From the NCBI GenBank assembly GCA_025449555.1, contig JANWJD010000084.1, positions 712 through 64,711 on the forward strand: a DNA stretch of 64,000 nt, in the 5' to 3' direction. Both the position numbers and the translations under genes were made by a program. Positions 1 to 64,000 of this stretch are shown here, in pieces. Positions within the stretch are counted from its first letter, which is position 1. The number at the start of each line of letters is the position of its first letter. The notes beneath the pieces were generated by a model. That model was not told the origin of the DNA. It saw only the letters and a program-made list of their open reading frames with translations, and did not search any database. Source of the DNA: Chloroflexota bacterium (GTDB lineage: Bacteria > Chloroflexota > UBA5177).

Positions 1-1526
1 ACCCGGGCCGGCGGGCCTTCGTCGATGATCACGACGTTGTCGGACGCGGCGGTCCGCAGGCTCACGTCCTGCGCCGGAAATGAGTCAGACATCCAGTGCC
101 ATACGCCGTCCACGTGATGGAGCACCTCATTCTGGCCCAGAAACGCAAGGATGTCGGCCGTGCTGTCCACGCCAAATTCCTCGCCATCCTGGAACGGCAA
201 TTCAAACGCGGCACACTTCACGTGGTTGACCAGGACGATGAGATTGTTCGGGTCGATCAGACCGGCTTCGGGCGAACGCTCGAAGAAGTAATCGGAGTGC
301 GTGACCAGGAATTGATCGAGCGCCGAGCTGCTCGCCACCATGATTGCGAGCGACGCATCATTGCGGCGTCCCGCTCGTCCCATCTGTTGCCAGGCACTCG
401 CGATCGTTCCAGGAAATCCCGTCACCACACATGCGTCGAGCGCGCCGATGTCGATCCCGAGCTCAAGCGCGTTAGTAGCAACCACTCCCCGCACCGATCC
501 GTCCCGCAACCCTCGTTCGATTTCGCGGCGCTGTAAGGGAAGGTAGCCGCTACGATATCCCCGAATCGCGTCCCGTCTGCCACGACCGACGGCATTGCGC
601 AGGTAGCCCAGCAGCAACTCCACTCCCGTCCGCGAGCGGGTAAATACGATCGTCTGGATATTGTTCTGCAGCAGCCGCCCGGCCAGATCGCTGGCCGTCA
701 ACCGGGAGCTCGCCCGTAAGCCGAGTTGCCGGTTCACAACCGGCGGATTGTACAGGATGACATGCTTCCGACCACGCGGCGCGCCGTTCGAGTCGATCAG
801 CGTCACGGGCTCACCCAGGATTCGCTCGGCCAGTTCCGCCGGATTCGCGATCGTGGCCGAACAGAAAATGAACTGTGGATTCGACCCGTAGTAGCGACAA
901 ATCCGCTTCAGGCGCCGCAATACATTTGCCACGTGGCTTCCAAACACGCCTCGATAGACGTGCAGCTCGTCGATCACGATGTATTGCAGATTCTCAAACA
1001 ATCGGAACCAGCGTGTGTGATGCGGCAGGATCCCGGTATGCAGCATATCCGGATTCGTCACCACGATGTGTCCTGCGTCCCGGATCGCCTTCCGGGCGGT
1101 TTGCGGCGTATCCCCATCATAGGTGTGCGTCTTGATGTCGACGCCCAGCGTGTCGACCACTCCCAGCAACTCGCTCACCTGATCCTGGGAGAGCGCCTTG
1201 GTGGGAAATAGGTACAGAGCTCGCGCCGTGTCATCGGCCAGAATCGCGTTCAGGACGGGCACGTTGTAGCACAGCGTCTTCCCGGAAGCCGTGGGCGTGA
1301 CCACCACGACATTCTCTCGACGCTGCACCGCCTCCACCGCGCTGCGCTGGTGGCTGTACAAACGGTTGATGCCGCGTGCCGCGAACGCTTCTAAGAGCCG
1401 CCGGTCCACGAATTCGGGAAAATCCGCGTACTCTGCCTGAGCAGCCGGAAGCTGTCGATAAGAAGCGATATTGGCGGCGATGCCTGGGTCGTTGAGCAAT
1501 TGCTCGACGACCTGATCCACGTTCAC
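1..1526 (-). CDS. DEAD/DEAH-box helicase of the MrfA/SftH/Hrq1-like type, N-terminal part (gene continues past window start)
   Basis: Minus-strand translation gives motif I VVVTPTASGKTLCYNVP about 78 aa after a GTG start at 1526, then DEXH-helicase motifs; ORF is open to position 1. The '+' ORFs at 96-1211 are antisense artefacts. Confidence 0.8.
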   Translation of the reverse strand, partial: MNVDQVVEQLLNDPGIAANIASYRQLPAAQAEYADFPEFVDRRLLEAFAARGINRLYSHQRSAVEAVQRRENVVVVTPTASGKTLCYNVPVLNAILADDTARALYLFPTKALSQDQVSELLGVVDTLGVDIKTHTYDGDTPQTARKAIRDAGHIVVTNPDMLHTGILPHHTRWFRLFENLQYIVIDELHVYRGVFGSHVANVLRRLKRICRYYGSNPQFIFCSATIANPAELAERILGEPVTLIDSNGAPRGRKHVILYNPPVVNRQLGLRASSRLTASDLAGRLLQNNIQTIVFTRSRTGVELLLGYLRNAVGRGRRDAIRGYRSGYLPLQRREIERGLRDGSVRGVVATNALELGIDIGALDACVVTGFPGTIASAWQQMGRAGRRNDASLAIMVASSSALDQFLVTHSDYFFERSPEAGLIDPNNLIVLVNHVKCAAFELPFQDGEEFGVDSTADILAFLGQNEVLHHVDGVWHWMSDSFPAQDVSLRTAASDNVVIIDEGPPAR

Positions 1527-1594
1527 CGGCCGGCCGCCCTTCTAGCTCAGTCCGTCTGAGAGTTTCATGGTACCGTGCCTGCCCGCGAATGTCA

Positions 1595-2560
1595 TTAATT
1601 TCCGCTAAATTGAACCTCACTCGGCTGGCGTTGCAGGTCCTTGCCCAGGCATCCGGCAAGCAACGCCATCCGGATGTACAATCCGTTCTGCGCCTGACGG
1701 AAGTAAGCCGCGCGTCGATCGGAGTCCACCTCGACTGTGATTTCGTCGACCCGAGGCAACGGGTGCATGACGATGGATGCCGGCTTCATCCGTTCCACCA
1801 TTTCCCGGTCGATCACATACACGCCCTGCGCGGCTCGATAATCGTCCGCCCGATCGCCGAAGCGTTCCTTCTGAATGCGCGTCTGATACACCACATCCAC
1901 CTGTCCGATGATCGCCCGGAGATTCGTTTCCTCCTGAAACCAGACATCATGCCGGGCCAGGTACTCTTTGATGTCCTGTCGCATGCGGACGACCTCAGGC
2001 GCCACCAGGTGGATACGGATGTTGCGATACTTGGCCAGCAAGTAACACAGTGACCGTGCGGTGCGACCGTTTGCCAGATCTCCCACCACCGCGATATCCA
2101 GCTCATCAAGCCGCCCGAGTTCCTTCTGAATGGTGTAGAGATCGAGGAATGCCTGCGTGGGGTGCTGGCCGGTACCGTCTCCAGCGTTGATGATCGGCAC
2201 CCGTGACACATCGGCTGCCCGCCGCGCCGCTCCACTTTCGTAGTGTCGCATGACGATCACGTCGGCGTATCCGTTCATGATTCTAATCGTGTCCTCGAGC
2301 GTCTCCCCTTTGGAAACCGACGAGAACTGACGGGCGTTCTCGGTCGAGATCACACTGCCGCCCTGGCGCAACATGGCGGTCTCGAACGAGAAGCGCGTGC
2401 GGGTACTCTCCTCGTAAAACAGGCTCGCCATGATCTTGCCGTCCAGGAGCTTGGATCCGCCTTCCCACACCACGTGCTCCATTTCGCCGGCGATATCGAA
2501 TAATTCCTCGAGCATGGCTCGGTTGAATTCCTGTGCTTCCACGATGTAGTGCAATCTCAC
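1595..2560 (-). CDS. pyrB: aspartate carbamoyltransferase catalytic subunit
   Basis: 321 aa with the STRTR carbamoyl-phosphate motif and HPLP motif; full ATCase length. Confidence 0.93.
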   Translation of the reverse strand: MRLHYIVEAQEFNRAMLEELFDIAGEMEHVVWEGGSKLLDGKIMASLFYEESTRTRFSFETAMLRQGGSVISTENARQFSSVSKGETLEDTIRIMNGYADVIVMRHYESGAARRAADVSRVPIINAGDGTGQHPTQAFLDLYTIQKELGRLDELDIAVVGDLANGRTARSLCYLLAKYRNIRIHLVAPEVVRMRQDIKEYLARHDVWFQEETNLRAIIGQVDVVYQTRIQKERFGDRADDYRAAQGVYVIDREMVERMKPASIVMHPLPRVDEITVEVDSDRRAAYFRQAQNGLYIRMALLAGCLGKDLQRQPSEVQFSGN

Positions 2561-2669
2561 CGATATTTCTCCTTGGAGACAACGGGCGTTGGCATGACCT
2601 CAGGGATTCTACGCGCGCTGAGCGGCTGCCCACAACGCGACCGAGAATCACTCGACTTAAGATGAAGGA

Positions 2670-3560
2670 ATGGATCGACCCTTGGCTGAAACCTCTGTCG
2701 ACTCGTTGAACCTCCGGCCGGGTCGCGCCGGCGACCGCGCAGGCATGCTCCGCATCACGGAGGGAGTCTGGGACGGTACCGATTACGTGCCCTATCAGTG
2801 GCAGCACTGGCTCGACGACCCGTCCGGCTACCTGTGCGTTGCCACCTGGAATGACCGCGTAGTCGGCCTGCAGCACGTCGGCGTGCAGGCCGATGGAACT
2901 GCCTGGCTGGAGGGCATCCGCGTCGACGAGATTGTGCGCGGGCGTGGCATCGGAGCCGCCCTGCTTCAGCATGGTCTGGGTTGGGCGCGCGACGCCGGTT
3001 GCACGGTCGCTCGCCTCTCTACCTCCAGCGAAAACGCATCCAGCGTTCGAATTGCGCGCAAAGCAGGTATGAGGGAAGTAGCCTCCTTCGACGTCCTGGC
3101 CGGCCCGCCATCACCGGTCTCCGCACCGGACCTTCCAGTCCGTCTGGCCCACCCGGGGGATCTCGCGGCGCTGAAACACCTGCTCCTCCACGAATGGAAC
3201 ACCGCTGAATCCAAAGCGTTCTACACCGAAGGCTGGACCGCGTATCGACTCACCGCCGAGCGCATCGACCTGCTGGTCGCAGTGCATGCGATAGTAGTGG
3301 TCGCATCAGACGGCATCGACGCGGTCGGCATTGCGACGGCCTCGGTCGGTCGGCCGGTCCTCCGGCTGGGATTCCTCAACGGGACCTTGGAAGGGAAAAA
3401 ATCAGTCGTGGCCTGGATCCAGCGACAGGCCTCCTCCGCCTCGATCGCCCACATCCGAGCCACCCTCCCGCGCGACCCCACCACCGAGGCCGTCCTACAA
3501 CCGCTCGGTTTCGCGCCCGGTTCCGGCTTCGCCATGGTCCTCTTGGAGACCCAGCTTTAA
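2670..3560 (+). CDS. GNAT family N-acetyltransferase (two-lobed)
   Basis: 296 aa; acetyl-CoA binding signature RGRGIGAALL...A is GNAT-like. Confidence 0.7.
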   Translation: MDRPLAETSVDSLNLRPGRAGDRAGMLRITEGVWDGTDYVPYQWQHWLDDPSGYLCVATWNDRVVGLQHVGVQADGTAWLEGIRVDEIVRGRGIGAALLQHGLGWARDAGCTVARLSTSSENASSVRIARKAGMREVASFDVLAGPPSPVSAPDLPVRLAHPGDLAALKHLLLHEWNTAESKAFYTEGWTAYRLTAERIDLLVAVHAIVVVASDGIDAVGIATASVGRPVLRLGFLNGTLEGKKSVVAWIQRQASSASIAHIRATLPRDPTTEAVLQPLGFAPGSGFAMVLLETQL

Positions 3561-3949
3561 CCGCCAACGACGACTCGCCAATAACGACTCGCCGGCATCG
3601 ATCGCGCCATATGAATCCGGAAGGGCGGTGCGATCCGGTAGGGCCGGAGGTCTCCGGTAGGGCCGGCCCGCGGCCGCCAGGCCGCAGTGGCCCGCCGCCT
3701 CCACGTCCTCCGTCTGACCTCTCCCCTCGATCCGACGCCCGCTCCAAGTCGAGACAAATATAAGAACGACCGGGTGAACGCGACATCAATGAAACCGGCC
3801 GCCATTCGAAAGCATAACGTAAGAAACGTAACGAATTTGTAAGTCCTGGGTGAGACGATCGAAGTTCGGGCCGGTGACAGGTTCGTCACTTCCGCCTGCC
3901 AGAACCCCTTGATTTCCTCATAGCCACACTACGAACCCAGGGACTCTTC

Positions 3950-5227
3950 GTGGCCCTATTGCTCTTATTCGCGTTTGTATCGGGTCTCCTCACCATCTTT
4001 GCGCCTTGCGTGTGGCCACTCCTGCCCGTGGTTCTCTCTGCGTCGACTGTCGGAAATCGCCGGAGTCCACTCGGCATCGTGTTGGGCTTGATGGGCAGCT
4101 TTGGCCTCGTCACCCTCGGGGCTTCCTACGCCGTCCAGTCACTTCATGTCGACCCCGACAAGCTCCGATTGTTCGCGGTCATCGTGATTGCATACCTGGG
4201 GATCAGCATGCTGATCCCTGACCTGGAGCGGGTTCACCAGATCGTGCTCGGTGGAGCCGTTCGCGCCATCCGCCCCGCCCCAGCCGCCCCGGCCAGAGGT
4301 CTGGGAAGCGGCGCGCTGCTGGGTATCTCACTTGGGATCGTCTGGTCGCCCTGTGCGGGGCCAATCCTCGCCACGATCACGGCCCTGGCCGTCACAGCAC
4401 GCGTCAGTACCGCATTGGTTTTTGTGACGTCGGCCTACCTGGTCGGCGTTGGTATCCCGCTCTTCGCATTCGCATACGGCGGGCAGAGATTACTCAGGAG
4501 GCTCACCATCTTGAAACGGTTCCCTCGACACGCACACCGGGTTTTTGGCATGGTCATAGTGCTGACCGCGCTCGGCATCTACAGCAATTACGACAAGGTA
4601 CTGGCCGCCAGGCTTTCAGATCTTACCCCGCAATACAGCGGGGCCTTGATCGCGTTCGAGCGCGATCGAATCGTGACGCAACGACTCGCCCTGTTGAACC
4701 AGCGTACCCGCTCCGCTACCGATGCTGCGCAGCATCGACGGACTACATCCTGCCCCAAAAACCTGTGCGATCAACACTACCGAGCACCGGAATTTGTGGG
4801 CATCAGTCACTGGCTCAACACGGCGCGGCCGCTCACGATGCGGAGCCTGCGAGGCAGGGTCGTACTGATTCACTTCTGGACGTTTGACTGTATCAACTGC
4901 ATCCACACGCTCTCGAAGGTGGAAGGCTGGTACGAGAAATATCGAAAGAATGGCTTCGTCGTGATCGGCGTCCATTCACCCGAGTTCGCCTACGAGAAGG
5001 TCACGAGCAATGTCCAGGCTGCCTTGGGACGCTTCAACATCCGTTATCCCGTGCCTCAAGACAACGATTTACGAACGTGGGACGCGTTTCAAAATGCATT
5101 CTGGCCGGCAGAATATCTGATCGACGCTCACGGCTTCGTTCGGTTCACCTATGCCGGAGAAGGAAACTACGGCAACACCGAAACGGCGATCCGTGATCTC
5201 CTCGGTGAAGCCGGGCATCACGTGTAA
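3950..5227 (+). CDS. cytochrome c biogenesis CcdA/DsbD-like membrane domain fused to a thioredoxin-like (TlpA/ResA-type) domain
   Basis: N-terminal multi-TM CcdA-like region with conserved Cys; C-terminal WTFDCINC redoxin CxxC motif. Confidence 0.8.
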   Translation: MALLLLFAFVSGLLTIFAPCVWPLLPVVLSASTVGNRRSPLGIVLGLMGSFGLVTLGASYAVQSLHVDPDKLRLFAVIVIAYLGISMLIPDLERVHQIVLGGAVRAIRPAPAAPARGLGSGALLGISLGIVWSPCAGPILATITALAVTARVSTALVFVTSAYLVGVGIPLFAFAYGGQRLLRRLTILKRFPRHAHRVFGMVIVLTALGIYSNYDKVLAARLSDLTPQYSGALIAFERDRIVTQRLALLNQRTRSATDAAQHRRTTSCPKNLCDQHYRAPEFVGISHWLNTARPLTMRSLRGRVVLIHFWTFDCINCIHTLSKVEGWYEKYRKNGFVVIGVHSPEFAYEKVTSNVQAALGRFNIRYPVPQDNDLRTWDAFQNAFWPAEYLIDAHGFVRFTYAGEGNYGNTETAIRDLLGEAGHHV

Positions 5228-5369
5228 CGTGGCTGTCGCTATCGAGGGCTCGGTACAGCGTCGGTGTGAACGTGTCTTCGACCGGTGGGAGACAGTCGAT
5301 TGCAGTGCAAGCCTGGAGCCAACCCGTCACCGTGAGGTCTTGATCGCCGGCATCGGGGAAATGGCCACC

Positions 5370-5567
5370 CTAGGCGGCCCCTGCTTGTGTGTAGGCGTTC
5401 GGAGTAGGGACGACCGCGGGGCCGACGCATACGACGGCCGGTTGCAGAGCCGCAACGGGATTCCCGTACATCCGGCGATACTCAATCACGCATACCAGCA
5501 CCAGGAGTTCCGGCACGGCGCACATGGTCAGGAAGAACAGCCCGAGGAACACGATCAGGATTCCCAT
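5370..5567 (-). CDS. hypothetical small membrane protein
   Basis: 65 aa; hydrophobic N-terminal helix MGILIVFLGLFFLTMCAVPELLVLVCV; GGAAAGAG SD-like sequence upstream; no recognisable family. Confidence 0.25.
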   Translation of the reverse strand: MGILIVFLGLFFLTMCAVPELLVLVCVIEYRRMYGNPVAALQPAVVCVGPAVVPTPNAYTQAGAA

Positions 5568-5750
5568 GGTGTCTCATCTCTTTCCGCCCGGCCGAGCTAG
5601 GGCTACGGGATATCGGTATCATCTCCCGCCCGTCTTACCAGCTGAGATCGTGGCTTACGGGAACCTTACACGGCGAGTGCGAGCTATCAACCGTCTCGCA
5701 GGTGCTCCACTGCGGGCGCGGGCTCAGACCGCTCAGCTGCCGAGGTTGGT

Positions 5751-6077
5751 CTATACCCGATTTGCCGACAGGGCAGAGATGGTTGAGACGCAAAACGGGA
5801 CCATGTACGTCAGGCACATCTTCAAGATCACAAGCGACGTAATCGATCCCCGGAGTAAAACGTCACCCTGATTGATGAGTATCAGAAGCGAACCCACGAT
5901 CACGCTGATAGCCAGGGAGCGCCGAAAAACCGACGGGTACAGGATCGCGCACTGTACACACAGCAGCTTCTCGGACGTTCGGTCGAAACTGTAGACCGCT
6001 CGTCGGTTCCCATGGGGACATCGATGCTCTGAACTCTTGGCGATGTGGGAGGAGTCCTCGGTTTCGATCTGCCCCAT
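5751..6077 (-). CDS. NrtS-family (nitrate/nitrite transporter NrtS-like) small membrane protein with a Cys/His-containing N-terminal extension
   Basis: C-terminal 60 aa (VGSLLILINQGDVLLRGSITSLVILKMCLTYMVPFCVSTIS) match the NrtS pattern VGSLL.IN.G...G..T....LTY.VPY.V; GAGGT SD 9 nt before the ATG at 6077; the only in-frame start. Confidence 0.5.
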   Translation of the reverse strand: MGQIETEDSSHIAKSSEHRCPHGNRRAVYSFDRTSEKLLCVQCAILYPSVFRRSLAISVIVGSLLILINQGDVLLRGSITSLVILKMCLTYMVPFCVSTISALSANRV

Positions 6078-6300
6078 AAGCCACTACCTCGCCGTGCGTA
6101 TTCGCTCTGCCAGGACGGTCGGTCGGTCACGACCTCACCACTTCACGCTTTGTGACCGGTCGTTTACAACTCCGGCCCGACCTTTACCTTCTCGCAACCT
6201 CGGCATATACTATTCCTCGGATTGTACGCGCGGCGGGCAACTTGACTCCCCCTATGCCGAGGACCCTCCCGCCGATCGCGGTTTAGAAGTGAGGTCGGAG

Positions 6301-6948
6301 ATGACTGTGGCGGACTCGAAAGTCGAGTGGAAAATCAGCGGAGAGGAAGTGGTCAGTTGCAACTGTGCCTGGGGATGCCCCTGCCAGTTCAACGGCTTAC
6401 CGACTACCGGCCGGTGCGAGGCCTTCCTCGCCTGGGACATCCACGAGGGCCACTACGGTGACACGCGACTCGACGGGGCCAGGTTTGCCCGCGTGTACTC
6501 CTGGCCTGGGTCTATTCCTGAGGGCGACGGCACCCGTCTCTTGATTCTGGACGAACGCACCTCACCCGAGCAGCGTGACGCGCTCGTCGCTCTGGAAAGT
6601 GGTCAGCAAGGCCATCCGTACTTCGAGATCTTTGCTGCGGTCTGCCCGCACACGGCGGACACAGTGGTCGCTCCGATTGAGATCGAGGTCGACCGGGAGC
6701 AACGTCGCGCTCGGGTAAGTATCCCCGGCGTGGGTGAGTCCGCAATCGAGCCGATCAAGAACCCGGTCACAGGCGAAGCCCACCGGGCACGTATCGACTT
6801 GCCCAACGGGTTCGAATATAAACAGGCAGAAATGGGAAATACGGTCTCCTGGAGGGTGACCGCGGGTGCTCCCATGCAGATGGAGCACGAGAACACATAC
6901 GCCCAGCTGAATCCTTTTGATTGGAGTAGCGACGGCACGAGCCGTTGA
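6301..6948 (+). CDS. DUF1326 domain-containing protein
   Basis: CNCAWGCPCQFN Cys-cluster near N-terminus typical of DUF1326; GAGGT RBS before the ATG at 6301; the longer ORF from 6037 is an upstream extension. Confidence 0.7.
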   Translation: MTVADSKVEWKISGEEVVSCNCAWGCPCQFNGLPTTGRCEAFLAWDIHEGHYGDTRLDGARFARVYSWPGSIPEGDGTRLLILDERTSPEQRDALVALESGQQGHPYFEIFAAVCPHTADTVVAPIEIEVDREQRRARVSIPGVGESAIEPIKNPVTGEAHRARIDLPNGFEYKQAEMGNTVSWRVTAGAPMQMEHENTYAQLNPFDWSSDGTSR

Positions 6949-7014
6949 GTCAGACTGTTCCGACGACCGGAAACCGACAATTGCCTGATTGATGCACACG
7001 CCGGGACAAAACAT

Positions 7015-8265
7015 ATGAAATCATCGACTTCCGATGGAGCGACCGGCGCGCGAACTGTATTCACTCGCGACCGGATGACACCCGCTGCAGTCTTGTTGCT
7101 GCTCGCGGCTCTGGCCTGGGTGGGCGTGCTTATCTGGGCTCGCTCCCCGTCGATGATGGACGCCATGCCTGGGCCCGTGGCCCCAACTCGCGCCACCCTC
7201 TTCGCGGCCATGTGGCTTGTCATGATGGCCGCCATGATGCTGCCCGCTGTCACTCCGATTGTCCTGCTCTTCCGCACCGTGCAGCGAAGCCGTGTCGCCC
7301 GTGGCAACCTCGCAGTTCCGACCAGTTCCTTCGTCGGAGGCTATCTCCTGGTATGGCTGGCAGCCGGTGTCGCGGCGTTTCTGATATACGCGCTCGTGCA
7401 AAGCGTCTCCCCGCGTCTCCATGCCGACACCGGATGGCTCCCCTATGTCGGAGGCGTCATCGTCGTGCTGGCCGGGATCTATCAGCTCACGCCACTCAAA
7501 AACGTCTGCCTACGCCACTGCCGTTCGCCGATTCACTTCCTGATGCACGGGTGGGGCGAAGGCAAGCTCGGCGCATTCCGCACCGGCGCCGGCCACGGTC
7601 TTTTCTGTCTGGGGTGCTGCTGGGGAATCATGGCCGTGCTCTTCGTCGTCGGCCTGATGAACCTCGGCTGGATGGCGGCCTTGAGCCTGGTCATTACGAT
7701 CGAGAAATTGGCGCCGCGCGGCGTGACCATCGCCCGAGGTGTGGGTGGTCTCTTCATCGCATTGGGCGCCTTGATCGCCTTCTGGCCTTCAGCATTTGCT
7801 CCCGCCGGCCTCACCATGGGAAACACCATGTCCATGGGATCTCCGAGCCGGCCCGTATCGACTGTGACGGCCGGCCCGTACCGGCTCACACTTCGAGTGG
7901 GAATGGCTGAGCAGTTGCTTACACCGGCCGTCGCGAAAGGGACCCACGCACGATCTGGAGAGATCATGCTTGGAATGTCGGCCGGTCAGCCCATAACGAT
8001 GAACGATAGGTCGAATCTGCGCCATGTCGAGGTGCGAATCGTCGACCGCGCCATGGGGATGCTCGTCCGCAATGCGCGAGTTTCGGTGCAGCTCGGCCCG
8101 AGCCACATGTCTACCCAGTCGATTCCGCTCATGCCGATGTACGGAATCATCCAGGGCCGCAAGGACTACCATTACGGCGCCAACATTTCCATCTCCCCGG
8201 GACAATATACGGCACACGTGCGCGTCAACAACGTCCGCGCGAGCTTCCCGATCCGCGTCCACTAA
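7015..8265 (+). CDS. DUF2182-family predicted metal-binding integral membrane protein with an extra C-terminal ~130-aa beta-rich (YtkA/FixH-like?) domain
   Basis: Multi-TM protein with HCRSP / CLGCC motifs (DUF2182); sits next to DUF1326 as is usual for this pair; C-terminal non-membrane extension. Confidence 0.65.
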   Translation: MKSSTSDGATGARTVFTRDRMTPAAVLLLLAALAWVGVLIWARSPSMMDAMPGPVAPTRATLFAAMWLVMMAAMMLPAVTPIVLLFRTVQRSRVARGNLAVPTSSFVGGYLLVWLAAGVAAFLIYALVQSVSPRLHADTGWLPYVGGVIVVLAGIYQLTPLKNVCLRHCRSPIHFLMHGWGEGKLGAFRTGAGHGLFCLGCCWGIMAVLFVVGLMNLGWMAALSLVITIEKLAPRGVTIARGVGGLFIALGALIAFWPSAFAPAGLTMGNTMSMGSPSRPVSTVTAGPYRLTLRVGMAEQLLTPAVAKGTHARSGEIMLGMSAGQPITMNDRSNLRHVEVRIVDRAMGMLVRNARVSVQLGPSHMSTQSIPLMPMYGIIQGRKDYHYGANISISPGQYTAHVRVNNVRASFPIRVH

Positions 8266-8325
8266 GAGCCAGACTAACCCGCTCACCCGTTCGGTGTTCC
8301 CGCACCACACTGACACACGCCGAGC

Positions 8326-8360
8326 CCTCGTAGGGAACGGCCGGCGCGCCGTCCCACCCC
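8326..8360. repeat. GC-rich hairpin repeat family 2 (copy 1), downstream of the DUF2182 gene
   Basis: CCTCGTAGGGAACGGCCGGCGCGCCGTCCCACCCC; copies at 13438 and 20228 match 28/30. Confidence 0.7.
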
Positions 8361-8416
8361 GACCACGCGTGCAGAACACAAGGACCTCATTCCCCACTCC
8401 CATTTCCCCCGGCAAA

Positions 8417-8494
8417 CGTTGTAGCGTTGACCCTTGTGGCCAACCCGTTGTCCGAAGCGGCCGTTGTAGCGTTGACCCTTGTGGTCAACCCGTT
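8417..8494. repeat. two tandem copies (45-bp pitch) of REP-like palindromic repeat family 1
   Basis: CGTTGTAGCGTTGACCCTTGTGG(C/T)CAACCCGTT at 8417-8449 and 8462-8494; hairpin GTTGACC-CTTGT-GGTCAAC. Confidence 0.8.
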
Positions 8495-8539
8495 CTCCAA
8501 CGTGTTCATGCGCCGCGATCTCTCGGGAACTGCCCTGGC

Positions 8540-9040
8540 CTATAACGACTGCACCCAATCCCTCAACGCTGCCTCCGTATTCCAGAAAGCGAGGTGTCGC
8601 CAGGGAATTGACTCCGGGTCAAAGCTGGCGAACTCCAGCGCTTCGCTTCCCCCGGTCGGCTCGGTCAAAGCCTCCGCCAGGTACACGATCAGGACCGTCG
8701 GCGCCTCGCGACGCGAGTAGATATTCAGTAGTCCAGTGATTCGTACATCCATGTGCAGCTCTTCAAATGTCTCCCGACGTGCCGCTTCTTCCACTGTTTC
8801 ACCCATTTCCATGAACCCTGCAGGAAAGGTCCAGGCACCCAGACGCGGTTGAATCGCCCGACGCAACAACCACGCCCGTCCGTCCCGAGTCGGCACCACA
8901 CCCGCCACCACCTTGGGATTGATGTAGTGGATCTCCTCGCAGACAGTGCAGACCAGCCGCTCTCGCTGTTCGACCACGACGTACTGCGGTGCCAGTGGTT
9001 GGCCGCAGCCGGAACAGAAACGTGGAGGTGAGTTATACAT
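8540..9040 (-). CDS. NUDIX hydrolase with N-terminal zinc-ribbon
   Basis: CxxC...CxxC N-terminus; NUDIX box GFMEMGETVEEAARRETFEELHM. Confidence 0.8.
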   Translation of the reverse strand: MYNSPPRFCSGCGQPLAPQYVVVEQRERLVCTVCEEIHYINPKVVAGVVPTRDGRAWLLRRAIQPRLGAWTFPAGFMEMGETVEEAARRETFEELHMDVRITGLLNIYSRREAPTVLIVYLAEALTEPTGGSEALEFASFDPESIPWRHLAFWNTEAALRDWVQSL

Positions 9041-9119
9041 TTAATGGCGTGCGTGGGAACGGTTCTTGCTGCGGTCACGGTCACCTGCACACTTGCCCGA
9101 ACCATCAGGAGGCCCGCCA

Positions 9120-9332
9120 GTGAAAGTCACCATTTCAGCTCGACAGTTCGAACGGTCCGGGCGGTTAGGACCTTTGTGCCTGGCATGTGGAAACAAGCAG
9201 CGATTCTGGGTGGAGCGTCCGGACGGCGTGCAACTGGCAGACCTGTGCGACGTATTAGATGACAATGTTCGCGTTCGGGCGTGTGGACGGTGTCGTTCTC
9301 GACATTCCCTTGTCATGGCGCGGGTAGATTGA
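9120..9332 (+). CDS. hypothetical small Cys-rich (CxxC...CxxC) protein
   Basis: 70 aa from a GTG preceded by AGGAGG (7-nt spacing); two CxxC pairs (CLAC, CGRC); 3' end overlaps the convergent metalloprotease by ~78 bp. Confidence 0.3.
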   Translation: MKVTISARQFERSGRLGPLCLACGNKQRFWVERPDGVQLADLCDVLDDNVRVRACGRCRSRHSLVMARVD

Positions 9333-10673
9333 TGCAGCGCGAAACTGTATGGTTGCAGCGCGGCCGCCGGTTAACCCCGTCTGCAAGTTTCCGATCGCAC
9401 TCATCGCAATAGTCACGCTGCCACGGCCCGGGGCATACGAGCCAATATGCACGGTCACGCCGTGATTTTGATCGTGCTTTAGCCACCGAACAGTGTTGCC
9501 AAGGGGTGCACCGGGGGTGCTGAAGACTGCTGCCAGGCGAACGCTGGATGGGGCGGACATCTGAATGGTGACTGGTAAACCTGGCGGAGCGCTGAACCGC
9601 ATGTACCCCTGTGTCCACGGCTGCAACACCACTGCGTCGTGTCCGGTGGCCGGCGTTTCGAACGGAAAGCTCGTCACTGTCGGGTAGGTCGATCGGGGTG
9701 ACACGAAGTGATTGCGCAGTATCCCCCTGTATCCGTAGAGCCCAGCATCGTTCAAGACCTGCGCCACGGACCAGTGGGCAAAGGCATCAACGCAGGTTCC
9801 ACGTTTCTCGCGACGCAACACGGCGTCGATTCCGCGCATGCCGGACTGGCGATTGCGTACGAGGTCGCGCGTAAATCGCGGTCCGTACTGCCCGGCGAGA
9901 TAGGCTACAAACATTCCGGCCCGGCCGTACGAGACCGGTCCGAACTGGCGCAAAAACTCAGCACTCTCAGTCATCGAAGTCAGTGGCCAGCCTGGGTCGG
10001 AGGCGGCAGCCTCCAGGCGCAGTTGGTCACGTGGAGTCCAGAACCCATTCGCCAGCTGGGCATAAAAAGAGAGCCCTTCATTCAGCCACACCTGCTGCGG
10101 CGCTACACCTCTATCGAGCACTCGAATCCGGAAATCGATCAGGTGCTGTAGTTCGTGCGCAAGTGCCTCTTGCACATCAGCCATTCTGTTCGGGTCCGGC
10201 ATGGACACAAGCGAACGCACGTACAGAAAATTGCCGTGGTTGGAATGCGCAGCCACGCCCGGCGCTGGAGCCAGGTCGCTTTCATTGAAGTACCCAAAGG
10301 TCGTTCCACTGAACGGGGCCATGACAATGGTCACCGCGTGCAAGCCGCGCGGTGCACCAAAATCCTGTATATCAGTGGGGAATATGCGTTTGTCGAAGGC
10401 ATGGATCAAGACCTCGGCCTCGCGCGGCGCCAGTTGAGACTGACCGCAGTTGAAAACGGTAGCGCGCGTGCCCACTGCGACCTGATCGCATGCAATGCGC
10501 TTATAAACACCATTGTCCACCACCCAGAACGTCCTTTCCGGCTCTGAGGCACGAACGGGCACTGCAGGAGAAATCACTCCCGTCCAGAGCACCGCGCCCG
10601 TGATTGCGGCAACGACGGCCCAGTGTACGGCCCGACGGCACGCTCGAAAAATATGCCCGATCCTCACCAACAC
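9255..10673 (-). CDS. secreted zinc metalloprotease (gluzincin: HELQH...E)
   Basis: HELQHLIDF HExxH motif with Glu 23 aa downstream (NEGLSFY); predicted signal peptide (RR...AVVAAITGAVLWTGVISPAVPVRA|SEPE) if started at GTG/TTG near 10673; the ORF to 10892 runs through two REP copies and ends 14 bp from the mnmG start. Confidence 0.6.
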   Translation of the reverse strand: MLVRIGHIFRACRRAVHWAVVAAITGAVLWTGVISPAVPVRASEPERTFWVVDNGVYKRIACDQVAVGTRATVFNCGQSQLAPREAEVLIHAFDKRIFPTDIQDFGAPRGLHAVTIVMAPFSGTTFGYFNESDLAPAPGVAAHSNHGNFLYVRSLVSMPDPNRMADVQEALAHELQHLIDFRIRVLDRGVAPQQVWLNEGLSFYAQLANGFWTPRDQLRLEAAASDPGWPLTSMTESAEFLRQFGPVSYGRAGMFVAYLAGQYGPRFTRDLVRNRQSGMRGIDAVLRREKRGTCVDAFAHWSVAQVLNDAGLYGYRGILRNHFVSPRSTYPTVTSFPFETPATGHDAVVLQPWTQGYMRFSAPPGLPVTIQMSAPSSVRLAAVFSTPGAPLGNTVRWLKHDQNHGVTVHIGSYAPGRGSVTIAMSAIGNLQTGLTGGRAATIQFRAASIYPRHDKGMSRTTPSTRPNANIVI

Positions 10674-10682
10674 ACCCGCCAA

Positions 10683-10789
10683 CCGTCGTAGCGTCGCCCC
10701 TTGTGGGCGACCCCCGGTTGGCGCCGACCCGCCTGGCCAATCCCGCATCCGTAGCGTCGCCCCTCGTGGGCGACCCCCGGTTGGCGCCG
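10683..10789. repeat. two tandem copies of REP-like palindromic repeat family 1 in the divergent metalloprotease/mnmG intergenic region
   Basis: CCGT(CG)TAGCGTCGCCCCT(T/C)GTGGGCGACCCCCGGTTGGCGCCG at 10683-10726 and 10749-10789; hairpin GTCGCCC-CTTGT-GGGCGAC. Confidence 0.85.
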
Positions 10790-10905
10790 CGCAACGACAT
10801 GGGAGACGTTCCAATCGACTCTCCACCGACAACGTCCTCAGACCGGAACCATCATACAAGGCGCCCTGGAACTCCCACCCGGGTTGGTACAATCATGCCA
10901 CTGCT

Positions 10906-12912
10906 ATGAACGATTATCGCTCCCCACCTTCGCCTGCTTCTTCCGACTCGTATGACGTCATCGTGGTGGGTACGGGCCACGCCGGATGCGAGGCTGCTCT
11001 CGCCGCCGCGCGTATCGGCTGTCGCACCGTCGCCTTCACCATGAACCTCGACAACATAGCTCTCATGCCCTGTAATCCCTCGGTGGGCGGCCCGGGCAAA
11101 GCCCATCTGGTGCGAGAAATAGACGCCCTGGGTGGAGAGATGGGCCGAAACACCGACCGCACCAGCGTCCAGATCAGGATGCTCAACACCAGCAAGGGGC
11201 CCGCTGTCCAGGCCCTACGGGCACAGAGCGACAAACGGGCCTACTCTCAATCGATGAAGTCGGTCCTCGAAGAGCAGCCGCGGTTGGATGTAAAGCAAGC
11301 AGTGGTCGACGATCTCATCATCGAACACGATCAGGGCGTACCGCACGTGGCGGGTATCATCACTAGCACCGGCACACGGTACTTCGCCCGCGCCGTCGTG
11401 TTGACCACCGGCACGTTCCTCAAAGGACGAATCATAATCGGAGAGCAGTCATATCCGGCGGGTCGCGCCGGTGAGTTTCCCGCCGACAGTCTGTCCGGCT
11501 CCCTGGCCCGTTGCTCGTTCCGACTCGGACGCCTCAAAACGGGAACGCCGCCGCGTATCGACGGCCGGACCATCGACTACAGCCTCACGTCGTTGCAGCG
11601 TGGTAGCGACTCGCCCCTTTTTTTCAGCCACGATGCTCGCGAGGCGTATCGGAATGCTCGCATGTCGTCTCCCGATGCCCGGGCGCCCATCGCCGACTTC
11701 GAAGCCGCGCGGCACGGGTCCGATCCAGCGTGGCGATCACAGCTCCCCTGTCACCTGGTTCAAACCACGCAGGAAACCCACGACATCATTCGAGCCAACC
11801 TGCATCTGGCGCCCATGTACAACGGCGGGATTACAAGTGTCGGTCCGCGCTACTGTCCCTCGATCGAGACCAAGATCGTTCGCTTTGCCGAAAAGCAGTC
11901 TCATCTGCTCTTTCTAGAACCCGAAGGCTGGAAGACGAGAGAGGTATACGTGCAGGGAGCAAACACCAGCCTGCCGGAAGACGTGCAGGGCGCCATGCTG
12001 CGCAGTATTCCAGCGCTGCGTCGCTGTGAGGTCATGCGCGCCGGATACGCCATCGAATATGACTACCTGCCCGGTACGCAGGTCTATCATTCACTCGAGT
12101 CAAAGCCGCTTCGAAACCTCTATCTTGCCGGCCAGATCATCGGCACCACCGGCTACGAAGAAGCGGGGGCACTCGGCATCATGGCCGGTATCAACGCGGC
12201 CCGGCGTGCTCGATCGCAAGACGAAGTGGTGTTGCGGCGCGATCAGGCCTACATCGGGGTACTGATCGACGATCTTGTCACCAAGGAAATGGACGAACCG
12301 TATCGGATGCACACGTCACAGGCTGAGTTCCGGTTGCTCTTGCGCCAGGACAATGCCGAAGAGCGGCTCGGTGCCCTGGCGTTTGATCTCGGCCTGGTCG
12401 ACGAACAGCGCCACCGCCGGCTCGAGGACCGTCGACGACAGATCGAGACGATTGTCAGCGGTCTCGACGATTCGTGGCTCCGGTTTGACCGCGAGACCAC
12501 CCGGCGACTGGACGTGCTGGGCTGCCGGCCGACCAGGCAGAACGTGCGCGCGCGCGACTTCCTCTGCCGTACGGACGTGCACATCGGCATGCTGCAGGAA
12601 CTGGGGCTCGTGCCGTCCGAACTTTCCGACGAGGTGGCTCGTGAGGTCGAGACTGCGGTGAAGTACGCGGGTTACGTGGCTCGCCAGGAAGGCGAGGTGA
12701 AACGCCTGCGCCGCCTCGAGGATCGGGTGATTCCTCCTGACGTACAGTACGACTCGGTCCGCGGCTTGCGCGCCGAAACGATGGAACGATTGTCCAGAAT
12801 TCAACCGCGAACCATCGGGCACGCTTCTCGGATTGCAGGAGTAACCGCGTCTGACATTTCCGTTCTCCTGGTCCATCTGGAGCAGATTCGCCGTCAACCT
12901 GTGCAAGGGTAA
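10906..12912 (+). CDS. mnmG: tRNA uridine-5-carboxymethylaminomethyl(34) synthesis enzyme MnmG (GidA)
   Basis: SYDVIVVGTGHAGCEAALAAAR FAD-binding N-terminus and full-length MnmG similarity; ATG at 10906; the upstream ORF part from 10513 crosses the repeat elements. Confidence 0.92.
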   Translation: MNDYRSPPSPASSDSYDVIVVGTGHAGCEAALAAARIGCRTVAFTMNLDNIALMPCNPSVGGPGKAHLVREIDALGGEMGRNTDRTSVQIRMLNTSKGPAVQALRAQSDKRAYSQSMKSVLEEQPRLDVKQAVVDDLIIEHDQGVPHVAGIITSTGTRYFARAVVLTTGTFLKGRIIIGEQSYPAGRAGEFPADSLSGSLARCSFRLGRLKTGTPPRIDGRTIDYSLTSLQRGSDSPLFFSHDAREAYRNARMSSPDARAPIADFEAARHGSDPAWRSQLPCHLVQTTQETHDIIRANLHLAPMYNGGITSVGPRYCPSIETKIVRFAEKQSHLLFLEPEGWKTREVYVQGANTSLPEDVQGAMLRSIPALRRCEVMRAGYAIEYDYLPGTQVYHSLESKPLRNLYLAGQIIGTTGYEEAGALGIMAGINAARRARSQDEVVLRRDQAYIGVLIDDLVTKEMDEPYRMHTSQAEFRLLLRQDNAEERLGALAFDLGLVDEQRHRRLEDRRRQIETIVSGLDDSWLRFDRETTRRLDVLGCRPTRQNVRARDFLCRTDVHIGMLQELGLVPSELSDEVAREVETAVKYAGYVARQEGEVKRLRRLEDRVIPPDVQYDSVRGLRAETMERLSRIQPRTIGHASRIAGVTASDISVLLVHLEQIRRQPVQG

Positions 12913-12915
12913 GCG

Positions 12916-13338
12916 GTGCGGGCGCAGGTCGTGCTGCTGCGTGACGGCCACATCTTGATGGTGCGCCATTCGCACGCCGACCGCGCATATTGGGTTCTTC
13001 CTGGTGGCGCGGTCGAACCTGACGAGGACGTCGCTGCTGCCGCCGTGCGCGAGGTTCTGGAGGAGACCGGCCTCTCGATTTCACTCGAACGGTTACTCTT
13101 CGTCGACGGTCCGCGTGTGGTGGGCGACCATGCCATTAAACAGCCGCGCTACACCTACCTGGGGCGCATCGTTGGCGGCGAGTTACAACAGATTGTGGAC
13201 CCTCGCGGCGGAAATCCGGGGAAAGGCTGCCTCACCGGCGCAATGTGGAAACCGTTCGACTGCACAGACTTCGACGCGGCCACGCGCGACACACTCCGGC
13301 TGGTCGCCCGTTCACTCGACTTCAGGGCCGAACAATAA
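12916..13338 (+). CDS. NUDIX hydrolase
   Basis: NUDIX box GGAVEPDEDVAAAAVREVLEETGL; GTG start 4 nt after mnmG stop. Confidence 0.75.
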   Translation: MRAQVVLLRDGHILMVRHSHADRAYWVLPGGAVEPDEDVAAAAVREVLEETGLSISLERLLFVDGPRVVGDHAIKQPRYTYLGRIVGGELQQIVDPRGGNPGKGCLTGAMWKPFDCTDFDAATRDTLRLVARSLDFRAEQ

Positions 13339-13437
13339 CCCAGTCCCGCCTTGGGCTTGACTTCCGCCCTCAGACCTGGACGGATTCAGCCGACCATCGC
13401 TACAATTCGTTCCTCATCGCCACAACTCTCGGCGATA

Positions 13438-13471
13438 TTCGTAGGGGACGGCCCCCGCGCCGTCCCACCGG
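13438..13471. repeat. GC-rich hairpin repeat family 2 (copy 2), between convergent NUDIX and AKR genes
   Basis: TTCGTAGGGGACGGCCCCCGCGCCGTCCCACCGG. Confidence 0.7.
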
Positions 13472-13686
13472 TATTGTATGAGGGGACCAGAGCAGATCAC
13501 CACGCCGGGCGATCCCTACCTATATCAGAGAATGTCAAGATGGCCTCACCGGTTGCTTCCGGCGTGGCGCCGCGAAGCGGCATGGGAGACTCCATCGCCG
13601 AGGCCTGTCGATCCTCAGGCATAGACGTTTCGAAAACACTTCCATCGCCACTATGCGACATGCTTGACTGATAGGCGACTCCGTAC

Positions 13687-14562
13687 TCATCCAGCAATGC
13701 TGTCCAGCTCTACCACGTCGTACTCCGACAGGGTCAGCGCAGCTCCGGCAACGTTCTCACGCAGATGTGCCACAGACGATGTGCCGGGAATGAGCAGGAT
13801 GTTCGGGGAGCGCTGCAGCAGCCACGCCAGGGCGACGGCGATCGGTATGGTGTTGAGCCGGGTGGCGACCGATGCCAGTGTCCCTGATTGCAGTGGGGAG
13901 AACCCACCGAGCGGGAAGTAGGGCACATAGGCGATTCCCTGGGCCGACAGTGAGTCGATCAAGGCATCGTCGACTCGATGGACCAGGTTGTAGAAATTCT
14001 GTACGCATACGATCGGCGCGATGGACTGTGCTTCCTCGATCTGCTCGGCAGAGACGGTACTGATACCGAGCTGCCTGATCAATCCCTCGTGCCGCATCTG
14101 CGCCAGCGCGGTGAACGGTGCGGCGATCGAATCAGGATCTGGGCTGCCGAATCCCCCGACGCGCAGATTGACGACCTCGAGCACGTCGAGGCCGAGGTTG
14201 TCCAGATTGTCGCGCACCGCCCGGCGCAGCTGCTCAGGAGACCGCGCATGCGGCCAGCCGCCCTCGGCGTCACGTGACGCTCCGACCTTCGTGACAATGT
14301 GCAATGAGTCCGGGTAGGGGTGCAGGGCTTCCTTGATGATCTGGTTGGTCACATGTGGGCCGTAGTAGTCGCTGGTGTCGATGTGCGTGATGCCCATGTC
14401 CACCGCTTCGCGCAGGACGGCGATCGCGGCGTCGCGGTCCCTGGGTGGCCCGAAGACGCCGGGACCCGCCAGCTGCATCGCGCCGTACCCCATCCGAGTA
14501 ACCGTCAAACCCTCCGCCATGGTGAACGTTCCACCGGGAAGTGTCGTCATTGCCATGAGCAT
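13687..14562 (-). CDS. aldo/keto reductase
   Basis: AKR-family similarity (GYGAMQL, IDTSDYYG); start chosen at MLMAMTT (14562) behind GAGGAAAGG. Confidence 0.85.
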   Translation of the reverse strand: MLMAMTTLPGGTFTMAEGLTVTRMGYGAMQLAGPGVFGPPRDRDAAIAVLREAVDMGITHIDTSDYYGPHVTNQIIKEALHPYPDSLHIVTKVGASRDAEGGWPHARSPEQLRRAVRDNLDNLGLDVLEVVNLRVGGFGSPDPDSIAAPFTALAQMRHEGLIRQLGISTVSAEQIEEAQSIAPIVCVQNFYNLVHRVDDALIDSLSAQGIAYVPYFPLGGFSPLQSGTLASVATRLNTIPIAVALAWLLQRSPNILLIPGTSSVAHLRENVAGAALTLSEYDVVELDSIAG

Positions 14563-14722
14563 TCCTTTCCTCGTTTTCAAAGCGCCGTGAGAGGGACACG
14601 CCACGTCCCTCGGGCGACTGCGTCAACCTCTGATGATTCCATAGTCCACCAAATGTCTCCACGCGTGAGCTCGCCCGTCCCCCTCTCCTGCGCCGCGGGG
14701 GAGGGGCTAGGGGAGGGGGTCT

Positions 14723-17700
14723 CTACGCCCCCAGCAGACGCGGTTGGTACGCGCGCACGGTCAGCGGCTTCGTATCCAGTTCGGCCACATCGTTCAGTCG
14801 CCAGATCCGCCTGGCCAGCAGCGAGGTGACGTATCGCTCCCGCTGGATCGTCCCCTCGATGATGAGCGACGAGCTGCCATTGACGACGAGACGGTAGTCG
14901 CGATACACGTTCGGAAAGACCGCAACCGGCAGTTCACCCTCTTCGTCGGCCAGCACGAGAAATGTCATCCCCTTGGCAGTCGGAGGCTGCTGGCGGCTGA
15001 TGACGATACCGGCTGTTCGCACCAGCGCACCGGGCGCTCGACCCTCGAGCTGTCCGATGGACAGGACCCGCGCGCGTTGGAGCGAGCGGCGATAAAACGA
15101 CATGATGCTGTACCGGGCTGATGCTCCCTGCAGCGTAAAGTCGATGCCGGCGACATCCAGTTCCGTCAACGGTGGCAGCTCCGGCAGGGCCGCGTCCTCC
15201 GTGCGCAGCAGGGAACGCGTGTGCGTTTCCTGATTGCGGGGCACGGTCTGCACCACCTCCTCCAGTTGCCACAGGAGCGCTCGACGGTTGAGGCCGAGGG
15301 TATCGAATGCGCCGACGGCGATCAGGTTCTCCGCCGCGTCCCGATGTGTGGAAGTCCGGCGCCAGAAATCGGTAAACGACGAGAAGGATCGGCGACCGCG
15401 CGCCTGGACGATTTCGTCCGCCGTCTCCTCGGTTATTCCCTTGACCTGCATCAGACCCATGCGAATCGCTCCGTGTTCCACGGCATACCGGGCAACGCTT
15501 CGATTTATGTCAACCGGCAGCACCCGTATCCCCCATTTGCGCGCTTCCTCGATCACGGTTTGGGTTGGGTAGTAACAACACGGCTCATTCGAAAGAATGG
15601 CGGCCAGAAATTCCGCCGGGTAATACACCTTGAGAAAGGCGGTCTGATACACCGTCTTGGCAAATGCGGCGGCATGGCTCCGACAGAAACCGTACCCCGA
15701 GAAATACGCAATGGCCTCATACATGTCTTTTGCTAACTCTCGATCGCGTCCACCCTTCACCGCGCTTTCGACGAATGCATCGCGACATACGTCCATCTGC
15801 GTCTCGGTCCGGTAATGCGACATGGCCCGGCGTAGCCCGTCGGCATCCGCATACGACAGTCCCGCGAAATCGTGCGCCACCTGCAATACCTGCTCCTGGA
15901 AGATCACGACTCCCAGCGTGTCGCGGAGACATCTCTCCAGGCTCGGATGTGGATAGGTCACCTGCTGCCGCCCCAACCGGCGCTCGACGTAGGGATCCAC
16001 CATCCCGCCCTGGAGTGGTCCGGGACGAAACAGCGCGATCTGGATAATCAGGTCGCCGAAGGTGCGGGGCTGTGAACGTGCCAGCAGCGCCCACTGCCCT
16101 GGGCTCTCTACCTGAAAGATGCCGATGGTTTTTGAGGAGCAAATCAGATCGTAAATCGCCGGATCGTCCAGCAGGAGATCGTCGATCGGCACGGTGATCC
16201 CCCGACTCCGCTCGATCCCGCGGACCGCCTCGTCGACGATGGAAAGCGTTCGAAGTCCGAGGATATCGAACTTGATCAATCCCAGCAGCTCGACATCATC
16301 CTTGTTGAACTGGCAGACACGTACCCCACTGGTCGCATACTCCAGCGGCACGACGTCGACCAATGGCTCCGCGGTGATCAGCATCCCGCCGTTGTGCAGT
16401 GAGAGATGGCGCGGGTAGCCATCCAACTGCTCGCACAGTTCGAGCACCATACTCAACGGCGTCCCTCCTGCTGCCACATCTAGTGCACGTCCAGGTGGGA
16501 TGGTGGGCACTGGCTTGTCCACGCTCGCTACGGGTCCGTCCTGTAGGGCGGGGCCGCGAAGCAGTGCCCCGCCGCCCCGTTCCATCGCGATTGCAGAACC
16601 TCCACGTTGATCCTGCACTAGGGAACTGTCGCTCTGTGCCGGCACGGGAAGTGACGTCCCGGTGACTGCTCCCGCCAGCTCCAGTTCTTCGCGCATGTGG
16701 CTGACCCCTCGATAACTGAGTTTCCCGGCCAGGTGGTCGATCAGCGATGGAGAAAAACCCATGGCCTTCGCCACATCTCGAAAGGCGGAACGTGAGCGGT
16801 AGGTAATGACGTTCGCCACCATGGCGGCATGCTCGGTGGTGTAGCGTTCCTGGATATAGGTAATAACCTCATCACGCCGTCGCGAGTCAAAGTCGATATC
16901 GACATCGGGCATTCCGACGCGACCTGGATTGAGAAAGCGCTCGAACAGGAGATTGTTCGCCAGTGGATCGACCGCGGTAATACCCAGCACGTAGGCCACG
17001 ATCGAATCGGCGGCCGATCCCCGACCGGCACACCGGATCCCGCGCTCCCGAGAAAAACGGACGATATCCCATACGCAGAGGAAAAACGAGGCAAGTCCCA
17101 TCTCCTCAATCACCGAAAGCTCGTGCGCCAGTTGTTTGCTCACCGCGGGTGTCAGTGGACGGTAGAGCCGGCGAACTCCTTCCTGACAGAGTCGATAGAG
17201 CTGAGAGAAGGCGGTTTCCCCTTCCGGCACCGGGAAATCCGGCGGACGGCAGGTGACGGCCAGCAGCTCGAGATTGCAGGAATCGGCTATTTCCTCGGAA
17301 GCGGCGGCACAGGCGTCGAATACCTCGTCAGGCAAGCCAAAGGTGGCTCGCATCTCCTCCGCCGACTTGAGGTAGTACTCGCCGTTGGGGTGCCGCACCT
17401 CGCTCCATTCGTCCAGGGTGGTCCGTGTCCCGATGCATGCCATGACATCGCGCACGCGGTATTCATCGGGATGGGCGTAATGAACGTCGTTGGCAATGGT
17501 GCAGCCTACCCCCGTGCTCGCCGCCACGTCTCGCAGCGCGTCGACCAGCGCAGTATCGTCCGGCAGGAGATGATGCTCGAGTTCGATCCAGAAGTCGCGG
17601 CCGAAGACGGCGAGATAGCGCTCGACCGCCTCGATTGCCCCCGCTCTGTCGCCTTTCAGCAGGAGTGACGGAATCTCGCCACGACGGCAACCGGACAGCG

Positions 17701-18073
17701 CGATCAAGCCTCCGGCATGAGCCGCCAGATCGGAGAACGTGATCTGGGGATCGTCCTGGTAGTCAAGCTGCGCTCTGGTGACGATGCGGCAAAGATTGCC
17801 GTAACCACTCCGGTCATCTGCCCGCAGTAGCAGGTGCGGGTTGGCGTTCGCATCGTCCGGCCCTTCTATTCGGAGGCGTATCTCCACCCCGACAATGGGC
17901 TTGATACCATGCGCCCGAGCGGCGTGAATGAAGCGGACTATGCCATACAGCCCGTGATGATCGGTGAGCGCGAGCGCGGACATGCTCAGATCTCGGGCTC
18001 GGCGGAGGAGACGATCGGGCGGAGATGCACCATCCAGAAAGCTGAAATTGCTATGAACGTGAAGCTGGATCAT
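14723..18073 (-). CDS. dnaE2: error-prone DNA polymerase DnaE2 (ImuC), PHP + Pol III alpha core
   Basis: 1116 aa; N-terminal PHP motif HVHSNFSFLDGAS; second Pol III alpha paralog in the window; directly follows imuB with the same LexA-box-controlled arrangement. Confidence 0.85.
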   Translation of the reverse strand: MIQLHVHSNFSFLDGASPPDRLLRRARDLSMSALALTDHHGLYGIVRFIHAARAHGIKPIVGVEIRLRIEGPDDANANPHLLLRADDRSGYGNLCRIVTRAQLDYQDDPQITFSDLAAHAGGLIALSGCRRGEIPSLLLKGDRAGAIEAVERYLAVFGRDFWIELEHHLLPDDTALVDALRDVAASTGVGCTIANDVHYAHPDEYRVRDVMACIGTRTTLDEWSEVRHPNGEYYLKSAEEMRATFGLPDEVFDACAAASEEIADSCNLELLAVTCRPPDFPVPEGETAFSQLYRLCQEGVRRLYRPLTPAVSKQLAHELSVIEEMGLASFFLCVWDIVRFSRERGIRCAGRGSAADSIVAYVLGITAVDPLANNLLFERFLNPGRVGMPDVDIDFDSRRRDEVITYIQERYTTEHAAMVANVITYRSRSAFRDVAKAMGFSPSLIDHLAGKLSYRGVSHMREELELAGAVTGTSLPVPAQSDSSLVQDQRGGSAIAMERGGGALLRGPALQDGPVASVDKPVPTIPPGRALDVAAGGTPLSMVLELCEQLDGYPRHLSLHNGGMLITAEPLVDVVPLEYATSGVRVCQFNKDDVELLGLIKFDILGLRTLSIVDEAVRGIERSRGITVPIDDLLLDDPAIYDLICSSKTIGIFQVESPGQWALLARSQPRTFGDLIIQIALFRPGPLQGGMVDPYVERRLGRQQVTYPHPSLERCLRDTLGVVIFQEQVLQVAHDFAGLSYADADGLRRAMSHYRTETQMDVCRDAFVESAVKGGRDRELAKDMYEAIAYFSGYGFCRSHAAAFAKTVYQTAFLKVYYPAEFLAAILSNEPCCYYPTQTVIEEARKWGIRVLPVDINRSVARYAVEHGAIRMGLMQVKGITEETADEIVQARGRRSFSSFTDFWRRTSTHRDAAENLIAVGAFDTLGLNRRALLWQLEEVVQTVPRNQETHTRSLLRTEDAALPELPPLTELDVAGIDFTLQGASARYSIMSFYRRSLQRARVLSIGQLEGRAPGALVRTAGIVISRQQPPTAKGMTFLVLADEEGELPVAVFPNVYRDYRLVVNGSSSLIIEGTIQRERYVTSLLARRIWRLNDVAELDTKPLTVRAYQPRLLGA

Positions 18074-18312
18074 CAGTCATAGAGGCGCTCTAGGAACCAT
18101 CTATCCCGCTCGCGGTAGATCTCATACGTTCCCAGGTTGTCGCACTCGACTTTGTAGTACTGGCGCGATACCTCCTGGCGCCACCAATCAGCCTGGACGA
18201 TCCAGCGCTTCAAAATAGCTGTGATGCAATGTGCCTGCCGCCGCCAGGTAAAGATCTGCGGCCGTCCCTCCGCACATTCCACCGTGATCGGGTCGGAATA
18301 CAACCTGGTCAT
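18073..18312 (-). CDS. hypothetical 79-aa protein translationally coupled between imuB and dnaE2
   Basis: ATG overlaps the imuB stop (ATGA); its TGA overlaps the dnaE2 ATG (TGATG); Trp/Arg-rich (WRRQAHCITAILKRWIVQADWWRQEV); no family recognised. Confidence 0.5.
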   Translation of the reverse strand: MTRLYSDPITVECAEGRPQIFTWRRQAHCITAILKRWIVQADWWRQEVSRQYYKVECDNLGTYEIYRERDRWFLERLYD

Positions 18313-20081
18313 GACGATCGTTTCTGTACGGCACCGGTAGTCCAGGGGAGGCCGGCCTCCCACCGAAAACGCCGTTCCGTCAGGATGTTGCCGGCATCCA
18401 CGCCGGCTACATGCTGAAACGCCGTCGTTCCGTAGCGAGCTTCAAACGCCTCATCATGGTGAGTCAGCGCCTGACGGCGCTCGGTACTGAATCCTTTCAA
18501 CCTTCCCCCGCCGTCGAGTCGGTCAAAGTCGCTCAAGGAGAGTTGAGACGGTTTCGTAAACTCTCCAATTTTCAGTTCGACTGCCAGTAAACGAGGCGCC
18601 TGCTCGTCCTCACCGGCGGTGGATCGAGGTCGCGGCCGGCTCTGCAGCAGCAACCGTTGGGCTCGTTCGAGCAGAGCAGCGGCCGTGTCGATCGGCGTAC
18701 GAACCATGGCAACCATCTGCTGTGAACGACCGATATGCTCCGGTCGCGGCGTGAAGGATGCCGGCAACATGTCTCCCTCCGCAACACCGTCCCCGCCTCC
18801 GTCACCCTTCTCCTGCTCCGCGGGAGAAGGGCCGGGGATGAGGGTGCGCGCTCCCGAAAGCGGCTGCGGCAACCCCGAAGAATGGACCCGATACGGACTC
18901 GGCAGAGTTGGTCGCTCATCGTCCCGGTGGCGTGGCGCAGCCGTCAACCGTTGTAGCGTCGCCCCTTGTGGGCGACCCCGGGCTGACGTTTCATCCCACG
19001 TGGCGCCGCCCTGCGGCATGAATGACTCCGTCGCCGAGTGTTCGGGCGCTGTCACGCTCCGACCTCCACTACATTGCCCTGTGGTCATCCGACGTGGCAT
19101 CGCTTGCGGAATGAGTGTCTCTTTTGGAGTGGGCAGCACCGACGGCTCGCCATTCTCCAGGCTTCTTGCCGGTTTTCGCTCGGGCAGTAATTGCCCCGAT
19201 TCTTCCGTCCAGATCAGGGTTAGCCCTACCAACCTTCCCCCGGCTCTACGCTCCAGCAGCTCACCGGCACAGGTGTCGGCCAGCGTACGGAGACTGTCCA
19301 TCGCTTCCTCGATCGAGCCGTCCTCGCATTCGTAGCGCGCCACAATGAACGATTTTTCTGGCGGCGGCAGGACCGGACGCGGATCGATGCCGCGCGCGTA
19401 ACGGTGAAGCTGCTCGCCGGCGGCCCCAAAGCGTTGTTTCACCGCGGAGGAAGGAAGCGCGGCAAATTGCCCAATCGTCGTGAGGCCGAGCACCTGAAAC
19501 GTCAGCGCCAGGCGAGCATCGACCCCGGGCAACAAGGTCAGCGGAAGATCCGCCAGAAAGACGCGTTCTCGTCCTCGCTCGATCACCGTCACACCATCCG
19601 CCTCGGTAGATATCGAGGCTAGCTGCGCGACCAGTCGGTTCGATGCCATGCCGAGCGAAGGAACGATGCCGGTCGAACGTTCGATCTGCCGCGCGATGGT
19701 CCGTCCGGCGCTCCACTCATCACTCCAGAAGCGCTCACATCCGGACATATCACACGCTGCCTGCCCCATCTCCTCCGGTTCGACCAGCGGAGTATGACAG
19801 CGCAAGAGGTCGCAGATTTCCTCCCATACCTGCTCGTATCGAGGGAGATCGGGCAGGAGGAAAACCCCGTGAGGACAGTGCTGGTGTGCCTGAGAAAGCG
19901 TCATGCCGAGACGCACCCCAGACTGTTGCGCCAGTTGGTTCGCCTCGCGCACTATTCCCCGCTGCTGTGGTAAGCCACCGATAACCAGCGGGCAGGAGCG
20001 CAACTCCGGGCGCCGAGCTTCCTCCACTGCCACCCAAAAGCCGGGAACCACACGAAGGTGAACGATCATCATCGCCTCCAC
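18309..20081 (-). CDS. imuB: ImuB-like Y-family polymerase homolog (SOS mutagenesis cassette)
   Basis: N-terminal ~250 aa has the UmuC/DinB-like fold pattern (VHLRV...IGGLPQQRGIVREANQLAQQSGVRLGM); long low-complexity C-terminus; immediately upstream of dnaE2; LexA box 30 bp upstream. Confidence 0.7.
   Translation of the reverse strand: MEAMMIVHLRVVPGFWVAVEEARRPELRSCPLVIGGLPQQRGIVREANQLAQQSGVRLGMTLSQAHQHCPHGVFLLPDLPRYEQVWEEICDLLRCHTPLVEPEEMGQAACDMSGCERFWSDEWSAGRTIARQIERSTGIVPSLGMASNRLVAQLASISTEADGVTVIERGRERVFLADLPLTLLPGVDARLALTFQVLGLTTIGQFAALPSSAVKQRFGAAGEQLHRYARGIDPRPVLPPPEKSFIVARYECEDGSIEEAMDSLRTLADTCAGELLERRAGGRLVGLTLIWTEESGQLLPERKPARSLENGEPSVLPTPKETLIPQAMPRRMTTGQCSGGRSVTAPEHSATESFMPQGGATWDETSARGRPQGATLQRLTAAPRHRDDERPTLPSPYRVHSSGLPQPLSGARTLIPGPSPAEQEKGDGGGDGVAEGDMLPASFTPRPEHIGRSQQMVAMVRTPIDTAAALLERAQRLLLQSRPRPRSTAGEDEQAPRLLAVELKIGEFTKPSQLSLSDFDRLDGGGRLKGFSTERRQALTHHDEAFEARYGTTAFQHVAGVDAGNILTERRFRWEAGLPWTTGAVQKRSS
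18946..18988. repeat. REP-like repeat family 1 copy inside the imuB ORF
   Basis: CAACCGTTGTAGCGTCGCCCCTTGTGGGCGACCCCGGGCTGACG; in frame, encodes GRPQGATLQRL in the imuB linker. Confidence 0.8.
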
Positions 20082-20111
20082 GACATACTGAGATCGTATT
20101 CCCTCTTATTG

Positions 20112-20123
20112 GAACATAAGTTC
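20112..20123 (-). promoter_or_regulatory. LexA/SOS box (GAAC-N4-GTTC, Cheo-box type) upstream of imuB
   Basis: GAACATAAGTTC lies ~30 bp upstream of the imuB start, beside a TATATAAT -10-like element. Confidence 0.7.
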
Positions 20124-20227
20124 TATATAATGTCAATACCTGGGACATATTTTCTCATAAGACACTACATGTTGTGGCCCACCCTCCATTCACCCGACTC
20201 TGGATGATCACCATACGCACACATGGT

Positions 20228-20265
20228 CCCAGGGAACGGCCGGCGTGCCGTTCCGCCCGAACGTC
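20228..20265. repeat. GC-rich hairpin repeat family 2 (copy 3, diverged), in the imuB/epimerase divergent region
   Basis: CCCAGGGAACGGCCGGCGTGCCGTTCCGCCCGAACG; stem GGGAACGGC/GCCGTTCC. Confidence 0.6.
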
Positions 20266-20630
20266 GGCCCGCGCTCCCGTTCCGATTCCCAAGGCGACCT
20301 TTGCACGCGGCATGGCGCCGCACCTGTGGGACACACTCCCTCTTGCTTTTCCTTCCATCCGTCGTACGGTAGAAATAAGAACCGTCCACCCTTCACCCCC
20401 CAGCGACCACCCACCACGTAAACCAGAATTCTGACGAAACAAACCCAATTTTTGGCGATATGCCGCCAGTTCACTCTCCACCAACCCAAATCCAAAGCCA
20501 ATGAAAACCCACTCAAACACCCCTTAAACCCGATATGCACCCCCAACACCGCCCTTCACCCCGCCTGAACTCAGGCGACCGGGGGCCGGCGCGCTCCCTG
20601 GTACAATCGACTACTCGACGAGGAGGCTGT

Positions 20631-21653
20631 ATGGACCTCTCCTACGAGCCGTTGGACCTCCGCCTGCATGAGCCGTTTACCATCGCCCGAGGCACCCAAC
20701 TCGTCGCCCAAAATGTGCGGGTAACGCTGAGCCACGATGGAATCACCGGCAGCGGCGAAGCCGCACCAGAAGAACATTACGGCGAGCTCCAGGCGACGGT
20801 CATCGCCTTCCTGAACGCGTTCAGCCCGCGATTGACCGAGTATCCGGCCACCGTTCCACTCCACACACTCCATCAACTCATGCAGCAGACGGCCCAGCTC
20901 AATCCGGCTGCCAGAGCAGCCGTGGACATGGCTGCCTACGATCTGCTCGGCAAGCGCCTGGGTGCACCCGTCTACGAACTCCTGGGCTTGAATCCGGCCC
21001 ATACTCCTCGCACCTCCTACACCATCGGAATCGACGAACCGGAGGTCATGGCGCGGAAAGCAGCGCAGGCCGAGAAGGATCCTATTCTCAAAGTCAAGGT
21101 CGGCACCGCCCGCGACCGCGAGAACCTGGCATCCGTTCGTGACGAACGGCCGGATGCCGTGATTCGGGTCGACGCCAACTCGGCCTGGACTCCGAAGCAG
21201 GCCATAGCCCGGATCGCGGAGCTCGAGGAGTTCAAACTCGAGTTTGTCGAACAGCCGGTGGATGGCCGCGACCTGGAAGGACTCGGTCTCGTCCGCCGTG
21301 CCTCGAAATTACCGATCATCGCCGACGAGAGCTGCATCGTTCCGGCCGATGTACCTCGAGTAGCGCCGTACGTCGACGGCATCAATATCAAATTGATGAA
21401 GTGCGGGGGTATCTATCCCGCCCTCCAGATGATTCATCTCGCCCGAGCGCACCATCTCAGCGTCATGATGGGCTGCATGATCGAGAGCTCGATCGCCATC
21501 ACGGCCGCCGCCCACCTCTCCCCGCTCCTGGATTACGCCGACCTCGATGGAAACTTGCTGATCGACCACGATCCCTACCGCGGTGTAACCGTACGCGACG
21601 GCAAACTGTGTCTCCCATCCGCCCCGGGACTTGGGCTGCAGTCCGCCGCATGA
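20631..21653 (+). CDS. dipeptide epimerase (L-Ala-D/L-Glu epimerase-like, enolase superfamily)
   Basis: KVKVG, VDANSAW, EQP and catalytic-Lys context typical of MR/MLE-type dipeptide epimerases; GAGGAGG RBS before the ATG at 20631. Confidence 0.8.
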   Translation: MDLSYEPLDLRLHEPFTIARGTQLVAQNVRVTLSHDGITGSGEAAPEEHYGELQATVIAFLNAFSPRLTEYPATVPLHTLHQLMQQTAQLNPAARAAVDMAAYDLLGKRLGAPVYELLGLNPAHTPRTSYTIGIDEPEVMARKAAQAEKDPILKVKVGTARDRENLASVRDERPDAVIRVDANSAWTPKQAIARIAELEEFKLEFVEQPVDGRDLEGLGLVRRASKLPIIADESCIVPADVPRVAPYVDGINIKLMKCGGIYPALQMIHLARAHHLSVMMGCMIESSIAITAAAHLSPLLDYADLDGNLLIDHDPYRGVTVRDGKLCLPSAPGLGLQSAA

Positions 21654-22672
21654 CGGCCGAACCGATCCGAATCGTCGTGTCCGGCAGCCTGCCCGGTAGT
21701 TTCCCGGCCACGGCCTTCGGTGACCGGGTTGAATTCGTCACAGCTCACACCGACGACGAGTTGCGGAGCACGGTGCTGGATGCCGAGGTCCTTTTCACCT
21801 GGCGGGTCCCCGACGAGGTGCCGGACAAGACGCCCCGGCTGCGCTGGATCCAGCTGGCCAGTGCGGGCGTTGATCACATTCGGGGATTGCCTGTGTGGGA
21901 CAGCGACATACTGGTGACGGCCTCGCAGGGCTTGCATACCGTTCCTATGGCCGAACATTGTATGAGCCTTCTGCTGGCGTTGAATCGTCAGATACCGACA
22001 CTCGTTCGCGCCCAGGATCGCAGCGAATGGATTCACAACCGGCGTGACGTACATTTCGGGGAGCTGCGCGGACAGACGCTCGGCATCGTGGGTTGGGGCA
22101 AGATCGGGGACGGTTTGGCCCACCTGGCCCGCGCCTTCGGCATGCGCGTCATCGGCACGCGTTGGTCGGTCATGGTCCCGACCGAAGTTCCCCGGTCCGG
22201 CATCGGCGGATTCTCCGACGAGCCGTGGCTGGAACCGGTGGACGCTCCCGCCGATATCGTCTACCCGGCGTCTCAGCTCCACGATGTTTTGAGCCAGAGT
22301 GATATTGTGGTCATCATTCTTCCTCTTACCCAGGACACAGAAGCCTCTTTCGGGGAACAGGAATTCCGAGCTATGAAGCGCCGGGCGCTATTCTTGAACA
22401 TCGGGCGTGGGCGCGTCGTGCAAGAGGAGGCGATGATTGCGTCCCTGCAGTCGGGGTACCTTGCCGGTGCGGGGCTCGACGTCTTTTCGCGGGAACCTCT
22501 ACCGCGTAACAGCCCGCTCTGGTCGATGCCGAATGTGATCATCAGCCCGCACGTGGGCGGCGTCAGTGCCGCGACTCACGACCGGGTGGCTCGTTTCTTC
22601 GCCGTAAACTTGACCCGCTATCTCGAAGGACAGCCCCTCCTGAACGAAGTCCAGAGGCACGCGGGATATTGA
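21650..22672 (+). CDS. D-isomer-specific 2-hydroxyacid dehydrogenase (NAD-binding)
   Basis: GIVGWGKIGDGLA Rossmann motif and catalytic R/E/H pattern of the 2-Hacid_dh family; ATGA overlap with the epimerase stop. Confidence 0.8.
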   Translation: MTAEPIRIVVSGSLPGSFPATAFGDRVEFVTAHTDDELRSTVLDAEVLFTWRVPDEVPDKTPRLRWIQLASAGVDHIRGLPVWDSDILVTASQGLHTVPMAEHCMSLLLALNRQIPTLVRAQDRSEWIHNRRDVHFGELRGQTLGIVGWGKIGDGLAHLARAFGMRVIGTRWSVMVPTEVPRSGIGGFSDEPWLEPVDAPADIVYPASQLHDVLSQSDIVVIILPLTQDTEASFGEQEFRAMKRRALFLNIGRGRVVQEEAMIASLQSGYLAGAGLDVFSREPLPRNSPLWSMPNVIISPHVGGVSAATHDRVARFFAVNLTRYLEGQPLLNEVQRHAGY

Positions 22673-22731
22673 TCGCACGACGGATACCGACTCCAGACCC
22701 CAGGAACTGACGTCAGACGGAAAGGATGCTC

Positions 22732-24006
22732 ATGAACGGTAGTGACGAATTTTTTTCCGAGCGCCTGGACAGTGGGATCCAGGTAGTCGGACAACCCATG
22801 GTCGGCGTGGAATCGGCCTCCGTTGGGTTCCTGATTGGCGCCGGCGCGCGCGACGAAATGGAACCAACTTTCGGCGTCTCGCATTCCCTGGAGCAGATGC
22901 TGTTTCGTGGCACGGATACAAAAAACGCTCGCCAGATATCGGAAAGCTTTGATAGTCTCGGCATCAGCTACGATTCCTCGGCCGGAATCGAGATGACCTT
23001 GATGAGCGCGGTGCTGATCGGAAATCGATTGCCGCCCGCGTTGGAATTGTTGGTCGACTGCTTGCGCCATCCGTCCTTCCCCGAGGAGGAGATGGAAAGC
23101 GTGCGATCGCTCCAGCTGCAGGAAATTCGGCAGCGGGAGGACCGACCGGCACAGAAAGTAATGGACTCGTTGCGCCGCCAGTTTTTCCGGAGCAATCCGA
23201 TCGCCAACGACGTGCTCGGAACCGAAGAGACCGTCGCGGCGCTCACTCGCGATTCGATCGCCGGCTACTGGCGAAGTCGTTACACCGCGAACAATGTAGT
23301 GATCTCCGTGGCGGGCAATTTCGACTGGGATTCTGTAGTTCCACTTTTGCAGGACCTGACCGCCGGCTGGCCGAGTCACGGGGGACGGTCGGAACCAGGC
23401 GTTCCTGAACCACACTCCGGCACCTTCGTGTTCCATAAGGTATCCAGCCAGGAAAATCTGGGGTTCGCATTTGCCGGTGTCCCCGTAGCCGACCCCGACT
23501 ACTACGTGGCCGCACTGGTAGCTCAAGCGCTGGGCGGGAGCTCGCACTCCCGCCTCTTTCAGGAGGTTCGCGAAAAGCGCGGCTTAGCATACGCCGTGCA
23601 AGCTCGGTTTGACGGTATGGAACGCGCTGGACTGATGCGTATCTACGTCGGAACGAGCGCGGATCGGGCGCACGAAAGCGTCGAAGTCGTGCTGCAAGAG
23701 CTCAGAAAGCTGGAGACCGGCGGCATTACGGAGGACGAACTCCGGCTCTCGAAGACTCGCCTCAAGAGTCAGCTCGTCATGCGAAGCGAAAGCACGCTGG
23801 CCCGCATGGCGTCGAACATGCGCTCCTGGTGGTTTGAAGAAAAACTTTACAGTCTGGCGGACGTCGCGCAACGTATCGACGCCGTCGATCTACCGGCAGT
23901 TGCCGATCTTTTGAAACGACTCGAAATCACAGAGCGCTTGACCGCCGTCGCCCTCGGCCCCCGATCCGAGGAAGAGCTGTTCGGCGGCGTGATGGCGCGG
24001 TCCTGA
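22732..24006 (+). CDS. M16-family peptidase, non-catalytic-type subunit (degenerate HxxEH)
   Basis: Insulinase fold similarity; the zinc motif position reads HSLEQ instead of HxxEH; followed 13 bp later by an active paralog. Confidence 0.8.
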   Translation: MNGSDEFFSERLDSGIQVVGQPMVGVESASVGFLIGAGARDEMEPTFGVSHSLEQMLFRGTDTKNARQISESFDSLGISYDSSAGIEMTLMSAVLIGNRLPPALELLVDCLRHPSFPEEEMESVRSLQLQEIRQREDRPAQKVMDSLRRQFFRSNPIANDVLGTEETVAALTRDSIAGYWRSRYTANNVVISVAGNFDWDSVVPLLQDLTAGWPSHGGRSEPGVPEPHSGTFVFHKVSSQENLGFAFAGVPVADPDYYVAALVAQALGGSSHSRLFQEVREKRGLAYAVQARFDGMERAGLMRIYVGTSADRAHESVEVVLQELRKLETGGITEDELRLSKTRLKSQLVMRSESTLARMASNMRSWWFEEKLYSLADVAQRIDAVDLPAVADLLKRLEITERLTAVALGPRSEEELFGGVMARS

Positions 24007-24018
24007 AGGAGAGTACTT

Positions 24019-25299
24019 ATGGCCACGACCATCACCAGGCAGGACAGCACATTTCACACGCACGTCCTGCCGAACGGCCTGCAGCTCATCGGACAGACGA
24101 TCCCTGGAGTTCAGTCCACGGCCGTCATTTTTTGGGTGTGCACCGGCACGCGCGACGAGATCATCGACCAGATGGGAGTCTCACACTTCCTCGAACATAT
24201 GGCGTTCCGGCGCACCAAAAAATACTCGGGCGGCGAGATCGACCGAACCTGGGAAGAAATGGGGGCGGATCACAATGCAGCCACCTCCTGGGAGATGACG
24301 TTCTACTGGGCACGCGTCTTGAGCGAGAACACCAACTGGGCGATCGACGTGCTGTCCGAGCTCACCAGGCCGGTGCTCGACGTGGACGACTTTGACCAGG
24401 AACGGAACGTCATTCTGGAAGAAATCGCGCGCTACGAGGACCAACCGGTCCACGTCCTGTTCAGCCACTTCATGCGCGACTTCTACGGTGACTACCCGCT
24501 GTCCTGGGAAACGTTGGGTACACCGGAGACGATTCGCAACCTGGATGTCGAGCAGATGCGCGCCTACTGGCAGCGCCGCTACGGCGCCAGGAACGTCATT
24601 TTTTCGATTGCCGGCGCGTTCGATTGGGAAGAGGTGAAGGCCACCGTCCAGCGCCTCACCTCTGACTGGGAGCCCGGTGAGGCGGAACGACAGCTGGGAC
24701 AGCCCAGATTTGTCCCGAAGGCGCGGGTCTATCAGCGCCAGAAGTTCGTGCAGCAGCACATTGCTATCGGTACTCCAATGGTGTCGAGAAGCGACCCTCG
24801 CTACTACTCCGCCGCACTGCTCTCAACCATTCTGGGCGACGAAACCGGCTCTCGCCTGTTCTGGTCGGTCTATCAAAAGGGATTGGCCGATTCTGCTACC
24901 GCCCAGGCGATGGAGTTCGAGGACACGGGAATGATGCTGGTTCACATCGGCACAGAGCCGGCGAAAGCGGTGGAGGCACTGGAAATTACGCAGTATGAAC
25001 TCGAGCGCCTGCAGCACTTCGACGTTGACGAAATGGAGCTCGAACGGGCCAAGGCCAAACTCAATAGCTCAGTGGTGATCGGTGGCGAGAGCACCAATGA
25101 GCGCGTCATGGGCCTTATCTCGTCCTGGCTCACTCAGGGACGTCTCGAAACCCTCGAAGAGGTTCGTACCAAAATCGATCAGGTGACCCTGCAGGACTTG
25201 AAGAGCCTGCTCGACGACAAACCGATCTGGCCAAACCAGGTGATTACCGCCGTCGGTCCACTTTCTGAGGAGGAGTTACCAATCCGACTGCCAGGGTAA
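24019..25299 (+). CDS. M16-family zinc peptidase (pitrilysin-like), active subunit
   Basis: Inverted zinc-binding motif HFLEHMAF (HxxEH). Confidence 0.85.
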   Translation: MATTITRQDSTFHTHVLPNGLQLIGQTIPGVQSTAVIFWVCTGTRDEIIDQMGVSHFLEHMAFRRTKKYSGGEIDRTWEEMGADHNAATSWEMTFYWARVLSENTNWAIDVLSELTRPVLDVDDFDQERNVILEEIARYEDQPVHVLFSHFMRDFYGDYPLSWETLGTPETIRNLDVEQMRAYWQRRYGARNVIFSIAGAFDWEEVKATVQRLTSDWEPGEAERQLGQPRFVPKARVYQRQKFVQQHIAIGTPMVSRSDPRYYSAALLSTILGDETGSRLFWSVYQKGLADSATAQAMEFEDTGMMLVHIGTEPAKAVEALEITQYELERLQHFDVDEMELERAKAKLNSSVVIGGESTNERVMGLISSWLTQGRLETLEEVRTKIDQVTLQDLKSLLDDKPIWPNQVITAVGPLSEEELPIRLPG

Positions 25300-27499
25300 G
25301 GTGATTGTCCGTCACATCGTCGACCACCGCCGCTTGAATCGAGGAGGCGATTCTTGCGGCGAAGCTGCCATCGCGTGCAGTCGTCCCCCGAGCAAGTGTG
25401 TGACCGGCTTTGTCTCGAATCACCAGCAGCCGATCGTGCATGGCGACCCCCGATGAGTCGCAGAGGCGTACTGCGACCAGGCGGTAGACCGCACGCGCCG
25501 CCCGCAGCGCCGGCCCGATGGTCGCGCTTGAGCGGACTGTCGAGGTCGCGAACGGCTCGTTCACGAGTGCCGGTGGCCGGACGAGCCGGCAGGAGTTTTG
25601 CCAGATGTGGTTCAACCGGAGAGTGAAGACAGCCGGATGGATCGCGTCGACATATCCGGTCCAGTAGGCCACATTGAGGTCAGTAGGTTCCTGAAAACAA
25701 AATCGGTCAATGCCTGGTGCGGTCACCTCCAGCAACAGCAGATTGTGTCCGGCTCGGTCCGACGAGCCTCCCGATCGAAAAGGGTCGAGCGGCAAGGTAA
25801 ATTCGCCGGCCCTGCCCGTGAGCACCGTGGAATCCGATTGCGTAAACCGGTGGGTGCCATACCCAACCCCGGAGTCGTAGAACAGGCGCACGGTTGCCGT
25901 CCCCGTCAGTTTCTTCCCGGCTGCATCCAGCACGCGCAGCACGTTTCTGGCGGGAATATCGGCGAACCAATCGCCGATGTTGCATGGGGCATTGAAATTC
26001 CCGCACAGGGCTCGCCTGTTACCCAGCCGATTCAGCACCAGCGCTGTGTACGGACTGTAGAAGTCGGCGCACACGCACGACATCAGGTCGCGCTCCACGT
26101 TTTGATACACCAGGGTGCCTCCATCCGATCCCGCAAAGCCGCGAATCGAGTTGCCTATTCCGAATGGATCGAGCGGATTGTATGCCGGTGTACCGCCTGC
26201 GGATCGCACGTCGATTTGACTCGGACTGTCAACCGGAAGGTCAAAGCGATACAGGTCGGCCAGCGATCGCGCGTGTCCCAATTCGTGCAACATCGCCCAG
26301 TCGATGCGAAACGGCCCCGGAGAGTTCAGGGCATACCCCAACGAGACGTCCTTCGATGGTAGCCCCCATTCCAGATCCACCGAGTGATCTTGCCGTTTGG
26401 GAGAATCCGAGGCGATTCCCCCGTCCAGCGGCAACGACCCATCCGGTACCACCGTGATCTTGTCGACCCGCACCCGGGTGGCAACTCCATTCGGCGTGAG
26501 TCCCGGATATCTGGCCTGGCGAAACATCTCATTCCAGGCCCGAACCTGACGCTGCAACCAGTCTTCGAACGAGTCCGAACCGGTGCATCCCTGCAGTTGG
26601 CAATATCGTTGTTGGTACGCACGAAAATAGGTGTAGGCGGATCGCTCCACCCAGAATCCCAGCGTGATTGCGTTTGTGTCGATGTTGAGTCCGTTATTCC
26701 CTGTAGCCAGCTCCGGGTCCTCAGTCGTGACCTGAAAACTCAACCGGTGATCGGCCATGGTCCACGGCAGTGTCAGCGATAGAGTTGCTTCCCCGAAAGG
26801 CGGCAGAGCGGCTGGATACTGACCGGTTTGCAGGAGTTTTCCGTCGAGCAGCCACCGGTACTGAAAGGCAGAGACCGGTCGACCTCCCTGGTTCATCACG
26901 TGCGCCACGTAGGTCAGATTCTGGCCCACACTCGGCACGTTCGGCGTGCCGTCGTACGCATACGTGGGATCCCGATGAATGTATGTGACGTCGAGGTCCG
27001 CGAGATCGACCCGCCCGTCCAACAGTTCGTAGTTCGGCAGGACGGTCTGGGCGTCCGGGCTCCCGGTGTCGTCGAAATACGAAGCATAGTACGTCGACGC
27101 CTGGCCGAATCCGCCGCGGAAGAGGAAGCAGAGTGGTTTGCCTTGCCAGTTTTGACTGTGACCCGACTGCAAATCGACCACCGCCTCTACGAAGCCGGAT
27201 GCCCGCACTGGGAGAGCGCCGTACGCTTCTTCCGTCGTCGCGGCGCACGTCGCGCCGACCCAGACCCCCCAGTTCTTATCCCCTGGTGCGTCGTGGAGCA
27301 CGATGTGAAAATATCGATGGATCGCGGTGGTGGACGGAAAGGGACAGTCAGTCGGATTGTCCCCGCAGGTGCGATCTCCTTCGAACAGAGCCTGTACCGT
27401 CCCTTGCGGCGCCTGCGCCACGACCGCCGGAGCATTGCCGGCAGTGGAAAGGGCGATTGCCGGCAGGCAGAAATACAGGACCAAACTTCTCATGCTCAT
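25244..27499 (-). CDS. secreted zinc metalloprotease (HExxH), 751 aa
   Basis: Signal peptide MSMRSLVLYFCLPAIALSTAGNAPAVVAQA; HELGH motif (WAMLHELGHARSLADLY). Confidence 0.65.
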   Translation of the reverse strand: MSMRSLVLYFCLPAIALSTAGNAPAVVAQAPQGTVQALFEGDRTCGDNPTDCPFPSTTAIHRYFHIVLHDAPGDKNWGVWVGATCAATTEEAYGALPVRASGFVEAVVDLQSGHSQNWQGKPLCFLFRGGFGQASTYYASYFDDTGSPDAQTVLPNYELLDGRVDLADLDVTYIHRDPTYAYDGTPNVPSVGQNLTYVAHVMNQGGRPVSAFQYRWLLDGKLLQTGQYPAALPPFGEATLSLTLPWTMADHRLSFQVTTEDPELATGNNGLNIDTNAITLGFWVERSAYTYFRAYQQRYCQLQGCTGSDSFEDWLQRQVRAWNEMFRQARYPGLTPNGVATRVRVDKITVVPDGSLPLDGGIASDSPKRQDHSVDLEWGLPSKDVSLGYALNSPGPFRIDWAMLHELGHARSLADLYRFDLPVDSPSQIDVRSAGGTPAYNPLDPFGIGNSIRGFAGSDGGTLVYQNVERDLMSCVCADFYSPYTALVLNRLGNRRALCGNFNAPCNIGDWFADIPARNVLRVLDAAGKKLTGTATVRLFYDSGVGYGTHRFTQSDSTVLTGRAGEFTLPLDPFRSGGSSDRAGHNLLLLEVTAPGIDRFCFQEPTDLNVAYWTGYVDAIHPAVFTLRLNHIWQNSCRLVRPPALVNEPFATSTVRSSATIGPALRAARAVYRLVAVRLCDSSGVAMHDRLLVIRDKAGHTLARGTTARDGSFAARIASSIQAAVVDDVTDNHLTLAVGLVTPPQKVDRRR

Positions 27500-27650
27500 C
27501 TAACCATGTCAGCGTACGCTATGCGATGAACGTCATTCACCCTTCCTTTCCAGAACGAGCCTGAGCCCTCCCTGTCTCGGGCTCGTTCTTTACTTGGTCC
27601 AGCCGTACTGCTATGCTGCTCTTCGTCCCCCTTCCGCAGCACCGTTTCTT

Positions 27651-29798
27651 ATGGCTGCAAAACGTTCTTCATCTCCTCGAACCAAATCGAAGCCTTCGAG
27701 CCGCCAGGCAGGCAGCGGGAAGGCCGAGTATGCGCGCATTCGGCAGGCGGGCTTCTGGCTGTTGCGGCTGGCTCGACCTCGTTCAGGACGAGACCTGCTC
27801 ACGCTTGCACTGGCGTGCCTGGGAGTCGGCACCGGTGCGTCGCTCGGACTTACCTCCGTGCTGCACGGTCAACCGTCCGGACTGGGAACCTGGTGGTCCG
27901 GAGTACTGATTTTCATGGCTTTCGCCTCTCGGTTATCACCGTGGTGGCTGGCCGAGTTGAGCGCTATGACGGTCTCGCGCGCGCGCGGACTTCTCGCCTC
28001 GCTCTTCCTGCTCTACGCGGCACTGTCGATCTCGGCTCATGTCCTGTTGTCGAATCTGGGCCAGGGTGAAGCATATGTGCTGCTCGGCCCCTTTGCGCAA
28101 CCGCCCTGGGCATATGCGGTGCTCGGACTGGTAGTGCTACTGGCAGTCGCGCTGCTGGTCAACTTTCCGCTGGCCCGATGGGCTTCCACCGTCTCAACCT
28201 CAGTCGGAGATGCGGTCGCAAACGTTCGTGATCGCAAAGTCCTGGCGGCCGCCGAAGTAGATGCGCTCCCGGCCTTTCCGCCGGAGGACGATGAAGAACC
28301 TCTGCCCATTTTTGCCCAGCCGGTCGAGCGCAAGGTTCGGAAAGCGACCGACGAAACGCCGGAACCCAGAGACGAATCACGGGAGCCCATGAAGAACGGC
28401 CCGCTCCTGCCACCCATTGACATCTTCATTCCGGCCCCGAAGGGACAGGTCGCTCCATCGGATCTCGAGTACAAGTCTCAGCGCATTCAAGAAACGCTGG
28501 CCAGCTTCAATGTCGGATCTCGAGTCGTCGGCTACCACTCAGGACCCGTCGTCACTCAGTTCGACGTGCAACCCGATCGTGGCGTGAAGGTCAAAAGCAT
28601 TGTGGCGCTCCAGAACGATCTGGCCCTCGCGCTTGCCGCGCCCACGATTCGCATTCAGGCGCCTGTCCCCGGCAAGCCGGTGGTCGGAATCGAGATTCCA
28701 AACACGTCGGCGACCATGGTCACACTGCGTGATCTGCTTGAAAACGAGACATTCCGGTCGATGAAATCGCCCCTCAAAGTGGTCCTGGGAAAGGACGTGA
28801 CCGGAAATCCCGGAATCATCGACCTGGCGAAGATGCCCCACCTGCTGATCGCCGGTGCTACCGGCTCCGGAAAGAGTGTTTGCGTCAACGCCATCATCAG
28901 CTGCTTGCTGTACAACAACACGCCCGAAGATGTTCGGCTCATGATGGTCGATCCGAAGACCGTGGAACTCACCGTCTACAACGGAGTCCCACATTTGTTG
29001 AGTCCGGTGGTAACGCAGATGGATAAAGTCGTCGGCGTTCTGCAATGGGCCCTGCGAGAGATGGAGCGAAGGTACCAACTGTTTGCCTCCACCACCGTCC
29101 GCAATATTTCGCGCTACAACGAAAAGATGGAAGCAAATGGCCTGAAGAAGCTGCCCTACATCGTCTTCATCATCGACGAGCTCGCCGACCTCATGATGGT
29201 GGCGCCGGAAGATGTGGAAGATGCCGTCTGCCGTCTGGCTCAACTGGCGCGTGCTGCCGGCATACACCTGGTCATCGCGACCCAGCGACCTTCGGTAGAC
29301 GTGGTAACCGGCTTGATCAAAGCAAACTTCCCTGCCCGAATTGCCTTCATGATGACCTCACAGGTCGACTCTCGCACGATCCTCGATCGGGCCGGCGCCG
29401 AAAAGCTGTTGGGAAGAGGCGACATGCTGTACATGCCCCCCGACGGGCCGAGCACGGTTCGGCTCCAGGGCGCAAACGTCACCGATCAGGAGCTGGAGCG
29501 CCTCGTGGAATTCTGGCAACGCAGCCCGCTGCACGCAGCCGTCGACCGCATCGCGGCCGAGGACTTTGCGGCCGCGCAGAAGGAGGCAGCCGAAACCAGG
29601 GACGAGTTCTTTGATGAAGCAGCCCGCGTTGTGCGAGAACACCAACATGCGTCGGTGTCTCTCCTTCAGCGGCGTCTCAAGATCGGCTATTCAAGAGCGG
29701 CACGCCTGATGGATCAACTCGAGGCGAATGGAATCGTCGGCGCTGCGGACGGCAGCAAACAACGGCCTGTGATCGCCGAGGACACCTCAGTCGCGTGA
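27651..29798 (+). CDS. ftsK: DNA translocase FtsK/SpoIIIE
   Basis: N-terminal TM helices, Pro/Glu-rich linker, Walker A IAGATGSGKSV, FtsK gamma-type C-terminus; start could be the upstream TTG at 27594. Confidence 0.9.
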   Translation: MAAKRSSSPRTKSKPSSRQAGSGKAEYARIRQAGFWLLRLARPRSGRDLLTLALACLGVGTGASLGLTSVLHGQPSGLGTWWSGVLIFMAFASRLSPWWLAELSAMTVSRARGLLASLFLLYAALSISAHVLLSNLGQGEAYVLLGPFAQPPWAYAVLGLVVLLAVALLVNFPLARWASTVSTSVGDAVANVRDRKVLAAAEVDALPAFPPEDDEEPLPIFAQPVERKVRKATDETPEPRDESREPMKNGPLLPPIDIFIPAPKGQVAPSDLEYKSQRIQETLASFNVGSRVVGYHSGPVVTQFDVQPDRGVKVKSIVALQNDLALALAAPTIRIQAPVPGKPVVGIEIPNTSATMVTLRDLLENETFRSMKSPLKVVLGKDVTGNPGIIDLAKMPHLLIAGATGSGKSVCVNAIISCLLYNNTPEDVRLMMVDPKTVELTVYNGVPHLLSPVVTQMDKVVGVLQWALREMERRYQLFASTTVRNISRYNEKMEANGLKKLPYIVFIIDELADLMMVAPEDVEDAVCRLAQLARAAGIHLVIATQRPSVDVVTGLIKANFPARIAFMMTSQVDSRTILDRAGAEKLLGRGDMLYMPPDGPSTVRLQGANVTDQELERLVEFWQRSPLHAAVDRIAAEDFAAAQKEAAETRDEFFDEAARVVREHQHASVSLLQRRLKIGYSRAARLMDQLEANGIVGAADGSKQRPVIAEDTSVA

Positions 29799-29925
29799 TG
29801 CGCCCGCGCTGGATTCCCTGGTCGAAACGTGCATCGGGGGTAAAATCGGGCGGTAGTGATGCGAACGGGAACAACCTGAGGGCCTTGCTCCCGCCTCCGC
29901 ACCAAATCAAACGTAGGAGACTTGC

Positions 29926-30534
29926 ATGAAACGTTCGCACCAGCCTCCGGGCCAGGTGGAAGTTCAGGTTAAAGGAAGTCACCTTCTCATTACCCAGGCT
30001 CTGAACGATCAGGTCGTTCAAAAGATGGCAAAACTGGACCGCTATTTCGACCGGTTGCAGACCATTGAGGTAGAACTCTGCTGGGAAAAAACCCGAGCCG
30101 CCGATCAACAGAACCGGGTGGAAGCGACTACACATGTGAAGGGGCGCACCCTGCGGGTCGTCGCCTCTCACAGTGATATGTACGCTGCGATCGACGAGGT
30201 AGTCGACAAGCTCCATCGTTCGCTCAACCGACAAAAAGAGCGGACCAAGTCGCACGGAACGAACAAGATCACCGACGTGTTACCGGAGTCGTCAGATCTT
30301 GAGGACGACTCCTTGGAAGGGCTGAGCGACGTCGACTCGGATTCAACTCAGGATGCGATTGTCATCCACGAGCGACTTCAGATCAAGCCACAATTCGAGG
30401 AAGAGGCGATTGCGGAGATGGACGCGTCTGGGTTGACATTTTATGTCTTCATGAACGCGCGCAACGAAAGCGTCAACGTACTCTATCGCCATGGCGATGG
30501 CAGCTACGGAGTCATCGAGCCGCAGGCGGGTTAG
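29926..30534 (+). CDS. hpf: ribosome hibernation promoting factor (long HPF / RaiA)
   Basis: N-terminal S30AE domain and C-terminal dimerisation domain (FYVFMNARNESVNVLYRHGDGSYGVIEP). Confidence 0.85.
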   Translation: MKRSHQPPGQVEVQVKGSHLLITQALNDQVVQKMAKLDRYFDRLQTIEVELCWEKTRAADQQNRVEATTHVKGRTLRVVASHSDMYAAIDEVVDKLHRSLNRQKERTKSHGTNKITDVLPESSDLEDDSLEGLSDVDSDSTQDAIVIHERLQIKPQFEEEAIAEMDASGLTFYVFMNARNESVNVLYRHGDGSYGVIEPQAG

Positions 30535-30692
30535 ACGGCGCCCTCGTCCTCACTGTCGTAGCGACGTTCGTACTCGTCATAGCTGAGGATTACCAGCGGT
30601 TTGTCCTTGTACAGGGCCACTTGAGGAGTGCCGCTGGACGCGGCATGCTCGAGGGCGTCTTTTAACGCGGTCGTGACCTCGATTTTGATCAT
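30531..30692 (-). CDS. Phd/YefM-like antitoxin-fold small protein (orphan, no toxin partner)
   Basis: 53 aa MIKIEVTTALKDALEHAASSGTPQVALYKDKPLVILSYDEYERRY resembles the Phd/YefM N-domain; strong GAAGGAGA RBS 5 nt upstream; no adjacent toxin ORF. Confidence 0.45.
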   Translation of the reverse strand: MIKIEVTTALKDALEHAASSGTPQVALYKDKPLVILSYDEYERRYDSEDEGAV

Positions 30693-30969
30693 GTGGTCTC
30701 CTTCGCGGGGCGGAGCCTGACGCGCCGCACCCCCACTGGCCCTTGCGGGTCTATCTTTGACCATTCGTCCATCCATTACCTAGGGATAGCTTCACCGCTG
30801 AAATTATCGGGTGATGCCGATCGTGGTGCGCTTCATTATACGCCCTCCGTAGTGTTCTGTCATGTCTTTTTTTGGCACATATGCGGCCGCATTGTTCATG
30901 TAATTCAAATCAAAAATTCGAGTTGACTGCCTCACATGCACGCTCATCGCCACATCAGATTCTAAGTTT

Positions 30970-31905
30970 GTGCTTGATATAGTAAGTGGACCGCGCGATG
31001 AGAGGACATGGATGATTGATGCGCTAGGCGCGTTTGGGAGCCAGATCGAAACCGGCGACGTGGTCCTGGTGCTTGCGCTGTTTCTGGTCGGATCGTCCCT
31101 TCTGTCCGTACTGCTGGTCGCAACGAACATCGTCGTGAGGAACGGTCGTATTGACCGATACCGCAGGTTCGCGTGGCAGATGGGTGCCTTGCTCAGCCTG
31201 GAGCAAGCCTACGAATATACCCGGGGTCGAATCAGTCCTAATACTCCCGATATTGCGTTGCTCCACTCGTACCGATTGCTCGATCTCGAATGGAAACACG
31301 GCCTCTTTGTTGAACAGCGGCTCGAACGGTTCTTTCTACAATTTCAACCGCTCATGAACGCCATCGATCTCTTCTACGTGTTGGGCCACATGGTTGGAAC
31401 CATTGGCGTGCTGGTTTGGATCTATACGCGCCGCCGCGAACAGTACGCTTTTGTACGCAATCTCATGATGCTCACCACTGCTATCGCCCTCGTGGCCTTC
31501 TACCTGTATCCCACTGCGCCTCCCAGGATGCTCGGAAATTACGGCTTTGTCGATCCCTTGCAGCTTCATCACCTGGTTGGAGATGGCGGGTCGCAGCCTG
31601 GGTCGTATACGTATAATCCCTATGCCGCTATGCCAAGCCTGCATGTAGCCTATGCAACGATCATGGCATGGGGCCTGGTACTGGCCGAACGTAAAGTGTG
31701 GGTCAGGGCGGCCGCCGTCTTGTATCCGCTGGCTATGGCAGCGACCGTCGTCATTTCCGGAAATCACTGGATTCTCGACGTCGTTGGCGCGGTGTTGACG
31801 GTCGCCGTGGCTGCAGGCGTGCTTTTGAGCGCGTCATGGCTGGGCAGTCGGTTTTCTGCTCGTCGCCATTCCATCGTTTCCGTTCCCGGTGGCCAGTCTC
31901 CATGA
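30970..31905 (+). CDS. PAP2-family phosphatase (membrane)
   Basis: Multi-TM protein with PAP2 motifs PSLHVAYA and SGNHWILDV; preceded by an AT-rich ~170-bp region. Confidence 0.7.
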   Translation: MLDIVSGPRDERTWMIDALGAFGSQIETGDVVLVLALFLVGSSLLSVLLVATNIVVRNGRIDRYRRFAWQMGALLSLEQAYEYTRGRISPNTPDIALLHSYRLLDLEWKHGLFVEQRLERFFLQFQPLMNAIDLFYVLGHMVGTIGVLVWIYTRRREQYAFVRNLMMLTTAIALVAFYLYPTAPPRMLGNYGFVDPLQLHHLVGDGGSQPGSYTYNPYAAMPSLHVAYATIMAWGLVLAERKVWVRAAAVLYPLAMAATVVISGNHWILDVVGAVLTVAVAAGVLLSASWLGSRFSARRHSIVSVPGGQSP

Positions 31906-32891
31906 TCACGCAAGCCCTCACGGACGAGGTCGGGCACCTCCAGCTTGCCAACGTCGATGTTACGCTCGTGATTCCTGTGTACGAGGAGGCCGAGAGCATT
32001 GCCGAGCTGTACCGACAGATCGACGCCGCGCTTCAGCCCCTGCGATTGAAGGTCCAGATTATTTTTGTAGATGATGGGAGTCGCGACGGTACGTTAGAGG
32101 CACTTCAGCCGATTTTCGACGCCGACTCCCGGGTTGAAGTGTTGAGTCTTCGACGTAATTTTGGCAAGACCGCCGCCTTGCTCGCCGGCTTTCAGCGCGC
32201 AGTCGGAACGATCGTCGTCACGATGGACGGCGATCTGCAAGACGACCCGAAAGAAATACCGCGATTTTTGGAAGCATTGGCGGATGACAAGGATTTGGTG
32301 TCGGGCTGGAAACGCCAGCGCCGTGATCCGTTTACAAAGACCGCGCCTTCCAGGCTTTTCAATTTCGTTGTACGCCGTGCGACCGGCATACCGCTGCATG
32401 ACTTCAATTGCGGTTTCAAGGCGTATCGGTTGGAAGTTCTCGACGAGCTTAAACTGTACGGTGAGTTGCACCGATTCATTCCCGTGATGGCGTTCTGGAA
32501 AGGGTTCAGGATAGGCGAGCTCGAAGTCGAGCACCATCCGCGCAAGTACGGTCGCTCAAAATTTGGCGCGGGGCGGCTGTTCAAGGGCACGCTCGACTTC
32601 CTCAAAGTCATGTTTCTGACGCGATACTTACAGCGACCTCTCCAGCTCTTCGGAATACTCGGCTTGAGTGTCTGGTTTCTGGGGGCGATTGGATTCCTCT
32701 ACATTCTCGCCCTCAAGGTTGAGGGACAGCACGTCTTCCAGAATCACGGACCCCTGCTCTTTCTATCCGGGATCGCAATCATCAGCGGCATTCAGCTATT
32801 TATGCTGGGACTGGTCGGCGAAATGCTCCGGCATTACGCGTTTCGCCCCACTGAGGAGTACAGCGTCAAGCGTCAGCTCAAACACGAGTGA
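31902..32891 (+). CDS. family-2 glycosyltransferase (polyprenol-phosphate sugar transferase, GtrB/DPM1-like) with C-terminal TM helices
   Basis: VIPVYEE...FVDDGSRDGT...DGDLQDDP GT2 motifs; ATGA overlap with the PAP2 gene stop. Confidence 0.85.
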   Translation: MITQALTDEVGHLQLANVDVTLVIPVYEEAESIAELYRQIDAALQPLRLKVQIIFVDDGSRDGTLEALQPIFDADSRVEVLSLRRNFGKTAALLAGFQRAVGTIVVTMDGDLQDDPKEIPRFLEALADDKDLVSGWKRQRRDPFTKTAPSRLFNFVVRRATGIPLHDFNCGFKAYRLEVLDELKLYGELHRFIPVMAFWKGFRIGELEVEHHPRKYGRSKFGAGRLFKGTLDFLKVMFLTRYLQRPLQLFGILGLSVWFLGAIGFLYILALKVEGQHVFQNHGPLLFLSGIAIISGIQLFMLGLVGEMLRHYAFRPTEEYSVKRQLKHE

Positions 32892-32899
32892 CGAACTGG

Positions 32900-33955
32900 C
32901 TACAGCGGCCACATGCGAGGGACAAAGTACTTCTCGAACAGGTCGATCGCGAACGAGTCCGTCATGCCGGCAATGTAATCGGCGACCAGTCGTTCCTTGC
33001 CTTCGCCTCGCACATCGTGCCGAAACTCTTCGGGGAGCTGGTCGGTGTGGGCGCACAAATACTCAAAGAGCGCAGTGACCAGGAGTTGTGCCCGTTCGCC
33101 TTCTGCCGTGACTGCCGGATTGCGGTAGACGTTTAGAAAGAGAAATTCGCGCAGGCGATCGAGTTCCATGAGAGTTTCGGCTGTCATTGCAACGACGGGA
33201 CGGTCAAGGCTCGTGGTTATGATGTCGGTCACTACGGTATTGATTCGTTCGGAGCGACTCGCCCCAAGGCGGGCGATTGCGGCATCCGGCAGGTCAGAAG
33301 TGTCGATCAGTCGGGCTCGAACTGCATCGTCCACATCGTGGTTGATATAGGCAATTGCGTCTGACAGTCGCACCACCTCGGCTTCGAGCGTGGTCGAAGG
33401 CGCCACGACGTAGCCGGCCAGGCTCTCCCGCGGCTTGCGGTGCGTTCGGATCCCGTCAAGGACCTCGACTGTGAGGTTCAGGCCCCGCCCAGACTTCTCT
33501 AGAAATCGAACCACTCGAAGGCTCTGTTCGTCGTGCCTGTAGCCATCGCCAAGTACACCATTGAGTGCTTCCTGACCGGCATGTCCGAAGGGCGCGTGAC
33601 CTAAATCGTGAGCCAATGCAATTGCCTCCGAAAGGTCTTCATTCAGCCGGAGAGCCCGCGCAATGACGCGAGCGACCTGGGAGACTTCGAGCGCATGACT
33701 CAGCCGCGTGGCATAGTGGTCTCCGGTGGGCGCAATGAACACCTGAGTCTTCCCGCGCAATCGACGAAATGCGTTGCAGTGGATGATGCGATCGCGATCC
33801 CGTTCGTAGCGCGTCCGTACTGGCGACTCAGGCTCGTCCTGTTCTCTCCCGGCGGACAATGCGCTGAGACGAGCGTACGGGGCAAGCATTCCGCGTTCGA
33901 TCGACTCCAGACGCAAGCGAACAGCGTCGTCAGCATCCGGCTGAACGAGTGTCAT
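32900..33955 (-). CDS. dgt: dGTPase-like HD-domain phosphohydrolase
   Basis: HD motif (HALEVSQVAR...AHDLGHAPFGH) and overall dGTP triphosphohydrolase-like layout. Confidence 0.8.
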   Translation of the reverse strand: MTLVQPDADDAVRLRLESIERGMLAPYARLSALSAGREQDEPESPVRTRYERDRDRIIHCNAFRRLRGKTQVFIAPTGDHYATRLSHALEVSQVARVIARALRLNEDLSEAIALAHDLGHAPFGHAGQEALNGVLGDGYRHDEQSLRVVRFLEKSGRGLNLTVEVLDGIRTHRKPRESLAGYVVAPSTTLEAEVVRLSDAIAYINHDVDDAVRARLIDTSDLPDAAIARLGASRSERINTVVTDIITTSLDRPVVAMTAETLMELDRLREFLFLNVYRNPAVTAEGERAQLLVTALFEYLCAHTDQLPEEFRHDVRGEGKERLVADYIAGMTDSFAIDLFEKYFVPRMWPL

Positions 33956-33980
33956 GCATCACACCAGCCGCGGCACTGCC

Positions 33981-35372
33981 TCAAAATTCAACATTTCTCG
34001 GCGTACGCGGAAACGGGATCACGTCTCGAATATTCTGCATACCGGTGATGAACTGAACGACTCGCTCCAGACCGAGTCCGAAGCCGGCGTGCGGGACCGT
34101 ACCGTACCTGCGCAGATCGAGGTACCACCAATATGACTCTGGATCTAGCCCCTGGTTGCCCAGGCGTCTTTCTAGTACGTCGAGTCGTTCCTCGCGCTGG
34201 CTGCCGCCGATAATCTCGCCGATGCGTGGCACCAGCACATCCAGGGCGGCCACAGTCTTGCCGTCGTCGTTGAGTCGCATGTAGAAAGCCTTGATCGACG
34301 CGGGATAGTCCGTGAGAATGACTGGTCGCTTGAAGTGTTCCTCCGTCAGGAAGCGTTCGTGCTCTGCCTGCAAATCTGCGCCCCAGGCGACCGGAAATTC
34401 AAACATCCGGCCCGAGGCCCGTAACAATTCGATTGCTTCCGTATACGAGAGACGCACGAAATCGCTCTCGATGATGTGTTGCAGGGTGCTGAGAACGGTG
34501 CGTTCGATTCGATCGTTGAAGAATTGCATGTCCTCAGGACAATTTCGCAGCACGCTGTCGCAAATGGACTTGAGAAAATCCTCGGCTACATCGGCCAGCA
34601 TGGTGAGGTCGCAAAAGCTGATTTCCGGCTCGACCATCCAGAACTCCGCCAAATGTCGTGCTGTATTCGAATTCTCCGCCCGAAACGTCGGGCCGAAGGT
34701 GTACACCCTGGTGAGTGCCGTCGCCATGATTTCAGCTTCCAATTGCCCGCTGACTGTCAGATGCGTGGCCCGTCCGAACAAATCTTCACTGAAGTCGATA
34801 CGGCCCTCGTGTAGAGGGGGCCGCTCGAGGTCGAGTGACGTCACCTGGAACATCTGGCCCGCCCCCTCCGCATCGCTGCCGGTGATGATGGGAGTTTGCA
34901 CGTATAGATAGCCGTTGTCTTGAAAGTAAGCGTGGATCGCGCGGCTCACTTCGTTTCTCACCCTCGCCATGGCGCCAAACGTGTTTGTGCGCGGACGCAA
35001 GTGAGCGATGGTGCGCAGGTACTCGAACGAATGTCGTTTTTTGGCCAGTGGATAGTCGGGAGCGTCACCTACGACGTCGAGACAGAGCACGCGCAATTCT
35101 GTCACCTGCTCGGTAGCGGGAGAAGCAACCACTTCACCTTCCAGGTTTACACTTGCGCCGGTCGAGGCGCGCAATACGAGGTCCTCGTAATTGGCCAGAG
35201 TTTCGGGCACCACCGCTTGCAAGTTTTGAAGGCTCGAACCATCGTTGACCTCCAGGAACGTTACGCCGGCTTTCGAAGTCCGCTTGGTTCGGACCCATCC
35301 CTGAATTCTGACCGATGTCCCAATCGATTCGGCGCGTAGGGCCTCACCGACCGCCATTAATTCCACACTCAC
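33981..35372 (-). CDS. asnS: asparagine--tRNA ligase
   Basis: Class II aaRS motifs; [21 protein letters not shown] is AsnRS-specific; 463 aa. Confidence 0.92.
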
Positions 35373-35498
35373 TTACCGCCCTCCTTGCCCCGGAGTGGTA
35401 CGCTGCGAGCTCCAGTTCTCCGGTGCACCACTGCATTGTATCGGGGTGTCGCGATCCCCTGAGATTGCTACAATTGTGATAAATCGCGGAGGAGATGC

Positions 35499-35696
35499 AT
35501 GCAGAACAGTGAATCGGTGAGTCCCATGATCGCCCGATGCATTGTGTGTAAAGGCAATATCCACGAGCATGATGAGTACGAAACCTGGGAGGGTGCCTTT
35601 TACTGTCAGCGACACAGCTTGCCTCATCTGCGGGCTCGAGCGCGAGAATATGCTTTGATGCTCCAGGCGGAGGGATCGATCGCAGATCCACGCTAA
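35499..35696 (+). CDS. hypothetical small zinc-ribbon-like protein
   Basis: 65 aa with CxxC...(H)...C..H spacing (CIVCKG...FYCQRH); ends just before a strong hairpin. Confidence 0.3.
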   Translation: MQNSESVSPMIARCIVCKGNIHEHDEYETWEGAFYCQRHSLPHLRARAREYALMLQAEGSIADPR

Positions 35697-35701
35697 CCGC
35701 G

Positions 35702-35750
35702 GCGTAAAAACAAAGAGGGCCGGCACTTTGCCGGCCCTCTTCCTTATTGG
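35702..35750. terminator. bidirectional intrinsic terminator
   Basis: 12-bp perfect stem AAGAGGGCCGGC/GCCGGCCCTCTT with 5-nt loop; A-run upstream and TCCTTATT downstream give a U-tract on both strands; between convergent genes. Confidence 0.65.
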
Positions 35751-35760
35751 GGTCGAATAC

Positions 35761-37029
35761 TTACGATGGTGCGATGAAGTACGTATTGACCACGGAATCG
35801 AGCAGCTTACGTGACATGCGGGGTGGCTCCTCGATGTACTTCGCCAACGACACGAGCTGATCGAGCAGATCCCGGGGGTGAACACCGCGGAATGGTCGGC
35901 CAGTCTTCACGTAGTGCTCCTGCACCAGATAGTCGAATCCCTCGTCGTCGAAAGGCACGTTATATGTTACACACGCGCCCTGGAAGATCTGCCGAAACAT
36001 CTCGCGGCTGGGGTCGCGGGCCTTTACCTTGTATTTGATTCGGCGCAAAAACGCTTCATCCACCAATTGACTTGGGTCCAGGTTCGTGGAAAACACCAGA
36101 AGTTCGTCGAATGGAACTTCCAGTTTGCGCCCCGTCTGCAGTTTCAGGAAATCGACTCGAAGTTCGAGCGGAACAATCCACCGGTTCAACAAGTCCGCGG
36201 TCGACATTTGCTGTCGTCCGAAGTCGTCGATGAGAAACATGCCGGTATTGGCCTTCATCTGGAACGGCGCTTCGTATGTCTTCCGAAGATCACTGTACTG
36301 AAGGTCCAGGCTTTCCAGTTTGAGTTCGCCGCCGGTGACGACGGTTGGCCGCCTAATTCGCACCCACCGCGGATCGAGGGTATCATCCTGGTTCCTGGAT
36401 TGCAGATGACACACGGGATCGTAGAATTCGATGATGCTCCCGTCCACATCGACCGCATACGGAACAAATACCTCGTCCCCCATCGCATTGGTAATGCGGG
36501 TCGCCAGAGCAGTCTTGCCATTGCCGGCAGCCCCATAGAAGAACAGCGATTGGCCGGCGTTCACCGCCGGACCGATTTCGTTGACGATATCGGGATGAAG
36601 TACTAGATCCCGAAACGCGTTTTCGATAGCTGTTTTCGTGATCGGCACGTCCCGCACGCTCTGTGCGACAACTGAGGCGTTGTACGCGGCAAGTGGAACC
36701 GGCGCCGGTCCGTCGTATAGGTTGCGCTCGAAAGCGGTGCGCGCGCGCGATTCACCTTCTTCGGTCAATATGTACATGTAATTCCGCTCGCCGTACCCGT
36801 CCGATCCGAGGATATGGGTGTGGTGCAAGCGACGCAGCTCGTTGAGATTGCCCAGTACTACCAGAAAGGGAAGGGCTAGCCGATCGGCGATTGACCCCGC
36901 AGTCTGGGGACCTCCATTAAACAGACGCTTGAGCAACAAGTCGTCGATCATTGAGGTGGAAATGCCGATTTCTTCGAGGCTGGTCGCGGGCTGAGGCACG
37001 AAGGTTTTCTTTTCGGCTACCAATACCAT
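35761..37029 (-). CDS. AAA+-type ATPase of unknown function
   Basis: Walker A FYGAAGNGKT, Walker B FLIDDFG, sensor-1 STN, Arg-finger-like FLRRI; ~190-aa N-terminal domain of unknown type; start ambiguous (37029/37056/37179). Confidence 0.6.
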   Translation of the reverse strand: MVLVAEKKTFVPQPATSLEEIGISTSMIDDLLLKRLFNGGPQTAGSIADRLALPFLVVLGNLNELRRLHHTHILGSDGYGERNYMYILTEEGESRARTAFERNLYDGPAPVPLAAYNASVVAQSVRDVPITKTAIENAFRDLVLHPDIVNEIGPAVNAGQSLFFYGAAGNGKTALATRITNAMGDEVFVPYAVDVDGSIIEFYDPVCHLQSRNQDDTLDPRWVRIRRPTVVTGGELKLESLDLQYSDLRKTYEAPFQMKANTGMFLIDDFGRQQMSTADLLNRWIVPLELRVDFLKLQTGRKLEVPFDELLVFSTNLDPSQLVDEAFLRRIKYKVKARDPSREMFRQIFQGACVTYNVPFDDEGFDYLVQEHYVKTGRPFRGVHPRDLLDQLVSLAKYIEEPPRMSRKLLDSVVNTYFIAPS

Positions 37030-37218
37030 GAAAGCGTGAACCCTCCCGAGTCGCATGCGTGGCCGGCGATCGCCATTCTCAGGAGCAGCGAGCGCCGGAC
37101 CGATTGCACACACTATACATGCCCGCACAGTGATCCACAAGACGCGAACATCACTTCCCAGACAGGAATTTCGGCCCATAGAAATAGGACGCCACGTGGG
37201 TTGACGTCCCTATGAATC

Positions 37219-37292
37219 TGGCTGCGGGACAGGGATTCGAACCCCAACTTCTTGATCCAGAGTCAAGCGTCCTACCGTTAGACTATCCCGCA
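37219..37292 (-). tRNA. tRNA-Gln (anticodon CUG)
   Basis: Cloverleaf read by hand: acceptor TGCGGGA/TCCCGCA, anticodon stem CTTGA/TCAAG with loop CTCTGGA (anticodon CTG), T-arm GGGGTTCGAATCCCC, encoded CCA. Confidence 0.85.
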
Positions 37293-37372
37293 CCGCAGGC
37301 ACGTATCAGCGTATCGATTCACACATTAGACCTGCAAATGGGTCTACCCTTCTGTCGGTTACGCCGCTCACG

Positions 37373-38629
37373 TTAGGCAACAGCCACTTGCTCGGCATTG
37401 TGCAAGGGGAAACGAGCCGTGAGCGCCGTGACTTCTGACCTGAGATGCCCCTGCAGCGGCTCGTCCGTTGGGGCGGACAGCCGATCACAAATCCAGTCCG
37501 AAATTTGTCTCATCTCCGCCTCGCGCATGCCGCGCGTGGTACTGGCCGGAGTGCCGAGACGCAATCCGCTGGTTTGGGTCGGACTCCTGGTATCGAACGG
37601 GACGAGATTCTTGTTCGCTACCAGGCCAATGGACTCTAGCGCCTCCTGTGCCTCCCGGCCGGTGATGTCCTTCTCCCGGAAATCCATCACCATGAGGTGG
37701 TTGTCAGTCCCACCCGAAAGCAGCGTGTAGCCGCGCTCCTGGAGATTGGCTGCAAGCGTAGCAGCGTTCGCCACGATCTGCTGCGAGTATGCACGAAATG
37801 ACGGCTGAAGGGCCTCTCCAAAGGCTACCGCTTTCGCCAGTATCTGATGCATGAATGGGCCACCCTGCATATAGGGGAATACAGCGGAGTTGATTGATTT
37901 GGCCAGCTCGGCACGCGAAAGAATGAGGCCACCGCGCGGCCCGCGGAGGGTCTTGTGAGTGGTTGAAGTGACGATGTCGGCATACGGTAGAGGACTGGGA
38001 TGCACTCCACCGGCGATCAGACCCGCCACGTGGGCCATATCGAACATGAAGCAAGCTTCCACTGAGTCGGCGATAGCTCGAAGGCGTTCGAAGTCAAAGA
38101 ACCGAGGGTACGCGCTGGCTCCGGCCACTAGTAATTTTGGACGGAACTCGAGGGCCTGCTGCTGCAGTGCGTCGTAATCGATCCGATGGCTTGCCTCGTC
38201 GACACCGTACCAGGCGAAGTCATACAACTTTCCGGAGAAATTGAAGCCGCCGCCGTGGGTCAGATGTCCCCCATGATTCAAATTCATGGCAAGCACACGG
38301 TCACCCGGCGTCAATACGGCGGCATACGCGGCCATATTTGCCATTGCGCCCGCGTGAGGTTGTACGTTAGCGTGCTCGGCTCCGAACAATTCCTTGACGC
38401 GCGCGAGCGCCAACTCCTCGGCTTCATCGACGTATTCACAGCCGCCGTAGTAACGTTTGTGCGGATATCCCTCCGCGTACTTGTCGGTCAAGACCGATCC
38501 TGTTGCTTCCAACACAGCTGCACTGCAATGGTTCTCTGACGCAATGAGCACGATATCTTCCGATTGGCGCCGTTGTTCTCGTTCCACGATGGCGAAGGCT
38601 TCTGGATCTGTGTGTGAGAGCGCCGACAT
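37373..38629 (-). CDS. glyA: serine hydroxymethyltransferase
   Basis: PLP-Lys context TTHKTLRGPRGG and full-length SHMT similarity; AAGGAGG RBS before the ATG at 38629. Confidence 0.95.
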   Translation of the reverse strand: MSALSHTDPEAFAIVEREQRRQSEDIVLIASENHCSAAVLEATGSVLTDKYAEGYPHKRYYGGCEYVDEAEELALARVKELFGAEHANVQPHAGAMANMAAYAAVLTPGDRVLAMNLNHGGHLTHGGGFNFSGKLYDFAWYGVDEASHRIDYDALQQQALEFRPKLLVAGASAYPRFFDFERLRAIADSVEACFMFDMAHVAGLIAGGVHPSPLPYADIVTSTTHKTLRGPRGGLILSRAELAKSINSAVFPYMQGGPFMHQILAKAVAFGEALQPSFRAYSQQIVANAATLAANLQERGYTLLSGGTDNHLMVMDFREKDITGREAQEALESIGLVANKNLVPFDTRSPTQTSGLRLGTPASTTRGMREAEMRQISDWICDRLSAPTDEPLQGHLRSEVTALTARFPLHNAEQVAVA

Positions 38630-38695
38630 GCAGACCTCCTTGTGGACTGGGCGCGAGGAGCACGGGCCTCGACCGCCGAGTCTCACCGACTCCTG

Positions 38696-39295
38696 TCAAA
38701 AAATGCGAATCGTCAAGCTTGTCAATTCGTTCAATGGCCAGTACGATATCCAGGCTCTTCCGATGATGTACCTGCGGGCAAGCCAGGGAGTCCTCGGCCA
38801 TCGACTGGAATCGAAGCTGTTGTTTCGGTTGTCGCCCAGAACAAAATAACTGTTTTCCGGTACCCGCCGCACTGCGAATGAGTTTACCGACAGGGACGTG
38901 ATGTATGACTCGTGCACTTGACGCCGGTTGACGTAGACGCGCCCGCCGCGAATCTCTACGGTGTCACCGGGTTGAGCGATAATCCGTTTGATAAAGTCGC
39001 GATCCGGATTGTCGGCCGGCACAGCCCGAAACACTACCACGTCCCCGCGCTGCGGAGCGTGAAACCAATACTCTGCCTTGTCGACCAATACATACTCGTC
39101 ATTATGAAGAGTTGGTTGCATCGAGTCGCCTTGCACTCGAAAGTTCTGAAATGCGACTCGCACGATGAGAAACATCACGCCTGCCAGAATCACGGTTTGC
39201 GAAATTTCGCGCCAACGTCGGGTTTTGCGTTCGGTCGCCGGGCCCTTTTCGCGCATTCCACCCGAAGGCTCATTTTCGAGCCGTGAAGTGGTCAA
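38696..39295 (-). CDS. lepB: signal peptidase I
   Basis: Catalytic Ser motif GDSMQPT and Lys-box (KRIIAQPGD); TM anchor; start overlaps the selA stop (ATGA). Confidence 0.85.
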   Translation of the reverse strand: MTTSRLENEPSGGMREKGPATERKTRRWREISQTVILAGVMFLIVRVAFQNFRVQGDSMQPTLHNDEYVLVDKAEYWFHAPQRGDVVVFRAVPADNPDRDFIKRIIAQPGDTVEIRGGRVYVNRRQVHESYITSLSVNSFAVRRVPENSYFVLGDNRNNSFDSSRWPRTPWLARRYIIGRAWISYWPLNELTSLTIRIF

Positions 39296-40680
39296 TCCGG
39301 CCCCGGATGCGTCATCTGCAGTGCGGCCAGCAATCCCTCCAGCAGGCTGCTCTCTTCCTCCTCACCCACGGTTCGCGGATCGATCACGATTCGCCCGGCA
39401 TGGGTACGCGCGATGATCGGGGTCTCAAGTGCGCGCAGCGTTTCGGCCTTGATCGAGGGAGGCAGAACAACCAGCGTGGTCGGCAGCGTCTCACCGGGCA
39501 GTGAACCGCCTCCGACGGTGGATTCTCCTGGTTCCAGGTGTAGTCGCAGCCCACGCGTCTCTGCCTGCGTTTGCAACGAGCGAGCGCGTATTTCAATCTG
39601 AGTGGAGCTTTGGGCGATCATGCGCCACACCGGCACCGTTTTTTCGGCATTCCCCGCGAGGTACGAGTGAACTGTGGCTGAGAGCGCCGCGATTGTGACT
39701 TTGTCCGGCCGCACCGCACGAGCCAGCGGATGACCTCGAAGTCGATTGACCAAACTCGCACGGCCCAGGATGAGACCGGATTGTGGACCTCCCATGAGTT
39801 TATCTCCCGAAAATGCGACGAGATCGACTCCTGCTGCTAGCGCCTCCGGAACTGTGGGCTCGTGCGCGAGTCCGAAGCGCTCAGTATCGAGCAGCGCACC
39901 GCTCCCGTTATCGTCGATGAGCGGGAGGCCGTGTGCGTGAGCTAAGTTGGCCAATTCGGGCAACGCAACTGTTTCCGTGAAACCGACGATGCGAAAGTTG
40001 CTGGTGTGTACATTCAAGATGGCGGCGGTTCTGGCATTGATTGCTTCCGCATAGTCCGGCAAGCGTGTACGGTTGGTCGTGCCGACTTCGACCAGCTTCG
40101 CGCCACTTTGTTTGAGAACGACGGGCACACGGAAACCGCCCCCGATTTCTACCGACTGACCGCGTGACACGATCACCTCGCGTCGCTTTGCCAGAGCAGT
40201 GATGATCAGCAGAACGGCCGCGGAGGCGCTGACCGTGACGAACGCTGCTTCAGCTCCTGTCAACGATGTCAATTGCCGTCCAACGCGCGTCTGTCGGTCG
40301 CCTCGACCGCCGCTCGTGAGGTCGTACTCGAGATCGCAGTACCCCGAAGCTACCGCGATCGCCTCCCTCGCTGCCGGGCCGAGCGGCGCCCGCGCCAGGT
40401 TCGTGTGGAGTATTACTCCAGTGGCGTTGATAATGCGACGCGGCCCTACCGCCCAATCCCGCAGGATGCGAGAACGAACGATGGCGGCGAACTCGTCGAC
40501 ACTTGGCGCGTGGACTTCTCGTGGCGACGCACTCCGGTACTCCTGAAGCGTTGATCGCACTAACCGAGTAACCGCTTCTTGTTGATACTGGGAAAGGATC
40601 TCCTCGAGAACTTCCGATCGCAATACGCCGTCTACCGATGGAAGTCCCCTCAGGAACGATCGATCGTGCTCCGTGCTCAA
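39292..40680 (-). CDS. selA: L-seryl-tRNA(Sec) selenium transferase
   Basis: Full-length alignment to SelA by eye: LRGLPSVD N-terminus, VLHTNLAR, EYDL..G.RG.R, VSRG..VEIGGGFR, HTSNF, FSGDKLMGGPQ (PLP-Lys). Confidence 0.85.
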   Translation of the reverse strand: MSTEHDRSFLRGLPSVDGVLRSEVLEEILSQYQQEAVTRLVRSTLQEYRSASPREVHAPSVDEFAAIVRSRILRDWAVGPRRIINATGVILHTNLARAPLGPAAREAIAVASGYCDLEYDLTSGGRGDRQTRVGRQLTSLTGAEAAFVTVSASAAVLLIITALAKRREVIVSRGQSVEIGGGFRVPVVLKQSGAKLVEVGTTNRTRLPDYAEAINARTAAILNVHTSNFRIVGFTETVALPELANLAHAHGLPLIDDNGSGALLDTERFGLAHEPTVPEALAAGVDLVAFSGDKLMGGPQSGLILGRASLVNRLRGHPLARAVRPDKVTIAALSATVHSYLAGNAEKTVPVWRMIAQSSTQIEIRARSLQTQAETRGLRLHLEPGESTVGGGSLPGETLPTTLVVLPPSIKAETLRALETPIIARTHAGRIVIDPRTVGEEEESSLLEGLLAALQMTHPGPD

Positions 40681-40693
40681 TCCCGGATTCGGT

Positions 40694-41017
40694 CTAGCGG
40701 AGAACGAAGAAGGCGATCACCAGCAGAACAACCATGGCGGGAGCGAGCACCGTAAGCATTCTGAGGTCCCGGCTCAAGTAATCGTAGTTGATCGCCAGCA
40801 CTGGAGTGCGTCGAGCCGCAGTCGGGCGACGCGTCGCAGTGGCGGAACGGGTGGCGGCACTCGCCTGGGGCTGGGGTACTGGGCGTTGAGGCGGCCCGGT
40901 CGGGATAAGCTCTTCCTGAGTTGCTCCAGATTGCGCCGGGACAGCCAGAGGTCGCGCGGCGCTCCGGGTACGCGATCTCGATTTCGGCGCGGATCGACCG
41001 TGAACCTTTTTGGGCAA
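40694..41017 (-). CDS. hypothetical tail-anchored small membrane protein (basic/Pro-rich N-terminus)
   Basis: TTG start with AAAGGA 8 nt upstream; C-terminal TM helix LTVLAPAMVVLLVIAFFVLR; no family assigned. Confidence 0.3.
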   Translation of the reverse strand: MPKKVHGRSAPKSRSRTRSAARPLAVPAQSGATQEELIPTGPPQRPVPQPQASAATRSATATRRPTAARRTPVLAINYDYLSRDLRMLTVLAPAMVVLLVIAFFVLR

Positions 41018-41224
41018 GGCGAAATCCTTTAACTAGGGCAGGCCGGCTGGACCGCGCGAGAGGAGGGCCTGCACTTCTGTCTTGAGCCTGCGGCAGGAGC
41101 ATTATACATGTAGGCGGCTGCCTGGCGACGTATATACTATGGCGATAATTCACTTTCCGACAGCGAGATTGTCATCGATTCCTTCCACCACACCTACGAC
41201 CAACATGCCTTCATTTTCTGGCTC

Positions 41225-41701
41225 GTGCTGCTGGCAGCGGTAGTGGCTGTCGCCTTCTGGACCTGGCGCGTTAACCGCTATGCGCAGAGTGTGGAGGATC
41301 GCCTCGACTCCATCTTTCGCGAATCCGGCAATGAAAATACCGCGCGAGTTCTCGCCGACTACTTGAACACCGTGCGAACTACGGCGCAATCGGTAGCTCG
41401 CATGCAGGAACAGCATGAGGGCATTGTGCGGATCATGCCAACCGTAATCCGGCATGTCGGCTTGGTTAGATTTAGTCCATTTCATGACACCGGAAGCGAT
41501 CAAAGCTTCGCGCTCGCTTTGCTGGACGGCCACCAGGACGGTGTGGTCATCACTGCACTCCACTCGCGCACCGATAGTCGCTTATACGCCAAACCAGTTG
41601 AGCGGGGAAAGTCCTCGTATTCGCTTACGCCCGAAGAGAGAGACGCGATGGAGCGCGCGCTGACCGGCGAGCGGCCCGTTTCCGCCACGCGCCACGCCTA
41701 G
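41225..41701 (+). CDS. DUF4446-like membrane-anchored protein
   Basis: N-terminal TM then GLVRFSPF...QSFALALLDGHQDGVVITAL resembling DUF4446; GTG start. Confidence 0.45.
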   Translation: MLLAAVVAVAFWTWRVNRYAQSVEDRLDSIFRESGNENTARVLADYLNTVRTTAQSVARMQEQHEGIVRIMPTVIRHVGLVRFSPFHDTGSDQSFALALLDGHQDGVVITALHSRTDSRLYAKPVERGKSSYSLTPEERDAMERALTGERPVSATRHA

Positions 41702-42465
41702 GCGGCCCGCACTACGGTCAACAGGTTGGGACTGTCCGCTTCATACGGTTCCAGATCGTACGAACCATAGGTCTGGCCCGGTCGGAACCCAGCAGACAGT
41801 AGCATGAGTTCCAACTCGAATCGGTACGTGTACCGTAGTGGTAGGTGGGTTATAGCCCGCCTTACCGTTCCAGATTCGTCCGTCTGGTCGTACCACAGAG
41901 AAAGGTCGAGTAGTTGTTCGGCGGGCGAATCGACCGTACTCGAGAATGCTTGTAACTGAGTCCCATTTCCTTGCGAGTGGAAACGCAATTGAACCGCATC
42001 TCCCAGGTGCTGGTTCGCCAGGGTAAGGGGATTGGTGAGGTCCATCACGAGCAGACCGCCCTCGACCAGGCACGAGCGCGCTTGCCGGAGGGCGCCGACC
42101 TGTGCCTCCAGGTTGGGAAGATGCCAGAGCACGTTCAGCGGCCAGATTACCGTCCGAAATCGCGGCGGAAGGGAGAGCGCCTGCACCGACATGAGCTGCA
42201 CGGACGCATTGGCCAATCCGACAAGGCGGACGCGGGCAGCGGACAGCATGGCCCCCGAGGTATCGATTCCGACCACTTCCAGGCCCTTCCTGGCCAGCCG
42301 TTCAACAATCCGCCCAGTGCCGCAGCCCACTTCCAGCACCGGACCTTCCTGGACGACATTGGCGAAAAATGACACGTCGTCGTCAAACGCGTCGTGCTCC
42401 AGGTCATAGAACTCAACTATGTCTCGGTATGGGTCCATGCTGTGTCCGGAGTGCAGTATAGTCAT
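41698..42465 (-). CDS. class I SAM-dependent methyltransferase
   Basis: Motif I VLEVGCGTGR and Rossmann-fold MTase pattern. Confidence 0.8.
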   Translation of the reverse strand: MTILHSGHSMDPYRDIVEFYDLEHDAFDDDVSFFANVVQEGPVLEVGCGTGRIVERLARKGLEVVGIDTSGAMLSAARVRLVGLANASVQLMSVQALSLPPRFRTVIWPLNVLWHLPNLEAQVGALRQARSCLVEGGLLVMDLTNPLTLANQHLGDAVQLRFHSQGNGTQLQAFSSTVDSPAEQLLDLSLWYDQTDESGTVRRAITHLPLRYTYRFELELMLLSAGFRPGQTYGSYDLEPYEADSPNLLTVVRAA

Positions 42466-42502
42466 TAGTATAGAGACGCAACCTTCATTGGAGGTTCAGA
42501 GA

Positions 42503-43669
42503 ATGGGGAATGGTAGGGGACCCGTTCTCGTCGTCGACGACGAACCGGACATAGTCGATTTCTTAACGACGGTTCTGGTCGACGAAGGATACGCCACCGA
42601 GTCGGCCAGCGACGGCGTTGAGGCGTTGCAAAAGATCGCCGTCAGCGATCCGGCGCTCGTGATTCTCGATCTCATGATGCCGCGTATGTCCGGTTTCGAG
42701 GTACTAAAAGCACTCGGAGAAAGGCGCACGTCAGGACGTCCCTCGATTATCGTTTTGAGCGCGAAATCGAGCCATCACGATATCCTCGAGGCTCTCGAGA
42801 CGGGTGCCGACGATTTCATTCCCAAACCCTTCGACCTGGAGGACCTGCTCCTGCGGGTACGCGTCTGGCTGGACCGTTCGCAGGCGAGTCATGCCGAGGC
42901 GTCGAGTCTCAAAGTGTTCACATTGGGACCTTTTCGAGCTTTGCTCGGCAGCGAACTTCTATTTGACGAAGAAACGGGCGATCCGAGAGCACGTCTTCTG
43001 TTGAAATATTTGGTCACGGAGTGGGACCAGCCGATTCAACGTTCGACCGCCCTCTATCTCTTGTGGCCGGACCTTGAGGAGCACGACGCTTCCGATCGTC
43101 TGTCTGCGGTATTGGCTTCGCTCGCGCCACCGGCACGACCCGACCGTCAGGTAGGAAAATTCGTGCTGGAAGAAGGGTCCACCTTGCAGCTGAATAAGGG
43201 AGCCGACATCTGGGTAGATTCGATCGAATTCGAGGCACAGGTCAAAGCGGCACAGGATGCCCAGGAATCGGGCCAAGTCGACACTGCTTTGGGCCTTTTT
43301 CTGGCTGCGCTCGCACTGTACAAAGAGGATTACTTGCGTGAGAATCTGTACGAAGATTGGCCGAGTGATCGTCGAGAACGAATGCGAGAACTCTGGATTT
43401 CTTCGATGTTCCGAGTAGCGGCACTCTGTGCTGATCGTTGCGAGTACTCAGACAGCATCCGGCTGATGAAGAAAGTGCTCGATATCGATCCTTATCGTGA
43501 AAACGCATATCAGGCGCTGATGCTCTACCTCTCGCGAGCGGGCCGGCGGGGTGAGGCAATCAATCTATACCGGTATGCGGAGCGCCTTTTTGCGCAACAT
43601 TTAGCGGCACAGCCGGCTCCGTCCACCCGAATGTTGTACGAAAAGATATTGCGTGGCGAAGCAGGCTGA
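42503..43669 (+). CDS. response regulator with REC - winged-helix (OmpR/SARP-type) - BTAD domain architecture
   Basis: CheY-like VLVVDDEPDIV...DLMMP...K; central wHTH; C-terminal BTAD (DPYRENAYQALMLYLSRAGRRGEAINLYRYAERL); GGAGG RBS 7 nt before the ATG at 42503. Confidence 0.7.
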   Translation: MGNGRGPVLVVDDEPDIVDFLTTVLVDEGYATESASDGVEALQKIAVSDPALVILDLMMPRMSGFEVLKALGERRTSGRPSIIVLSAKSSHHDILEALETGADDFIPKPFDLEDLLLRVRVWLDRSQASHAEASSLKVFTLGPFRALLGSELLFDEETGDPRARLLLKYLVTEWDQPIQRSTALYLLWPDLEEHDASDRLSAVLASLAPPARPDRQVGKFVLEEGSTLQLNKGADIWVDSIEFEAQVKAAQDAQESGQVDTALGLFLAALALYKEDYLRENLYEDWPSDRRERMRELWISSMFRVAALCADRCEYSDSIRLMKKVLDIDPYRENAYQALMLYLSRAGRRGEAINLYRYAERLFAQHLAAQPAPSTRMLYEKILRGEAG

Positions 43670-44894
43670 CCTCCTGAGCGTCGAGGACGCACGCGCCCGT
43701 ATACTCGCGCATTTCTTCCGCCTGGAAACAGAGCTGGTGCCGCTCGACGAGGCTCTCGGAAGAGTATTGGCGGAGTCGGTGACTTCTACTCTCGACATTC
43801 CGCCCTTCGCCAACTCGTCGATGGACGGCTTCGCATTGCAAAGCAGCTCCACGACACAAGCCGCACCGGGAAGTCCGGTTTCCCTGGACGTGGTCGACAA
43901 TATTCCCGCGGGCAGCTTCAGCTCTCGTGAGCTGAGACCCGGCGAGAGTGCTCGGATCATGACTGGCGCTCCTCTCCCACCAGGTGCAGACGCCGTAGTT
44001 CCTTTCGAGGACGTCGATGATCTGGGTAGCGAAATCCATCTCTCTATCGCCGTGTCGGAGGGCTTCAGCGTGCGGCCGGCTGGTCAGGATATCACCTCGG
44101 GAATCCAGGTTCTTTCATCCGGTGTGGCATTGGATTCACGACGCGTAGCACTTTTGGCGGCGATCGGCGTCGGCGTGGTGCCCGTGGTTCGACGGCCAAG
44201 GATAGCGATTTTGTCGACCGGTGATGAGTTGGTATCTCCGGGGACCCCGTTGCAACCGGGACAGATCTACAACAGCAATACTTCCATGCTCGTCGGCGCA
44301 GTATCCGAAGCAGGCGCCCTCCCGGTGGTTCTTCCCACCGTGCGAGACGATGTACGAGAGATCGTGGATTCAATTCATGCGGCGGCTGGTGCAGATCTTC
44401 TTCTCACGACTGGGGGCGCATCAGTGGGCGATTACGATCACATGAAAGATGTGATTGGCCATCAGGGTGAGTTGAACTTCTGGCGAGTGCGAGTCCGGCC
44501 GGGGAAACCTCTCTTGTTCGGATCCGTTGGCTCTCTTCCCGTCATCGGGCTTCCCGGAAACCCTACGAGCGGCATGGTCACTTTTGAACAATTCGCCCGG
44601 CCCGCTATACGGCGTATGTTGGGAGCTGGGTTGTACCGCCCTACCATTCACGTGCGTCTCGACGAGCGCATCGAGAACCTGGGTGGTCGACGAACATACG
44701 CCAGGGCACAACTTCGATATGAGGCGGGTGAATTTCACGCCACCCTTTCAGGGTCGCAAGATTCCGCCATGCTCATGCCACTCGCCATGGCCGACTGCCT
44801 GTTGATTGTCCCGGAGGACCGGGAAGAGCTGCGGGCCGGAGAAATCGCCATTGCGCAGGTATGGCGACTCCCGCAATCACCTGAAGAGGCGTAG
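43653..44894 (+). CDS. moeA: molybdopterin molybdotransferase
   Basis: MoeA/gephyrin-E pattern (PPFANSSMDGFA..., GGASVGDYD); GTG start overlapping the upstream stop. Confidence 0.85.
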   Translation: MAKQADLLSVEDARARILAHFFRLETELVPLDEALGRVLAESVTSTLDIPPFANSSMDGFALQSSSTTQAAPGSPVSLDVVDNIPAGSFSSRELRPGESARIMTGAPLPPGADAVVPFEDVDDLGSEIHLSIAVSEGFSVRPAGQDITSGIQVLSSGVALDSRRVALLAAIGVGVVPVVRRPRIAILSTGDELVSPGTPLQPGQIYNSNTSMLVGAVSEAGALPVVLPTVRDDVREIVDSIHAAAGADLLLTTGGASVGDYDHMKDVIGHQGELNFWRVRVRPGKPLLFGSVGSLPVIGLPGNPTSGMVTFEQFARPAIRRMLGAGLYRPTIHVRLDERIENLGGRRTYARAQLRYEAGEFHATLSGSQDSAMLMPLAMADCLLIVPEDREELRAGEIAIAQVWRLPQSPEEA

Positions 44895-44903
44895 ATCCGT
44901 GGT

Positions 44904-47900
44904 CTATACCGTAAGGGGTTCGCCGTCCACCCGAACTGCAGCACCTTCGAGCACCCTCGTCAGCTCCGACGCCAGTTCATCGCAGTACCCGATGGACGTG
45001 TTGGGCAGTGGAATCGCCGTCAATCGAGCGCCTTTCCGAACCAGGATTTCCACCTCGTCCTGGCCATGAAACCGTTGCATGACCTCGTAAGCGGCGACGA
45101 TGCGTGCCACGTCTTCCAGTCGATCAGGTCCGCGATGTATTTCGATTGTCAGGCGCTTTGGTGGCCGATCGAACGATGGTGCCGACGCTGCTCCATTTCC
45201 GTTTGCACCGGCTGACTCACTACGCACTTTGTGCTTGCCATTCAGGCCCGGAGACAAAGGGTGGTCACTCAAGTCCTCGAGTGCGTGCACCGCGCTGGCC
45301 AGTAAACGCAGTCGACCGTCGGAAGCGTCGATCTTCCCCTCGATCACCACGGTCGCCCCTTCGGTTAGTCTGGCGCTCACCTGCTCGTAACTTCGGCTAA
45401 ATACGACGACCTCCACGCTCGCTCGGAGATCGGAGAGCTGGAACGAGGCCATGGGCCGGCCGTCTTTGGTCGAGAACGAGCGTAACCGGCGAACTACTCC
45501 ACCGGCAGCGACTCGTTGTGCATCCTGCTCGCCCGTGACATCGCCCACGGGGATCGCGTTGGCGGCCCGAATGGCCGGCGCAAGATCGGCTATGGGATGA
45601 CGGGAGACGGTGGTCCCCAGCAATTCTTCCTCCCACTCGATCTTCTCGTCGAGGGACGCCGCGTCTACGATTGGAAGTTGGAGGATAGGCGCCACGGTCG
45701 AGGCGTCCCCGAAAAGTGACACCTGGCCCGACGCCGCCGCGCGTTGTACGCTCAAAGCGAATCCTGCAATTCGATCGAGTCCTTCGACTAATCTCTTTCG
45801 TTCCACTCCAATACCGTCGAGGGCCCCACACTTTGCCAGACTCTCGAGTACGCGCTTGTTGATGGCAGTGGAATCCATCCGCGTGCATAGATCTTCCAGG
45901 GACGCAAATGGGCCCCTTTCGTTCCGTGCTCGCAACAGTGACTCAACTGCCCCAGTGCCGACGTGTTTGATCGCCCCGAGACCGAATCGGATGCCTCCAT
46001 CTTCGAGCGTGAAGTCAACGTCGCTCCGGTTCACGTCCGGAGGAAGAATTCTTATGCCCAAACGGCCGCATTCGGACATGGCCTCGGTAACCTTCTCCGC
46101 GTTTTCTCGCTCCGCGGAAAGGTATCCGGCCAGATACTCTCTGGGATGGTTAGCCTTTAGATAGGCGGTCTGACAGGTAATGACTGCGTAGGCAGCGGCA
46201 TGGGCCTTGTTAAAGGCATAGCCCGCAAAAGGCTCGATCACGTTGAACAGGTGCTCAGCGGTCGCCGCATCGGTACCGCGGTCGCCGGCCCGTTCGATGA
46301 AGGCGGAACGATGCTTTGCGAGTTCAGCCGCCTTCTTCTTTCCCATGGCGCGCCGCAACAGATCGGCCTCCCCCATGGTGTATCCGGCCACCAGGGCAGC
46401 GACTCGCATCACCTGGTCCTGATAGACCACGATGCCATAGGTCTCTTGCAGCACTTCCTGCAGTGCGGGATGGTCGTATGTTACTCGCTTCAACCCGTTC
46501 TTCCGCGCCACGAATTCCGGAATGTGCTCCATCGGCCCCGGCCGATAGAGGGCACCGGCGGCGACGATATGTTTGAATTCGGTGGGACGCAATTCACGCA
46601 TCAATTTTCTGAAGCCTGCACCGTCAACCTGAAAAATTCCAAACGTGTCGCCCGAACTGAGCAGATCGTAAATACTGGAATCCTCCAGCGGAATATCATC
46701 AAGCTCACAGGAGGTTCCGGTCGTGGACTCAATGAAACCGCGGGCCCGCTCCAGAATCGTCAAAGTGCGGAGTCCAAGGAAGTCCATCTTGAGAAGGCCA
46801 ATTTTTTCGATCGACGCCATGGCGTACTGCGTGGTGACTTGATCGCTTTTTGGGACCTTATAAAGCGGAACGTGCTCGGCCAGTGGATCTTTTGAGATGA
46901 CGACGCCCGCCGCGTGAGTTGAAGCGTGACGCGCCACGCCCTCCAGATCTTCCACGGTGTCGAGTAACGTCTTCATGGCGTCATCAGTCTCGTAAAGCTG
47001 TCGCAGTTCAGCAACTTCCTCTTTCGCCTTGGCCACTTTCGAGCACATGAAGGGAACGAGCTTGGCTACGCGATCGACATCGGGATAAGGCATACCAAGT
47101 ACTCTGCCGACATCCCGCACACCGGCTCGCGGACCCATCGTGCCGAACGTAATAATTTGCGCTACACGATCACGCCCGTACTTTTCGTTCACATACTTGA
47201 TCACCTCGTCCCTGCGGTCGTCGGCAAAGTCCAGATCCATATCCGGCATAGTCACCCTCTCCGGGTTCAAAAACCGCTCGAAGGATAGTCCATGTCCCAC
47301 CGGATCGATGTTTGTGATGAAGAGGCAGTATGCCACAATGCTGGCGGCGGCGCTCCCCCGCCCAGGACCAACGGCGATTCCCTGTTCGCGCGCAAAGCGT
47401 ATAACGTCGTACACCAGCAAAAAGTAGTCGACGAAGCCGGTCCGGAAAATCACTGTCAGCTCGTATTCGAGGCGCGCACGGATCTCGGCAGTAACCTCGG
47501 GGTACCTCCGACTGAGTCCGGCTTCGCACAGCCGGCGCAGATACTCCTCAGAGGTAAGGCCATCCGGCGTGTCGAATTTCGGGAGGTGCGGTCGCCCGAA
47601 AACAAGGTCCAAATTACATCGATCGGCAATCGCGATCGTGTTGCTCACAGCTCCAGGGTAATCACCGAAAAGCGCGTGCATCTGCTGCGGAGACTTTAGA
47701 TAGAACTGTTGTGACTCCATGCGCATGCGCTTGGGATCGCTCATCGTGGTCTGCGTCTGAACGCACAACAACACTTCGTGCGCGTACGCCTGCCGCTCCG
47801 TCACATAGTGAACATCGTTTGTTGCCACGAGCGGAACTCCGAGGCGTTGGTGCAAGTGCAGGATTCCCTGGTTGATCGTCTTCTGGAATTCAAGCTCGTG

Positions 47901-48428
47901 ATACTGCAGTTCGAGAAAGTAGCGGTCGGCGAACACCTGTCGATACCAATCCGCCCGCTCTTCAGCGCCACCGAGGTTGCCATCCAGGATTAAACGGGCC
48001 ACTTCACTGCTGGCGCAGGCCGACATACAGATGAGGCCCTCGGAGTGGCGCTCGAGCAACTCGTGGTCCACTCGCGGCTTTCGATAGAAGCCTCGCAAAT
48101 GCGCTTGCGTGGTCAACTGAATGAGATTTCGGTAGCCGGCTTCGTTCTCAGCCAGGAGCACGAGATGGTAGTTCTTCGAAGCTGGTCCGGGTCGTTTCTC
48201 CAGGGGAGCGTCGGAGACGTACACCTCGCAGCCGATGATCGGCTTAACTCCAGCCCCCTTTGCCTTGTCGTAGAACTCAATTGCCGCGAACATGGTGCCG
48301 TGATCGGTCAGCGCCAGTGCCGGCATACCGAAATCACGTGCAGACTGCAGAAGATCGTCAATTCGTGCGAGCCCATCCAGCAGTGAATAGGAGGTGTGGC
48401 TATGGAGGTGCACAAAGTTATCTGTCAC
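44904..48428 (-). CDS. dnaE: DNA polymerase III alpha subunit (replicative)
   Basis: 1175-1197 aa; PHP motif FVHLHSHTSYSLLDG; Pol III alpha palm/fingers; OB fold near C-terminus; start GTG at 48428 or TTG at 48497. Confidence 0.92.
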   Translation of the reverse strand: MTDNFVHLHSHTSYSLLDGLARIDDLLQSARDFGMPALALTDHGTMFAAIEFYDKAKGAGVKPIIGCEVYVSDAPLEKRPGPASKNYHLVLLAENEAGYRNLIQLTTQAHLRGFYRKPRVDHELLERHSEGLICMSACASSEVARLILDGNLGGAEERADWYRQVFADRYFLELQYHELEFQKTINQGILHLHQRLGVPLVATNDVHYVTERQAYAHEVLLCVQTQTTMSDPKRMRMESQQFYLKSPQQMHALFGDYPGAVSNTIAIADRCNLDLVFGRPHLPKFDTPDGLTSEEYLRRLCEAGLSRRYPEVTAEIRARLEYELTVIFRTGFVDYFLLVYDVIRFAREQGIAVGPGRGSAAASIVAYCLFITNIDPVGHGLSFERFLNPERVTMPDMDLDFADDRRDEVIKYVNEKYGRDRVAQIITFGTMGPRAGVRDVGRVLGMPYPDVDRVAKLVPFMCSKVAKAKEEVAELRQLYETDDAMKTLLDTVEDLEGVARHASTHAAGVVISKDPLAEHVPLYKVPKSDQVTTQYAMASIEKIGLLKMDFLGLRTLTILERARGFIESTTGTSCELDDIPLEDSSIYDLLSSGDTFGIFQVDGAGFRKLMRELRPTEFKHIVAAGALYRPGPMEHIPEFVARKNGLKRVTYDHPALQEVLQETYGIVVYQDQVMRVAALVAGYTMGEADLLRRAMGKKKAAELAKHRSAFIERAGDRGTDAATAEHLFNVIEPFAGYAFNKAHAAAYAVITCQTAYLKANHPREYLAGYLSAERENAEKVTEAMSECGRLGIRILPPDVNRSDVDFTLEDGGIRFGLGAIKHVGTGAVESLLRARNERGPFASLEDLCTRMDSTAINKRVLESLAKCGALDGIGVERKRLVEGLDRIAGFALSVQRAAASGQVSLFGDASTVAPILQLPIVDAASLDEKIEWEEELLGTTVSRHPIADLAPAIRAANAIPVGDVTGEQDAQRVAAGGVVRRLRSFSTKDGRPMASFQLSDLRASVEVVVFSRSYEQVSARLTEGATVVIEGKIDASDGRLRLLASAVHALEDLSDHPLSPGLNGKHKVRSESAGANGNGAASAPSFDRPPKRLTIEIHRGPDRLEDVARIVAAYEVMQRFHGQDEVEILVRKGARLTAIPLPNTSIGYCDELASELTRVLEGAAVRVDGEPLTV

Positions 48429-48489
48429 GGATCCGAGACTCCCGAACTGAGATGAAGCGACAAGAACTATCCTACACCACAGCTTAAGT

Positions 48490-48545
48490 CCTCTCAAGGC
48501 CCTTGTAGTACTTGAAATGGATTACAAGGGCCTTGGACACAGGGT
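48490..48545. promoter_or_regulatory. paired CAAGG-N1-CCTTG palindromes in the dnaE upstream region (candidate operator sites)
   Basis: CAAGGCCCTTG (48495-48505) and CAAGGGCCTTG (48525-48535), then GACAC; 70-110 bp upstream of the dnaE GTG start. Confidence 0.5.
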
Positions 48546-48709
48546 GCAAGAGTGTACATTTCCACAATTCAACACTGGGTCACGTCGCCGCTCAATTCGA
48601 ACTCGAGGCGCGGTCGCACGCGATCCACCGCGTCTGGTCTCTCGCAATTGAGGCGAGCCCACCAATTCTTCGGCGGTTTTATCGGATTGATTCTGGTATG
48701 AGCCCGGAA

Positions 48710-49390
48710 TCAGACGCTGCGGTCGAGATTTTCCAGCATTGCTAGGAACCGGTCGCACAACGCCTGATATTCGGCGGCGGACCAGGACGGATCGGCCGAC
48801 GGCAACTTTTCCAGCAGTCGGGCCTTGGCGTGTAATAGCTCGCTGCCGAGACCAGGACTCGCCGAACGCACACTCTTTGCACTGTTCAACACTGCTCCGG
48901 TCTGAGGAGCGCTTTCTTCAGCTTCCGCCGCCGGCAGTGACGTGTCCTCAGACGTAGAAACAGCATCGGCATCATCGATCTTCGCCAGGTGACACACGGC
49001 GTAGAAGAATCGGGCTGCATTCTTCGCTTGCGATGCCGAGCTACTTATGCGGAAAAAATTGACCAGATCTTCCTGGGTCCACTTATCCGCCCCGGCATCA
49101 AATACAGGCTTGTACGCGGTCTCAACAAGATGTCGAAGCGTCGGCTCAAACCGATCGGTCGTTTGCAGCAGTCGATAGGCATGAGTCGGCTTGCCGCGAT
49201 CGTCCACGACGCCCAGAAATTTCAAGGCACTCAAAAGCGCATACTCATTGTTGCTCGCCACGTTCAGCTTCTCGAGAAAGCTGTGATCTACCACCTCCGG
49301 AACTTGACGGTCACGGATTCGCGCGAAAAAACGCTCGAGAGACGAGATCGGCGCATAGGGAGCGCGACGAACCGCGAAGTCGCTTGCCAT
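48710..49390 (-). CDS. DUF5343-like hypothetical protein
   Basis: 226 aa from the ATG at 49390 (MASDFAVRRAPYAPISSLERFF...LSALKFLGVVDD); family assignment from memory only; flanked on both sides by CAAGG/CCTTG palindromes. Confidence 0.45.
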   Translation of the reverse strand: MASDFAVRRAPYAPISSLERFFARIRDRQVPEVVDHSFLEKLNVASNNEYALLSALKFLGVVDDRGKPTHAYRLLQTTDRFEPTLRHLVETAYKPVFDAGADKWTQEDLVNFFRISSSASQAKNAARFFYAVCHLAKIDDADAVSTSEDTSLPAAEAEESAPQTGAVLNSAKSVRSASPGLGSELLHAKARLLEKLPSADPSWSAAEYQALCDRFLAMLENLDRSV

Positions 49391-49404
49391 CAATGCAGCC
49401 ACCT

Positions 49405-49570
49405 GTATTCCAAGGCTGTAACTCTTGGACACAAGGTACCACAAAGGCTGGTATCGTACAAGGCACCTTGGACCTCATATCGCGAGTCTAACGTTCACTT
49501 GTGCAATCTGTAACCGGGACGATCGCTTAGACAATTGTGGATACAAGGTATGTTACAGACCTTGGCGGAG
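49405..49570. promoter_or_regulatory. cluster of CAAGG...CCTTG(G) palindromes upstream of the DUF5343-like gene
   Basis: CCAAGGctgtaactCTTGG (49410-49428), CTTGGACACAAGG (49424-49436), CAAGGCACCTTG (49460-49471), CAAGGtatgttacagaCCTTGG (49544-49565); words shared with the dnaE-side sites. Confidence 0.5.
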
Positions 49571-49615
49571 CCCCAGCTTCGGCCGCCCTCGCCTAGACCA
49601 GATTCGCGCCGCTGC

Positions 49616-50254
49616 TTACACGCCGCGCTGCAGGGCACGGGCTAGTTCTGCCTGCCGGATGCTGATCGTGAGATCACCACGTGTGCGCTCCAGGACGGCC
49701 CGCAGCGAATCCGTGGTTCTCCGCAGACCCCCCGTGATCGCGTCGGGATAATCTACGGTTATGAGGTTCGTGTACACGTCATCCATGATTTTTAGTACAC
49801 GCTCGGCCTCTTGCATTTCGGCTTCTCCGCCGCGGCGGATGATGTCGAGTACATAGCGCCGCATCTCGCTAGCGGCTTCCGCCATACCGTTTAGAAACGG
49901 CGCCGGCTCGATGCCCAGCTCGCTCGGTTGCGGGAGTTCCTGCGACTGCAATATCGCGGCCACGATAAAGGCCTCGGCAATTTCCTTCTGGGCGTCCTGT
50001 ACGTACCCGGTCCAGTACAGATCCGGGTGTCCTTCCAGATCGAATTTGGTAGCTTGCACCATGCTACGACCAGCGTCGAGCGATTCCTGGGCACGCTCGT
50101 ATTCGCCCCGGTGAAGCGCCCGAATTCCGGTCGCCGCGTGTCGCACTATCTGGCGGGATTCGACCAGTGCGCGATCGCGTGCCTGGTTCTTGGTCTCGAG
50201 GTCCCCGACGATTCGCGACACCGCCCCGTCTATGTCCATATTGAAGATCTTCAT
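49616..50254 (-). CDS. translin-family-like protein (tentative)
   Basis: 212-aa all-helical protein; weak resemblance to archaeal/bacterial translin; no diagnostic motif verified. Confidence 0.35.
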   Translation of the reverse strand: MKIFNMDIDGAVSRIVGDLETKNQARDRALVESRQIVRHAATGIRALHRGEYERAQESLDAGRSMVQATKFDLEGHPDLYWTGYVQDAQKEIAEAFIVAAILQSQELPQPSELGIEPAPFLNGMAEAASEMRRYVLDIIRRGGEAEMQEAERVLKIMDDVYTNLITVDYPDAITGGLRRTTDSLRAVLERTRGDLTISIRQAELARALQRGV

Positions 50255-50343
50255 GCCGACTCCTCTTGATACTGTGGTCTGTAGACCTCCATCCTAGTCA
50301 GATACGCTCGTGCACCAAGGTCCGAAAGAGCGAAGGCGTTTCA

Positions 50344-51084
50344 TTGAACGAACAAAGGCTGCAAAAGGTCTTGGCCTCCCGCGGTGTGGCATCCCGGCGC
50401 GCGGCGGAGAGACTGATCGCGGAGGGGAACGTCACTGTGAACGGCTTGACTGCCACTGTGGGTCAGGCCGTCGATCCGGACCACGACCGCATCGAAGTGA
50501 ACGGGCACCCAGTTACGATCACCTTGACCGTTCGGTACTTGGCGCTCCATAAACCGGAGGGGTATGTTACGTCGACGGTAGGCGAGGAAGGACAGCGCAC
50601 CGTCATGGAACTCATCGATGCGCGGGAGCGTCTCTATCCGGTGGGACGTCTGGATCTTGATTCTGCGGGGCTGTTGCTGTTCACCAATGACGGTGACTGG
50701 GCAAATCTTGTCGTTCACCCCAGATATGAGATCGAGAAGGAATACATCGCCGTGGTGCGAGGACATCCGTCGAATCAAATTCTGGAGGTCTTGCGGAACG
50801 GCGTTCGTCTCCCGACTGGGGAAGTGACGTCTCGGTGTAGGGTAGAGACATTGCTCCGGGCCGAAACCACGAGCTCGCTTCAGGTAACAGTGCACGAGGG
50901 GAAAAAGAGGCAGATTCGCCTCATGTTGGCCGCAGTGGGACACCCCGTGTTGCGACTCACAAGAGTGAGAATCGGACCAATTCGGCTGGGCGACCTGGCT
51001 CGAGGCACGTGGCGCGAGCTGACACACGAGGAAGTCAGCGCGATTCGTAACTCTGCACAAAGTGGGGCACGCGCTGTTGACTAA
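50344..51084 (+). CDS. rluB: RsuA/RluB-family 23S rRNA pseudouridine synthase
   Basis: S4 domain (LQKVLASRGVASRRAAERLIAEGNVTVNG) and catalytic motif YPVGRLDLDSAGLLLFTNDG; TTG start at 50344 preferred over 50266, which would sit 12 bp from the divergent gene. Confidence 0.85.
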   Translation: MNEQRLQKVLASRGVASRRAAERLIAEGNVTVNGLTATVGQAVDPDHDRIEVNGHPVTITLTVRYLALHKPEGYVTSTVGEEGQRTVMELIDARERLYPVGRLDLDSAGLLLFTNDGDWANLVVHPRYEIEKEYIAVVRGHPSNQILEVLRNGVRLPTGEVTSRCRVETLLRAETTSSLQVTVHEGKKRQIRLMLAAVGHPVLRLTRVRIGPIRLGDLARGTWRELTHEEVSAIRNSAQSGARAVD

Positions 51085-51754
51085 GGCAGATTCGCATATC
51101 GCCATCGACGGGCCGGCGGCATCGGGCAAGTCCACCTTGGGACGCTCCATTGCCGACTCGTTGGGCTATAAGTTCCTGGATACAGGACAGATGTATCGCG
51201 CGGTAACTCTCAAAGCGCTCATAGACCGTGTACCCGCAGACGACGAAGCTCGGCTGAGCGAGATCGCTCAAGGCCTCGACTTTGCTCTCTCCCCCAACGG
51301 TCTGCTAATCGACGGCGTGCCCGCCGGACAGGAACTCCATTCCCCCGAAGTCGACTCGGCCGTGTCCGAGATCTCGGCCCAAACGGCGGTTCGCTCGGCA
51401 CTGGTGCGTCGGCAACGCGAAATTGCCACTGGGGACCCGATCGTGATGGTGGGTCGGGACATTGGCACGACGGTTTTGCCGAATGCGCCGGTGAAGTTGT
51501 GGTTGACGGCGTCAGACTCGGAACGTGCGCGCCGGCGCCTGCGGGATCAGCCGGAACAAGTAGTGCGAGAGGGGCATGAGGCGGCCCTGGCTCGACTCGG
51601 TTCGCGTGACCGATACGACGCTTCCCGCGCTCACTCGCCCTTACAAAGAGCGGCCGATGCTATATTTATAGATACCGACGGACGAAGTCCGGGACAGGTC
51701 CTCGATCAAGCGTTGGCGGCCATTCGAGCCGTATTCGGGGGCAGTCCATTTTAG
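51062..51754 (+). CDS. cmk: cytidylate kinase
   Basis: P-loop IAIDGPAASGKST and the Cmk NMP-binding pattern; typical rluB-cmk-der order. Confidence 0.9.
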   Translation: MGHALLTKADSHIAIDGPAASGKSTLGRSIADSLGYKFLDTGQMYRAVTLKALIDRVPADDEARLSEIAQGLDFALSPNGLLIDGVPAGQELHSPEVDSAVSEISAQTAVRSALVRRQREIATGDPIVMVGRDIGTTVLPNAPVKLWLTASDSERARRRLRDQPEQVVREGHEAALARLGSRDRYDASRAHSPLQRAADAIFIDTDGRSPGQVLDQALAAIRAVFGGSPF

Positions 51755-51852
51755 GAATGAAGTACGGCTGTTCTCAGGGAGATGCGGCGGTGCCGCTTCT
51801 CGTGTATTGCGGTCGAGTGGCGGGCTATCGTTCCCGCCTGGAGTGATTTGCA

Positions 51853-53187
51853 ATGGCGAAACCATTAATTGCGCTTGTGGGCCGGCCGAATGTCGGCAAG
51901 TCCACGTTATTCAATCGCCTGGTCGGCGAACGCTCGGCCATCGTGGAAGATTTGCCCGGCACGACGCGAGATCGGCTCTATGGGGAATTCGAATGGCGCG
52001 GACGTCGACTTGCCGTGGTAGATACCGGCGGCATGATCCCAGGTGTTGAGGAAGAAATTTCGGAAGGCGTTTTCGAGCAGGCTGAGCTTGCGATTGAGGA
52101 AGCGGATATTATTGTGTTCGTCCTCGATGGCCGGACTGGAATCACGCCGGTCGATCAAGAGATTGCGGAACTGCTGCGTCGCACCAGGAAGCCCTTGGTA
52201 GTGGCAGCCAATAAGGCCGACAACACCAAGCAAGAACTTTTAGCTGCTGAGTTCTTTGAATTAGGGTTAGGAGATCCGATTGCCATCTCGGCGGCCCGCG
52301 GACTGAACACGGGGGATTTTCTCGACCGAGTGGATGAATTGCTGCCGGCACCGATTGATGAAGCGATGGACGAGGACCAGGTGCGGGTTGCAATTATCGG
52401 TCGTCCGAACGTCGGCAAGAGTTCCCTCGTCAACTCTCTGACCGGGCAGAAACGGGCCGTCGTTTCGAACGTGCCCGGCACGACGCGCGACGCGGTAGAC
52501 ACCTTCGTTGAACACAATGGCCACGGTATCGTACTGGTGGACACTGCCGGCATCCGTCGTAGGGGCAAGATCACCCCTGGAATCGAGCGCTACAGCGTGC
52601 TCCGCGCGATGCGGGCGATCGATCGAGCAGACGTGGCAGTGCTCTTGATCGACGCGACCGAGCCATTGGCGGCTCAAGATGCACATGTGGCGGGATTCGT
52701 CCAGGAGCAAGCAAAGGGTCTAATCGTCGCGGTAAACAAGTGGGACTTGATCCAAAAAGAGTCGCATACTATGGCTCAGTTCGAGCGACTCATTCGAAAC
52801 GAACTCAAATTCATGCCATATGTGCCGTTCGTCTTCATCTCTGCGAAGTCGGGCCAGCGCGTGGAAAACGTGCTCACCCTAGCGCTGCAAATTGCCGAAG
52901 AGCGAAAGAAAAGAATTCCCACCGGCGTGCTCAACGATGCCGTGCGAAGAATGTTGGCCGAGCACCAAACACCCTCGTCCCGGGGTAAGATCCTCAAACT
53001 GTTTTATGTCACGCAAGTAGCGACGGATCCTCCGACCTTCGTGGTGTGGGTGAATAATCCGAGTCTTGTACACTTCGGGTTCGAACGTTTTCTCGAAAAC
53101 CGATTGCGCGAGAAGTTCGGATTCTTTGGGACGCCCATTCGTGTGTTCTTTCGCGCCCGAGCACAGGAAGCCGCAACCGCCCGCTAG
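51853..53187 (+). CDS. der: ribosome biogenesis GTPase Der (EngA), tandem GTPase domains + KH
   Basis: Two G1 motifs (GRPNVGKST x2), DTGG/DTAG G3 motifs, NKxD. Confidence 0.93.
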   Translation: MAKPLIALVGRPNVGKSTLFNRLVGERSAIVEDLPGTTRDRLYGEFEWRGRRLAVVDTGGMIPGVEEEISEGVFEQAELAIEEADIIVFVLDGRTGITPVDQEIAELLRRTRKPLVVAANKADNTKQELLAAEFFELGLGDPIAISAARGLNTGDFLDRVDELLPAPIDEAMDEDQVRVAIIGRPNVGKSSLVNSLTGQKRAVVSNVPGTTRDAVDTFVEHNGHGIVLVDTAGIRRRGKITPGIERYSVLRAMRAIDRADVAVLLIDATEPLAAQDAHVAGFVQEQAKGLIVAVNKWDLIQKESHTMAQFERLIRNELKFMPYVPFVFISAKSGQRVENVLTLALQIAEERKKRIPTGVLNDAVRRMLAEHQTPSSRGKILKLFYVTQVATDPPTFVVWVNNPSLVHFGFERFLENRLREKFGFFGTPIRVFFRARAQEAATAR

Positions 53188-54629
53188 TCCAGTCCCGCCA
53201 TTTGCTTTCCGGCGGCAAGGATCTGCTTGGCCAAGGCCGGGTTTGTAGCTTCGGTGTAGAGGCGTATGAGCGGTTCCGTGCCCGACGATCGGACCAGCAG
53301 CCAGCTCCCATCGGTTAGAAAGTACTTGTACCCGTCGAGGGTCTGCACATGATCGATCTTCTGGCCGGCCAGTTCAGAGGGGTGTTCTCCCGCGAACCGT
53401 CCGTATACTTCCTCACGCTTCTCCTCCGGGAACCTCACATCGACGCGCTCATAGTACGAGGGTCCGGCTTCATCCTGAAGATGTTCGACGATTTTCGACA
53501 TGGGTAAGTCGTACGCCTGTAACATCTCCATCACGTACATGGCTGCGAGGCTGCCATCCCGCTCGGGGATATGTCCACGAAATGCGTACCCGCCGCTTTC
53601 CTCGCCCCCGATCATGGCGTCGTGCTCTCGCATGGCGGGTCCGATGTACTTAAAGCCGACCGGCGTTTCGATGACGTCGACGCCGTACTTCTCGCCCAGC
53701 CGATTGGCGAGAGAAGTCGTACTCACCGACTTTACGATCGCACCGCGCCAGCCCTTCTTTTCCAAAAGGTACATGATCAGGAGACCGTAGACGAGGAGCT
53801 GATTAATGAAGGTCCCTTTCTCATCAACCAGACCAAACCGATCGGCATCTCCGTCGAGGGCCAATCCAACATCGGCCCCCCGCTCCGTCACTGCAGTCAT
53901 GAGCTTCCCGAGATTCACGGCAATGGGTTCCGGATTCACGCCACCAAAGTACGGATTCCTGTAGTTGTTCAGCTCCCAAAGCTGCAAGGACCCCCCCGAG
54001 AGTAGGTGAGGAATGTACCCCATGCCGGCACCATACATTGGATCGATGACAACTTTTAAGTTCGAGGCCCGGATCGGTCCCGGATCCACAATTACTGCCA
54101 ACCGCTGGAGATAACTCGGGGCCACCTCGAAACGCTCCACCTTTCCTTGCGACAGCGCGACCTGAAGATCCAGGCGGCGTACCGATTGCTCGCCAAAAAC
54201 AACTTCTGCCTGTTTCTCGATCGCGGAAACGGTCGCCGGATCGGCGGAACCGGCATATTCAGGTTTGTACTTGTATCCGTTATCGGTCCACGGATTGTGG
54301 CTCGCGGTGATCATCGCGGCGCCGGCCGCCTTGTGGGTCAGGATCGAGTAGGAAACCGCTGGAGTGGCTGCAGCTTCGGCTGCGAGTAACACGTGGATGT
54401 CGTTGGCGGCCAGAACTTCTGCCACTGCGCCGGCAAAGTATTCAGAGGCGAATCTCATGTCGTAACCGACCACGAAAGGGTCCTTTGCCTGGCCCTTGTC
54501 CCTCAGAAAGTTCGCGGTAGCTTGGGCCACAATCCGGACGTTCTCGAAGGTGTACGCCTCTGCTATAGCGGCGCGCCAACCATCGGTTCCGAACTTGATG
54601 GGGCTTGCGGTGTTCGTTGCCGTAGCCAT
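53184..54629 (-). CDS. phosphoglucomutase/phosphomannomutase family protein
   Basis: Active-site loop TASHNP (phospho-Ser), GTDGWR N-terminus, GGEESGG sugar-binding loop. Confidence 0.85.
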   Translation of the reverse strand: MATATNTASPIKFGTDGWRAAIAEAYTFENVRIVAQATANFLRDKGQAKDPFVVGYDMRFASEYFAGAVAEVLAANDIHVLLAAEAAATPAVSYSILTHKAAGAAMITASHNPWTDNGYKYKPEYAGSADPATVSAIEKQAEVVFGEQSVRRLDLQVALSQGKVERFEVAPSYLQRLAVIVDPGPIRASNLKVVIDPMYGAGMGYIPHLLSGGSLQLWELNNYRNPYFGGVNPEPIAVNLGKLMTAVTERGADVGLALDGDADRFGLVDEKGTFINQLLVYGLLIMYLLEKKGWRGAIVKSVSTTSLANRLGEKYGVDVIETPVGFKYIGPAMREHDAMIGGEESGGYAFRGHIPERDGSLAAMYVMEMLQAYDLPMSKIVEHLQDEAGPSYYERVDVRFPEEKREEVYGRFAGEHPSELAGQKIDHVQTLDGYKYFLTDGSWLLVRSSGTEPLIRLYTEATNPALAKQILAAGKQMAGLD

Positions 54630-54754
54630 GGCCACAACTCCCTCAGCGTCAAAATTTAGCGTCCATCGAATTGTACAGGCGGCAATGCCCCTTCCCACCC
54701 GCAAGCGTCGACCTTCACTCGGAGGGATTCAGCCAGGTTGGTTCTATTGCCGAC

Positions 54755-54805
54755 AAGGGTGCCGAAATGTGAGAGCGGGAGCCGCCTGCGTTCAACGGCA
54801 GCTCC
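54755..54805 (-). terminator. putative intrinsic terminator downstream of ahcY
   Basis: 10-bp inverted repeat GAGCGGGAGC/GCTCCCGCTC with a long loop; T-containing tail on the minus strand. Confidence 0.3.
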
Positions 54806-54845
54806 CGCTCTTCATGGATTCAGATATGTTCGTCCCTCGGTGCTC

Positions 54846-56123
54846 TTAGGTGCCCGACTGCCAGGAGTTGATGTAGAGCTCCTGCTCGGGAGTCAGAACA
54901 TCAATGTCTATGTTCATCGACGCCAATTTGAGTCGGGCGATCTCCTGGTCGATCTCGGTGGGAACGATATAGACGCCGGGCGACAACTCAGCCTTCTTCT
55001 GCTGCAGGTACTCCGCCGACAGGGCCTGGTTCGCAAAACTCATGTCCATGACAGCCGCCGGGTGACCTTCGGCGGCAGACAGGTTGAGGAGTCGGCCCTC
55101 TGCAAGCAAGTAGATCTTTCGACCATTGACGTCGAATTGTTCGACGAAATCCCGCAGCAAGGTGCGGCTGCTCGCAAGGGATTCCAGCGCCGGAATATTG
55201 ATCTCGTCGTTGAAATGGCCGGTGTTGGCGATGACCACGCCGTCTTTCATGACCGCGAAGTGTCGCCGATCGAGCACATTGAGGTTTCCGGTGACTGTGA
55301 TGATGAGGTCGGCGACCTTGGCTGCTTCCTCCATCGGCATGGCCAGATAACCGTCCATCACCGCCTCGAGGGCGCGCGTGGGATTAATTTCCGTGACAAT
55401 GACGTTGGCGCCGAGACCTGATAATCTGCTCGCCAGCCCGCGTCCGCACCATCCGTAGCCTGCGACCGCTACCCGCTTACCGGCCAACAGCATATTTGTA
55501 GCGCGGAGCAGTCCGTCGATGGTGCTCTGACCCGTTCCGTATCGATTGTCGAAGAGATGTTTGGTGTCGGCCTCATTTACTGCCACGATCGGATAAGCCA
55601 GCGCACCGTCGGCGGTCATACTTTGAAGCCGGATGACTCCTGTAGTGGTTTCCTCGGTACCGCCAAAAATGGCGTCAAGCAGTTCGCGGCGGTCTTGGTG
55701 AATACGGGTCACAAGATCGTTACCGTCATCCATCGTCATGTTAGGATTCGAATTCAGCACAGCGTCGATGTGCCCAAAGTAGGTGTCACGATCCTCGCCC
55801 TTAATGGCGAAGGTCGGAATGTCGTAGTGGACATTGAGCGCGGCCGCCACGTCATCCTGGGTGCTGAGCGGGTTCGAGGCACATAGGAACACGGACGCTC
55901 CCCCGGCTTTCAGTGTTCGCACAAGATTGGCGGTCTCCGTGGTCACGTGCAAGCAAGCAGCTATCTTCACTCCGGCCAGCGGCTGCTCATCCGCAAACCG
56001 CTCGCGAATCATGCGCAAGACCGGCATGGTCGAGTCGGCCCACTCGATTCGGACCTTTCCCTTATCGGCGAGTCCGAAATTCTTTACGTCGCCTTTTGAG
56101 GATACCTCAGTTTGCATTGTCAT
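54846..56123 (-). CDS. ahcY: adenosylhomocysteinase
   Basis: Full-length SAHH similarity incl. NAD-binding GYGWCGRG and the HFNDEI hinge. Confidence 0.93.
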   Translation of the reverse strand: MTMQTEVSSKGDVKNFGLADKGKVRIEWADSTMPVLRMIRERFADEQPLAGVKIAACLHVTTETANLVRTLKAGGASVFLCASNPLSTQDDVAAALNVHYDIPTFAIKGEDRDTYFGHIDAVLNSNPNMTMDDGNDLVTRIHQDRRELLDAIFGGTEETTTGVIRLQSMTADGALAYPIVAVNEADTKHLFDNRYGTGQSTIDGLLRATNMLLAGKRVAVAGYGWCGRGLASRLSGLGANVIVTEINPTRALEAVMDGYLAMPMEEAAKVADLIITVTGNLNVLDRRHFAVMKDGVVIANTGHFNDEINIPALESLASSRTLLRDFVEQFDVNGRKIYLLAEGRLLNLSAAEGHPAAVMDMSFANQALSAEYLQQKKAELSPGVYIVPTEIDQEIARLKLASMNIDIDVLTPEQELYINSWQSGT

Positions 56124-57079
56124 ACTCCTTCAGTGATAAGGGTTGGGGCTTGAATAAAAACAGGCTGAGACTCCGGAAGTTCGATCCGTGTCATAGCGGC
56201 AAGTGACGCATAGCGATCGGTCATCGACGCCTGATCGGCGCGCAGCAAGCCGCTCACGCTAAAGTCTTCCACGGCAAAACTTGCGACTACGCTTCCGAAT
56301 ACGACGGCTGCCTTGAGATCTTCGAGACTCGTGCTTCTCCGTCGATCGAGATAACCGATAAAGGCGCCGGCGAAGCTGTCGCCGGCCCCGGTAGTGTCTC
56401 GCACCTCCCAGGTAGGAAATGCAGGTACGAGAAAGATCTCTTCGCCGGCGAAAAGAATCGCCCCATATTCGCCGCGCTTCACCACCACATGGCGCGGCCC
56501 AAGGGCCAGAAGCTCGCGGGCGGCTTCGAGCACGTTGTATCGACCCGTGTACTCCCGAATCTCACCTTCGTTGATCAGGACGGTGTCGACCTTCCGGATC
56601 ACTTCGGTTAAAACATCGCGCTTCCCCTCGATCCAGAAGTTCATGGTATCGAGCGCGATGAGTTGTGGATTCCGCACCTGCTTGAGCACTTCCAATTGCA
56701 ACAGAGGGTCGATGTTACCGAGAAAGAGAAACCGCGCATCCCGATATTCCTCGGGAAGTGTCGGATGAAACGTCTCAAACACGTTCAGTCGGGTGTCCAG
56801 CGTGTGCGCGACGTTCATGTCGAAATCGTACTGGCCGACCCAGCGAAACGTCTCCCCGTGGCGCTGTTGCAAGCCTTGAAGGTCGACGCCGCGCCCTTCG
56901 AGCATCTCAATTCCGCTCGACGGGAAGTCGTCTCCCACCACGCCGACCAATTGCACTTCGGTGAACAGGCTCGCCGCGAGCGCAAAGTATACCGCCGTGC
57001 CGCCCAACGCCTCCTCGGCCCTTCCGAATGGCGTCTCGACAGTGTCGATCGCGATACTACCAACGACTAGACTCGTCAC
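56120..57079 (-). CDS. PfkB-family carbohydrate/nucleoside kinase (likely adenosine kinase, coupled to ahcY)
   Basis: PfkB signature DTTGAGDSFAGAF; stop overlaps the ahcY ATG (ATGA). Confidence 0.8.
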   Translation of the reverse strand: MTSLVVGSIAIDTVETPFGRAEEALGGTAVYFALAASLFTEVQLVGVVGDDFPSSGIEMLEGRGVDLQGLQQRHGETFRWVGQYDFDMNVAHTLDTRLNVFETFHPTLPEEYRDARFLFLGNIDPLLQLEVLKQVRNPQLIALDTMNFWIEGKRDVLTEVIRKVDTVLINEGEIREYTGRYNVLEAARELLALGPRHVVVKRGEYGAILFAGEEIFLVPAFPTWEVRDTTGAGDSFAGAFIGYLDRRRSTSLEDLKAAVVFGSVVASFAVEDFSVSGLLRADQASMTDRYASLAAMTRIELPESQPVFIQAPTLITEGV

Positions 57080-57346
57080 AAATCCTCCTCCTCGTCATCA
57101 GCGCGCGGCCAAGGGGGTCAAAAGCCGTCGCGACGTACAGATTGTTCATTGCCCAGAGGCATGCTCTTGCGTCGGACTTCCTTCGGATTCCTGTCTAAAA
57201 AGCAATCAGCCGCAGCATGGGCCATTCAGGTCCACCTACGGCGACCCCACTCAAGACTTCCCAGCGGCGGCAAAAACCAAGTAAGTATAGCGTGTCCGGG
57301 CGAACACGTCGAATGTCCATGGCGTTCTCAGGAACTCTTGACCTGG

Positions 57347-58429
57347 CTACCCAAATGCCGAGGGGCGTTCCCGCGCAGCTTTCGACCAATCGCGGGTAAA
57401 TGTGGTGACGGCACGTGCCACGGTTTCGCCTCGCACCAGTATCCCCACTTCCCTATTTAGATCGAGAGACGTCGGGCTCAGGTTCTCCGAACCCACGAAT
57501 GCGACCACTCCGTCGACCAGGAACATCTTGGCATGAATATACGGGTACCGTAGGGCGCGCGCGTCGACGCCGGCACGTAACAAAGCGGTAAGTCCGGGGC
57601 TTGCATAGCCGGAAGCGACCAGAATCTCGACACGCAGCCGTCGATGCAGCCTGATCAGTAAGGTATCGAGGGCAGGGTCTGCCACTTCCTCCGCATATAT
57701 TTGGATGGATCGTCGCGCGCGCTTCAGAAATGTAGTGAGGACGGGTCGCGAGTTTGGGGAGAGAACTAGGTCAGTGTTGTGGCGACCAAATGGAATGTGG
57801 TCCCAGTCGGAGCGAAAAACGTTGGAAAGGTCGTGTACGTCGCTGAAATCATGGTCGAGTACCAACAGTTCTCGGTTCGACTTGAACGCTGCCTGCGAGA
57901 AATTCGCTGTGGAGACGACTGCTAACCTGTCGTCGACCACGAGGAATTTTGCGTGCGTGAAGTAGTAGCGAAGCCACGTCCAACGCACCGCTACGCCCGC
58001 TGCGCGAAGGCCGGACGCCATCTGAGCCGGCTGATTTCCCATCCCAAAAGGACGAGGGTCAAGCAGGACGTAAACTGCTACGCCTTGGGCCGCGGCCCGT
58101 TCGAGCGCTCGCTCGATGCTGTGTTGGGTGAGAATGTATGCCTCGAGAAAGACGGTCCGGCTCGCCGCATCGATTGCGTGTGTAACGGGTTTCACCCCGT
58201 CCTGCGGTTCCACTACCAGCTTGGTGCCCGCGCGTCCGGCTCCTGGCGGTGTGACAACGCTGAGGAATCTTTGGTTCACCAGATTTCGCTTTATGGTGCG
58301 ACCCGTGCAACCGTTGAGTGCGAGAGCCAGACAGACGCACAGGGCTCCTCCGTGCCCCAACCACACCCGCCCCACCTTCGAATATCGACGGTGAGACTGG
58401 GTATTCGGGGTGTGAAACAATCGTGACAT
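57347..58429 (-). CDS. phospholipase D-like (two HKD motifs) protein, probable lipoprotein
   Basis: Two HxK(x)4D motifs (HAKFLVVDD..., HAKMFLVDG...); lipobox-like LALNGC after a basic N-terminus; start taken at 58429 (alternatives up to 58660). Confidence 0.7.
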   Translation of the reverse strand: MSRLFHTPNTQSHRRYSKVGRVWLGHGGALCVCLALALNGCTGRTIKRNLVNQRFLSVVTPPGAGRAGTKLVVEPQDGVKPVTHAIDAASRTVFLEAYILTQHSIERALERAAAQGVAVYVLLDPRPFGMGNQPAQMASGLRAAGVAVRWTWLRYYFTHAKFLVVDDRLAVVSTANFSQAAFKSNRELLVLDHDFSDVHDLSNVFRSDWDHIPFGRHNTDLVLSPNSRPVLTTFLKRARRSIQIYAEEVADPALDTLLIRLHRRLRVEILVASGYASPGLTALLRAGVDARALRYPYIHAKMFLVDGVVAFVGSENLSPTSLDLNREVGILVRGETVARAVTTFTRDWSKAARERPSAFG

Positions 58430-58528
58430 GGTTGGAGTCGTCTTTACGGAACGCGTCCTGTCGCCATCTTCGTTCAATTTGACCGAGTACGGGAGGCGCT
58501 GGATTCCGACCGGCATGCTGCATCTCTC

Positions 58529-59257
58529 ATGACCATCTGGGCGATTGCGGATCTTCATGCTTCTCGACCCGATCCAGAATCGGGACGACCGACTAAACCG
58601 ATGGATGCATTCGGGCCGGCATGGGTGGACCACATGGATCGATTGGAGTCCGCCTGGCAAACGCGGATCAGTTCACGAGACACCGTGCTCATCGCGGGTG
58701 ACATCGACTGGGCACTCCATCTGAGAGACGCAGACTTCACGCTCGAAAGATTGGACGGGTGGAAAGGCAGAAAGATTCTGATCCGCGGAAACCACGATTA
58801 CTGGTGGTCCAGCAAGAGCACGAATCAGGTTCGGCGGATTCTTCCTCCCAGCATTCGACTCCTCCATAACGATTCCATCATGGCGGATGACGTGAACATT
58901 TGCGGCACGAAAGGATCCCCGATTCCCGGAGCCATCGACTGGTCGCCAGAAAACGAAAAACTATTACTTCGGGAGCTGCACCGGCTCCGGCTGAGCCTCG
59001 ATTCTCGGGCGCCGGAACTCGAGACGATTGCAGCCGTTCACTATCCGCCGATGTATGTGAATTCGGGGAGCAGTCCGTACAAGAACCTGCTGGAGGAGTA
59101 CCGGGTTGCCTGCTGTGTGTACGGGCATTTGCACGGGGAAGCGGCGTGCTCGGGTCCCCAGGGTCTCATTGACGGTGTCGTTTACTTCCTCGTAGCTGGA
59201 GATTATGTTAACTTCGAGCCGATACCGGTCTGGGATGGCGAGCCGATCGTCAGATAG
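58529..59257 (+). CDS. metallophosphoesterase
   Basis: Calcineurin-like motifs DLH, GDIDWA, GNHDYW, GHLH. Confidence 0.75.
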   Translation: MTIWAIADLHASRPDPESGRPTKPMDAFGPAWVDHMDRLESAWQTRISSRDTVLIAGDIDWALHLRDADFTLERLDGWKGRKILIRGNHDYWWSSKSTNQVRRILPPSIRLLHNDSIMADDVNICGTKGSPIPGAIDWSPENEKLLLRELHRLRLSLDSRAPELETIAAVHYPPMYVNSGSSPYKNLLEEYRVACCVYGHLHGEAACSGPQGLIDGVVYFLVAGDYVNFEPIPVWDGEPIVR

Positions 59258-59410
59258 TCTGTTCCGACCAACGCCGGGAGGGAGCGGCGACAGCCACCGT
59301 TCGCCGACCTCAGGAGCGCCGTTGCAGCAAATCACTCGCAGTGGATGAATCGAGTCCGGCATTCTTCGAGGAACCCTCAGTGCGCGCAGTACACTTGGTC
59401 GTGATGTGCT

Positions 59411-59716
59411 ATGGACGCGAGTAGTGACTTCGGCGGCCCAGACTCGATGGATCGTCCCGAGCGACGTCTGGTCAATCCATACCTAGATGTGGCCGATGAA
59501 TATCACCCACCGGAAATCGCGAAATTCGAACTGGAAACCGATCCGTACCGGAACTTTCTCCCCGGCATTTCGAACGTCAATGCAGCAAAGACATTGGGAG
59601 GCGGACTGCAATCCGGGCGAGAAGGAAATCGGGTGCTTCTGGTGGTAAGTCTCCTCCTGGTCGCGGTGCTCATACTCCCGGCCATTGCGGCCGTCATTGC
59701 GCAGTTGTTCCATTGA
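59411..59716 (+). CDS. hypothetical tail-anchored small protein
   Basis: 101 aa; single C-terminal TM helix; no RBS; no family. Confidence 0.25.
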
Positions 59717-59741
59717 TCAGCCCGACCGCTCGAACGTCGTC

Positions 59742-60722
59742 ATGAGCTACCCTGAATCTCGACCTCGGCGCCTTCGCGCCACTCCGGCGCTCCGTTTGCT
59801 CGTGAGGGAAACCGATCTTGTCCCTGGTCGGCTCATGTACCCCATCTTCGTGCAGCCCGGTCGGGACCGACGGGACGAAATCGCATCGATGCCCGGTCAA
59901 TTCCGCCTTTCGAGCGACTTGCTCCCGAAGCTCGCCCGTGACATTCGACAACTCGGCCTCGGGGGCCTGATGTTATTTGGATTGCCCGAGCACAAGGACG
60001 AAGTCGGATCAGAAGCTTATCGTTCCGACGGCATCGTGCAGGAAGCAGTGCAAATAATCAAAGACGCTGTGCCTGAACTTTTGGTTGCGACCGACACGTG
60101 TCTGGACGCGTACACAACTCACGGACACTGTGGCATTGTACGGGACGGGCGCGTGGACAATGACGCCACCCTCGAGTACCTGGCGCGGGTGGCCGTGAGC
60201 CAAGCACTGGCCGGTGCGGATATTGTCGCGCCTTCGGACATGATGGATGGCCGCGTGTTCGCTATTCGCAAGGCACTCGATGCAGAGGGCAAACAAGATG
60301 TGCCCATCATGTCGTATGCCGCGAAGTATTCGTCTGCCTTTTACGGTCCGTTCAGGGAAGCAGCCGACTGCGCTCCGCAGTTTGGTGATCGAAGGTCGTA
60401 CCAGATGGATCCATCGAACCGACGCGAAGCGATCCGGGAAATTGAGCTCGATCTCGAGGAGGGCGCTGACATCGTCATGGTGAAGCCTGCTTTACCGTAT
60501 CTCGATATAGTCCGCGACGTCCGCGCGAAATTCGATGCGCCGGTGGCAGCATACAACGTTAGCGGCGAATACGCCATGCTGAAGGCCGCGGCCGCTAATG
60601 GCTGGCTCGACGAACGAGCGTCCGTCCTGGAAACTATGACATCCATCCGACGAGCCGGAGCCGACATTATCCTGACGTATCACGCACCGGACGTTGCCAT
60701 GTGGCTATGTGATGCGAGCTAA
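59742..60722 (+). CDS. hemB: porphobilinogen synthase (delta-aminolevulinate dehydratase)
   Basis: N-terminal RPRRLR, Schiff-base Lys regions; metal-site region [14 protein letters not shown]; full length. Confidence 0.93.
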
Positions 60723-60876
60723 GACGGCCGCTCGAACCAGTCGCTTTCCACGGCTCCATCGGATGCAACACCGGTCGATCTGGAATCCCGTCACCGGGCA
60801 CCGCCGGATCCAACGATCCGCCTCCACATTGCGTCTCTACAAGACCGGACATTAACATAAGTGACCAGATTTTAGG

Positions 60877-62907
60877 ATGGCACCGAGCGTACGAGAACCG
60901 TCACCGGCCGCGAGTCCCGAGCGGGTTAGGCGTGAAGAGCTAATACGCACTGCCACCCGACGTAGGGACTTTCCCCGCCGCGAAGCTCAACGTCGTCTTC
61001 AGCAAAAGGAGGCCCGGTGGGCGCCTATTGCCTATGGCTTTTTTCTCGTCGCGGTCGCACTTATCTTCTCGGTCACGTACACGACCTATGCATTCTCGAA
61101 GTATCGCGGCGTGATTCTTCCTTCCGTTTTCGTGGACAGGACAGCACTCAGTGGCATGACGTCTAGCCAGGCGTACAAAGAGATTGATGCGAAGTTGGCC
61201 GCCATATACGGTGTCCCGCTCCGCCTTCAGTTTCGAAATCACACCTGGGACCCGAAGCGTCAGGAGATCGGTCTTCAGTACGACATTCAAGGTACCGTGA
61301 ATGGAGCCGAAGCCATCGGTCGAGACGGTCCTTTCCTAAGTAATCTCATCGACCGTCTACCGATCCATCCCACCCACGAGGTCCCGCTGCTCTACAAACT
61401 GGATGAGGCAAAACTCGGCGCCTATCTCAACCACGTAGTAGCACCGGTCGTTTTCCATAAATCGGCCAATGCGGGCCTCGGAATCAGCCACACCACGTGG
61501 CACGTTGTCCTGTATCACAGCCATGCGGGCACGGAGCTTGACGTTGCGAATTCCGAACAGGTTGCTCATGATGCGCTGGGTTCGCTATCGAAGCAGGTGA
61601 AGACCCTCCAGGTGGTGCGGGTCCCCCCTGTAGTGACTGACGCCGACGCGCGGCAAGTCCAGACTCACGCGGAGGCGTTTCTCTCCAATCCGCCGGTTAT
61701 GCAAATCGGTAAACGCGTGTTCGTGGGATCGCGTTACTCGTTTGCCCGCATGATCCATTTCTCCACAAAACTAGGAAAGCACAGTGCGGCCATTCAGATG
61801 AATGTGGACTCAAATGAGATCCACTCGTACGTAGCGTGGCTCGCATATTTGGTAGACCGGAAACCTCAAAACGCTCGACTGGACTTTTCCGCCGGTCGAG
61901 TCACCCAAATCAAGGCCCGCAGAACTGGTCGCACCCTGGTCCAGGACACCGCGTATGCGAAGATACTGGCCGCGGTGACTGCTCTCAAGCCTACGGCGAG
62001 GCTCAGGCTTCCTATCGTCACGACCCAACCGCCGTTCGACCAAACCAATCCAGGCAGTCTCGGTATCACGACGCTCCTCGCCACCGGCAGTACCAGTTTC
62101 CAGGGGGCAAGCTCGGTGCGCACCGATGCGGTCAGCACGATAGCCGGCAACTTGAACAATGTCGTCGTCACACCCGGTGAAGACATCTCTTTCAATCAAC
62201 TGGTGCAGACGCCAATTGGCTGGGCGGATCAGGCGTATGCCGACAGTGAAGCCGGGACGGCGGGACAGCCGGTGCCCGGCGACGGCGGCGCCATGCAACA
62301 GGTCGCAACCACCTTCTTGCGAGCCTTCTATAAGTCCGGCCTGCAGCTCAAGGAGCGCCACGCCCATCGATTCCGTCTACCCTGGTACGAACCACCGTAC
62401 GGTTTCGACGCTCTCGTGAATCCGGCCCGATCCTGGGATCTCGTGTTCCACAACAATACCGGTAAGTACTTAATACTGCAAACCCGAGTCGAGCCGATCC
62501 GTCAAGAGCTGTTCATCTATGTGTTCGGCCCCAAACTTGGGTGGAAGGTGGCAGTCGATTCCTTCGGCCGTCTCACCAATGTCGTAAAACACGGGCCGCC
62601 TGTCGAACGAGTCGACCAGTCTCTTGCGCCGCAGGAGCGAAAACAGGTTGCCTGGGCCTCAGACGGCGGATCCACCGTTTTGCAACGAACCATCACCTTC
62701 GCCAATGGCAATGTCAAGGTCGACGAGATCGACACCACCTACGATCCGCGAGCGGCCGTCATGGCGATTGGACCTGCGGCCGCGACTGCTACCCCGATCC
62801 CCACTATCACGCCGACTCCATCGTCCAAAACCAAGACCAATGGGACGCCCGGTCCCTCGCTCACAACTACTCCCCAGCTCACGCCCAGTCCGACATTCAG
62901 CCATTAG
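60877..62907 (+). CDS. VanW-family protein (N-terminal TM, peptidoglycan-binding-like repeats, VanW domain, Pro/Thr-rich tail)
   Basis: VanW-domain similarity in the C-terminal half (GDGGAMQQVATTFLRAFYKSGL...HAHRFRLPWYEPPYGFDALV); TM anchor at ~50-70. Confidence 0.65.
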   Translation: MAPSVREPSPAASPERVRREELIRTATRRRDFPRREAQRRLQQKEARWAPIAYGFFLVAVALIFSVTYTTYAFSKYRGVILPSVFVDRTALSGMTSSQAYKEIDAKLAAIYGVPLRLQFRNHTWDPKRQEIGLQYDIQGTVNGAEAIGRDGPFLSNLIDRLPIHPTHEVPLLYKLDEAKLGAYLNHVVAPVVFHKSANAGLGISHTTWHVVLYHSHAGTELDVANSEQVAHDALGSLSKQVKTLQVVRVPPVVTDADARQVQTHAEAFLSNPPVMQIGKRVFVGSRYSFARMIHFSTKLGKHSAAIQMNVDSNEIHSYVAWLAYLVDRKPQNARLDFSAGRVTQIKARRTGRTLVQDTAYAKILAAVTALKPTARLRLPIVTTQPPFDQTNPGSLGITTLLATGSTSFQGASSVRTDAVSTIAGNLNNVVVTPGEDISFNQLVQTPIGWADQAYADSEAGTAGQPVPGDGGAMQQVATTFLRAFYKSGLQLKERHAHRFRLPWYEPPYGFDALVNPARSWDLVFHNNTGKYLILQTRVEPIRQELFIYVFGPKLGWKVAVDSFGRLTNVVKHGPPVERVDQSLAPQERKQVAWASDGGSTVLQRTITFANGNVKVDEIDTTYDPRAAVMAIGPAAATATPIPTITPTPSSKTKTNGTPGPSLTTTPQLTPSPTFSH

Positions 62908-62986
62908 AAGGCAGCTCCCGACTTCCGGACCGACCGAGGTTGGTAGACTGAAGCGCTTGAGTGTGTGCAAGCCATGAGGAAGTCCC

Positions 62987-63886
62987 GTGCCGTTTTCAAC
63001 CGCTAACCTGGCGTCTCTTTTGATCATCAAGATCGGACTCGATCCGGTTTTGGTTCGATTTGGACCTGTCTCCGTTCACTGGTATGGACTCATGTACGTG
63101 GTCGGCATCGCGGCAGGTTTGTACGTGGCGCTTCCATACGCGGAGCGACACGGTATATCGCGCGACCGAGCGTACGAAGTCTTCTGGCCCGTGCTCGTTG
63201 CCTGCCTGGTTGGTGGGCGTCTGTACTACGTCGTGCAGTCGAATCTTGGCTGGTACCTGCGCCATCCGCAGAATGTTCTCGCCACGTGGGAAGGGGGCAT
63301 GGCCTTTTACGGAGCGGTATTCCTCGGTCTTCCGGCGCTGTATCTGGCCGCGCGCAGAGTCGGTGCAAGCGTTCCGCTCTTGCTGGATGCCACGGCCCTT
63401 TTCATTCCCCTGGCCCAAGCATTCGGGAGAATCGGGAATCTGGTAAACGGTGACATCGTCGGCTACCCGAGTTCTGCTCCATGGGCGACTCAGTACACGA
63501 ATCCGAACAATACGTTCGTGCCGAGCCACGTAGTGGCGTATGCCCCGGCGGCATTTTTCGAACTGGTCTTCAGCGCGCTGTTATTTGGTGTGCTCTGGAG
63601 CCTGAAGGATCGCTTTCGGGTCCCGGGCACGTTGTTTGCTCTCTGGCTCGGTCTGTATTCACTCGGTCAATTCGTGCTCTTCTTCGCCCGGGCCAACTCC
63701 GTGGCGGCCTTTGGGCTCAAACAGGCACAATGGACTGCGTTGGTGGTGCTAGCCGTCGCGATACCAGCTTGGCTGCTCTGGCGACAGTATTTCGACCGCG
63801 AGTCGGATGCAGGACAGGTAGAGGGCGGAACGGCTCTTGACGAGAGCCGCGTCACGGTTTCCCCCTCAGCATCGCCCGGACACTAG
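62987..63886 (+). CDS. lgt: prolipoprotein diacylglyceryl transferase
   Basis: Lgt signature (WYGLMY..., GRIGNLVNGD) and multi-TM topology; GTG start behind GAGGAAG. Confidence 0.9.
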   Translation: MPFSTANLASLLIIKIGLDPVLVRFGPVSVHWYGLMYVVGIAAGLYVALPYAERHGISRDRAYEVFWPVLVACLVGGRLYYVVQSNLGWYLRHPQNVLATWEGGMAFYGAVFLGLPALYLAARRVGASVPLLLDATALFIPLAQAFGRIGNLVNGDIVGYPSSAPWATQYTNPNNTFVPSHVVAYAPAAFFELVFSALLFGVLWSLKDRFRVPGTLFALWLGLYSLGQFVLFFARANSVAAFGLKQAQWTALVVLAVAIPAWLLWRQYFDRESDAGQVEGGTALDESRVTVSPSASPGH

Positions 63887-64000
63887 CGTTCGTATTGGGA
63901 AAGCGCGGATCGATTATGCCGTATGCCGCCAGTGCTCGTCTTTGATTCTACCGGTGTCGAGTAAATGTACGAGGTATTCAAGGCGGCAGATTTCAGGCCC

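Follow-up and report, generated by a model that had tools for sequence, protein, structure and literature searches.

Most work on REPs has concerned Proteobacteria. The closest described relatives of the repeat analysed here are those of the GTAG superfamily surveyed by Di Nocera, De Gregorio and Rocco in 2013 (PMC3733652), which are known in Chloroflexi and in the PVC group; nearest among them are families whose short stems are perfect and the Chloroflexi family GTAG-23 of Thermomicrobium roseum, where REPs are nested in small palindromes; the same survey reported REPs inside repair genes, including dnaE2, and singlet or head-to-tail arrangements as rare (PMC3733652). In vitro, cleavage by the TnpA-REP of S. 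maltophilia needs the GTAG, depends critically on one base of the loop and requires a stem that pairs, complement swaps being tolerated (PMC8266576).

The window (the whole 64-kb stretch of DNA analysed here) carried a family of short hairpins, F1, in which GTAGCG is followed by a 7-bp stem with a CTYGT loop. A pattern search found this arrangement five times, always on the + strand, and not once in 100 dinucleotide-preserving shuffles; covariance model R1 recovered exactly the same five copies (40-47 bits; runner-up in the window 11.7 bits, E 1.2):

8421..8444, + strand, F1 copy 1: stem GTTGACC/GGCCAAC, loop CTTGT (R1, 40.9 bits)
8466..8489, + strand, F1 copy 2: stem GTTGACC/GGTCAAC, perfect, loop CTTGT (R1, 42.8 bits)
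10688..10711, + strand, F1 copy 3: stem GTCGCCC/GGGCGAC, loop CTTGT (R1, 45.8 bits)
10751..10774, + strand, F1 copy 4: stem as in copy 3, loop CTCGT (R1, 40.4 bits)
18953..18976, + strand, F1 copy 5: stem GTCGCCC/GGGCGAC, loop CTTGT, antisense within the imuB ORF (R1, 47 bits)

All five copies claimed in the preliminary description were located, with the pair pitches given there: copies 1 and 2 lay head-to-tail at 45 nt (the repeat unit of copy 1 spans 8417-8453), and copies 3 and 4 head-to-tail at 63 nt, with the tail CCCCGGTTGGCGCCG common to both. The fifth copy had been placed at 18946; its core starts at 18953, beyond the range 8417-10789 assigned to the family. The copies are real, but they represent three independent sites, not five, because in each of the pairs 1-2 and 3-4 the 3' tail is common to both copies, as if the pair had arisen by tandem duplication in place. 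These sites fell within 11 kb of the 64 kb and, as there are just three, the bias of 5/5 copies towards the + strand is not significant. The intergenic placement held for four of the five copies: copies 1-2 in a convergent region (copy 2 in the spacer between a PpoB2-domain gene, 7015-8265 +, and a NUDIX gene, 8540-9040 -) and copies 3-4 in a divergent one, but copy 5 is inside the imuB ORF.

The stems had been said to vary while remaining complementary around a constant loop. Copy 2 differed from copies 3-5 by two double compensatory changes, as expected from this statement, but copy 1 contained one A.C mismatch. The loop was CTTGT in four of the five copies and is not strictly constant, since copy 4 has CTCGT; copy 4 is also without CGTYG, a portion of the 5' core that had been described as common to all copies. 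Copy 3 was enclosed by an outer 9-bp palindrome (10677-10685 with 10715-10723), and its DNA fold had an energy of -18 kcal/mol (z -4.7).

The F1 core (24 nt, 7-bp stem, 5-nt loop) is a stem-loop in the size range of REPs (20-40 nt), and the GTAG formed an unpaired head in all five copies. Several other features are those of the GTAG superfamily: the head adjoining a 6-9 bp stem that closes a short loop, sub-families differing by complementary stem changes, local clustering and nesting in small flanking palindromes (as in T. roseum), more than one GTAG family in the same genome (F1 and F2 in the window), and an occasional in-frame copy in a DNA-repair gene, including the dnaE2 system. There were also differences: the F1 pentaloop is longer than the commonest loops of 2-3 nt, the copies of the window occur as head-to-tail pairs and a singlet, rare in the survey, and F1 forms one unit with a conserved leader and another hairpin, F3. 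Within the well-known REP class F1 is probably a previously uncatalogued family; its consensus (GTAGCG-N7-CTYGT-N7) was likened by these features to the superfamily, for which 24 consensus sequences have been published.

The repeated unit proved longer than the hairpin originally described: it measured ~90-170 nt in the window's Chloroflexota-like lineage and was modular, with a ~45-nt leader ending in AACCGTYGTAG, the F1 hairpin, a linker and the companion hairpin F3. The companion hairpins of the window were:

18988..19038, + strand, F3 companion motif linked to F1 copy 5: hairpin GCCGC-N3-4-GCGGC, then CATGRRWGACTCC
13552..13602, + strand, second clear copy of F3, in a window-only segment (13345-14721)
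8330..8355, + strand, F2, another family of hairpins with a GTAG head (GTAGGGAACGGCC..GCCGTCCC), located 65 nt upstream of F1 copy 1

The F1 plus F3 stretch at copy 5 shared 82.6% identity, across 92 nt, with a contig from a Chloroflexota MAG (L111). Two additional copies of F2 were present (13441-13466, and 20229-20254 with a decayed head), and a third GTAG family, F4, was found in relatives. Interpretation of F3 as a decayed inverted partner of F1 was rejected, because F3 keeps its stem and varies in its loop, whereas F1 does the reverse. The reverse strand of F3 contains a mini-ORF (MPxGGxTP...), judged to be a by-product of the hairpin sequence. A promoter in the leader was dropped as a candidate: relatives (L111) show a promoter-like TTGACA-N16-TAGCGT spacing there, which the window does not keep. 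The window-only segment 13345-14721 also carries an aldo/keto reductase gene.

Two F1-bearing sites could be compared with orthologous sites in relatives:

18309..20081, - strand, imuB-like gene for a Y-family polymerase with an IMS domain (Pfam; protein P0001 100% identical, 586 aa)
18931..19104, + strand, in-frame insertion of 174 nt (58 codons) in imuB: F1 copy 5, linker and F3 hairpin
10640..10826, + strand, REP-bearing block: leader, copy 3, copy 4 and an F3-like end, between divergent peptidase and mnmG/gidA genes

The imuB gene is upstream of dnaE2 (14723-18073, - strand) and of a small ORF situated where the relatives have DUF6504. Its insert was missing from the 8 homologous proteins in an alignment of 9 and from 4 homologous DNAs (L119, L120, L121 and L124). 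The spacer between gidA and the peptidase gene measured 233 nt in the window vs. 65 nt in the syntenic relative L119, in which the block 10640-10826 matched only ~22 nt (blastn of the window against L119); the leader of this block showed 83.6% similarity to L111 over 67 nt. A search with R1 of the syntenic relatives L119-L124 gave a best score of 17.6 bits (E 0.06), with no match comparable to the 40-47 bits of the window copies. Both the imuB insert and the gidA-peptidase block are thus polymorphic for presence/absence at orthologous sites, as mobile elements are, and this insertion polymorphism is direct evidence for the mobility of F1-bearing units. Duplication of a longer segment, an outcome that would have refuted the preliminary description, was not observed: identical long flanks were absent and the common stretch was only ~50-90 nt.

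The imuB insertion resembles the Rickettsia palindromic elements (RPEs) and intragenic REPs in being a short palindromic repeat in frame in a coding gene, located in a variable linker of it and leaving the conserved domains intact. It is unrelated to them in sequence; moreover, a single intragenic F1 copy is present, and the insert is a 174-nt composite instead of a single unit. Relatives without the insert provide a natural comparison for the question of whether such insertions alter mutagenic repair, and the insertion is a further example of the frequent landing of REPs in replication/repair genes reported earlier (PMC3733652).

Related Chloroflexota contigs carried further copies, as did other phyla. 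A scan of a genome collection with three F1 stem positions left free gave 138 hits in more than 118 loci. Of these hits, 114 were fully Watson-Crick at the three free positions (1/64 expected by chance), comprising 8 complementary stem types, and a curated alignment contained double, compensatory changes at 6 of the 7 stem pairs. The hairpin is under constraint, and this covariation of a free stem, together with the GTAG head and the further copies, supports the original proposal of a REP-like element selected for its structure. The variant of the window was found on only four short contigs in a metagenome scan and had 0 matches in a scan of viral contigs.

Outside the window, most F1 copies were half of an inverted pair. 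A partner ending in GCTAC was found in 81 of 138 hits, at a modal distance of 39-41 nt, compared with 9% of random segments, giving the form GTAGCG-hairpin-spacer-hairpin-CGCTAC. When partner hairpins were constrained solely by a downstream CTAC, 70 of 82 began with GTAGCG, and in 43 of the 55 perfect ones the loop was CTTGT or CTCGT, combined with 10 or more distinct stems. This inverted doublet of ~65 nt with heads outward, found in Phycisphaerae, Hydrogenedentota, Fervidibacter and some Chloroflexota MAGs, is like that of the REPIN-RAYT system (Bertels and Rainey, 2011, PMC3116915), and a conserved head and loop with a free but paired stem is like that of the REPtrons with TnpA-REP (PMC8266576). 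The window lacks such inverted (REPIN/BIME) pairs, all its copies being head-to-tail or single and on the + strand. The inverted doublet is thought to be the mobile unit of REPs, which the copies of the window are not.

The size of the repeat unit (~90-170 nt, exceeding the hairpin) and one Phycisphaerales MAG in which the doublets are inside a longer palindrome, GGGGCTGTCGATTTAATC...GATTAAATCGACAGCCCC, might suggest a MITE moved by a DDE transposase, the hairpin being a mere internal feature. Terminal inverted repeats were absent from the 174-nt insert and from the block 10640-10826, no target-site duplication was clear (the sole candidate was an ambiguous 6-nt GCCACG), and the same 24-nt core was found in quite different longer contexts, making a MITE very improbable. 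A degenerate CRISPR array, superficially similar in its 45-63 nt pitch, is no more credible: there are two repeats per site with tails partly repeated in the spacers, Pfam revealed no cas gene among the ORFs scanned around the element, and the reading is refuted by the inverted F1 copies found elsewhere, as CRISPR repeats are never inverted.

Covariation of the hairpin, variants compatible with G-U pairing at a few stem positions in the genome-collection scan, and the location of copies 1-2 downstream of a + strand gene, where REPs stabilise mRNA (PMC3733652), are also features of a structured small RNA or of a cis-regulatory RNA hairpin (mRNA 3' stabiliser or attenuator) conserved for transcript folding. 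This had been the second proposal of the preliminary description, and we consider it improbable. The only Rfam match in the window was a tRNA (37222-37292), with no F1 match to any family at the gathering threshold and nothing at E<=1 in 8200-11000. Gene context and orientation were inconsistent (copies 1-2 are at a 3' end, copies 3-4 in a divergent promoter region and copy 5 antisense in an ORF), and the inverted doublets elsewhere mean that the motif is carried on both strands. Presence/absence among close relatives fits a mobile element and not a conserved regulator.

A GTAG-tagged REP, dispersed in multiple copies, is the reading that we favour, and we think it likely that F1 is such an element, probably served by a REP-associated tyrosine (Y1/HUH) transposase acting on an ssDNA hairpin. 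Several observations count against it: only five copies are visible, all inside 11 kb, none of them in a doublet, the head and loop are nearly identical across four phyla, and the transposase was sought without success. Searches with regex motifs, with tblastn (11 published RAYT/TIRYT sequences, PMC3733652 supplement) and with a profile HMM that detected its controls at 1e-43 to 1e-53 yielded no RAYT or related Y1 transposase, either in the window or in 122 F1-bearing loci (~0.93 Mb in total). In this respect F1 differs from the REPIN-RAYT and REPtron systems, a REPtron having a single-copy Y1/HUH transposase gene (Pfam Y1_Tnp) with the same REPs on its flanks. The profile search of a protein collection gave mostly enterobacterial RAYTs, none linkable to F1 genomes, and clustering of the ORFs of at least 110 aa from 118 F1 loci gave common housekeeping families only and no transposase. 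Two bona fide RAYT genes fetched as positive controls had inverted doublets with GTAG heads on their flanks, built like those of F1.

The lack of a transposase near any copy, the conservation of head and loop across phyla, and the binding of host proteins by REPs (reported in PMC2817692) are compatible with a host-maintained site spread by recombination without a dedicated transposase: a protein-binding or nucleoid-structuring site, or a factor-independent terminator. We attach little probability to this explanation. The stem is not followed by a T-tract, and scans for terminator and promoter consensus sequences gave no site at any F1 copy, the tails being CCC...; a host site would not be selected as an in-frame insert in imuB or as a block inserted into a promoter region, and the neighbour genes belong to unrelated housekeeping families.

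Since no RAYT was found in the window or around the related copies, we infer the enzyme of the favoured GTAG-tagged REP, and single-stranded DNA as its substrate, from the design of the element: a fixed GTAGCG head, a 7-bp stem of free sequence that must pair, and a fixed CTYGT pentaloop. The working form would be a hairpin in single-stranded DNA, recognised by a protein that may read the head and the loop and demand a paired stem. This pattern matches the requirements of TnpA-REP in vitro, and the most likely protein would be a REP-associated tyrosine (Y1/HUH) transposase that cuts and rejoins beside the hairpin, whereby F1 could be copied or moved into new sites. In the lineage of the window, F1 is a single or head-to-tail unit of a longer modular repeat instead of the usual inverted doublet. 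From the constant head and loop and the free stem one can predict precisely, and test, which features the partner enzyme would recognise.

REPIN populations and REP-RAYT pairs are usually lineage-specific, whereas the F1 head and loop recur, nearly identical, in four phyla, which is unusual for such pairs. A bolder reading, unlikely in our judgement, is that GTAGCG-stem-CTYGT-stem is one REP superfamily of at least four phyla (Planctomycetota/Phycisphaerae, Hydrogenedentota, Armatimonadota/Fervidibacter and Chloroflexota), served by an unrecognised enzyme clade that would be unusually conserved or horizontally transferring: either a RAYT encoded away from its repeats or a different hairpin-binding enzyme. 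In Chloroflexota the element would then have become part of a modular composite (leader, REP and F3 hairpin) able to provide genes with 5' ends and to enter imuB, an SOS mutagenesis gene, in frame.

The F1 findings do not overturn current understanding; they add a clearly defined REP family in uncultured Chloroflexota, with relatives in other phyla. For annotation, the family accounts for spurious ORF extensions and odd N-termini near its sites.

The F1 hairpins (GTAGCG-headed, with a CTYGT loop) are a real family of the REP (repetitive extragenic palindrome) class. A degenerate 24-nt pattern matched at five places in the window, all on the + strand, and at none in 100 dinucleotide-preserving shuffles; the five copies of the preliminary description were thus recovered. 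Covariance modelling, which it had proposed, separated the same five: R1, a model trained on diverse F1 copies and run on the window with filters off, scored them at 40-47 bits and nothing else above 11.7 bits. In each copy, GTAG-C led into a 7-bp stem closed by a 5-nt loop. The compensatory stem changes already described were present as two double changes between copy 2 (GTTGACC/GGTCAAC) and copies 3-5 (GTCGCCC/GGGCGAC), and the stem of copy 1 had one A.C mismatch. The loop reported as constant, CTTGT, was found in four copies but was CTCGT in copy 4. The placement described as intergenic held for copies 1-4 but not for copy 5, whose position inside imuB had gone unnoticed:

8421 and 8466, + strand: F1 copies 1 and 2, where the PpoB2-domain gene (7015-8265, +) and the NUDIX gene (8540-9040, -) converge
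10688 and 10751, + strand: F1 copies 3 and 4, between the divergent Peptidase_MA-like gene and mnmG/gidA
18953, + strand: F1 copy 5, inside imuB and antisense to it; imuB is a 590-codon ORF encoding an IMS (Y-family polymerase) domain, with a small ORF and dnaE2 downstream

The tandem pairs had the 45-63-bp pitch previously given (45 nt for copies 1-2, 63 nt for copies 3-4). The two members of each pair had the same 3' tail, so that the pairs look like local tandem duplications and the window holds three independent F1 sites.

Mobility was addressed by comparison with a 21.6-kb syntenic relative (L119), whose 70-86% identity to the window was broken at four places:

10640-10826: F1 copies 3 and 4; 187 nt vs. 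22 nt in L119
13345-14721: F2 (a second GTAG-headed hairpin family), F3 (a companion hairpin) and an aldo/keto reductase gene (13687-14604, -)
18933-19120: the imuB insert
20204-20327: a decayed F2 copy

R1 found no comparable match in L119-L124 (best 17.6 bits, E 0.06, vs. 40-47 bits for true copies). These empty orthologous sites argue that F1 is mobile. At the position syntenic to 13345-14721, L119 had ~20 nt between the gidA-side genes and dnaE2; the repeats here thus flag an indel that changes gene content. The gidA-peptidase spacer was 233 nt in the window vs. 65 nt in L119, with the gidA-proximal TACAAT segment kept. The Peptidase_MA-like gene has its likely start at GTG 10673, and its first ~11 codons (10640-10673) lie inside the leader of the repeat and bear no relation to the orthologous N-terminus in L119; the inserted block may therefore have supplied a new 5' end to this gene.

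One F1 copy lies in frame in imuB. An NCBI protein of 586 aa matched the window ImuB at 100% identity, and a 58-residue segment of the window ImuB was missing from all eight homologues compared (63-88% identity). The corresponding DNA was a clean 174-nt insertion (18931-19104), in frame and without stop codons, containing F1 copy 5 and F3, located in a variable linker between conserved ImuB regions, and absent from imuB of four relatives (L119, L120, L121 and L124). In a different relative (ImuB P0003; L121-L123), another part of this linker held a ~36-residue Gly/Glu-rich insertion of its own; the linker therefore tolerates insertions repeatedly. Just upstream of imuB, GAACATAAGTTC (GAAC-N4-GTTC; 20112-20123), conserved in L120, resembles a LexA (Cheo-type) box, which would fit an SOS-regulated cassette comprising imuB, the DUF6504-position ORF and dnaE2.

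The hairpin core described previously was real, but the repeated unit was longer. Window segments 18938-19029 and 10648-10714 matched one contig (L111) of the Chloroflexota MAG CTOTU41323 at 82.6% (over 92 nt) and 83.6% identity, respectively. These DNA matches, together with the names given at source to two ImuB homologues (P0037, P0065), point to Chloroflexota as the probable origin of the window. When L036, L111 and four metagenome contigs were aligned to the copies in the window, the order was F3 hairpin with tail, leader, hairpin, linker and F3 again, with one leader preceding different hairpins (F1, F2 or F4):

Leader: CTCTCRCAAAATATTCCCCAT...GCAAACCGTYGTAG
F2, 8330-8355, 13441-13466 and 20229-20254: GTAG-headed, GTAGGGAACGGCC...GCCGTTCC, also GTAGGGRACGGCC-N5-6-GCCGTYCC
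F3, clear at 13552-13602 and 18988-19038, weaker at 10775-10812 and 20305-20340: GCCGC-N3-4-GCGGC, tail CATGGGAGACTC
F4, in relatives only: GTAGCTCGGCGCTCCGTCGCCGAG

F3 had a constant stem and a variable loop, was followed by a conserved CATGGGAGACTCC, and adjoined F1 repeatedly in Chloroflexota contigs (L036, L111, L130, L131). The third F2 copy, upstream of imuB, had a head decayed to CCAG; L120 carried an F2 copy upstream of imuB in the same orientation, so this insertion is probably older.

A scan for GTAGCGTNNNCCCTYGTGGNNNAC, a pattern with three free stem positions per side, across 185,579 species genomes gave at least 118 loci, vs. ~9 matches expected by chance in 596 Gb (arithmetic assuming uniform base composition). 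Among the 138 matches listed, the window's five included, 114 were fully Watson-Crick at the free positions (1/64 expected), with at least 8 complementary stem types. The non-complementary matches resemble what chance would produce; some were isolated occurrences in an archaeon and in several Actinomycetota, all unrelated taxa. Real members among the matches listed were mostly in Phycisphaerae/Planctomycetota MAGs, the other carriers being Hydrogenedentota, Fervidibacter/Armatimonadota, Chloroflexota and a few unclassified MAGs. Their usual form was an inverted doublet, GTAGCG-hairpin-spacer-hairpin-CGCTAC: GCTAC followed 81 of the 138 listed copies (9% in random 120-nt segments), the distances peaking sharply at 39-41 nt. 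Doublet partners were chosen solely by the downstream CTAC, independently of the search pattern (only 2 of 82 would match it), and therefore give a nearly unbiased view of the constraint. Among the matches listed, 70 of 82 partners started with GTAGCG, and 43 of 55 perfect-hairpin partners had a CTTGT or CTCGT loop, on at least 10 different stems (e.g. CGTCGGGG, CGCCTGGT, CGCCACCC). This conservation on varied stems indicates that head and loop are constrained in sequence and the stem only to pair.

Such pairing might also reflect a structured RNA, which is unlikely: there was no Rfam match, orientation to genes was inconsistent, each strand of a doublet carries the motif, and relatives differ in whether they have the element. 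Intrinsic terminators (no T-run), CRISPR arrays and classical MITEs were also rejected. It is conceivable that F1 is a host-domesticated binding site.

Other arrangements were also seen. In Phycisphaerales CSMAG_2417/1437 (L004, L021, L063, L107 and others), doublets lay inside a longer palindrome, GGGGCTGTCGATTTAATC...GATTAAATCGACAGCCCC, a composite repeat with many copies. L117 had an array of six F1 cores (132-1234; pitch ~200-235 nt, flanks conserved), L066 a tight 46-nt tandem array (40-109), and L129 six direct AACCGWTTGAC repeats (~20-nt pitch; its F1 copy follows ~110 nt downstream) resembling the REP leader AACCGTYGTAG.

The nearby REP-associated tyrosine transposase (RAYT) that the preliminary description had proposed to look for was not found: neither the window nor 122 element-bearing loci (~0.93 Mb) yielded a RAYT or a related Y1 transposase to motif regex, tblastn with 11 published sequences or a profile HMM (positive controls at 1e-43 to 1e-53). 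Genes neighbouring the element belonged to ordinary housekeeping families. RAYTs are typically single-copy and the search covered loci rather than whole genomes, so that the negative result is weak evidence. No F1 element occurred among 2.9 million viral contigs. Two control RAYT genes were bordered on both sides by inverted doublets with the same plan and GTAG heads.

The GTAG-tagged REP superfamily comprises 24 families with stems of 6-13 bp, sub-families distinguished by complementary changes, members in Chloroflexi (T. roseum, C. aggregans) and the PVC group, copies also within replication and repair genes (dnaE2 among them), and rare head-to-tail dimers (Di Nocera et al. 2013, PMC3733652). 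For the perfect-palindrome REP of S. maltophilia, cleavage needs the GTAG head, one loop base is critical, and complement swaps in the stem are tolerated but mismatches are not (Corneloup et al. 2021, PMC8266576); an enzyme with such requirements would impose the conservation pattern measured for F1. Only two features go beyond this published picture: the cross-phylum head-and-loop conservation and the composite leader-REP-F3 unit. F1 copy 3 was nested in a 9-bp outer palindrome (DNA fold -18 kcal/mol, z -4.7), recalling the T. roseum REPs reported inside small palindromes (PMC3733652). A single GTAG-headed perfect hairpin outside families F1-F4, CGTAGG-CTTGCTC-CAGGCT-GAGCAAG, was present at 31207 (- strand).

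Follow-up and report, generated by a model that had tools for sequence, protein, structure and literature searches.

How does a palindromic repeat whose other copies lie between genes come to sit within the reading frame of a DNA polymerase homolog, and does it have any role there? The question is raised by a 64-kb stretch of DNA (the window) from the metagenome-assembled genome (MAG) of a Chloroflexota bacterium. We favor, with a probability of roughly 0.7, the explanation that a mosaic of REP/BIME-like selfish DNA inserted as a tolerated passenger into the gene of an inactive Y-family polymerase.

The host gene belongs to a cassette without imuA

The host gene (18309..20081, minus strand) is imuB-like and encodes a catalytically inactive Y-family polymerase (PF00817 at 6.8e-30). 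Its ORF has 590 codons; the identical NCBI protein (P0001, 100%) starts at 20069 and has 586 aa. All matches of the Pol IV NCBIfam models to the host protein fell below cut-off. Residues D8, D103 and E104 of E. coli Pol IV (chain 4irc_F), which we take to be the catalytic residues in the numbering of that enzyme, align with R, G and Q in the host protein, which thus shares with canonical ImuB a Y-family fold that has lost its catalytic carboxylates.

A small, translationally coupled ORF encoding DUF6504 (18073..18363, minus strand; PF20114 at 1.7e-08) separates the PolY gene from dnaE2 (14723..18073, minus strand; NF004225 at 6.9e-292, above cut-off), an error-prone polymerase III alpha homolog. 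Both of these coupled genes are intact, and the gene order polY-DUF6504-dnaE2 is common to the related loci L001, L002, L111, L117 and L118. No imuA-like ORF was found upstream, where Pfam gives no match for the ORFs at 20155-20520 and 20208-20549, and the next gene, on the opposite strand, encodes an MR_MLE enzyme. A LexA-box-like site lies upstream of the cassette, at 20112-20123, and the cassette appears to be SOS-regulated.

The preliminary description had called the gene imuB. That name fits a Y-family polymerase homolog followed by DUF6504 and DnaE2, but the canonical imuA-imuB-dnaE2 arrangement has a fused ImuB-C and an adjacent imuA or imuA', whereas here DUF6504 is a separate ORF and imuA is missing. 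Inactive PolY of an imuA-less polY/DUF6504/dnaE2 cassette is the more fitting description of the host. It resembles the operons of inactive PolY, standalone ImuB-C and DnaE2 without imuA known as the 'Kyrpidia tusciae type' (Timinskas & Venclovas 2019, PMC6511836) in its dead Y-family polymerase, small coupled ORF, DnaE2, lack of imuA and upstream LexA-box-like site. The DUF6504 ORF may or may not correspond to the standalone ImuB-C of that type, and the comparison covers the host gene, not the repeat.

A clean in-frame insertion of 58 codons

Comparison with the ortholog DNA of L001, L002 and L111 revealed a single clean gap at 18945..19118 (plus strand, antisense to the host gene), with borders accurate to about 2 nt. 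The whole lineage-specific insert is thus 174 nt, or 58 codons in phase 0, and is translated on the gene strand as TLIPQAMPRRMTTGQCSGGRSVTAPEHSATESFMPQGGATWDETSARGRPQGATLQRL. It is missing from all 17 aligned orthologs, 88%-identical ones included; the ortholog alignment, proposed earlier as a check, thus confirms that the insert is lineage-specific. The size given there does not hold: in place of a single 43-bp element adding about 14 aa, the gene carries a mosaic of three modules, of which the 44-mer is only the first.

Ortholog sequence picks up exactly on either side of the insert, in frame, with nothing lost or duplicated, and only one of the three gene-strand frames of the insert is open, frames 1 and 2 carrying two stops each. 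With close orthologs lacking the insert and the rest of the gene under purifying selection, the locus has the features of an in-frame palindromic insertion. The insert lies 8 residues upstream of the motif PYRVHSxLPQP, which is invariant in 18 orthologs. No target-site duplication was found at its flanks relative to the empty sites in L001, L002 and L111, and the block, which begins with CAACCGTTGTAGCG and ends with GGAATGAGTGTCTC, has no terminal inverted repeats. Another border, which would align 'QAMPRR' of the window with 'QVMARR' of the orthologs in the protein alignment, was rejected because reverse complementing this stretch gives the end of module B', which is well conserved.

The insert is a mosaic of repeat modules

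Module A (18945..18988, plus strand) is a GTAG-headed REP, recognized by copies of its core pattern and by stem covariation. It comprises a 5' flank (CAACCGTT), the head GTAGC (18953-18957), a stem arm GTCGCCC (18958-18964), the loop CTTGT (18965-18969), the second arm GGGCGAC (18970-18976) and a 3' tail. The string first reported for it is present exactly, and once, but it measures 44 nt from 18945 rather than 43 nt from 18946. The core, GTAGCG-stem-CTYGT-stem, occurs five times in the window, always on the plus strand (8421, 8466, 10688, 10751 and 18953), and is absent from shuffled sequence; the density of 5 copies per 64 kb refers to this window of the source genome. As had been reported, the 590-codon ORF contains the copy at 18953, which is translated there as ...SARGRPQGATLQRLTAAP....

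The other four copies are intergenic, again as first described. Two in tandem, head to tail, with the stem variant GTTGACC/GGTCAAC, occupy 8417..8498 (plus strand) between the convergent PpoB2 and NUDIX genes, and two more in tandem, with the stem GTCGCCC/GGGCGAC and followed by a B-like box, occupy 10680..10789 (plus strand) between the divergent peptidase and mnmG genes. In all five copies GTAGC stands immediately 5' of a 7-bp stem. The stem variants GTCGCCC, GTTGACC, GTCGACC, GCCACCC, GTCGGGG and GTGACCC each occur with the matching partner, and changes on both sides were seen at all seven stem pairs. Paired cells amounted to 85.7%, versus 62.7% in shuffles, and none of 500 shuffles reached the observed covariation score. 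At least six of seven Watson-Crick pairs were present in 70 of 94 matches to head and loop, for which pairing was not used in selection. The invariance of GTAGC across the 51 variants of alignment A2 is not independent evidence, because GTAGC belonged to the search pattern.

Five core copies and a covarying hairpin bear out the view of the repeat as dispersed, palindromic and REP-like. An unpaired GTAG at the end of the stem-loop, and a GC-rich stem within the range of 6-13 bp that shows complementary changes, place it among the GTAG-tagged REPs. The REP motif was also found in more than 108 stretches in other genomes, many of them within single MAGs. A search of the whole window against Rfam at gathering thresholds returned a tRNA only, with no known RNA family at the repeats. 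We rejected a CRISPR mini-array in view of spacings of 45 and 63 nt, repeat-like flanks and the absence of cas genes.

Module B (18988..19038, plus strand) reads ...GTGGCGCCGCCCTGCGGCATGAATGACTCCGTCGCCGAG, a small GCCGC/GCGGC hairpin with a CATGGGAGACTC-like box after it, and is 78% identical to a solitary copy at 13552..13602 (plus strand), where the NUDIX gene and an aldo-keto reductase gene converge. Modules A and B together match a locus in a related Chloroflexota MAG (L022, DAINCT01) with 82.6% identity over 92 nt, and module B is also matched in L046, L010, L048 and L001:21508-21547. A degenerate second B-type unit, module B' (19039..19118, plus strand), was recognized in a MAFFT alignment with the B-type units of L022, L046, L001 and window position 13552; it ends in GGAATGAGTGTCTC, where the consensus is GGCATGGGAGACTC. 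The insertion terminates at the natural end of a B' unit, and its start likewise coincides with a natural unit end. No other copy in the window is identical to the inserted block: module A is 97% identical to 10680-10714 over 35 nt, the similarity over 51 nt is 78-88%, and the degenerate B' is unique. A promoter brought in by the repeat was considered and rejected; TTGACA stands upstream of the REP in related MAG units, but the imuB insert lacks that part, and nothing promoter-like was found in 18000-20600.

A disordered loop that has received repeats several times

The insert lies in a loop of about 150 residues (295-444) that AlphaFold2 predicts with pLDDT of about 30 and no secondary structure. 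This, together with phase 0, corroborates the earlier placement of the repeat, in frame, in a low-complexity, disordered stretch. That stretch had been taken for a linker between domains; it does precede the conserved C-terminal part, but the model suggests, with low confidence, that it interrupts the little-finger-like domain rather than separating two whole domains. Estimates of dN/dS are 0.10-0.15 for the N-terminal part and 0.15-0.21 for the C-terminal part, so that the domains flanking the loop are under purifying selection (0.10-0.21), versus 0.4-1.35 for the loop itself, whose length varies freely across orthologs. The 146 C-terminal residues are colinear with all orthologs. It had been asked whether imuB actually ends upstream of the repeat; it does not, because the gene reads through the insert into this conserved part.

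The same loop in sister lineages holds other palindromic repeats. An older element, family 2, occupies 18798..18850 (plus strand) in the window and the same position in L001 and L002; it has the form CCCTTCTCC-N8-GGGAGAAGGG plus CCGGGGATGAGGGTG, is translated as LIPGPSPAEQEKGD, and has an intergenic copy at 14670-14722. In L111, L117 and L118, family 2 stands in the opposite orientation at a different position in the loop, and the L117 loop additionally holds two Y-type GTAG REPs. With the family-2 palindrome opposite in two clades and Y-type REPs in L117, these insertions are independent events, and at least three repeat families, differing in position and orientation, have entered the loop within one gene family.

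Relation to known repeat systems and a possible route of mobilization

The BIMEs of enterobacteria such as E. coli join REPs and further short, conserved motifs into modular arrays of variable make-up. The window mosaic is built in the same manner, although the sequences are unrelated and the host belongs to a different phylum.

Insertion of such elements into genes has been described for GTAG REPs, which were sorted into 24 numbered families and found in Chloroflexi (clustered GTAG-23 in Thermomicrobium roseum) as well as Planctomycetes (Di Nocera, De Gregorio & Rocco 2013, PMC3733652). Many of the intragenic copies reported there lie in replication and repair genes, with REP dimers in dnaE2 of Opitutus terrae, REPs in uvrA, uvrB, recB and polA, and repeat clusters encoding 43-82 aa; the authors suggested that such copies, sitting in flexible linkers or loops, are neutral. 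The preliminary description regarded REPs inside functional genes as rare; rare they are, but the cases are well documented, and genes of replication and repair, dnaE2 among them, stand out (PMC3733652). Our repeat shares with those REPs, which are mostly intergenic and occasionally intragenic and in frame, the GTAG head beside a GC-rich stem-loop and subfamilies with complementary stem changes; within the window, four of its five copies are intergenic and one is intragenic and in frame. Unlike them, the present insert mixes one REP with two non-REP modules, and a single loop has been colonized several times independently; the published table of intragenic REPs contains no imuB or other Y-family polymerase gene. 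Rickettsia palindromic elements (RPEs; Ogata et al. 2000, discussed in PMC3733652, PMC10969869) are likewise selfish palindromes in frame in conserved, apparently functional genes, to which they add a peptide segment that close orthologs lack. They differ in being 100-150 bp long, AT-rich and from an obligate intracellular alphaproteobacterium, and sequence relatedness is not expected.

The GTAG hairpin is the type of substrate used by RAYT HUH tyrosine transposases in REPIN-RAYT systems (Bertels & Rainey 2011, PMC3116915; Nunvar et al.; E. coli TnpA-REP, PMC3479197, PMC8266576). We searched for a RAYT (Y1/HUH transposase, PF01797) with two regular-expression scans and with tblastn using seven published RAYT/TIRYT sequences; neither the 64-kb window nor the other 110 loci examined (L001-L110) yielded such a gene. 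When 2503 ORFs from REP loci were clustered all against all, no transposase family recurred, and the largest cluster consisted of translated repeats. RAYT-like genes at L112, L113, L115 and L116 (Chloroflexota, Armatimonadota) have beside or overlapping them repeats of a sister GTAG family, of the pattern GTAG-GGGCGACC-CCCTGT-GGTCGCCC, and not those of the family studied here. Nor do the copies in the window form REPINs: they are head-to-tail pairs (8421/8466 and 10688/10751) and a single copy (18953), tandem where REPINs are inverted.

An identical 24-nt REP core is present in three phyla, Planctomycetota, Armatimonadota and Chloroflexota, and in the Phycisphaerae and Fervidibacter loci this 24-mer forms inverted, REPIN-like doublets with spacers of 17-30 nt, a likeness to REPIN-RAYT systems that extends to the absent target-site duplication. 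REPIN-RAYT systems are described as mostly vertically inherited and lineage-specific (10.1101/2022.05.22.493013), unlike a core that spans three phyla. On a speculative and rather improbable reading, the shared core would imply horizontal spread of a REP/transposase pair, contrary to that mostly vertical inheritance. A RAYT-like HUH tyrosine transposase that works on single-stranded DNA may have mobilized the block, which would fit the GTAG head beside a covarying hairpin and the absence of a target-site duplication; alternatively, the block may have been copied from another mosaic locus via recombination or template switching.

Weighing the explanations

In the scenario that we favor, the coding sequence of the SOS-cassette PolY would have received modules A, B and degenerate B' together, copied as a single block of 174 nt. 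The block would have landed between codons, in the sole open frame in register, and in an intrinsically disordered loop tolerant of changes in length and sequence, which together would explain why the insertion survives. The protein would carry 58 extra disordered residues and the gene would stay functional; the insert is probably neutral or nearly so, with protein function retained. The lineage-specific, in-frame character of the insertion and its construction from repeat modules with natural ends are direct observations. A different view, which extends the attenuator or processing site suggested in the preliminary description, is that the hairpins work at the level of the operon mRNA, whether by attenuating it internally, by providing a site for processing or for a 3' end, or by stabilizing it, and so tune dnaE2 relative to the PolY gene. 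The predicted RNA fold of the insert region is somewhat stronger than that of shuffles (-81.6 kcal/mol, z = -2.47), enterobacterial REPs have known effects on termination and on the stability of mRNA (background in PMC3733652), and the cassette, with its LexA-box-like site, is apparently SOS-regulated. Against such a role, which we consider unlikely, a scan of both strands of 18000-20600 yielded no terminator-like site, and the gene-strand sequence after the hairpin, GCUACAACGGUUGACGG, provides no U-run behind the 7-bp stem, as an intrinsic terminator or attenuator would require. The hairpin moreover falls in translated sequence and is unwound there by ribosomes; the 17 orthologs, whose operon is the same, all do without it; and at about 640 nt upstream of the next gene it is ill-placed to set the ratio of the two products.

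It is quite unlikely, too, that a repeat-induced mis-join placed intergenic repeat modules inside the gene. Dispersed repeats are a classic cause of mis-assembly, the insertion is seen in one MAG assembly only (the protein cluster of P0001 has one member), and a 22-mer across the insertion junction has no match in JGI metagenome contigs; but a mis-join does not readily account for orthologous sequence resuming exactly and in frame on both sides, for a block that differs from every other window copy and includes a unique B', or for analogous in-frame repeats in the same loop of independently assembled sister lineages. Exaptation, in which the 58 residues, or the lengthened loop as such, provide a surface for interaction or shift the spacing near PYRVHSxLPQP and thereby alter mutasome assembly, would suit the position of the insert just upstream of that invariant motif and the repeated remodeling of the loop by repeats. 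We nevertheless regard it as improbable, given a single-lineage event, an insert sequence dictated by repeat modules, no predicted order in the insert loop and a loop length that is free to vary. Least probable of all is that the gene has been inactivated or split, the long ORF being a high-GC read-through and its product either ending before the repeat or belonging to a pseudogene. A G+C content of 59% and near-neutral evolution of the loop (dN/dS up to 1.35) might suggest this, but the gene frame alone is open through the insert, the colinear C-terminal residues beyond it remain constrained, and the coupled DUF6504 and dnaE2 genes are intact.

Implications

Because intragenic GTAG REPs were described in 2013 (PMC3733652), insertion of a REP into a gene is an already known kind of event, and the locus reveals no new mechanism. 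One might speculate, with considerable doubt, that the PolY loop is a preferred landing site for single-strand-specific REP mobilization and not just a tolerant sink, in which case the published enrichment in replication and repair genes would be mechanistic. These genes might then be transcribed and exposed as single-stranded DNA at the very time of DNA damage, when RAYT-type transposition would be active, or REP-derived segments might be selected to modulate mutasome assembly. Annotators can take segments such as GRPQGAT, GRHGDLPL, GQARGPAPT, PSPAEQEKG and GEGPGMRVR, where they occur in Chloroflexota proteins, for translated repeats rather than domains. The Y-family partner of DnaE2 joins the published repair genes that carry REPs, and the window provides a clean case from nature of a protein made longer by selfish palindromic DNA through a disordered loop, apparently without being destroyed.

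An in-frame mosaic of repeats in an imuB-like gene

The palindromic repeat reported in the preliminary description as a 43-bp element has a single exact occurrence in the window, at 18945-18988 (+), and is one base longer (44 nt) than first given. Its core (GTAGC head, 7-bp stem, CTYGT loop, complementary stem) is found at five places in the window, all of them on the + strand (8421, 8466, 10688, 10751 and 18953), versus no copies in shuffled sequence. Four of these copies are intergenic, as had been described, two lying between the convergent PpoB2 and NUDIX genes and two between the divergent peptidase and mnmG genes. The fifth does fall in imuB-like coding sequence, the ORF at 18309-20081 (-), where it is read as ...SARGRPQGATLQRLTAAP....

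Alignment of the DNA with three orthologous loci (L001, L002 and L111) leaves a single clean 174-nt gap, corresponding to window positions 18945-19118. The insert starts between codons and comprises exactly 58 of them, two of its three frames on the gene strand being closed. In the protein alignment with 17 orthologs (52-88% identity over aligned columns), the window protein alone carries some 55 extra residues here; the comparison proposed earlier as a check of lineage specificity thus finds 17 of 17 orthologs without it. The protein alignment also hinted that 'QAMPRR' is orthologous to 'QVMARR', which we rejected, as the stretch is the reverse complement of a repeat module's conserved end.

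Three modules make up the insert, which is thus a mosaic. Module A (18945-18988), the repetitive extragenic palindrome (REP) itself, shares 97% identity with 10680-10714 over 35 nt. Module B (18988-19038) has an intergenic counterpart at 13552-13602, to which it is 78% identical, and module B' (19039-19118) can be aligned as another, degenerate unit of the B type. A unit in a Chloroflexota MAG (DAINCT01, locus L022) corresponds to A plus B with 82.6% identity over 92 nt, and further copies of module B occur in loci L046, L010, L048 and L001. No target-site duplication was found at the insert flanks. The limits of the block coincide with those of the units themselves, since it opens where an A unit naturally starts and stops where a B unit naturally ends; in other copies these limits read CAAACCGTYGTAGCG and GGCATGGGAGACTC, respectively. 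It therefore looks like a discrete, BIME-like copy of a modular array.

The host gene and its operon

The N-terminal domain of the host ORF is that of a Y-family polymerase (PF00817, 6.8e-30), and Pol IV models match the ORF solely below their cut-offs. In alignment, the positions of the E. coli Pol IV catalytic residues D8, D103 and E104 are occupied by R, G and Q; the host protein is therefore a dead polymerase, like ImuB. Downstream lie a coupled 96-codon DUF6504 ORF and then DnaE2 (NF004225, 6.9e-292), and the order MR_MLE gene, PolY, DUF6504, dnaE2 is common to all ortholog loci fetched. No imuA was identified at the cassette. The cassette is similar to the 'inactive PolY / standalone ImuB-C / DnaE2' operons, devoid of imuA, that Timinskas and Venclovas described (PMC6511836). 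With no imuA, and with a DUF6504 ORF standing separately between the dead PolY gene and dnaE2, the segment 18073-20081 resembles the Kyrpidia tusciae-type variant mutasome operon of that paper. In the ENA ortholog contig L001, dnaE2 (11862-15260) is split into many short called genes, probably through frameshift errors of that assembly rather than biology.

The sole GAAC-N4-GTTC site in the 64-kb window (LexA/Cheo-box-like; gene strand AGAACTTATGTTCC) lies within 20112-20134, about 35 nt upstream of the PolY start and adjoining a TTGACA hexamer. Chance alone would give about 1.3 such sites in the whole window, so that its position alone is informative; it suggests that the polY-DUF6504-dnaE2 operon is under SOS/LexA control.

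A disordered loop colonised repeatedly

In an AlphaFold2 model built on an 18-sequence alignment, the N-terminal domain is confident and residues 295-444 have a pLDDT of about 30 and no secondary structure. The elements on either side of this loop, beta-alpha-beta (245-292) and beta-beta-alpha-beta (446-507), suggest that it interrupts a little-finger-like domain, where model confidence is modest. Comparison of the window gene with L002, L001 and L111 gave dN/dS values of 0.10-0.15 for the N-terminal part and 0.15-0.21 for the C-terminal part, versus 0.4-1.35 for the loop; selection therefore keeps the gene on both sides of the insert, with the loop nearly free to vary. A motif, PYR(V/I)HSxLPQP, is intact at 18861-18896 (aa 396-407 of the 590-aa ORF), 8 residues downstream of the insert. 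It is invariant among orthologs within an otherwise unconserved disordered loop, and could serve as a docking site, with the clamp, RecA or DnaE2 as the partner.

The loop also holds a third repeat family, a palindrome at 18798-18850 (CCCTTCTCC-N8-GGGAGAAGGG followed by CCGGGGATGAGGGTG; translated PSPAEQEKG) with an intergenic copy at 14670-14722. It occupies the same place in L001 and L002; in L111 (11150-11215), L117 (gene nt 1274-1310) and L118 it has the opposite orientation and another position, and is translated as GEGPGMRVR-like peptides. Two clades thus carry this palindrome in frame within the PolY loop, with its orientation reversed between them. L117 (JGI Ga0634813_0050066) carries, in addition, two in-frame Y-type GTAG REPs (gene nt 1104-1190), translated GRHGDLPLR and GQARGPAPT. 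These insertions arose independently and mark the loop as a sink for palindromic repeats, or possibly a target of them.

The insertion is known from one assembly and its junction 22-mer was not found in JGI metagenome contigs, as might be expected of a mis-assembly. Against this, orthologous sequence resumes precisely and in frame after the block, the block is not identical to the other window copies, and analogous events are seen in independent assemblies. The earlier suggestion that the hairpin serves as an attenuator or processing site in the operon mRNA draws some support from the insert's RNA fold, which is slightly more stable than shuffles (z = -2.47), yet it has a low probability: 18000-20600 contains neither terminator-like nor promoter-like sites, the stem is not followed by a U-run, the hairpin sits within a translated stretch, some 640 nt short of the next gene, and it is missing from every ortholog. 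An insertion of repeats into a permissive loop is the reading we retain.

A GTAG-REP hairpin in several phyla

A scan of GTDB species-representative genomes with a degenerate REP core returned more than 108 stretches, the sources among the matches listed being Phycisphaerae/Planctomycetota, Fervidibacter/Armatimonadota, Chloroflexota MAGs and one Acidimicrobiales, the last probably a chance match. An identical 24-mer, GTAGCGTCGCCCCTTGTGGGCGAC, is present in MAGs of Phycisphaerae, Fervidibacter/Armatimonadota and Chloroflexota (loci L003-L110). In the first two groups it usually forms an inverted doublet, whose partner REP has a different yet self-complementary stem. One MAG, CALJEG01, has dozens of copies, arranged as tandem units at intervals of about 190-430 nt.

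Pairing was assessed on 94 head-and-loop matches outside the fetch pattern, not chosen for pairing, and 70 of them have at least six of seven Watson-Crick stem pairs. Across the 51 distinct variants, both sides of all seven stem pairs have changed, 85.7% of cells are paired (versus 62.7% in shuffles), and the covariation score was reached by none of 500 shuffles; slid registers of the alignment were 38-54% paired. The hairpin is a genuine structure under selection, of the GTAG-REP type, and exactly this kind of hairpin is described for the GTAG REP class (PMC3733652). If a protein such as RAYT, the HUH tyrosine (Y1) transposase linked with such repeats, recognises the hairpin, the head and loop should be constant while the stem covaries freely, and this is the pattern seen.

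No RAYT or Y1 homolog was found in the window or in the 110 loci searched. Homologs of one published Roseiflexus RAYT are common, and the four RAYT-like genes fetched, from Roseiflexus (L112), Chthonomonadales (L113), Dehalococcoidia (L115) and Armatimonadetes (L116), all have beside or overlapping them repeats of a sister GTAG family, GTAG-GGGCGACC-CCCTGT-GGTCGCCC. This is the second GTAG REP family of the window (8328-8358; 13439-13469, with an inverted partner near 13494-13519; and 20227-20257), whose copies are of the GTAG-GGGACGGC-CCCCGC-GCCGTCCC type, as beside those genes. Action of a RAYT on the REP of the insert is therefore no more than plausible. Several of the RAYT-like genes in L112-L116 are short (111-144 aa), with GTAG REPs inside or overlapping coding sequence, and translated REPs account for the N-terminal GRPQGVAPT peptides of Rcas_2775.

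Relation to known intragenic REPs

GTAG REPs have been reported in eight phyla, Chloroflexi and Planctomycetes among them (Di Nocera et al. 2013, PMC3733652). That study already described REPs lying wholly within ORFs and repeat clusters encoding 43-82 residues, with intragenic REPs concentrated in replication and repair genes, dnaE2 included, and proposed that such inserts are neutral when in linkers or loops. Its table of intragenic REPs contains no Y-family or imuB gene. The imuB-like insertion is therefore a well-supported further example of a known phenomenon, to which it adds an insert that is a mosaic, one disordered loop that has been colonised repeatedly, and an identical REP core across three phyla.

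Follow-up and report, generated by a model that had tools for sequence, protein, structure and literature searches.

The question raised by this locus is what a set of palindromes might be doing upstream of two neighbouring genes, that of the replicative DNA polymerase and that of a protein of the DUF5343 family, in an uncultured soil Chloroflexota lineage. To our knowledge there are few documented cases in which a dedicated operator controls transcription of the gene for a replicative polymerase. The window, by which is meant the whole 64-kb stretch of DNA that was analysed (~59% GC), was compared with 43 related loci that were fetched for the purpose (given L numbers where they have to be told apart), and the motif was scanned for in the window and in ~300 kb of these related loci.

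The dnaE1 locus and its palindromes

The polymerase gene is, judged by its profile matches, the replicative dnaE1, as its product scores above the cutoff with NCBIfam NF005298 (1354 bits, cutoff 1260) and below it with the error-prone model NF004225 (695, cutoff 939); the PHP, DNA_pol3_alpha, finger, HHH_6 and OB domains are found in it with Pfam. The product of the gene upstream matches Pfam PF17278 (DUF5343) over residues 11-140 with 61.6 bits, above the gathering score of 27. The next gene is referred to here as translin-like on account of a weak similarity to Pfam Translin, its NCBIfam name being 'HAD superfamily' (PRK14562 models, below cutoff). A REC-BTAD response regulator gene (42419-43669) lies two genes away and is often a neighbour. 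The first-pass annotation of this DNA had put the DUF5343 gene in a divergent context, which proved mistaken: the translin-like gene (50254 to 49616), DUF5343 (49390 to 48710) and dnaE (48428 to 44904) follow each other in that order and are all co-directional on the minus strand (Table 1).

The same annotation was right about where the palindromes are, with CAAGGCCCTTG, CAAGGGCCTTG, CAAGGCACCTTG and the wider-spaced forms all confirmed by position, and right that they occur in the two intergenic regions only, as all three matches to CAAGG-N0-4-CCTTG in 64 kb (48495, 48525 and 49459) are found there. Their non-randomness is plain, with 0.16 matches expected and 0 of 100 shuffles of the window reaching three. 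The two 200-bp intervals richest in CAAGG/CCTTG in the 64 kb are exactly the intergenic regions upstream of dnaE and DUF5343. The longer word TACAAGG has seven matches in the window against 2.5 expected, four of the seven being in the two intergenic regions, and CCTTGGAC alone is not significant, with three matches against 2.0 expected and one of them inside dnaE. Frequent occurrence at random positions throughout the genome had been regarded as what would speak against operators, and within the 64 kb such occurrence was not found. As for further sites, a cluster of ACAAGG at 8378-8482 was considered as a third one and set aside as unrelated, belonging to a REP-like direct repeat of 35 nt (8418-8497) that separates convergent genes, and TACAAGG at 30605 was set aside as lying inside a small ORF.

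The two palindromes at dnaE, said to be 70-110 bp upstream of the gene, have their centres 71.5 and 101.5 nt before the GTG and together make up an inverted repeat whose 13-nt arms match perfectly (48495-48507 / 48523-48535). On the DUF5343 side the wider-spaced forms pair CCAAGG with CTTGG (49410-49415 and 49424-49428) and CAAGG with CCTTGG (49544-49548 and 49560-49565). At the latter, the block CTGTAAC-N3-CCTTGTAT..ACAATTGT is kept in most relatives, its upstream CAAGG arm in the closest ones only. Two DnaA-box-like words with one mismatch were also seen, ATTTCCACA at 48558 and, before DUF5343, GTATCCACA as read on the gene strand.

A promoter scan of the window gave TTGAGA-17-TAGGAT for dnaE (48497 to 48469), and for DUF5343 we identified TTGTAC-17-TACCTT (49461 to 49433); in each of these predicted promoters a palindrome overlaps the -35 element. 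Over the predicted -10 of dnaE lies the word CTGT-N8-ATAG, which is not conserved as a LexA box.

Table 1. Coordinates of the genes, putative sites and predicted promoter elements at the dnaE1 locus, and of the second polymerase cassette in the window
Feature	Position	Strand	Remarks
dnaE1, replicative DNA polymerase III alpha subunit	44904..48428	-	1174 aa; GTG start 48428
DUF5343 gene	48710..49390	-	226 aa; ATG 49390; SD AGGTGG 49399-49404
Translin-like gene	49616..50254	-	212 aa
Proximal dnaE operator (putative) CAAGGCCCTTG	48495-48505	.	gene strand (TA)CAAGGGCCTTG; centre 71.5 nt before GTG
Distal dnaE operator (putative) CAAGGGCCTTG	48525-48535	.	gene strand CAAGGCCCTTG(TA); exactly 30 bp upstream of proximal
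Extra dnaE half-site TCAAGT (gene strand)	48510..48515	-	9 bp upstream of proximal CAAG
Predicted -35 TTGAGA of dnaE promoter	48492..48497	-	TTG is the end of the proximal palindrome
Predicted -10 TAGGAT of dnaE promoter	48469..48474	-	promoter scan
DUF5343 operator (putative) CAAGGCACCTTG	49459..49470	.	gene strand (GTC)CAAGGTGCCTTG(TAC); 12-bp CAAG-N4-CTTG; centre 74 nt before ATG
Half-site GTCCAAG (gene strand)	49424..49430	-	at ~+1 of the predicted DUF5343 promoter
CCAAGG in predicted DUF5343 5' UTR	49410..49415	.	5 nt upstream of SD on gene strand; conserved only in part
Distal wide-spaced inverted repeat CAAGG-N11-CCTTG	49544..49564	.	encloses GTTACAG; adjoins ACAATTGTGGATA at 49531-49543
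Predicted -35 TTGTAC of DUF5343 promoter	49456..49461	-	TTG is the palindrome end
Predicted -10 TACCTT of DUF5343 promoter	49433..49438	-	preceded by TGG
ImuB-like / DUF6504 / DnaE2 cassette	20081 to 14723	-	DnaE2: NF004225 971, cutoff 939
Cheo-type LexA box AGAACTTATGTTC	20112-20124		at imuB-dnaE2 cassette

Conservation of the motif in related genomes

Homologues of the DUF5343 protein were found as 152 matches among Chloroflexota MAG proteins, with 48-79% identity among the matches listed, and are 44-79% identical across Chloroflexota MAGs; the relatives that have the DUF5343-dnaE locus are all Chloroflexota MAGs except L018, which is labelled Proteobacteria. When 6-mers were counted without bias in 13 orthologous regions, TACAAG was the most enriched in both upstream sets, being present in 12/13 and 10/13 of the upstream sequences against ~1.7 expected.

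Upstream of dnaE the palindrome CAAG-N2-5-CTTG is present in 19/21 distinct regions, with its centre 55-76 nt (mostly 65-75) before the start codon. The N3 form stands at the proximal position in 17/21 distinct relatives and the N4 form in 2 more. A second palindrome 30 bp upstream is found in the window, L001, L009, L020, L005 and L015, and at 31.5 bp in L040, which makes seven in total; in other relatives a direct TACAAGG half-site stands at that offset in its stead. Upstream of DUF5343, CAAG-N2-5-CTTG is present in 16/31 regions, and the half or so that have no full palindrome belong mostly to more distant relatives. Among the 16 that carry a palindrome, CAAG-N4-CTTG stands at the operator position in 13, and in L032-34 the palindrome is perfect (GTACAAGGCGCCTTGTAC). 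The spacing is regular, in that dnaE sites are nearly always 11 bp (N3) and DUF5343 sites nearly always 12 bp (N4).

The density of CAAG-N2-5-CTTG is 7.2/kb upstream of dnaE and 3.0/kb upstream of DUF5343, against 0.065/kb in the other 185 kb of these loci, a rate 46-110 times higher in the orthologous upstream regions. The background matches in these 185 kb are mostly in coding sequence, and one of them proved to be a dnaE site that had gone unrecognised because a contig ends there.

In anchored alignments the half-sites and the -10-like hexamer alone are conserved, whereas the flanks diverge. At dnaE these alignments have CAAG at offsets 0, -9 and -30 (plus -21 in some relatives), with the inverted CTTG after; the extra half-site, at -9, is conserved as (A)CAAG(T) in most relatives, and at DUF5343 the half-site at 49424..49430 is conserved as GT(A/C)CAAG(A/G). 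The fifth base of CAAGG varies without compensation (CAAGA/CCTTG, CAAGT/GCTTG), and the true core is therefore TACAAG / CTTG(TA), conserved as TACAAG-N3-CTTG at dnaE and as GTACAAG-N4-CTTGTAC at DUF5343. Such conservation acts on the sequence and not on pairing, and it fits base-specific protein contacts on the CAAG core.

The relation to the predicted promoters is kept in many of the relatives. At dnaE, a spacer of 17 bp separates the palindrome's TTG from TAGGAT, TACGAT or TACTAT in 11/19, and at DUF5343, TTGTAC-17-TACNNT or TATNNT is found in 11/16 of the relatives that carry the palindrome. The palindrome is outside the TTG-17-TANNNT register in L004, L005, L008, L013, L014, L017, L037 and L040, thus its position relative to the predicted promoter may vary.

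The order translin-like gene, DUF5343, dnaE is kept wherever the flank suffices, with few exceptions. In L014 there is no translin-like gene in the 2.9 kb upstream of DUF5343, in L017 and L040/41 the order is DUF5343, translin-like, dnaE, and in L032-34 DUF5343 is followed by IS transposases and has a PD-(D/E)XK nuclease gene upstream. These exceptions separate the two genes and the motif goes with both of them: in L017 and L040 it stays directly upstream of dnaE though the translin-like gene comes between DUF5343 and dnaE, and in L032-34 it stays with DUF5343, where no dnaE is found within 3 kb. Therefore each gene carries the motif in its own right, and this independent linkage to both genes looks like a small regulon.

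Probable operators and the alternatives to them

The reading preferred here, with a probability of roughly 0.65, is that the palindromes are operators of a sequence-specific, probably dimeric protein of the helix-turn-helix type that co-regulates the DUF5343 and dnaE1 promoters. Operators for one dimeric factor had been proposed before, and the proposal is supported as far as sequence reaches, with positions conserved in ~20 relatives and the predicted -35 elements overlapped; that a protein binds, in which direction it regulates and which protein it is are things we infer.

The dyad symmetry of the palindromes is TACAAG-N3/4-CTTGTA, with half-site centres 9-10 bp apart. The half-site recognised would be TACAAG, in facing pairs whose CAAG and CTTG are 3 bp apart at dnaE but 4 bp apart at DUF5343, such that the two half-site centres would be one helical turn from each other. 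As the TTG of the 3' half-site starts the -35 in both promoters, a bound dimer would be centred near -38. At dnaE a second dimer could bind three helical turns upstream (~-68), with the direct half-site at ~-50, and at DUF5343 a further half-site would lie at the predicted transcription start (~+1). Occupation of -35 and +1 suggests repression of the DUF5343 promoter, possibly autorepression, whilst the -38/-68 layout at dnaE would fit either a repressor that occludes the -35 or an activator of the class II/I type.

Layouts of this sort are familiar from other systems. Tandem palindromes that overlap a promoter and are phased by whole turns are known as the NrdR boxes at nrd and some replication genes, and CRP and FNR are known for class II plus class I arrangements at -41.5/-71.5. 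The palindromes at dnaE resemble these in being exactly 30 bp apart, with the proximal one over the -35, and in belonging to a DNA-synthesis gene, but their sequence is unrelated and the dnaE half-sites are also direct repeats 9 bp apart. Neither upstream region matches the NrdR box acaCwAtATaTwGtgt, even when 4 mismatches are allowed, and the CRP and FNR consensus sequences were not matched within the mismatches permitted for them. The operators of BlaI, MecI and CopY are TACA-N2-TGTA, and the proteins that bind them are winged-helix dimers which dimerise through a helical C-terminal part. The palindromes likewise have TACA...TGTA as their outer bases, and that architecture is loosely like the AF2 model of DUF5343, but the spacing is 7-8 bp instead of 2, and DUF5343 is without sequence similarity or significant fold similarity to these proteins. 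Neither the dnaE nor the DUF5343 upstream region contains TACANNTGTA. Overall, the known consensus sequences tried (LexA in four types, NrdR, CRP, FNR, CopY/BlaI and RDRM) do not fit the palindromes, and the comparison gave no matches other than the DnaA-box-like words and the CTGT-N8-ATAG word mentioned above.

A rather improbable account is that the signal is intrinsic to the promoter and involves no dedicated factor, with CCTTG as an extended -35 and the upstream CAAG as UP-like elements or contacts for sigma or RNAP. It would explain why the 3' half always gives the TTG of a -35-like hexamer, and the promoter of the translin-like gene in the window also reads CCTTGGTG-16-TAGGAT, with CCTTGG at -35. 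That CCTTGG is not kept in relatives, however, and for the same reason, being found in the window only, it was rejected as a third target. The three other promoter-like sites in the window are without the motif and without CC before the TTG. Furthermore, a sigma-70 promoter has no use for the upstream CAAG half, for the copy 30 bp away or for the half-site at +1, all of which are conserved, and in L032-34 a perfect palindrome stands without a -10 at 16-18 bp.

Still more doubtful is a role as a hairpin, either as an RNA stem-loop in transcripts reading through from DUF5343 into dnaE or as a cruciform in the DNA, which might attenuate transcription, mark a processing site or stabilise the transcript. 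In the window a perfect stem of 13 bp, closed by a loop of 15 nt, can form between the two dnaE sites, and the 152-nt region folds at -48.6 kcal/mol (z = -2.3), but no unusual stability was found upstream of DUF5343 (z = -1.1). The loop of a single 11-bp site would be just 1-3 nt long. The 13-bp stem decays without compensation in relatives, where manual comparison of the arms leaves 9-11/13 pairs in L001, L009, L020 and L005, and it is impossible in L004, L008 and L013, which have a direct repeat as their distal element. The sites are upstream of the predicted transcription starts, no U-tract follows them and no terminator is called there. No Rfam family matches them either, the search of the region and the window having returned tRNA only, with a best match in the region of E = 4.7.

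A palindromic operator that overlaps the promoter of a gene of the DnaE family, with a small uncharacterised gene in front of it, also recalls the SOS (LexA) boxes of imuA-imuB-dnaE2 cassettes, although there is next to no chance that the palindromes are such boxes. They do not match the consensus of the Gram-positive, actinobacterial, cyanobacterial or E. coli type, and the gene behind them is dnaE1. The same window contains an ImuB-like / DUF6504 / DnaE2 cassette with its own Cheo-type box AGAACTTATGTTC. Both loci have a pol III alpha-family gene behind a poorly known gene and a palindromic operator in the promoter, yet that operator is GAAC-N4-GTTC in the cassette and CAAG-N3/4-CTTG at dnaE1 and DUF5343, and the dnaE1 locus has the replicative polymerase, with DUF5343 and not ImuB or ImuA upstream.

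That the sites are att-like direct repeats left by a 0.9-kb insertion carrying DUF5343 next to dnaE, as the first-pass annotation had alternatively suggested, is refuted by synteny across 40+ loci, since the gene order is kept across Chloroflexota MAGs, and can hardly be credited in any form: a direct repeat CTTGGACACA[GA]GGT of 14-15 nt, 93% identical, does lie on either side of the gene (48532-48545 and 49424-49437), but it is only the half-site GTCCAAG with a chance extension, and in relatives the half-site alone is kept and the extension is lost. In all relatives whose flank suffices, DUF5343 is at the same place or has these genes beside it, it has diverged in step with them (77/66/60% vs 94/68/87% for the dnaE N-terminus), its GC of 0.568 equals that of the flanks without a compositional break, and no recombinase, integrase or transposase domain was found at the locus. 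Operators are more likely than an insertion scar, because the motif is kept in ~20 related genomes.

A candidate for the binding protein and its significance

If the palindromes are operators, a possible binder is the DUF5343 protein itself, as the factor that recognises TACAAG-N3/4-CTTGTA. It is put forward tentatively, because of its adjacency and the sites in its own promoter. Autoregulated local factors encoded beside their target are a close parallel, as the sites are found in the promoter of DUF5343 itself and in that of the next gene downstream but nowhere else in 64 kb, and DUF5343 keeps them when away from dnaE (L032-34); unlike such factors, DUF5343 has no recognised DNA-binding domain.

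The AF2 model of the protein (pLDDT 81 for the full protein, 88 for the N-domain) has an N-domain in which three helices and one beta-hairpin recall a winged helix, followed by a disordered linker and two C-terminal helices. The 2808 representative clusters of PF17278 are nearly all 210-260 aa with the same layout, and the linker looks basic in the distant members that were aligned. Against a binder counts the putative recognition helix, which is rather hydrophobic. A Foldseek search with the model gave no significant similarity to a solved DNA-binding fold or PDB entry (best E at least 1.3), and a profile search of PDB sequences with DUF5343 found nothing. The genes of distant family members stand alone, their contexts are unrelated and have no partner in common, and upstream of them no obvious palindrome was seen. 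A fusion to a PilB-type ATPase occurs in one member, and among candidate defence components the family has a match in PADLOC PDC-M34A. A literature search found no paper mentioning DUF5343 or PDC-M34. The REC-BTAD response regulator may be named as an alternative binder, although without specific support. Its gene is missing at this locus in L006/L007, and the stretch between REC and BTAD yielded no wHTH.

The conserved cis-regulatory palindrome common to dnaE1 and its DUF5343 neighbour is real and apparently new to the literature. Mechanistically the palindromes would be an ordinary kind of thing, an operator, and what moderate interest they have would come from the control of dnaE1. The conserved cis-element ties dnaE1 to a gene of the large uncharacterised family PF17278. 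Should the binder be another factor, the motif would still be a handle for defining the regulon of that factor in MAGs. Should it be DUF5343, then PF17278, whose ~2800 representative clusters have had no function assigned to them, would make a new family of regulators that bind DNA, one member of which would be a dedicated and autoregulated transcriptional controller of dnaE1 in a Chloroflexota lineage. This could give the family its first function and show how replication capacity is tuned.

Spacing of the putative operators

The putative operators upstream of dnaE, the replicative polymerase gene, and of its DUF5343 neighbour share the CAAG and CTTG half-sites and differ in the gap between them. 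Across the loci compared the gap is 3 bp in 17 of 19 proximal dnaE sites (window 48495-48505), whereas it is 4 bp in 13 of the 16 sites upstream of DUF5343 (window 49459-49470), and this one-base difference is kept throughout the clade.

The neighbours of DUF5343

The translin-like gene (49616-50254, minus strand) lies upstream of DUF5343, and its partnership with DUF5343 and dnaE is conserved in this clade. Its similarity to the Translin family is weak (PF01997, E=0.008), and its NCBIfam matches, titled 'HAD superfamily' (PRK14562 models), are all below cutoff. Within three of the related loci (L032, L033 and L034) its place is taken by a PD-(D/E)XK nuclease gene, and DDE_5 and IS4/5-family transposase genes have been inserted directly downstream of DUF5343 (3742-5390 in L032), breaking the usual adjacency of DUF5343 and dnaE.

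Other features of the window

An SOS-type mutagenesis cassette is found on the minus strand at 14723-20136, its promoter carrying a Cheo-type LexA box. Between convergent genes there is a 35-nt direct repeat, GTTGTAGCGTTGACCCTTGTGGyCAACCCGTT (copies at 8418-8452 and 8463-8497), each copy with a GTTGACC/GGTCAAC hairpin inside it; this repeat is REP-like and is unrelated to the dnaE and DUF5343 palindromes. The selenocysteine synthase and tRNA-Gln genes are ordinary context.

Coordinates of promoter words, cassette members and context genes in the window
Feature	Position	Strand	Remark
ImuB-like Y-family polymerase gene	20081->18309	minus	cassette member
DUF6504 gene	18363->18073	minus	cassette member
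Error-prone DnaE2 gene	18073->14723	minus	cassette member
TTGACA	20136->20131	minus	cassette promoter
LexA box	20112-20124		AGAACTTATGTTC
tRNA-Gln (CTG)	37219-37292		sole tRNA gene in window
Selenocysteine synthase gene (SelA)	39292-40680		
TGTnGAAA tandem 8-bp units	48552-48575		gene strand GTGTTGAATTGTGGAAATGTACAC
CTGTAAC / GTTACAG	49416-49422, 49508-49514, 49552-49558		equivalent positions in relatives too

Further words in the two promoters

Some 20 bp from the distal dnaE palindrome, on its upstream side, stand the tandem TGTnGAAA units, which resemble DnaA boxes or 0A boxes and of which two to three copies are kept in at least 10 relatives (e.g. L001, L009, L020, L005, L006, L012 and L027-30). 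A related word, ACAATTGTGGATA, occurs in the opposite orientation upstream of DUF5343 (49531-49543). A second regulatory input may be present here.

Among the words upstream of DUF5343, CTGTAAC / GTTACAG ranks second in enrichment; it is present in 8-9 of 13 relatives, where about 0.6-0.8 would be expected. It has one copy at the stop codon of the translin-like gene or close to it, and the complementary copy adjoins the Shine-Dalgarno sequence of DUF5343 (in relatives TTACAGGTGG or TTACAGAGGTG). The word could be a second operator, or its copies could pair at long range and mask this Shine-Dalgarno sequence in read-through transcripts.
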